Source: a virus
Taxonomy: Duplodnaviria > Heunggongvirae > Uroviricota > Caudoviricetes
IMG/VR virus record: IMGVR_UViG_2663763227_000006
Length of the DNA stretch: 4,109 nucleotides
Reading direction: 5' to 3' (one strand)
Under the pieces are notes generated by a model, which saw only the letters and a program-made list of their open reading frames with translations, was not told where the DNA came from and searched no databases. A program made the translations under genes and the position numbers. This document shows, one piece after another, positions 1 through 4,109 of this stretch. Numbering within the stretch: the first letter of the stretch is position 1; each line of letters begins with the position of its first letter.

Positions 1-141
1 TTCATTGGAGCACCTGTGTTGTTCTGAGGTGAGCATATCACCTCTGTTCAGGTGGCCAAATTCAGTGTGCCACTTCAGTTGTAATCTGATTTTGCTACAA
101 TATTCATGTTAGTTTCCTTGCATACGGTTACTGACATAGAG

Positions 142-185
142 GCCCGGTTTGTGTTCGCGCACTGCCGGGCTTCACTATTTTTATT
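142..185 (+). terminator. Rho-independent terminator-like hairpin on the + strand: GC stem GCCCGG (142-147) / CCGGGC (165-170) with an inner GTG/CAC pairing, followed by TTCACTATTTTTATT. It overlaps the stop codon of the Arc-like gene on the opposite strand.
   Basis: Read directly from the sequence. The U-rich tract follows the stem only on the + strand; on the - strand the stem is followed by TCTATGTCAG, so it is a poor terminator for the Arc-like transcript. Confidence 0.4.
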
Positions 186-354
186 GGGCATTATCTCTTT
201 CCTCTCTCAGGCTTTTAGCCAGTCGCTGCACAATCGCAGAGTTGATAGAAATTCCATCCATTTCAGCAACACGTCTAATCTCCTCCTTCATTCGCGCTGG
301 CAAACGAAGCTGGAAACTTTGACTTTTACGACCTGTGTAAAGCACATCTTTCAT
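181..354 (-). CDS. Arc-like ribbon-helix-helix transcriptional repressor, 57 aa (MKDVLYTGRKSQSFQLRLPARMKEEIRRVAEMDGISINSAIVQRLAKSLREERDNAQ)
   Basis: Start taken as the ATG at complement 352-354, preceded by GGGAGGA (complement 360-366) with a 6-7 nt spacer; the ORF track's longer 62-aa version begins at an in-frame GTG with no SD. The motif F-x-L-R-L-P ... V-A-E-x-x-G-x-S-x-N-S-x-I-x-Q-R resembles P22 Arc (FNLRWP ... VAEENGRSVNSEIYQRV), recalled from memory. Size matches Arc (53 aa). Confidence 0.7.
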   Translation of the reverse strand: MKDVLYTGRKSQSFQLRLPARMKEEIRRVAEMDGISINSAIVQRLAKSLREERDNAQ

Positions 355-375
355 AAGTAATCCTCCCACAATGAT

Positions 376-400
376 ACCAACTTGGTTCTAGAACCAATTT
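376..400. promoter_or_regulatory. Candidate operator: perfect 16-bp palindrome TTGGTTCTAGAACCAA (382-397) overlapping a second palindrome ACCAAcTTGGT (376-386). The half-site TTGGT/ACCAA occurs four times in the intergenic region (376-380, 382-386, 393-397, 425-429).
   Basis: Palindrome verified base by base. It lies between two divergent RHH repressor genes and overlaps the -10/TSS region of the predicted leftward promoter. RHH repressors bind tandem symmetric sites as dimers of dimers (established for Arc and Mnt). Confidence 0.55.
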
Positions 401-423
401 AACACCATTTATTTTGATGTCAA
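396..423 (-). promoter_or_regulatory. Predicted sigma70 promoter for the Arc-like gene: -35 TTGACA (complement 418-423), 16-nt spacer ending in TGT (extended -10 TG), -10 TAAATT (complement 396-401); predicted TSS near 388-390, inside the palindrome.
   Basis: Consensus -35 hexamer and extended -10 read on the minus strand at correct spacing, about 35 nt upstream of the Arc-like RBS. Confidence 0.4.
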
Positions 424-437
424 GTTGGTGCTATTGT
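409..437 (+). promoter_or_regulatory. Possible rightward promoter for the Mnt-like gene: extended -10 TGcTATTGT (429-437) with a weak AT-rich -35 region (about 409-414). It sits back to back with the leftward promoter.
   Basis: Extended -10 motif read on the + strand about 29 nt upstream of ATG 466. The -35 is poor, so this is a weak call. Confidence 0.25.
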
Positions 438-465
438 TTAGCGAACATCTTTACGTTGAGGTCAT

Positions 466-786
466 ATGAGCAAGTTCCCTAGTCATGAAATGGATAGGTT
501 CAATATCAGGCTTCCTGCAGGAATGCGGGATGCTATAGCTGAACGAGCAAAACGTAACGGCAGATCAATGAACTCAGAGATTGTTCAGATACTGGAAGAT
601 GCCTTGAATGCAGAAAATACACTCGGGGAAATAGCAGATAAAATCAACAGCGTCTCGGTTCCGCTAAATGTTGATGCGCTAGTTCAACTTCAAGCCCAGG
701 TTATCGCCATGCAAAAAGAAATACAGGAAAAGTTCAGAGAGCAGAACGAAAAGTTGAGAGAACTGCTAAACAAAAAACCCACCTGA
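466..786 (+). CDS. Mnt-like ribbon-helix-helix repressor with a C-terminal coiled-coil extension, 106 aa
   Basis: ATG 466 preceded by GAGG (458-461). N-terminal DRFNIRLP ... AKRNGRSMNSEIVQILEDAL closely parallels P22 Mnt (HFNFRMP ... ANGRSMNSELLQIVQDAL), recalled from memory. The C-terminal 50 aa are heptad-like (LVQLQAQVIAMQKEIQEKFREQNEKLRELL), consistent with the Mnt tetramerisation helix. AGG, AGA and ATA codons suggest foreign origin. Confidence 0.8.
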   Translation: MSKFPSHEMDRFNIRLPAGMRDAIAERAKRNGRSMNSEIVQILEDALNAENTLGEIADKINSVSVPLNVDALVQLQAQVIAMQKEIQEKFREQNEKLRELLNKKPT

Positions 787-812
787 AGGTGGGTTAATTT
801 TTGCCTTTTTTG
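776..812. terminator. Intrinsic terminator, probably bidirectional: stem AACCCACC (776-783) / GGTGGGTT (788-795), loop TGAA, then AATTTTTGCCTTTTTT. The Mnt-like stop codon TGA (784-786) is the loop.
   Basis: 8-bp GC-containing stem with a 4-nt loop and a T-run downstream; an A-run upstream gives a U-tract on the other strand as well. Confidence 0.6.
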
Positions 813-819
813 GACCATA

Positions 820-848
820 TTGACTACTCATAAAATGAGATCAATATT
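820..848 (+). promoter_or_regulatory. Putative sigma70 promoter for the YjzC-like gene: -35 TTGACT (820-825), 17-nt spacer, -10 AATATT (843-848)
   Basis: Hexamers read from the sequence at canonical spacing, about 35 nt upstream of ATG 885. Confidence 0.3.
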
Positions 849-884
849 TAATCGCCCAATAACGGGTGCATGTTGAGGTATATC

Positions 885-1064
885 ATGGCGAAAAAACCAG
901 GTGAAAACACAGGAAAAAACGGCGGAATATACCAAGAAGTTGGCCCGCGCGGAGGTAAGAAAGACAATTTTGCCACCGTCAAGGACAACGAAAGGCTTCC
1001 GCCAACAACAAAGCCAGGTCATGGCTGGGTATTAGATAAGCGAACTCCAGACAGCAAAAAGTAA
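885..1064 (+). CDS. YjzC-like small protein, 59 aa (MAKKPGENTGKNGGIYQEVGPRGGKKDNFATVKDNERLPPTTKPGHGWVLDKRTPDSKK); function unknown
   Basis: Start at ATG 885 with GAGG (875-878) and a 6-nt spacer, preferred over the track's upstream ATG 870. The pattern KPGE...NGxIYxEVG...PxT...W and the 59-aa length match my memory of the Bacillus YjzC family. It has its own promoter-like signal and a terminator directly after the stop. Confidence 0.6.
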   Translation: MAKKPGENTGKNGGIYQEVGPRGGKKDNFATVKDNERLPPTTKPGHGWVLDKRTPDSKK

Positions 1065-1069
1065 TAATC

Positions 1070-1092
1070 AAGCCGGGTCACTCCGGCTTTTT
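1070..1092. terminator. Bidirectional intrinsic terminator between convergent genes: stem AAGCCGG (1070-1076) / CCGGCTT (1083-1089), loop GTCACT, then TTTTT. The stop codon of the minus-strand HExxH gene (complement 1078-1080) is in the loop.
   Basis: Hairpin and flanking U-rich tracts on both strands read from the sequence; located exactly between the 3' ends of 885..1064 (+) and 1078..1443 (-). Confidence 0.6.
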
Positions 1093-1443
1093 GATATGTC
1101 GCTCGCAGAACTCAACAAGCCTGCTCATTAAGTAGCAGTAAGTCTCGTTGGCTCTTCCTGGTTCAACATCAACGCCGACCCTTGAGCAGATATCGAATGC
1201 CATGTGAGCGCACTCATGGGCAATAGTAGATAGTTTGCCATTGAACACACCTATCACATGCAAAACACCATTCTCGCTGCTCATTGTATGAGACGCTCCG
1301 TTGGCATCCGAGTCCTGCACGTCCACGCCAAGTTTTTGATGCAGGCGTTGCCATTCTGGAAAGTCTCTGCAAAACACAATTGTACCGCTCTCAAAGAGCG
1401 GAACGAGCATTTTTGGTACGTTTCCAATGTTAACTTTTTTCAT
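1078..1443 (-). CDS. Hypothetical small protein with an HExxH zinc-binding motif (IAHECAHMAFD, with a downstream Glu in GRANETY), 121 aa; putative minimal gluzincin/ImmA-like metallopeptidase
   Basis: Intact 121-codon ORF with a weak SD (AGGA, 4-nt spacer) before ATG 1443. The HExxH plus downstream Glu arrangement is the gluzincin signature. The overlapping + strand reading (1258..1473) has no RBS and a junk-like composition. Family not recognised beyond the motif. Confidence 0.55.
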   Translation of the reverse strand: MKKVNIGNVPKMLVPLFESGTIVFCRDFPEWQRLHQKLGVDVQDSDANGASHTMSSENGVLHVIGVFNGKLSTIAHECAHMAFDICSRVGVDVEPGRANETYCYLMSRLVEFCERHIKKPE

Positions 1444-1473
1444 GGTATCCTGCTCAAAACTAAGGAGGTTGGT

Positions 1474-1701
1474 GTGAAGCGATGGTTCCTCATAATTACT
1501 GCTTTCGCGATCATTTACACTATTTTCCCTGCATTAAAAGCACCAATGCAAATAATTTCACTAGCAATAATTGCGATTAGTGCTTTCATTGTAGTGGCTG
1601 TACTTGTGTTTAAGATTTTAAATTTTTTAGTTTGGCTATCAAAAGATGATGGATGCAAAGTTTATCAAGAAAAAGAAGGCAAAATAACCAAAGGTGACTA
1701 A
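1474..1701 (+). CDS. Small membrane protein with two predicted transmembrane helices, 75 aa (VKRWFLIITAFAIIYTIFPALKAPMQIISLAIIAISAFIVVAVLVFKILNFLVWLSKDDGCKVYQEKEGKITKGD); GTG start
   Basis: Consensus SD AGGAGG (1463-1468) five nt before GTG 1474. Two hydrophobic stretches (WFLIITAFAIIYTIF and IISLAIIAISAFIVVAVLVF) followed by a charged tail. The long track ORF from ATG 1258 is rejected because its first half is antisense to the HExxH gene. Confidence 0.5.
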   Translation: MKRWFLIITAFAIIYTIFPALKAPMQIISLAIIAISAFIVVAVLVFKILNFLVWLSKDDGCKVYQEKEGKITKGD

Positions 1702-3388
1702 CTGTCACTAGCGAGCCATGTAATAATCCCCGTGCGGGCAATGGTTTTTGCTTCATCTGTTGATAAGGTTTTCTCCCATCTCTTAAATGCCCCAGATTGC
1801 ATCAGTTTCCTTTCTATTACGCGTCTCACTTCTGCTCTGTCTACTGGTGCGTTTTGCAGGCGAAATAGCATTAATTTAAACTCAGGAGAAGACAGTAGAG
1901 CATCAGCAGCCTTTATCCTGCTTGTTTTCCCTGACATCAATGCGGACGTTATCACCCCTGTTGCACCTACACCAGGAAGACCAGATAAGCTTGTAATACC
2001 TTCCGCCGCAGCAGCTTTTGAGGCTATTCCATAAATTTTTGCGAGACTACCCTTTTCTTTCAGAAAGTTATTAACTTGCTGATCCACAAGACTACTAGCA
2101 TGCTGCTTACCAGTATTGAGTCTATTCATAGCCTTAGCTGCTTGATAAATCGTATCAAGGCGCTTTGATGCATCTGTGCCAATAGCATCACGGAGAGCCT
2201 TCATATTGGCCCCATTGCGTGACATTCCGTTATACCATTTTACAAATCCATCAACTCCTAATTGCTGACCAGGTGATTTGGCATAGCTGGTAAATGCTTT
2301 ATTCATTGAGGTGAGCGCAACTTCCTGCCGCATATCCTTTGGAATTGACTTCATTAATTGCCTAAAGTCACCACCGTTTCCTTTTGCCATATTAACAACG
2401 GCACTTTCAACTTTTGGAATTGCTGATTGCTGAAGTTTTCTACCCAAGACGGTTACAGCATCATCTTCAATGGATTTTCGTTTTTTTACCAACTCCTTAC
2501 CAAGCGTCCATAATTCCCCTGCGCCATATTTTTCTGCAACAGCCTGTTGGTCATCTGTTATGGCTGCATATAACTTTTTAAGAACACCTGTTTCTTCATC
2601 CTTGAATGGGCCAGAGCCTTTGCCAATAGCTTGTCCAACCTGCTTTCTAGCGAGATCTAAACGCCCATACGTTGGCAAGGTGTTTGGATCAAGTCGGTTC
2701 AATGTCCGCTTCATTATTGGAGATAATTCATCAATTCCACCTATGTCATCAGCAAAATCCTCTAAAAAATTCAATGTATTAGTTGCCTCAATCCGGTCTC
2801 TTACAGGTACCTTTTCGGCAATTTTGTTGTAGATGTTATCTGACTGATTTTGTAATGATGAAATGGTTTTATCAAAATTATCTGCAAGCCTGTCAGAAAC
2901 CAGTTGCTTATCAAGGTTTCCCCCAAATGAAGTTATCATTTCATCAGCTTTTCTTCCTAATTCAGTAATAAAACGCTTATGCGCCTCACTAATCTCTGTT
3001 CCAGGGAGACTTGCCACTGCATTATCAAGAGCCCTGACAGCAGGATTATTAGAGATCATGCCTGGAGTGGCATAATTTTCCAGTTCTAGCTCACGAATAG
3101 CATTTATCGCGTTAAAATCAGGATTAACTTCATCGGCGAAATCTTGAATAGCTCGTTGCCCACCAATAAATTTATTATCCATTGCGCCAGCAGCTTTCTT
3201 TAACGTTGCTTTAGATGATTTACTACCCATCCCTACGGATGAGCGATAAATATCTCCGGCACTATTTTTAATTTTTCCTGCAATCTTCCCAAGCGCTGGA
3301 CCAACAATCTCGGCTACAGGGCCAGCCACAGCGCCAATAGCAGCGCCGGAAGCAACATCGCTATTTGTTCCATTGGCTACAATAGCCC
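1698..3388 (-). CDS. Large hypothetical protein, at least 563 codons, 5' end interrupted by the IS629-like insertion. Gly/Ala-rich N-terminal part of the fragment, then a long mostly helical K/E/Q/A-rich body. Tentatively a phage virion protein (ejection-protein-like or tape-measure-like).
   Basis: The reading frame stays open upstream of the track's GTG at 3329 and runs without any ATG/GTG/TTG or SD through 3388 into the IS terminal repeat, stopping at 3414-3416. So the true start lies beyond the IS. Function is inferred only from composition and from position relative to the immI-like module (P22 order: gene 16, sieA, mnt, arc, ant). No sequence identity to a named protein is claimed. Confidence 0.75.
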
Positions 3389-3442
3389 TGAACCGCCCCG
3401 GGAATCCTGGAGACTAAACTTCCTGAGAAAGAGGTAAACAGG

Positions 3443-3769
3443 ATGACTAAAAATACTCGTTTTTCCCCCGAAGTCCGTCAACGGGCAGTCCGTATGGTTC
3501 TGGAAAGTCAGAGCGAATATGACTCACAATGGGCGACAATTTGTTCCATTGCTCCAAAGATTGGCTGTACGCCGGAGACTCTGCGTGTCTGGGTTCGCCA
3601 GCATGAGCGGGATACCGGGGGCGGTGATGGAGGGCTCACCACCGCTGAACGTCAGCGTCTGAAAGAGCTGGAACGTGAAAATCGTGAACTGCGCCGCAGT
3701 AACGATATCCTTCGCCAGGCTTCCGCTTATTTTGCGAAGGCGGAGTTCGACCGCCTCTGGAAAAAATGA
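3443..3769 (+). CDS. IS629-family transposase OrfA (helix-turn-helix and leucine-zipper part), 108 aa
   Basis: The protein [23 protein letters not shown]...[22 protein letters not shown] is recognisable as IS629 OrfA. An RBS GAGG lies upstream of ATG 3443. Confidence 0.95.
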
Positions 3770-4109
3770 TGCCACTGCTGGATAAGCTGCGTGAGCAGTA
3801 CGGGGTCGGACCGCTATGCAGCGAACTGCATATTGCCCCGTCAACGTATTACCACTGTCAGCAACAGCGACATCATCCGGATAAACGCAGTGCCCGTGCG
3901 CAGCGCGATGACTGGCTGAAGAAAGAGATACAGCGCGTATACGATGAAAATCACAAGGTATACGGTGTGCGTAAAGTCTGGCGTCAGTTGTTACGGGAAG
4001 GTATCAGAGTGGCCAGATGCACTGTGGCACGTCTCATGGCGGTTATGGGACTTGCCGGTGTTCTCCGGGGTAAAAAGGTCCGCACTACCGTCAGCCGGAA
4101 AGCCGTTGC
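3766..4109 (+). CDS. IS629-family transposase OrfB (DDE catalytic part), N-terminal 114 codons only; 3' end outside the window. Expressed in this family as an OrfAB fusion by -1 frameshifting.
   Basis: Frame -1 relative to orfA, starting ATGATG at 3766 and reading [75 protein letters not shown]..., as remembered for IS629 OrfB. The A6 run at 3761-3766 lies in the orfA/orfB overlap. Not in the ORF track because it runs off the end. Confidence 0.9.

Follow-up and report, generated by a model that had tools for sequence, protein, structure and literature searches.

Genes and features of the window

The window, that is, the whole 4,109-nt stretch of viral DNA that was analysed (IMGVR_UViG_2663763227_000006), encodes two Arc-domain proteins, as found by a Pfam search. 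Its genes and larger elements are as follows.

1–77, minus strand: terminal 77 bp of an IS3-family insertion sequence (IS), which cuts ant and replaces the -35 region of the sar-like promoter
78–107, minus strand: remnant of ant (antirepressor), consisting of an ATG (complement 105–107) and nine further codons (MNIVAKSDYN)
181–354, minus strand: arc-like repressor gene, 57 aa, ribbon-helix-helix (Pfam Arc PF03869, E = 9e-12)
396–423, minus strand: Pant-like promoter for arc-ant (TTGACA, 16-nt spacer, TAAATT with TG ahead), from a promoter scan
466–786, plus strand: mnt-like divergent repressor gene, 106 aa, ribbon-helix-helix (Pfam Arc PF03869, E = 1.6e-20)
1698–3388, minus strand: gene for a gp16-like injection protein, its 5' end truncated by an IS
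3389–4109: second IS3-family element, which cuts the gp16-like gene at 3389; RefSeq annotates the identical element as IS3 family transposase

The same arc-like ORF is annotated by RefSeq in Escherichia coli 55989, and the Arc protein of the window shares 38% sequence identity with P22 Arc. The mnt-like gene is located where mnt is found in P22. The Pant-like promoter, with TTGACA at 423–418 and TAAATT at 401–396, agrees in position with Pant/Oarc of P22. The arc/mnt control region (368–437) contains a near-palindrome at 370–409, centred on TTGGTTCTAGAACCAA, and a second inverted repeat (368–384/421–437), both of which overlap the Pant-like promoter; these palindromes are probably the Arc and Mnt operators. 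A plus-strand ORF of 84 aa (106–360), which runs antisense to arc and crosses the terminator described below, was treated as spurious.

The arrangement is that of the P22-type immI module (mnt, arc, ant and sar), with divergent ribbon-helix-helix genes, a shared operator/promoter region, and arc followed by an antirepressor gene that is intact in relatives and of which the first 10 codons alone are left here. Small genes common to P22 and HK620 are found near 770–1100, a span that is about 96% identical to the orf59a region of P22. Terminator-like hairpins, reading on both strands, follow the mnt-like gene (776–795) and the orf59a-like gene (1070–1089). Further along, a minus-strand ORF of 121 aa (1078–1443) without a match in Pfam includes an HExxH-like motif (HECAHM), and a hydrophobic plus-strand ORF of 75 aa (1474–1701) occupies the position of sieA in P22; both are annotated merely as hypothetical proteins in E. 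coli 55989.

The second IS, which we take to be IS629/IS1203-like, contains orfA at 3443–3769 and an ALIL frameshift pseudoknot at 3724–3840 (Rfam RF01497, 120 bits). Two IS insertions within 4 kb suggest a decaying prophage, and an IS load of this kind is characteristic of Shigella or of E. coli rich in IS. The window is an immI-like "ant moron" of a P22-like prophage of E. coli/Shigella type that is in decay; PMC2629481 describes this context for P22-like prophages.

Truncation of ant by an insertion sequence

In intact relatives, the gene behind arc carries the Bro-N and P22_AR_C domains of antirepressor families, in agreement with the ant-like gene that the initial annotation had placed there. 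The homologue in E. coli 55989, where the intact module spans 2,672,299–2,673,604 of NC_011748, is 208 aa long, contains both domains and starts with the same codons as the remnant in the window. The minus-strand ribosome-binding site AAGGAA (complement 114–119) and the ATG that it serves (complement 105–107) are both present, with TTCCTT and CAT read at those positions on the plus strand, and a purine run resembling a Shine-Dalgarno sequence lies at a like distance from the ant ATG in the relatives examined. The 10-codon ORF that had been reported behind this site likewise ends as described, with TCA read at 75–77.

About 4000 E. coli genomes carry copies, annotated as 'IS3 family transposase', that are 100% identical to positions 1–76 of the window, and homology to intact ant loci begins at 77/78. 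The exact junction between IS and ant had no match among GTDB representative genomes or among the complete E. coli genomes of the collection searched. Two other copies of this IS share the sequence ...CACTTCA with the window and diverge beyond it; the IS therefore ends at position 77. The terminal TGA of the IS (complement 75–77) makes the stop after ant codon 10. This element is presumably IS911-like. Its orfA starts at complement 3–5, so that the transposase reads leftward; in another copy (locus L089), RefSeq starts the transposase CDS at the equivalent position, where it reads MKKRN.

The initial annotation had left it undecided whether ant was degenerate, leader-coupled or rearranged. Truncation by an IS3-family element bears out the view of a damaged gene, and the leader-coupled option does not hold. 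The 10-codon ORF was rejected as a leader peptide, being ant cut by the IS that ends at 77. A further ATG (complement 34–36), which had been noted as opening a frame that runs off the left edge, was rejected as a continuation of ant because it lies inside the IS and is hence IS sequence.

A promoter-like element within the first codons of ant

The sequence elements that had been reported between 93 and 185 are confirmed to be present, with one change in the extent of the hairpin that is described in the next section. These elements, together with the site on the opposite strand that they would face, are listed here.

93–101, plus strand: Psar-like extended -10 element TGcTACAAT (hexamer 96–101), in ant codons 3–5
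108–181, plus strand: predicted sar-like antisense RNA of about 70–75 nt, its start placed by homology to P22, and the span backed by the fold and by covariance models
108–135, plus strand: stem-loop 1, with a stem of 108–113 (GUUAGU) and 130–135 (ACUGAC) and a 16-nt loop (114–129)
114–119, minus strand: ant Shine-Dalgarno sequence AAGGAA, 6 nt upstream of the ant ATG, the predicted target of the loop of stem-loop 1; read from the sequence
139–173, plus strand: terminator hairpin with a 10-bp outer and a 4-bp inner stem (RNAfold, -22.4 kcal/mol)
174–185, plus strand: U-rich tail ACUAUUUUUAUU, in which UUA at 181–183 is the complement of the arc stop codon

The extended -10 element is read at 93–101 exactly as initially annotated. 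The surrounding sequence of the window, TTGCTACAATATTCATG, matches the Psar/start region of P22, TTGCTATACTATTCATG, at 15 of 17 positions. In 50 of the 52 distinct ant 5' ends compared, a TAnnnT hexamer stops 6 nt short of the predicted RNA start, and in the remaining two it is shifted by 3 nt; TGn is found ahead of the hexamer in 30 of the 50.

The hexamer is written into the ant reading frame in a restricted way. Its T(-12) falls on the third base of ant codon 4; in the ant 5' ends that bear the hexamer, this codon is GTA (25), ATA (16) or TTA (9) without exception, and no other Val, Ile or Leu codon is used. Its T(-7) corresponds to the first base of codon 3, where serine is always encoded by AGY (31) and never by TCN. 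In this way ant codon 4, at which rare codons ending in A are used exclusively, holds the T, A and T positions of the -10 element. The restriction at codons 3 and 4 falls on synonymous sites, and the constraint therefore acts at the level of DNA rather than protein.

The -35 position of the window (73–78) is CTTCAG, which is IS sequence and matches TTGACA at one of six bases; TGGAAG of intact relatives and GTGTTA of P22 each match it at three of six. Since a poorly matching IS sequence now stands at -35, the sar-like promoter may be weakened in the window. Extended -10 promoters generally tolerate a poor -35, and the sar-like RNA may still be made despite the replacement. In P22, convergent transcription from Pant is said, after work by Liao et al. 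in 1987, to interfere with Psar.

A simple consensus scan for promoters and terminators flagged neither element at 93–185. When applied to P22, the same scan detected Pant and Pmnt but missed the established Psar and tsar; because these authentic elements were also missed, the silence of the scan on 93–185 carries no weight.

Predicted fold of the putative antisense RNA

The predicted 5' end of the RNA is G108, which is placed by homology to the annotated start of P22 sar and adjoins the ant start codon, and the RNA is predicted to end within the U tract, near 177–182. The RNA between 108 and 181 folds with a predicted energy of -33.3 kcal/mol (RNAfold). Stem-loop 1 contributes a helix of -9.4 kcal/mol (RNAfold) whose loop contains the anti-Shine-Dalgarno sequence UUCCUU at 114–119. 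A GC-rich hairpin at 142–170 followed by a U tract at 171–185 had initially been annotated. The GC-rich core is present, but in the RNAfold prediction the hairpin reaches further, over 139–173, with 171–173 belonging to the stem and not to the U tract. The U tract is set 4 nt away from the terminator stem, and the TTTTTA motif of the tail is invariant or nearly so among relatives.

The plus strand of the region 106–190 folds at -35 kcal/mol (z = -5.6), better than any of 200 dinucleotide shuffles, whereas its complement reaches only -22.8 kcal/mol (z = -2.6). The element lies between arc and ant and reads in the opposite direction to these two genes. It consists of two stem-loops, with the anti-Shine-Dalgarno sequence in the 5' loop and a terminator hairpin at the 3' end, in agreement with the Rfam consensus structure of sar (RF00262), and it is complementary to the region of the ant ribosome-binding site and start, base 108 abutting the ATG at complement 105–107 without covering it.

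Relationship to P22 sar and to other small RNAs

In the P22-pbi record, Psar lies in the first codons of ant, sar begins at the base that adjoins the ant ATG and reaches the arc stop, and tsar is at its 3' end. The layout of the window is colinear with this annotated locus. The window and P22 RNAs are identical at 50 of 79 aligned positions (63%) and have the same two-hairpin fold. Both have a 6-bp 5' stem enclosing the anti-Shine-Dalgarno sequence (GUUAGU/ACUGAC in the window, GUUGGU/ACUGAC in P22), a linker of 3–4 nt and then a GC hairpin (about -22 kcal/mol) whose tail runs over the arc stop. They also share the promoter-like core TTGCTAyAmTATTCATG within the first codons of ant and a common TTACTGAC motif, and the RNA predicted for the window would, like sar, start beside the ant ATG and be about 70 nt long. 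The two differ in the spacer between arc and ant (73 nt in the window, 68 in P22), in the ant Shine-Dalgarno sequence (AAGGAA and GGAG, respectively) and in the terminator, which in the window has an interrupted stem of 10+4 bp as well as the longer loop and the better U tract of the two. Additionally, the Ant of relatives is a 208-aa protein with Bro-N and P22_AR_C domains, whereas P22 Ant has 300 aa (903-nt CDS), and the ant frame is open through the spacer in the window type but not in P22.

A search of the window with the Rfam sar model RF00262 gave no match at E ≤ 10, whether 600 nt or 91 nt were searched, and the element thus falls outside the gathering threshold of the family (43 bits); P22, as the positive control, scored 96 bits. 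Relatives that were fetched through their Arc proteins scored 53.4, 48, 47.8, 42.9, 38, 34.8, 30.7, 30.7 and 28.9 bits at the same position, and these graded scores form a continuum leading toward the window type. A covariance model (R1) was built from 16 sequences, namely P22 and 15 related junctions of types scoring at least 28.9 bits, with none from the window's own 85% identity cluster. Its best match in the window is full-length, at 108–184 on the plus strand, with 38.7 bits (rough E = 1.3e-7); the runner-up has 8 bits. A second model (R2), which has the window among its seed sequences, scores 99 bits at 108–184. The window element lies outside RF00262 as the family is now modelled, but by such transitive evidence it is a homologue of sar.

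The relatives are mosaics and form bridges from one type to another: one has the 5' domain of the window with a different terminator (L069), another a KP12-type 5' domain with a window-like terminator (L052), and a third a P22-like terminator (L080). The SPN3UB-, KP12- and Oslo-type immI modules of siphophages and podophages contain sar-like elements in the same position, with the same two-hairpin plan and mosaic relatedness. These elements are not annotated in the corresponding records, and several of them, unlike the window type, reach or come near the Rfam threshold.

In Escherichia phage JEP4 (L007), a window-type sar-like element and ant start are found at 1480–1800 beside a very different ribbon-helix-helix gene, whose product shares 22% sequence identity with the window Arc. 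The module of RNA and ant start therefore recombines independently of arc.

Apart from chance microRNA matches, the Rfam search of the window returned a weak match to SymR (RF01809) at 105–176 on the plus strand (21.8 bits, E = 0.016 to 0.11). SymR, too, is a two-hairpin cis-antisense RNA (about 77 nt) and lies over the ribosome-binding site of its target. Its gathering score, however, is 61, and no symE is present here, the neighbours being arc and ant. Membership of the SymR family was rejected on the score and the context, and the resemblance is one of shape. The c4 RNA of the immI region of phages P1 and P7 is also a small RNA that prevents synthesis of an antirepressor (Ant) by pairing near ribosome-binding sequences. 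Unlike sar, c4 is processed from its target's own transcript and acts on separate complementary sites, with no convergent cis-antisense gene.

Conservation and covariation among related loci

Three scans of IMG/VR with Arc alignments yielded 240 loci, which contain 88 distinct arc-ant spacers in 17 clusters. Model R2 has a full-length match directly after arc, on the opposite strand, in 88 of 88 representative loci with distinct spacers; this and the other comparative counts refer to sequences that are phylogenetically non-independent.

The terminator was assessed in a structure-blind MAFFT alignment of 58 junctions. All 522 cells of its 9 outer pairs are paired, and 47 cells show double changes, compared with 15 in shuffles; none of 500 shuffles reaches 47, and slid-partner controls score far below the terminator helix. 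RNAalifold recovered the terminator from this alignment but not stem-loop 1, which is misaligned by MAFFT because its loop lengths vary. Per-sequence folds and a model-fitted alignment were therefore used for stem-loop 1.

When folded singly, each of the 33 distinct 5' domains forms a helix of 5–9 bp with the anti-Shine-Dalgarno sequence in the loop. These helices start 0–3 nt from the P22-equivalent 5' end, and that of L084 is interrupted. The 33 domains contain 15 different combinations of arms, for example GUUAGU/ACUGAC, GUCGA/UCGAU, GUCGA/UUGAC, AUCAGU../..ACUGGU and GUUGGUU/AACCGGC. In the model-fitted alignment, which leans toward structure by construction, all 6 pairs of stem-loop 1 show compensatory changes; the two helices together are 96.9% paired, 11 of 15 pairs have a compensatory change, and the overall covariation is 0.421, compared with 0.234 in shuffles.

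The folds also differ between strands. Stem-loop 1 is more stable on the plus than on the minus strand in 33 of 33 distinct sequences, by a mean of 4.6 kcal/mol, an advantage that arises from G-U pairs; plus-strand G-U pairs are common in both helices. Taken together, the covariation, the strand preference and the codon restriction in ant show purifying selection on the promoter and on both helices of the predicted plus-strand RNA gene.

The ant frame in the arc-ant spacer

The minus-strand ant frame of the window is open through the whole spacer (108–191) and is in frame with an ATG at complement 189–191. This ATG overlaps the arc stop and has a purine-rich GAGGAA ahead of it, inside arc. Spacers of 70, 73 or 76 nt, lengths that differ by multiples of three, are found in 62 of the 88 distinct relatives, and in the same number a stop-free frame is open through the whole spacer. 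Every spacer of these lengths has an in-frame ATG or GTG that overlaps the end of arc, at -11 or -8 (-17 in JEP4).

Alternative explanations

The open frame raises the question of whether the 73-nt spacer is instead the 5' coding part of a longer ant that starts at complement 189–191, with its conservation being that of a coding sequence. Such an explanation would fit the start codons just described and the distribution of stops: across the spacer, 38 of 45 distinct relatives and 13 of 17 clusters have no stop in the ant frame, as against 9 and 14 relatives, and 3 and 6 clusters, for the other two frames. It would also agree with the annotators of Oslo, KP12, SPN3UB and ST11-VIM1phi8.1, who start ant there. 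Against it, 6 of 8 substitutions among the aligned window-type variants would change the amino acid if read in that frame, some of them radically (Cys to Pro, Arg to Trp), and paired changes are compensatory, as in L011. Moreover, the P22-type spacers and those of 72 or 75 nt contain in-frame stops or have no start, yet they keep the Shine-Dalgarno sequence, the ATG, the promoter and the helices, and both PGAP and the P22-pbi record start ant at the internal ATG with its Shine-Dalgarno sequence. As an explanation of the conserved spacer, coding is therefore very unlikely. A long, arc-coupled isoform of Ant is possible as at most an added layer, which would not replace the RNA gene. There is some chance, although we would not expect it, that in the window type the spacer is not intercistronic and that a long arc-coupled Ant isoform exists, with the sar-like RNA controlling two modes of ant initiation. 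If true, the terminator hairpin would be embedded in coding sequence, and the locus would have a control layer that is absent from P22 itself.

The remaining alternatives accept the hairpins and dispute their strand or their partner. Every helix of the plus strand also exists in its complement, and the minus strand has a fold of its own (z = -2.6), so the hairpins might serve as leader or attenuator structures of the ant mRNA, with no plus-strand RNA being made. Against this, the G-U pairs of the plus strand become C-A mismatches on the minus strand, where stem-loop 1 is weaker in all 33 sequences and the hairpin is followed by UAUGUCAGUAACC, with no U tract; conservation at synonymous sites of a -10 hexamer that faces the plus direction would also be left unaccounted for. 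We consider an exclusive role in the mRNA improbable to a high degree. It is harder still to credit that the hairpin and U tract merely terminate a convergent plus-strand protein-coding gene to the left, with no antirepressor behind arc, an arrangement that the initial annotation had named among the outcomes that would refute its reading. No point in its favour was found: the nearest plus-strand gene in E. coli 55989 ends at position 2352 of L002, about 1.7 kb to the left, the immediate left neighbour in intact relatives is ant on the minus strand, an antirepressor gene, and that of the window is an IS with a leftward transposase. A chance meeting of a promoter-like hexamer and a hairpin, for which the negative consensus scan could be cited were it not equally blind to authentic P22 Psar and tsar, deserves practically no weight. 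The fold is far below that of shuffled sequences (z = -5.6), and chance is excluded because all 88 distinct junctions of related arc-ant loci keep this arrangement, with covariation, in the same location.

Proposed function of the sar-like RNA

The initial annotation had proposed a plus-strand sar-like RNA of about 75 nt. Colinearity with P22, the graded Rfam scores of relatives, the match of R1, covariation, and conservation of the -10 element at synonymous sites are all consistent with this prediction, and together they support reading 93–185 on the plus strand as a diverged homologue of the P22 sar RNA gene, likely to specify a sar-like antisense RNA. Its transcription, its exact ends and its repression of ant are what we infer from the analysis.

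In the proposed mechanism, a sigma-70 extended -10 promoter inside ant would fire toward arc, and a plus-strand transcript would start at about G108, the base adjoining the ant start codon. The product would be an RNA of about 70–75 nt: a 5' stem-loop would display the anti-Shine-Dalgarno sequence, and an intrinsic terminator behind it would place its U tract over the arc stop. This RNA would be perfectly complementary to the ant leader, and its 5' hairpin would present UUCCUU to the ant Shine-Dalgarno sequence AAGGAA. In mRNA made from Pant or the late promoter, the resulting duplex would cover the Shine-Dalgarno sequence and the stretch between it and the start codon, and translation of the antirepressor would be blocked. 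According to PMC11016777, PMC12111858 and PMC13397905, P22 sar limits the synthesis of antirepressor (ant). The account of the P22 mechanism used here draws on how P22-pbi is annotated, on the consensus in Rfam and on secondary citations, namely these three papers and PMC2629481.

The reading as a whole, a diverged sar homologue in an immI-type module whose predicted RNA would repress ant as in P22, is in our judgment quite probable. In the window itself, the antirepressor circuit is dead and an orphan antisense RNA gene is left. The RNA gene (78–192) is identical to that of an intact relative (L009); because ant is truncated, the RNA would have no antirepressor to control in this genome.

Implications for the sar family

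The sar type of RNA is already known from P22; what is new here is a diverged member that is missed by RF00262. The understanding of the immI circuit is unchanged, and the member found in the window will not surprise a specialist. The analysis shows that the sar antisense-RNA family extends far beyond what the curated Rfam model covers. In the genomes sampled, of podophage type and of siphophage type and from Escherichia, Salmonella and Klebsiella, practically every arc-ant pair has a sar-type gene with it (88 of 88 distinct junctions), and the promoter of this gene is written into codons 3–4 of ant through the choice of rare codons. These results are usable for the annotation of prophages and for rebuilding and widening RF00262.

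Follow-up and report, generated by a model that had tools for sequence, protein, structure and literature searches.

Two small repressor genes that diverge from a palindrome-rich spacer in a 4,109-bp stretch of tailed-phage DNA (IMG/VR record IMGVR_UViG_2663763227_000006; referred to throughout as the window) raise the question of whether this locus is a P22-type immunity switch and, if so, which of the two repressors its palindromes serve. Our analysis makes it highly likely that positions 78-795 represent the regulatory cassette of an immI-type module ('ant moron') from a P22-like prophage of the E. coli/Shigella type, with a recognition allele that differs from that of P22. The cassette comprises two small divergent repressors, a common promoter/operator region and an antisense RNA gene, and is a real but fairly ordinary example of the well-known P22 secondary-immunity (immI) control.

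The arc-like gene (181-354, minus strand, 57 aa) and the mnt-like gene (466-786, plus strand, 106 aa) diverge from a 111-bp spacer (355-465), as stated in a preliminary description of this DNA. The arc-like open reading frame begins at an ATG with GGAGGA six nt upstream; the GTG at 369 in the open reading frame list is an upstream extension of it. Both proteins matched the Pfam Arc family PF03869 above its cut-off of 20.4 bits (Arc-like, 45.1 bits, 9.3e-12; Mnt-like, 73.1 bits, 1.6e-20). The Arc-like protein was closer to the solved structure of Arc (1arq, 2.1e-5) than to that of Mnt (0.06), while the Mnt-like protein was closer to Mnt (1mnt, 6.7e-8) than to Arc (3.5e-5). The strand and both helices of the ribbon-helix-helix (RHH) fold, with the G-x-S-x-N-S-E turn, aligned residue by residue to 1arq, 1mnt and 3qoq, which places the pair in the Arc/Mnt RHH family and not in a non-RHH family. 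The Arc-like protein shares 42% identity with P22 Arc over 43 aa, and in its beta strand, SQSFQLRLP, the residues S/Q/R occupy the positions of Arc Q9/N11/R13. The corresponding strand of the Mnt-like protein is DRFNIRLP, with residues R/N/R.

The similarity of the Mnt-like protein to P22 Mnt is confined to residues 12-48 (54% identity). BLASTP and phmmer alignments ended at residues 48-51, and no C-terminal homology to the P22 Mnt tetramerisation domain (residues ~50-82) was detected. The gene is a mosaic, its C-terminal part being 97-100% identical in DNA to Stx-phage genes. A single-sequence AF2 model of the monomer (mean pLDDT 66), used for secondary structure only, gave helices at 18-30, 36-62 and 69-102 (low confidence); the two RHH helices were present and the strand was unformed, as expected because the dimer partner was absent. 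The C-terminal part, which would consist of one long helix (~69-102), is unrelated to that of P22 and may still be capable of oligomerising.

The surroundings of the gene pair are also those of P22. Positions 770-1476 are 97% identical to the orf59a/sieA-proximal region of P22, and beyond the orf59a-like region lies an open reading frame for a gene-16-type DNA transfer (injection) protein, truncated by a second insertion sequence (IS). A bidirectional intrinsic terminator is predicted at 776-795, overlapping the mnt stop codon. Intact E. coli copies have the order gp16, mnt-like and arc-like (divergent), P22AR-type antirepressor and tailspike, with the full arrangement seen in E. coli 55989; the module lies in a P22-like late operon, with the gene 16 homologue on one side and the tailspike on the other. 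The antirepressor gene follows arc in 13 complete E. coli genomes. Together with the RHH family matches and the P22-like flanks, this bears out the earlier proposal of a P22 immI-like switch with two repressors resembling Arc and Mnt. A 121-aa HExxH open reading frame gave an AF2 model (pLDDT 45) too poor for a fold search.

The partner gene ant had been thought to lie beyond the left edge or to be missing. Instead, its start and first 10 codons (78-107, minus strand; ATG at 107-105; MNIVAKSDYN) are in the window, cut by the end of an IS3-family element and stopped by a TGA inside that end. In E. coli 55989 the equivalent base is the start of a 208-aa protein with a P22AR C-terminal domain. 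The element is IS911-like, with its terminal ~77 nt at positions 1-77 (minus strand), its end TGAAGTGGC... facing right and its transposase ATG at the left window edge. Complete E. coli copies of the module align to the window only from position 77, and positions 1-~92, compared with 4048 E. coli genomes, gave thousands of matches whose annotation reads IS3-like element IS911 family transposase or simply transposase. Neither IS junction of the window was found in the compared relative loci, and an exact search for the IS/ant junction in a set with one genome per species gave no match. The prophage that carries the cassette is decaying.

Between ant and arc, positions 108-~182 (plus strand) share 62% identity with the sar antisense RNA of P22 and adopt the same two-hairpin fold. 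The ant ribosome-binding site has its complement in hairpin 1 (108-135), and hairpin 2 (139-173) with its T-run forms a terminator that overlaps the arc stop codon. Over 18 distinct sequences, 99% of the pair cells were paired compared with 25-56% when the partners were slid, and two pairs showed compensatory changes. A scan of the RNA against Rfam returned no family above threshold, with a weak 21.8-bit symR-like match over the same span. Alignment with P-sar and sar as annotated in P22 identified the P-sar -10 hexamer as TACAAT (96-101, plus strand; TATACT at the same position in P22), and the IS end now occupies the place of the -35 region. Comparison shows the homology and fold of this RNA, and we infer its function by analogy with P22.

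Back-to-back overlapping promoters are predicted in the spacer. The leftward, P-ant-type promoter (396-423, minus strand) has a -35 TTGACA (423-418), a 16-nt spacer and an extended -10 TGtTAAATT (404-396); it scored 10/12 plus the extended TG in a consensus scan, and its hexamers are conserved in relatives. As the preliminary description had it, this promoter is near consensus and its predicted start (A389/G388) coincides with the palindrome centre (389/390). The rightward, P-mnt-type promoter was read directly from the sequence as an extended -10, TGcTATTGT (429-437, plus strand), of which TGCTATnnT is conserved in all relatives. Its -35 (TTATTT, 409-414) is weak, and the scan missed it for want of a -35 match; the predicted start is at about A444. 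Across 22 distinct spacers, TGTCAA, AATTTA and TGCTATnnT are all conserved.

The spacer had also been described as holding nested palindromic operators. The sequences are there: a perfect 16-bp palindrome, TTGGTTCTAGAACCAA, at 382-397, the longest in the window; a second palindrome, ACCAAcTTGGT, overlapping it at 376-386; and a further TTGGT half-site at 425-429, abutting the TG of the rightward extended -10. A better reading than nesting is a set of three CAAnTTGG-type boxes that go with the Mnt-like protein. Box L (ACCAAcTTGGT, 376-386) is centred at 381, 15 nt downstream of the leftward -10, and covers +4 to +14 of the predicted arc-ant transcript. Box M (ACCAAtTTAAC, 393-403) is half-degenerate, contains the conserved CCAATTTA and overlaps the leftward -10. 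Box R (GTCAAgTTGGT, 419-429) shares bases with the leftward -35 and lies directly against the rightward extended -10. The 16-bp palindrome joins the right half of box L to the left half of box M across a 6-bp spacer with the predicted start.

Conservation within the palindrome is limited to the arms and CTA. The arms TTGG...CCAA are present in 28/28 distinct spacers of relatives with the same Mnt-like N-domain, while the central TCTAGA varies, relatives carrying TCTAAA, TCTACA, ACTACA or ACTAGC. Judged from this alignment, the perfect palindrome is partly accidental, and each of its conserved arms is half of a CAAnTTGG box. In these boxes the middle base varies (C, G or T) and the arms are constant, as expected for a dyad-symmetric site. 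The boxes are spaced by 17 and 26 bp, which is at odds with a P22-style tetramer and its adjacent half-sites; L and R are 43 bp apart, about four helical turns. The boxes adjoin the mnt end of the spacer or overlap promoter hexamers, and because R contains the -35 and M the -10, their conservation is partly that of the promoters. Two further arrangements were considered and rejected: an array of ACCA/TGGT motifs, either omega- or MetJ-like (10-11 bp phasing) or with three subsites at 8.5 bp, the first and central motifs of which are not conserved, and an extended 17-nt inverted repeat (368-384/421-437), of which only the CAAnTTG core is conserved in KP12-type relatives.

Comparison of natural allele combinations indicated which repressor the boxes follow. 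All 28 distinct spacers located beside an Mnt N-domain with the strand RFN[IV]RLP carry CAAnTTGG boxes, and the beta strand of the Arc partner takes four forms (SFQLRLP, VFNLRLP, QFSLRLP and RFTLNLP; locus L073 included). Conversely, CCAA/TTGG boxes are missing from the six loci in which the Arc of the window is paired with another Mnt (IERFTVRMP); these loci carry in the same place a 21-bp palindrome, ATGACATCA-CCA-TGATGTCAT. Loci L020 and L051 have one Arc in common and differ in Mnt and in box (GGCAAaTTGCC versus GGCAttATGCC). The boxes follow the Mnt-like N-terminal domain, not Arc, and on this comparative evidence are best read as an Mnt-type operator. Linkage could contribute to the co-variation, but recombination joints on both sides of box L in the L063 and L176 chimeras argue against pure linkage. 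P22 O-mnt (AGGTCCACCGTGGACCT) and O-arc were searched for in the spacer and are absent, and the spacer sequences are unrelated; these findings point to a hetero-immune allele, in line with the distinct specificity variant suggested earlier.

The Arc-like protein must also be considered as a ligand of the palindrome. Arc contacts TAGA boxes of its operator, and the TCTAGA core holds two overlapping TAGA(A) motifs that resemble those boxes in P22 (arc operator ATGATAGAAGCACTCTACTAT). Most relatives keep TAGAACC on the minus strand, and the site spans the start point of the Arc-encoding transcript, which would suit autoregulation. An Arc-like operator here, with only the outer box or boxes left to Mnt, is nevertheless unlikely: relatives with an identical Arc beta strand have the non-palindromic cores TCTAAA, TCTACA and TCTAGT; L176-type loci, whose Arc is that of the window from residue 8, have neither TAGA/TCTA nor TTGG...CCAA in the spacer; the conserved CTA is accounted for by the start site; and the palindrome arms track Mnt. 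A k-mer comparison of seven spacers with the S/Q/R Arc strand extracted no Arc-specific operator, the words in common being promoter elements only (ATGTCAA, CACCA and TGCTA). Between the window and the L176 chimera the shared words are limited to ACACCATT and TGATGTCA, the latter linked to the -35 and neither significant alone, which leaves ACACCATT at 402-409, in the promoter spacer, as the only candidate Arc-like site.

That the palindromes are chance or restriction-site-like features, with both repressors binding elsewhere, we regard as very unlikely. Dinucleotide shuffling produced a perfect palindrome with arms of at least 8 in 14.7% of cases for the whole 4.1-kb window, but in only 0.46% for the 111-bp spacer; moreover, the arms are conserved over 66-87% diverged relatives and are replaced wholesale when the Mnt allele changes. 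Still less probable is that the pair belongs to another RHH system, either as antitoxins of a toxin-antitoxin locus or as plasmid-type partition/centromere-binding proteins, and that the palindromes are the corresponding operator or centromere. Pfam matches to HicB, CopG_antitoxin and FitA-like RHH families lie below or near threshold and reflect generic RHH similarity. Some matching PHROG families are labelled 'partition protein ATPase', and some phage records name mnt in this way, but no toxin or ParA open reading frame was found beside either gene in the window or in the relatives examined. Four features put the pair in immI: gene order, P22-identical flanks, the presence of ant in intact copies, and the sar homologue.

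With the boxes taken as Mnt-type operators, the cassette would operate as follows. The strong leftward promoter (423-396) would transcribe arc and read through the sar hairpin into ant, and the weak extended -10 promoter (429-437) would drive mnt rightward; by analogy with P22, RNA polymerase at one of the overlapping promoters may exclude it from the other. The Mnt-like protein is predicted to bind L (past the start), M (over the -10) and R (over the -35 and beside the mnt -10), which would shut off arc-ant transcription in the lysogen, and binding at R would probably limit its own synthesis too. The Arc-like protein, made from the leftward transcript, may feed back on the promoter pair as P22 Arc does, and the sar-like RNA would pair with the ant ribosome-binding site and block translation. 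In the decayed copy, ant is gone beyond codon 10 and the sar -35 has given way to the IS3-family element, and the cassette now controls nothing in cis. A more speculative extension, which we consider rather doubtful, is that an Mnt-like oligomer formed through the long C-terminal helix bridges L and R, with M between them, and locks both promoters in a small loop or wrap, and that the ant-less remnant with mnt, arc and sar then persists as a stand-alone 'anti-antirepressor' immunity cassette. L and R boxes flanking the promoter pair could represent an operator geometry not described for P22 Mnt. If this extension were true, incoming phages of the same allele would have their ant silenced by the ant-less cassette, which would protect resident prophages from induction.

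As a single instance of a textbook system in a new allele, the window is of modest value. The comparative panel offers more, with dozens of natural Arc/spacer/Mnt combinations in which the boxes change with the Mnt N-terminal arm and the first strand residue. Mnt strands with R/N/R accompany CCAAnTTGG, those with K/T/R accompany GGCAAnTTGCC, those with R/T/R accompany ATGACATCA-N3-TGATGTCAT, and the H/N/R strand of P22 accompanies GGTCCACnGTGGACC. The DNA-binding cassette (arc, spacer and mnt N-domain) recombines independently of the Mnt C-terminal domain, and the sar terminator acts as a recombination joint. The panel is a ready-made natural series for the RHH recognition code and parallels the classic experiments in which the N termini of Arc and Mnt were swapped (Knight and Sauer 1989, cited in PMC3413123).

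Compared with P22 immI (regulatory logic, PMC11016777; parts as annotated in the P22 record), the locus has the same divergent mnt and arc with overlapping back-to-back promoters, the same ~75-nt spacer after arc encoding a two-hairpin antisense RNA that starts beside the ant ATG and ends at the arc stop codon, a site of dyad symmetry with its centre 15 nt downstream of the leftward -10 (O-mnt in P22, box L here), and the same position between gene 16 and the tailspike, with orf59a DNA 97% identical. It differs in the base-contacting residues (Q/N/R in Arc and H/N/R in Mnt of P22; S/Q/R and R/N/R here), in operators unrelated in sequence to those of P22, in three Mnt-type boxes bracketing both promoters as opposed to one 17-bp operator, in a promoter offset of about 14 bp compared with 5 bp, and in an Mnt-like C-terminal domain without sequence similarity to that of P22. 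Ant is a 208-aa P22AR-C-domain protein in intact relatives and a 300-aa protein in P22, and in this window its gene has been destroyed by an IS.

The 'ant moron' between genes 16 and 9 is known to vary among P22-like phages: sixteen genomes yielded ten types, and IS elements or truncations had damaged some of them (Villafane et al. 2008, PMC2629481). The genomic slot and the kinds of gene are those seen here, although the morons were compared there by gene content. Variable ant morons having been described already, the window is a further allele of a known system; our literature search found no description of operators, promoters or sar for this allele. Modules of the siphoviruses vB_SosS_Oslo, SPN3UB and Klebsiella phage KP12 share 67-76% DNA identity with the window over arc, spacer and the mnt N-domain, and the boxes and promoters of Oslo and KP12 are identical in kind to those of the window. 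In contrast to the window, these are Arc-like/Arc-like/Ant modules among the tail genes of long-tailed phages, their Mnt C-terminal domains differ, and arc overlaps ant, so that there is no sar; in SPN3UB, moreover, both proteins have the strand residues K/N/R and the boxes are different. Finally, the best solved-structure match of the Mnt-like N-domain (1.3e-8), extended N-terminal arm included, was to AmrZ of Pseudomonas aeruginosa (PDB 3qoq), a virulence regulator encoded on the chromosome, without an immI context.

The two divergent genes flanking the 111-bp spacer (355-465) encode an arc-like protein of 57 aa (354..181, minus strand) and an mnt-like protein of 106 aa (466-786, plus strand), with a bidirectional terminator (776-795) at the end of the mnt-like gene. 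The proposed resemblance to P22 Arc and Mnt was borne out: both proteins passed the Pfam Arc threshold, and among solved structures the arc-like protein preferred Arc (2.1e-5) over Mnt (0.058) and the mnt-like protein preferred Mnt (6.7e-8) over Arc (3.5e-5), with AmrZ as its top match. Identity was 42% to P22 Arc (43 residues) and 54% to P22 Mnt (residues 12-48 only). The arc-like strand carries S/Q/R at the Arc Q9/N11/R13 positions and the mnt-like strand R/N/R at the Mnt H6/N8/R10 positions. Comparison of the C-terminal half of the mnt-like protein with P22 Mnt revealed no similarity; a single long helix (69-102) was predicted here (AF2 model, low confidence). The mnt-like gene has a mosaic DNA sequence: up to ~535 it is 80-87% identical to phage Oslo/KP12-type alleles, and from ~565 it shares 97-100% identity with an Arc-family gene of Stx-converting phages. 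Its DNA-binding and C-terminal domains are swapped independently of each other.

The perfect 16-bp palindrome TTGGTTCTAGAACCAA (382-397), ACCAAcTTGGT (376-386) and TTGGT (425-429) listed in the preliminary description were all correct on checking the window. The near-consensus leftward promoter (423-396, minus strand; TTGACA at 423-418, 16 nt, TGtTAAATT at 404-396) likewise held, scoring 10/12 plus an extended TG, with the predicted start (A389/G388) at the palindrome centre. TTGGTTCTAGAACCAA is the longest palindrome in the window; one this long occurred in 14.7% of whole-window shuffles versus 0.46% of 111-bp spacer shuffles. Alignment of 22 distinct spacers with the Mnt N-domain MS.FPSxEMDRFN[IV]RLP revealed conserved blocks at CAAnTTGG (378-385; box L core, middle base C, G or T), CTA (388-390; predicted start site), CCAATTTA (394-401; box M left half and -10), CAC(C)AT (403-408) and ATGTCAAGTwGGTGCTAT (417-433; -35, box R and the rightward extended -10 TGcTATnnT). 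The palindrome centre TCTAGA varied among relatives (TCTAAA, TCTACA, ACTACA or ACTAGC). Because this centre is not kept, the perfect palindrome is read as two half-boxes, the right one of box L and the left one of box M, with a 6-bp spacer between them. The three boxes are thus L (ACCAAcTTGGT, centre 381), M (ACCAAtTTAAC, centre 398) and R (GTCAAgTTGGT, centre 424; 43 bp from L).

Ownership of these boxes was judged on natural chimeras, which we rated better evidence than position. The window-type Mnt N-domain pairs with four Arc strands (SFQLRLP, VFNLRLP, QFSLRLP and RFTLNLP; locus L073 is among these), and the boxes were kept in 28/28 distinct spacers of this Mnt N-domain despite the differing Arc strands. 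In six loci, an Arc identical to the window's from residue 8 onwards is paired with another Mnt (IERFTVRMP); CCAA/TTGG was absent from their spacers, and a 21-bp palindrome, ATGACATCA-CCA-TGATGTCAT, was found at the O-mnt position. Loci L020 and L051 have one Arc in common but neither the same Mnt nor the same boxes (GGCAAaTTGCC versus GGCAttATGCC). Taken together, these chimeras argue that the spacer boxes follow Mnt, which is consistent with a mosaic joint lying within mnt and with the finding, as cited in PMC3413123, that a short N-terminal region determines Arc/Mnt specificity (Knight and Sauer 1989; Raumann et al. 1995). Comparison of spacers with the same Arc identified no Arc-specific element. 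The sole non-promoter word common to both spacer types with the same Arc was ACACCATT (402-409); it lies between the promoter hexamers, the place of O-arc in P22, and is a tentative candidate for such an element. Further immI alleles, in the spacers of L205, L191, L198, L020 and L051, had the same design with other words, including GCCCCACTGTGGGGC and CCCCACCGTGGGG flanking the promoters and also TGGTATAACCGTTATACCA; CTACACCGTG repeats are present where the strand PLGIRIP is common to Arc and Mnt. Together these alleles make up a series of natural RHH-operator pairings.

The partner gene of arc had been described as beyond the left edge or missing. Its start codon (107..105, minus strand) and 10 codons (MNIVAKSDYN) in fact lie inside the window, and the rest has been lost to an IS, the terminal TGAAGTGG of which supplies the stop after codon 10. 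The arc-ant spacer of P22 encodes sar, a 70-nt antisense RNA (annotated in AF527608), and a homologue was identified at 108-~182 on the plus strand (62% identity in alignment). The two share an identical TTACTGAC block and the 5' end GTT(A/G)GTTT, which directly abuts the ant ATG. The homologue ends in a GC-rich terminator hairpin with a T-run overlapping the arc stop codon; this terminator is a recombination joint. The P-sar -10 (96-101) is TACAAT versus TATACT in P22, and IS sequence occupies the place of the -35. Searching viral contigs by pattern yielded 35 distinct sequences of the sar type. A two-hairpin structure was 99% paired on 18 of the 35, versus 25-56% with partners slid, with compensatory changes at 2 pairs and G-U/A-U or G-C switches at 4. 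Rfam gave only a sub-threshold symR-like match on the homologue span. At the equivalent of window 170-200, IMG/VR loci L086-L205 had this sar together with the ant 5' end, joined immediately past the sar terminator to many unrelated genes (among them several arc alleles, small Cys-rich proteins and an HTH repressor).

Bases 77-800 were present in 13 complete E. coli genomes (98.5-99.9% identity). The order in E. coli 55989 is tail needle, DUF2824 protein, DNA transfer proteins, gp16-type protein, three small ORFs, mnt-like, arc-like (divergent), a 208-aa antirepressor with a P22AR C-terminal domain, two ORFs, a third Arc-family gene and tailspike; the third Arc-family gene (L001, the 55989 locus, 4098-4352) encodes 84 aa and adjoins the tailspike gene. 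These intact copies, with an antirepressor after arc, and the 97% identity of window 770-1476 to the P22 orf59a / pre-sieA region uphold the proposed immI-like arrangement. The same slot was named the 'ant moron' of P22-like phages by Villafane et al., with ten types in sixteen genomes, some IS-damaged (PMC2629481). Diverged arc-spacer-mnt cassettes (67-76% DNA identity) also occur in three siphoviruses, Oslo, SPN3UB and KP12, where they lie amid the tail genes and an Ant/Rha gene comes next in each. The module occurs commonly among E. coli prophages and IMG/VR contigs; in RefSeq its products are labelled Arc-family proteins and a P22AR-domain protein. The system is a member of a well-described kind.

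The 4109 bp of the window look like a piece of a P22-like prophage in decay. Its left edge (1-77) is the end of an IS3-family element: module copies in complete E. coli genomes match only from base 77, and for bases 1-~92 there are thousands of matching IS copies, with IS911-family or IS3-family transposase as their annotation. The gp16-type DNA-transfer ORF (1698-3329, minus strand) aligned only to residues 166-707 of a 707-aa PHROG and therefore lacks its N-terminus (first ~165 residues); this injection protein gene is cut by a second IS3-family element, which starts near 3389 (3389-4109) and carries OrfA (3443-3769), which we take to be that of IS629/IS1203, and an ALIL frameshift pseudoknot (3724-3840, 120 bits). 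With ant gone, the -35 of the sar promoter lost and gene 16 broken, the cassette is a remnant; the arc-like and mnt-like ORFs are still intact and almost identical to their counterparts in intact prophages. The intervening region holds an orf59a homologue (885-1064, plus strand; weak YjzC-like match) with its own promoter-like site (820-848) and terminator (1070-1089), and a 75-aa hydrophobic ORF (1474-1701, plus strand; phrog_7294) at the P22 sieA position. A 121-aa ORF (1078-1443, minus strand; phrog_1365) has an HExxH motif (IAHECAHMAF) and no Pfam match; it sits in sequence that matches P22 at 97% identity, the P22 record AF527608 listing no gene on this strand there, and could encode a small metalloprotease-like protein within the antirepressor region.

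The P22 circuit has Mnt as the repressor of arc-ant and Arc as the repressor of mnt and a moderator of ant, with sar blocking the ant mRNA (PMC11016777). By homology, the window-type module would work in the same way. The strong leftward and weak extended -10 rightward promoters overlap, which would set them in competition for polymerase. Bound at boxes L, M and R, the Mnt-like protein would switch off the leftward promoter and, via box R, probably limit its own synthesis; the Arc-like protein would feed back onto the promoter pair, and the sar-like RNA would pair with the ant ribosome-binding site. Overall, the observation in the preliminary description is confirmed and its interpretation supported, with refinements; the module is chiefly of value as one of a series of natural alleles that bear on RHH-operator recognition.

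The centre of box L lies 15 nt from the leftward -10, and P22 O-mnt is centred at the identical distance. As had been proposed, the operators are distinct from those of P22, differing in sequence together with the strand residues. Three boxes bracket the promoters in the window, in contrast to the one 17-bp O-mnt of P22, and the promoter offset is ~14 bp compared with 5 bp. The C-terminal domain of the mnt-like protein is unrelated to that of P22 Mnt, and the Ant of the window's intact relatives is shorter than P22 Ant and of a different build.

Follow-up and report, generated by a model that had tools for sequence, protein, structure and literature searches.

hkcC and a 75-residue gene in the sieA slot are separate cargo of a P22-like prophage remnant

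Results

Gene content of the locus

The window (the whole stretch of DNA analyzed, 4,109 nt) holds part of a P22-like prophage between ends of IS3-family elements. Its features, with the evidence for each in parentheses, are as follows.

1-76 and 3389-4109: ends of IS3-family elements
181-369, minus strand: 62-aa Arc-domain gene (ORF listing and family scans)
466-786, plus strand: 106-aa Arc-domain gene in the Mnt position (PHROG 1287)
885-1064, plus strand: orf59a (hkcD), encoding a 59-aa hydrophilic protein (PHROG 3202)
1070-1092: stem-loop terminator, t_mnt or tORF59A (terminator scan; annotated in P22-pbi and HK620)
1078-1443, minus strand: hkcC, encoding a 121-aa soluble HExxH...E protein, predicted gluzincin-type and SprT-like (PHROG 1365)
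1413-1443, plus strand: position equivalent to P_sieA, in hkcC codons 1 to 10 (mapped from AF527608 feature 13861-13891)
1444-1476, plus strand: 33-bp leader with the Shine-Dalgarno sequence AAGGAGG (1462-1468) and a GTG start codon (alignment of eight loci)
1474-1701, plus strand: 75-aa hydrophobic small membrane-protein gene in the sieA slot (PHROG 7294, hydropathy)
1698-3388, minus strand: 3′ part of a gp16-type DNA-ejection gene, 707-aa type (PHROG 6704 positions 166-707)

The original prediction, made from the sequence of the window, placed two small divergent genes with starts about 30 bp apart between a virion-protein-like gene and an immI-like switch. Both open reading frames were found with the boundaries that it gave, separated by an intergenic stretch of 30 bp (1444-1473), and the flanks proved to be a gp16-type ejection gene and Arc/Mnt-type genes. 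The terminator at 1070-1092 lies between the convergent hkcC and orf59a genes and overlaps the hkcC stop codon. The gp16-type product is 21 to 23% identical to gp16 of HK620 and P22, and the gene occurs in full length as a neighbor at other loci. The 106-aa Arc-domain gene (466-786) is not the P22 allele; its product is longer than P22 Mnt (83 aa) and carries a C-terminal coiled-coil-like extension.

Both edges of the phage DNA have been lost. An Ant-like gene (ATG at 107, minus strand) is cut off by the IS insertion after 10 codons, and about the first 165 codons of gene 16 have been removed in the same way. Because the IS ends truncate both of these genes, the phage DNA in the window is a 3.3-kb remnant. 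An Rfam scan of the window found the IS frameshift pseudoknot alone (ALIL, at 3724-3840 in the right-hand IS end), and a repeat search returned one 14-nt pair and nothing else.

hkcC is an already named gene that is not tied to the sieA region

The 121-aa gene, which had been taken for undescribed, has a name: its product is 100% identical over 120 to 121 aa to HkcC of phage HK620 (AAK28904, "unknown"), and it matches PHROG 1365 at an E value of 1.4e-39. P22 itself encodes a product 100% identical to the window HkcC as an unannotated ORF (positions 2771-3133 of locus L001). The P22 reference records AF527608 and BK000583 omit the gene; at its position they annotate the P_sieA promoter and the mnt terminator and nothing else. 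In the epsilon34 genome paper (PMC2629481), hkcC and 59a are both counted among the P22 genes of unknown function. Some other records mislabel hkcC; that of phage 34, for instance, calls it a "GNAT family acetyltransferase," a label that nothing in our analysis supports. A literature search found no characterized function for hkcC, for orf-129, or for small phage SprT-like proteases.

HkcC is present in 88 phage records. Since homologues down to about 25% identity occur in many phages, hkcC is a real gene and not a chance ORF. It lies on the strand of genes 20, 16, and 9, which is the late-operon strand. Relatives were found in a range of settings. Phages ST64T, epsilon34, L, and mEp021 have theirs between lysis and terminase genes, an Aeromonas phage carries one following its lysis genes, and in a T7-like phage the gene lies between those for ligase and RNA polymerase. 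An N4-like Pseudomonas phage also has a relative, and others belong to siphovirus clusters of tail or head-tail genes in Rosenbergiella, in Moraxella, and on a metagenomic contig. Among the relatives examined in other phages there was no conserved membrane-protein neighbor, and for most relatives Arc/Mnt genes are not nearby. hkcC is not tied to the sieA region, and its relatives include genes of virulent phages of the N4-like and T7-like types.

HkcC is predicted to be a minimal gluzincin

A full HMMER search of 1.84 billion representatives (E ≤ 1e-3) returned 566 cluster representatives that match HkcC, nearly all of them stand-alone proteins of 100 to 140 aa. Conservation was assessed in an alignment of 98 of these, which are 22 to 73% identical to the query. 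Only four columns were invariant, H76, E77, H80, and E100. The HExxH motif, which is HECAH at residues 76 to 80 of HkcC, was kept in 98/98 relatives, and the invariant Glu (E100) lies 18 to 22 residues past the second His, inside the motif N-E-(T/A)-(F/Y)-C-Y-L. With these four residues as the sole invariants in a diverse set of homologues, the proposal that the HExxH protein is gluzincin-like is supported. A metzincin reading was rejected: the third His of HExxHxxGxxH is absent, and the invariant residue is a Glu. Weak PDB sequence matches of HkcC were to astacins and myroilysin.

Fold prediction, one of the checks put forward with the original prediction, gave a confident result. The AF2 model built with the 98-member alignment (pLDDT 94.3, pTM 0.87) has strands at residues 11-13 and 21-25, a helix at 28-37, strands at 49-56 and 59-66, and helices at 71-88 and 100-116. 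HExxH sits in helix 71-88 and E100 opens helix 100-116, and in the model the order of elements is that of a minimal zincin domain. No solved structure was found to match the predicted fold. Among BFVD predicted viral structures, HkcC had 27 matches at E ≤ 1e-3, mostly to uncharacterized phage proteins; the annotated ones are called "SprT-like" (E values of 6.6e-5 and 4.5e-4) and "Metalloprotease."

Family assignment, another check proposed for this protein, came out in part: there was nothing for M78/ImmA (see below), and the SprT-like profile gave weak matches to relatives and none to HkcC itself. The window HkcC had no match to Pfam SprT-like (PF10263) at E ≤ 1, and 3/98 relatives matched it weakly (best E value, 1e-4). 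Going by its predicted structure, HkcC resembles SprT-like proteins and would work in the manner of a minimal SprT/Wss1-type gluzincin, but it falls short of a family-threshold match to PF10263. Pfam, NCBIfam, and PADLOC scans of HkcC and the 75-aa protein gave nothing meaningful, just chance lantibiotic matches to the HEC motif; in PADLOC-DB 2.0, the 121-aa, 75-aa, and 59-aa proteins were all without a match at E ≤ 1. Overall, HkcC looks like a minimal zinc metallopeptidase. What is new here is the breadth of the HkcC family, its HExxH...E signature, and its confidently predicted fold.

The 75-aa gene belongs to a narrow family

The 75-aa ORF begins with the GTG at 1474, 5 nt downstream of the AAGGAGG sequence. 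Its product has hydrophobic stretches at about residues 4-21 and 25-55 by hydropathy, with a conserved FPALKAP between them, and ends in a charged tail of 20 residues with the invariant pattern WLSKDDGCK..QEKE.K. The gene had been described as encoding a two-helix membrane protein behind a consensus Shine-Dalgarno sequence. The Shine-Dalgarno sequence and the two hydrophobic stretches were recovered, and the hairpin topology was not: AF2, given 13 close homologues, returned a single long helix with a pTM of 0.37, which is uninformative on topology.

Three lines of evidence establish that this ORF is a real gene, namely, its match to PHROG 7294 (E value, 6.4e-44), its annotation by PGAP in 34 complete E. 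coli genomes, and low pN/pS values, which were 0.10 to 0.19 among three of the other four copy sets, with few substitutions. The family is narrow and was found only in E. coli and Salmonella, at 77% identity or more. Unlike every other copy, the window copy carries K50N, H64Y, and V74G at positions that are otherwise at least 90% conserved, and its pN/pS against five other copies was 0.40 to 1.16 (0.77 to 1.16 for four of them), from small counts. These three changes and the raised pN/pS make decay plausible, and the window copy, lying in an IS-bounded remnant, may be decaying or under relaxed selection.

The sieA slot holds interchangeable genes behind a common leader

The position of the 75-aa gene had been likened to that of sieA in P22, and the alignment agrees closely. 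DNA identity to P22 is 98% over window 811-1476 and ends precisely at the sieA start codon. In an alignment of eight loci, the leader TGGTATCCTGCnCAAAACTAAGGAGGTTGGTGTG precedes three unrelated genes, P22 sieA, HK620 hkcB, and the 75-aa gene, and similarity among these loci stops right after the GTG. That the leader similarity ends there is independent evidence for a start at GTG 1474. The 75-aa protein showed no similarity to P22 SieA (BLASTP E value, 1.5) or to HkcB (E value, 2.5). Because P22 homology goes no further than the start codon and three genes have the leader in common, the 75-aa gene is a cassette that took the place of sieA with the start codon as the exact boundary. BLAST breakpoints cluster at window positions 1427, 1443, and 1475-1485; repeated recombination within a stretch of about 50 bp around window 1427-1476 is suggested. 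In E. coli E143 (window 1427-1476 compared with about 3001-3047 of locus L008), hkcC has been replaced by a lipoprotein gene, and its first ~17 nt or so remain as a remnant upstream of the 75-aa gene.

The P_sieA feature of P22-pbi falls on window 1413-1443, within codons 1 to 10 of hkcC, which agrees with the earlier argument that one promoter must lie inside the partner gene. This position is kept wherever hkcC accompanies the 75-aa gene. A simple consensus promoter scan of the window did not call P_sieA. Its only candidate, at 1642-1615 on the minus strand, inside the 75-aa gene, matched at 10/12 positions, was unconserved in P22, and was judged an AT-rich chance match.

Across the loci compared (L008, L009, L010, L015, L016, L019, and L020), the region between gene 16 and the Arc/Mnt genes is a hotspot of varied cargo. 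Products encoded there elsewhere include a lipoprotein whose lipobox is LSGC, coiled-coil proteins anchored at the C terminus, a P63C-domain protein, a YafO-family toxin, and small proteins of the YobH family. A gene for a ClpP-like protease subunit comes just after mnt, and GmrSD and HEPN genes lie beside Arc genes.

For the 75-aa protein itself, a block of DNA delivery of the SieA or Imm kind is the most likely role by analogy, and we put it forward tentatively. Position, orientation, and the type of protein make such an exclusion role plausible, but the protein has neither the motif, nor the size, nor the sequence of SieA. Its lack of a sequence relation to any exclusion protein is what one would expect of prophage-expressed membrane cargo with some other role, which might be to act as a small membrane toxin or as an effector of abortive infection, to modulate a host membrane protein, or to contribute to host fitness. 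The same region elsewhere indeed carries products as different as a lipoprotein, coiled-coil anchors, a ClpP-like protein, a YafO toxin, and YobH-family proteins. We regard such a role as possible but somewhat unlikely: the leader and start codon of the 75-aa gene coincide exactly with those of sieA, and the gene always adjoins the sequence for the C terminus of an ejection protein, the part of gp16 where SieA escape mutations map.

orf59a is the only recurrent neighbor of hkcC

Orf59a, which has a weak, subthreshold YjzC-like match (PF14168), is 98% identical to its P22 and HK620 counterparts. With hkcC it forms a convergent pair around one stem-loop terminator, an arrangement found in P22, HK620, E. 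coli 55989, and the window. The pair also occurs in the tail gene cluster of a Rosenbergiella siphovirus-type prophage (HkcC 60% and Orf59a 76% identical) and in another prophage, of metagenomic origin, where the values are 59% and 81%, so that in these two cases Orf59a is better conserved than HkcC. The pair coordinates are 885-1092 in the window, 5001-5556 in locus L017, and 3492-4098 in locus L020. Relatives of Orf59a were also seen in phages of Gram-positive hosts (Brochothrix, Clostridium, and Streptococcus).

orf59a is the only recurrent neighbor of HkcC relatives, being present in two unrelated contexts and missing at others. If HkcC has a functional partner at all, that partner could be the convergent Orf59a (HkcD), the two forming a mobile two-gene unit with a shared bidirectional terminator. 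Recurrence of the pair in P22, HK620, 55989, the window, and the Rosenbergiella and metagenomic prophages speaks for this reading, which we nevertheless consider improbable. orf59a is absent beside HkcC relatives that are 77% and 63% identical (L019 and L021) and beside all of the more distant ones, and it is present in only 58 phage records versus 88 with HkcC; the recurrent pairing could also be one block of DNA moving together.

hkcC and the 75-aa gene are not a pair

The linkage of the genes was counted in 5,426 complete E. coli genomes. The 75-aa gene was present in 34 of these, hkcC in 131, and the gp16 type of the window (at least 80% of the query) in 43, and the junction of hkcC with the 75-aa gene was present in 6. 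The original prediction treated the two genes as one module and named conserved co-occurrence as a check; among these genomes, pairing is not conserved (6/34 and 6/131), and the neighbors vary. hkcC adjoins sieA in P22 and hkcB in HK620. The 75-aa gene elsewhere has upstream of it either a lipoprotein gene on the opposite strand or C-terminally anchored coiled-coil genes on the same strand, and in the latter arrangement it would be cotranscribed with the mnt-side genes. hkcC and the 75-aa gene are separate, interchangeable pieces of prophage cargo and not a paired system.

The 75-aa gene does keep company with gene 16. In at least 32/34 genomes its neighbor is a gp16 gene of the same 707-aa type, and the stop codons of the two overlap. 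Roughly nine genomes have this gp16 type but lack the 75-aa gene; in these, both the C-terminal tail of gp16 and the slot gene are different. Since the two stop codons overlap by 4 bp, this linkage may reflect physical adjacency alone.

These counts bear directly on the first of two functions proposed at the outset, that the HExxH protein and the membrane protein together bring about abortive infection or exclusion, the membrane protein being the effector or the anchor. A two-gene system of this kind would fit two adjacent, divergent genes 30 bp apart with the promoter of the slot gene lying within hkcC, and the same junction does recur in six E. coli genomes. The co-occurrence counts largely refute it, however, and either gene is also found with other partners. 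HkcC relatives occur in virulent phages and in structural-gene clusters with no membrane partner, PADLOC gave no match, and the genes lie on opposite strands, suggesting opposite expression programs. We now hold a two-gene system to be very improbable.

The second proposal, to which we give the least credence, was an ImmA-like antirepressor protease that cleaves the neighboring Arc/Mnt-type repressors: HkcC has an HExxH motif, its gene lies about 300 to 900 bp from two Arc-family genes, and one relative (L020) adjoins Arc, Arc, and Ant genes, but HkcC had no match to Pfam M78/ImmA at E ≤ 1 and only a faint structural match to IrrE-annotated models (E value, 0.015; TMq, 0.28), most relatives (in ST64T, epsilon34, mEp021, and N4-like and T7-like phages) are without Arc/Mnt, and HK620 retains hkcC although its mnt and ant are mere remnants. 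ImmA genes are normally in an operon with an HTH repressor; hkcC forms no such operon here and is not co-oriented with the Arc-family genes.

Discussion

Taken as a whole, the locus is best explained by two independent cargo genes, one for the protease-like HkcC and one for a putative exclusion-type slot protein, an account that we favor with some reserve. The opposite strands of the genes, with hkcC on the late-operon strand and the slot gene on the mnt/sieA strand, point to separate expression programs. The sole coupling that the layout implies is that late transcription through hkcC would run antisense through the slot gene.

HkcC would be a soluble zinc metallopeptidase of about 120 aa, with a four-stranded sheet, a backing helix, and an active-site helix bearing H76-E77-x-x-H80. 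Because of its strand, hkcC is probably expressed by antiterminated late transcription during lytic growth, and the predicted enzyme probably cleaves a host or phage protein. The 75-aa gene shares its orientation with mnt and sieA; from this orientation, the common sieA leader, and the mapped P_sieA position, it is most likely expressed from the prophage. Its product is probably inserted in the inner membrane. If it acts there as SieA and T4 Imm do, it would keep superinfecting P22-like phages from delivering their DNA.

A more specific version joins several of these points. The 75-aa protein would be a fourth, nonhomologous, and much smaller kind of SieA-like injection blocker that is coinherited with one gp16 type; the 33-bp leader would act as a recombination linker through which exclusion cassettes are swapped at a fixed expression site; and HkcC would be a late minimal zinc protease that removes a protein of the host or of a rival prophage. 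We consider this version unlikely and offer it as speculation.

The account of two independent cargo genes does not describe a system of a new kind. What it improves is the annotation of a variable region, already well known, that carries mosaic prophage cargo. Although P22 serves as a model phage, its reference records lack hkcC. If HkcC is a conserved minimal zinc protease, then such an enzyme would be common to hundreds of phage lineages, and this would give a concrete, testable handle. The swap of sieA, hkcB, and the 75-aa gene at the start codon would make the sieA slot a fixed expression site for interchangeable envelope proteins, and the 75-aa protein a very small candidate for an inner-membrane block of the gp16/gp20 DNA-delivery conduit.

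Several known proteins invite comparison. With the SprT-like proteins (Wss1, Spartan, and SprT), predicted HkcC shares an HExxH helix behind a small sheet and a Glu about 20 residues on that opens the next helix, and SprT-like domains are of similar size (about 110 to 140 aa); nothing in HkcC, however, suggests DNA binding or a role in repair of DNA-protein cross-links. The 75-aa gene resembles P22 sieA, whose product is an inner-membrane protein of superinfection exclusion, in locus, orientation, leader, Shine-Dalgarno sequence, GTG start codon, and hydrophobic product. Like sieA, it occupies the interval of a P22-like prophage that separates genes 16 and 9, and it points toward gene 16, next to the 3′ end of that gene. 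SieA proteins of types A to C have 160 to 200 aa, three or four transmembrane segments, and an FxRYPxEAxxFNK motif (PMC10883804). The 75-aa protein differs in having 75 aa and two hydrophobic segments, and on direct reading the motif is absent.

HK620 hkcB has the same 33-bp leader and GTG, abuts gene 16, and encodes a product with an N-terminal hydrophobic segment, but HkcB has 109 aa, is mostly predicted coiled coil, and is unrelated in sequence to the 75-aa protein. T4 Imm is a small (about 80 aa), hydrophobic inner-membrane phage protein that acts against incoming phage DNA, but it is an early product of a virulent phage and does not come from a prophage. The 75-aa protein is likened to it by general description only, as a small, hydrophobic, phage-encoded protein. 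The closest correspondence is that of hkcC with its counterparts in HK620 and P22, for which the protein, the position, the strand, the downstream terminator, and the orf59a neighbor are all the same in the window.

Follow-up and report, generated by a model that had tools for sequence, protein, structure and literature searches.

The window analyzed here is a whole draft contig of 4109 bp (assembly GCA_001419865.1, WGS prefix LIUZ01) with insertion sequence (IS) ends on both sides. Between them lies a piece of a P22-like prophage, with an accessory module of the immI type and a long fragment of a virion gene. The features are as follows:

1-77, minus strand: terminal 77 bp of an IS911-family IS3 element, including the transposase start; the contig begins inside the element, and the stretch is identical to copies annotated 'IS3-like element IS911 family transposase'
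78-107, minus strand: first ~10 codons of an antirepressor-like gene, cut by the IS911-family element; the counterpart in Escherichia coli 55989 is a 'P22AR C-terminal domain' protein
181-1701: accessory module of the immI type (Pfam Arc and PHROG matches)
184-354, minus strand: Arc-family gene (Pfam Arc)
466-786, plus strand: Arc/Mnt-like gene (Pfam Arc / PHROG)
885-1064, plus strand: homolog of P22 orf59a, 59 aa, 98% identical to the P22 protein
1078-1443, minus strand: open reading frame (ORF) of 121 aa in the immI-type module
1474-1701, plus strand: membrane ORF of 75 aa, adjoining the virion-gene fragment
1698-3388, minus strand: 3' fragment of a predicted ejection (E) protein gene in the gene 16 position of a P22-like prophage, 98.6-99.0% identical to intact genes over 1691 nt
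3327-3329, minus strand: GTG taken as a start by ORF callers, which aligns with internal Val165 of the intact 707-aa protein (...AAIGAV165AGP...)
3386-3388: predicted target-site duplication, CCC on the plus strand and GGG in gene sense, expected if the insertion was simple (from a 3-bp duplication in E. coli SBF22 and PMC3271280)
3389-3416, minus strand: IS-derived read-through, where the frame stays open into the left end of the IS and is closed by TAG at 3414-3416 (translation and alignment)
3389-4109, plus strand: left 721 bp of an IS3-family element of the IS629/IS1203 group (terminal TG, left inverted repeat, Pfam domains); the contig stops inside the element
3443-3769, plus strand: orfA of this element, HTH_Tnp_1 (PF01527)
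from 3766, plus strand: start of orfB, overlapping the end of orfA, HTH_21 (PF13276)

Similarity to the prophage of E. coli 55989 starts at 77/78, and the first 31 nt of the match fall within the antirepressor coding sequence of that strain (8405-9031 of locus L005, minus strand). The module follows the P22 order 16-sieA-orf59a-mnt-arc-ant. SieA was considered as the identity of the 75-aa ORF at 1474-1701 and rejected. Because the 3.3-kb piece from 78 to 3388 sits between an IS911-family end on the left and an IS629-type end on the right, the prophage is at least doubly disrupted. A preliminary description of this DNA had pictured a defective prophage whose cargo genes remain intact. The interrupted virion gene agrees with that picture, but intact cargo is too tidy an account, since the second IS (IS911 family, 1-77) cuts the antirepressor-like gene.

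The reading frame on the minus strand is open from 1698 to 3416, with a single stop at either end and none inside. Upstream, the frame is closed inside the IS by a TAG (reverse complement of 3414-3416), as the preliminary description had it. Alignment with two intact alleles places the break exactly at 3388/3389. There the window reads ...GGTTCA|GGGCTATTGTAGCC, whereas the intact gene reads ...GGAGAA|GGGGCTATTGTAGCC. On the prophage side, the fragment begins with the last two bases of codon 145 and runs through codons 146-707 to the stop codon TAA (1698-1700). On the IS side, positions 3389-3413 make up 25 nt, which give 8 codons and supply one base, the first, to a hybrid AGG codon; counting the TAG as well, 28 nt come from the IS. 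The tail is thus IS-derived as first described, but its length had been given as 27 nt. The fragment ORF is not a chance feature, since annotated intact genes match it over 1691 nt at 98.6-99.0% identity.

The first in-frame ATG, GTG, or TTG past the IS-borne stop is the GTG at 3329, and the codon reads as Val165 in every intact allele compared. The preliminary description had already taken it for a probable internal valine codon with no start or Shine-Dalgarno sequence ahead of it, and the alignment bears this out: it does not correspond to the N-terminus of any of the 707-aa homologs. The 30 nt upstream (GATGTTGCTTCCGGCGCTGCTATTGGCGCT) are without a Shine-Dalgarno-like run, and no minus-strand promoter-like site leading into the fragment is found in 3330-3480. 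The RefSeq entry WP_252321729.1, a 'hypothetical protein' of 543 aa, begins at this GTG. Its exact product comes from one contig only, recorded for two samples.

Past 3388/3389 the sequence is no longer similar to the intact alleles, and an IS3-family element (IS629 group) takes over with its terminal TG. The element starts TGAACCGCCCCGGG at 3389, with the TG abutting the target DNA. Its 721 bp are 99.9% identical to copies on E. coli plasmids, 99.2% identical to the copy in E. coli LC-1302-2020, and 97.2% identical to the copy in SBF22, which is complete (1310 bp) and flanked by a 3-bp duplication. PGAP labels copies of 92% identity as 'IS1203 family', and the closer copies carry only the label 'IS3 family transposase', with a programmed frameshift. 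The element is putatively named IS629 from its terminal sequence and the element length. IS629 produces duplications of 3-4 bp and prefers prophages, which hold 62% of its copies in O157 (PMC3271280). It is also associated with gene inactivation and adjacent deletions (PMC3271280; PMC9943667). The insertion resembles the IS629/IS1203 insertions of E. coli O157:H7, other E. coli, and Shigella in being an IS3-family element with orfA and orfB in prophage DNA. It differs from them in its junction: none of 5426 complete E. coli genomes matches a 160-nt junction query in one piece, and a 40-nt junction pattern is absent from the GTDB species representative genomes and the JGI metagenomes.

Intact copies of the gene, from phages E212 and EC.P3 and from the prophage of E. 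coli 55989, measure 2124 nt and encode 707 aa. The window therefore retains 562 codons (146-707), the back four-fifths of the gene, and lacks the N-terminal 144 codons. A 3' fragment of a longer coding sequence is what the preliminary description had proposed. Gene order in intact P22-like (Lederbergvirus) genomes is gp14 (DUF2824), gp7 (PF25688 P22_gp7), gp20 (PF16928 Inj_translocase), this gene, and the immI region. This is the slot of P22 gene 16 in the virion operon, directly after the gp7 and gp20 homologs, and the early suggestion of a gene 16 position holds on both flanks. The fragment covers positions 146-707 of the 707 positions of phrog_6704 (E=0), a family listed under 'unknown function' with members in E. 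coli and Salmonella assemblies, on hundreds of contigs in all. The intact E212 protein (QVW53994.1) carries the label 'transglycosylase'.

Homology to P22 gp16 is visible mainly at the level of profiles. The fragment matches phrog_770, 'DNA transfer protein', at E=1.6e-25; the protein matches it at E=2e-26 over residues 106-635, and P22 gp16 itself does so at E=2.3e-266. Direct BLASTP against P22 gp16 is marginal (E=0.028, 23% identity over 271 aa), and hhalign of a 31-sequence profile with the single P22 gp16 sequence is not significant (E=0.1). Accepted gp16 proteins are themselves mutually just 22-26% identical (PMC10461980). The relationship to gp16 that had been suspected thus stands through profiles and mosaic relatives, while direct pairwise similarity stays marginal.

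The two proteins occupy the same late-operon slot, after the gp14, gp7, and gp20 homologs and before the immI region and tailspike, and both are without a peptidoglycan-hydrolase domain. Their weak similarity is collinear and runs from a Gly/Ala-rich hydrophobic segment (residue 155 here, residue 160 in P22). They differ in length (609 aa in P22, 707 aa here) and in family, this protein having its own PHROG. At the level of sequence, the phrog_6704 protein is a distinct gp16 type.

Mosaic relatives link the two types. The C-terminal ~475-480 aa are 26-33% identical (E from 1e-29 to 9e-63) to the 'DNA transfer protein' or 'transglycosylase' of many phages, and the informative matches are all phage virion genes, with no non-phage family among them. 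Proteins of Sf101 (gp13, 911 aa), Lumpael, Sortsne, IME_EC2, Kosakonia, and Ralstonia RSK1-like phages share the homologous C-terminal ~475 residues and carry an N-terminal SLT domain. Sf101 gp13, whose gene holds the same gene 16 slot as here, also contains a middle segment 81% identical to residues 53-189 of P22 gp16. The protein studied here has instead an unrelated N-terminal stretch of ~220 residues, which AlphaFold2 models with low confidence.

In T7, the functional analog is gp16, which is the largest of the ejection proteins, the third in order, and takes the inner-membrane end of the DNA conduit; gene order is conserved across short-tailed phages (PMC8954989). T7 gp16 has 1318 aa and an N-terminal transglycosylase domain, whereas this protein is without a sequence or fold match to any solved structure. 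Taken together, position, profile homology, and the mosaic relatives point to a probable ejection function.

The intact protein does have the Gly/Ala-rich segment of the preliminary description, Gly and Ala together making up 46% of residues 110-185. The description had placed it at the N-terminus, but in intact alleles 144 further codons come before the fragment, so the native N-terminus is a different one. The most hydrophobic window of 19 residues (156-174) has a Kyte-Doolittle mean of 1.53, which is suggestive but under the value of a clear transmembrane helix. AlphaFold2 predicts an all-helical protein with a confident core at 232-570, in line with the largely helical character first noted. 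Among predicted phage proteins, the model resembles ones that have a lytic domain at the N-terminus, and also one called 'injection protein'. PDB sequence searches with the single protein and with the 31-sequence profile return only noise, and Foldseek against the PDB returns nothing below E=0.1. Pfam gives no domain at E<=1 for the 707-aa protein or the fragment, except for two sub-threshold matches. One is Tape_meas_lam_C, whose 36-residue match scores 14.9-15.8 bits and so misses the 23-bit cutoff.

The same gene is disrupted elsewhere. E. coli LC-1302-2020 has a 99%-identical IS in this gene, oriented as in the window but inserted 129 bp nearer the 5' end of the gene, with host DNA (appA) beyond the IS. 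In E. coli SBF22, an IS629-type element interrupts it with both halves kept. Together with the window, these independent IS629-type insertions lie at about codons 102, 145, and 270. Further inactivated alleles have a nonsense mutation at codon 144, a frameshift in a GGGG run at codon 145, or a disruption after residue 104 (strain E7476). Codons ~140-145 of the intact gene read CCCCTTCTCCAGCACC in reverse complement. A search for the missing 5' fragment with the N-terminal 144 aa (three clusters expanded, P0008 examined) returned other inactivated alleles and none from the source assembly. The predicted IS read-through tail GEGVNRPG... is absent among the N-terminal fragments retrieved by this search, which is blind to some members and partial genes.

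In P22, the head contains the gene 16 product, which leaves it before the DNA does. With gp7 and gp20 it builds a trans-envelope conduit in which gp16 sits at the inner membrane, and P22 particles without gp16 do not inject DNA. Against this background, the window very probably records how an IS629-group element entered a P22-like (Lederbergvirus) prophage of E. coli at codon 145 of its gene 16 equivalent, the third of the ejection-protein genes, and left a pseudogene as the remnant. In the proposed course of events, an element of this IS3-family group would have transposed into codon 145 and parted the N-terminal 144 codons from the remaining 562. The remnant, without its native start, ribosome-binding site, and promoter, would then be a pseudogene, and the 543-aa 'hypothetical protein' would be the outcome of gene callers starting at an internal GTG. 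Loss of function of the interrupted gene is the likely consequence. Because P22 particles lacking gp16 do not inject DNA, a prophage with this allele presumably could not form infectious particles.

Several other readings bear on parts of this account. The insertion may have been followed by an IS-mediated deletion or rearrangement, so that the 5' 144 codons and the upstream virion genes no longer lie beside the IS and are possibly lost, with 78-3388 as an isolated remnant. Such a course is compatible with an insertion in codon 145 and competes only with the idea that the 5' part lies across the IS; we regard it as quite possible, at somewhat less than an even chance. The run of the LC-1302-2020 element into appA speaks for it, as does the left end of the window, where an IS likewise truncates a gene. 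Matching duplications were found at only 21 of the 47 IS629 sites in O157 genomes (PMC3271280), and no N-terminal fragment with the GEGVNRPG... tail appeared among those retrieved. However, SBF22 is a simple insertion with both halves and a 3-bp duplication, and the missing N-terminal fragment is weak evidence in view of the incomplete search. It is very unlikely that the gene product is something other than a gp16-type protein, namely a lytic transglycosylase or a tape-measure-like protein, although the E212 label, the lytic transglycosylase annotation of several distant homologs, and the sub-threshold Tape_meas_lam_C match could be read that way. A transglycosylase identity was rejected: Pfam finds no SLT, lysozyme-like, or other domain in the 707-aa protein or the fragment, even though SLT is readily found in Sf101 gp13 (E=3e-25) and in P0063, and the relatives so labeled carry it as a separate N-terminal domain that is missing here. 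A tape-measure identity was likewise rejected, the match being short and under its cutoff, P22-like phages being short-tailed, and the gene order being that of the P22 E-protein operon.

Two further readings concern the junction and the 543-aa ORF. That the junction is an assembly artifact, a prophage contig made chimeric with a repeated IS while the gene is really intact, is barely credible. The contig is a short draft contig with repeats at both ends, and its left IS stretch of exactly 77 bp is typical of a k-mer overlap. Yet prophage and IS meet exactly where the inverted repeat of the IS ends in its TG, as transposition gives and as would be unexpected for a chimera, and the 721 bp of IS on the right far exceed the length of such an overlap. 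Two samples carry this contig, and closed genomes hold independent insertions of the same type of IS into the gene. Equally remote is the prospect that the ORF from the GTG at 3329 yields a genuine, expressed shortened protein, for example, one that is dominant-negative against incoming P22-like phages. In its favor, all 562 codons are open, the fragment keeps the confidently modeled helical core and the segment of highest hydrophobicity, and the product has a RefSeq entry. Against this stand the upstream region without Shine-Dalgarno or promoter-like site, the constancy of Val165, and an allele known from a single contig. The window lineage also has 3 private nonsynonymous changes against 6 private synonymous ones, compared with 0 nonsynonymous and 13 synonymous differences among the intact alleles of 55989, E212, and EC.P3; the contrast (Fisher p about 0.05) is a weak sign of relaxed constraint. 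A fragment free of stops and frameshifts over 562 codons may mean that the insertion is recent, or that the fragment is under selection.

The locus is an ordinary decayed prophage piece and not a new system. One could speculate that the gene 16 equivalent of prophages in this P22-like group is a recurrent and possibly favored target of inactivation, which locks the prophage in place with immunity and accessory genes kept, and that the C-terminal fragment may interfere with related phages that enter the cell. We consider this very improbable; the recurrent disruptions may merely mirror the number of decaying copies sequenced. Importance beyond annotation is small. WP_252321729.1 is best flagged as the product of a pseudogene fragment read from an internal GTG. 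The label 'transglycosylase' of the E212 protein is without a domain basis and seems to have been taken over from mosaic relatives; we suggest 'Ejection protein, gp16 type' in its place. The helical core at 232-570, which is confidently modeled, could serve work on the P22-like ejectosome.

The minus-strand gene fragment at 1698-3388 belongs to a gp16-type ejection protein gene that an IS has truncated; the P22-like prophage around it is fragmented. The fragment's 1691 nt match three phage records at 96.8-98.6% identity in megablast (Escherichia phages E212 and EC.P3 and Salmonella phage S.Kent 1-2-1) and are 99.0% identical to the prophage of E. coli 55989, which adjoins a tRNA-Arg gene and intS. 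Wherever it is annotated, the intact gene is 2124 nt long, with 707 codons; the window retains bases 2-3 of codon 145 and all codons from 146 to 707, confirming the preliminary description of the gene as a 3' fragment of a longer CDS. A PHROG scan independently agrees with the truncation point obtained from the intact alleles: of the 707 positions in profile phrog_6704, the fragment matches 146-707. Clustering at 90% identity groups 777 proteins, drawn from E. coli and Salmonella assemblies; one of them, 707 aa long, is by itself recorded on 682 contigs.

Translation shows the minus-strand frame to be continuous over 1698-3416, as had been claimed, from an upstream TAG (reverse complement of 3414-3416) to the native stop at 1698-1700. 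In an alignment with two intact alleles, the window agrees base for base to 3388 and diverges completely after it; from 3389 it reads TGAACCGCCCCGGGAATCC..., the IS terminus. The IS-derived part of the frame, previously put at 27 nt, is 25 nt long (3389-3413; 28 nt if the stop codon is counted); the rest of that observation is correct. Past the upstream TAG, the frame first offers a start codon with the GTG at 3329, which is internal, as proposed, and corresponds to Val165 of the 707-aa intact protein. No Shine-Dalgarno-like sequence occurs in the 30 nt preceding it, and a consensus scan found no promoter-like site upstream of it on the minus strand. The observation is thereby confirmed, and its interpretation is supported in the main points.

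Features of the window, with strand where assigned
184-354 (minus) and 466-786 (plus): divergent pair of Arc-family ribbon-helix-helix genes, 111-bp intergenic region
1078-1443 (minus): 121-aa ORF with an HExxH-like motif (HECAH); phrog_1365 (unknown function)
1474-1701 (plus): 75-aa ORF converging on the end of the gene fragment with a 4-bp overlap; phrog_7294 (unknown function)
3389-4109: IS3-family element, terminal TG at the gene junction; the contig ends within it
3443-3769: orfA, HTH_Tnp_1 domain
Overlapping orfA: start of orfB, HTH_21 domain

The terminal TG and the overlapping orfA and orfB are the IS3-family layout. The IS stretch is 99.9% identical to E. coli plasmid copies, 99.2% to the copy in E. 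coli LC-1302-2020 and 97.2% to the complete copy in E. coli SBF22 (1310 bp, 3-bp duplication). It is compatible with IS629 in length and duplication size (both from the SBF22 copy) and in terminal sequence; "IS629 group" is the safe name because PGAP labels 92%-identical copies "IS1203 family". Of the IS629 copies in O157 genomes, 62% lie in prophages, and the duplications that IS629 makes, 3-4 bp long, were seen at only 21 of 47 sites (PMC3271280). IS truncation of a prophage gene is a familiar occurrence in E. coli.

The window is the entire contig LIUZ01000079.1 of draft assembly GCA_001419865.1, which is carried by two samples; its 543-aa product, WP_252321729.1, is assigned by RefSeq to Escherichia coli. 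Exactly 77 bp of an IS911-family element open the contig: window 1-77 is identical to the end of IS911-family IS3 elements, with the transposase start on the minus strand, and the match to the 55989 prophage begins at 77/78. This element cuts an antirepressor-like gene ("P22AR C-terminal domain" in 55989) after about 10 codons (window 1-107). An IS911-family end on the left and an IS629-group end on the right thus flank the prophage piece at 78-3388, and since the contig starts and stops within insertion sequences, the sequence beyond is unreadable. The two bracketing elements differ, and each points its left end inward.

Gene order is the same in E212, EC.P3, 55989 and several draft contigs: coat, gp4, gp10, tail needle (gp26), DUF2824 (gp14), P22_gp7 (PF25688), Inj_translocase (PF16928, gp20), this gp16-type gene, the Arc/Mnt immunity region and tailspike. 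P22 shares the order 14-7-20-16-sieA-orf59a-mnt-arc-ant-9; the gene therefore occupies the gene 16 slot. The 59-aa ORF at 885-1064 is 98% identical to P22 orf59a, and together with the gene order it establishes the claimed match to gene 16 in position beside an immI-like module. The divergent Arc-family pair is the arc/mnt-type arrangement of immI. Hydrophobic stretches suggest that the 75-aa ORF encodes a small membrane protein; it sits in the P22 sieA slot, but SieA was rejected as its identity, as it has no similarity to SieA. The 121-aa ORF, which has no Pfam match, lies between this slot and orf59a, where P22 has no gene.

Sequence evidence linking the 707-aa protein to gp16 is mixed. The profile phrog_770 ("DNA transfer protein") matches it at E=2e-26 over residues 106-635 and matches P22 gp16 at E=2.3e-266. 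The BLASTP alignment to P22 gp16 covers 271 residues at only 23% identity (E=0.028) and is collinear, starting with the Gly/Ala-rich segment; a 31-sequence profile did not match the single P22 gp16 sequence significantly. Proteins of this class normally show such weak similarity. Between the gp16 types of P22, HK620, CUS-3 and the L/Sf6 pair, identity is 22-26%, and whole E-protein sets are exchangeable between phages despite low gp16 identity (PMC10461980); a review gives a mean of 16% for P22-group homologues (PMC8954989). Identity to P22 falls from 98% in the orf59a homologue to about 23% in the adjoining gene-16-type gene, a sharp mosaic boundary.

By tblastn, the last ~480 residues show 26-33% identity (E as low as 9e-63) to the protein called "DNA transfer protein / lytic transglycosylase" in Sf101, Lumpael, Sortsne and IME_EC2 and in phages of Kosakonia, Klebsiella, Pseudomonas and Ralstonia. 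In Sf101 gp13 (911 aa), whose gene is in the same slot, an SLT domain (residues 7-110) is joined to a stretch with 81% identity to P22 gp16 residues 53-189 and to a C-terminal part that the 707-aa protein shares. No SLT or other Pfam domain was found in the 707-aa protein, so the "transglycosylase" label on the E212 protein (QVW53994.1, 5568-7691 of phage locus L001) is unsupported and was rejected; it seems to derive from mosaic relatives such as Sf101 gp13, with their N-terminal SLT domain.

An AlphaFold2 model of a 717-aa cluster representative (98% identical; 31 aligned sequences) is all-helical, in keeping with the largely helical protein described earlier. Its confident core spans residues 232-570 (pLDDT about 90), and the N-terminal 231 residues are low-confidence. 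The model matched no solved structure. Among predicted phage proteins it has many matches, 650-1000 aa long (best E=9e-24); some carry SLT, LT_GEWL or peptidase M15B domains, and one is named "injection protein". The IS interrupts the protein within its Gly/Ala-rich region (residues 110-185), just before its most hydrophobic stretch.

The junction did not turn up in complete E. coli genomes, GTDB representatives or JGI metagenomes, and a search for N-terminal fragments returned none from GCA_001419865.1. The missing 5' part, 433 nt, may lie across the IS; in other strains two outcomes are known for the IS-interrupted gene: both halves kept, or host DNA after the IS. SBF22 (L010 4439-5748) has a simple insertion of its complete IS629-type copy with both gene halves kept. 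In LC-1302-2020 (L003 10076 onward) the host gene appA directly follows the IS, which indicates a deletion. A disrupted protein from another assembly, P0003, is an N-terminal 103-aa fragment reading into an IS629-type right end (tail EPPRVSWRVFYL). These three insertions are independent and hit the same gene, which is repeatedly inactivated in other strains. P0008 has an apparent nonsense codon at 144, with a downstream 553-aa ORF called separately; P0019 and P0035 have an apparent frameshift in a GGGG run at codon 145 (...GAGEGLL*), either mutation or homopolymer sequencing error; and P0040 (strain E7476) is another disruption. The P0008, P0019 and P0035 alleles (loci L011-L016) are disrupted within one or two codons of the insertion site.

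Without its first 144 codons, start codon and translation signals, the fragment is a pseudogene; it is otherwise clean, so the insertion is probably recent. P22 particles without gp16 fail to deliver DNA (PMC10461980); by inference, a prophage with the truncated allele would be unable to give infectious progeny. The window lineage has 3 nonsynonymous and 6 synonymous private changes; the intact alleles of 55989, E212 and EC.P3 show 13 synonymous and 0 nonsynonymous codon differences. These counts give a weak hint that constraint on the window lineage is relaxed. The private amino acid changes (1698-3386, minus strand) are S302N, Y574H and S650L, and A668V is common to the window allele and the other IS-truncated allele, that of LC-1302-2020.
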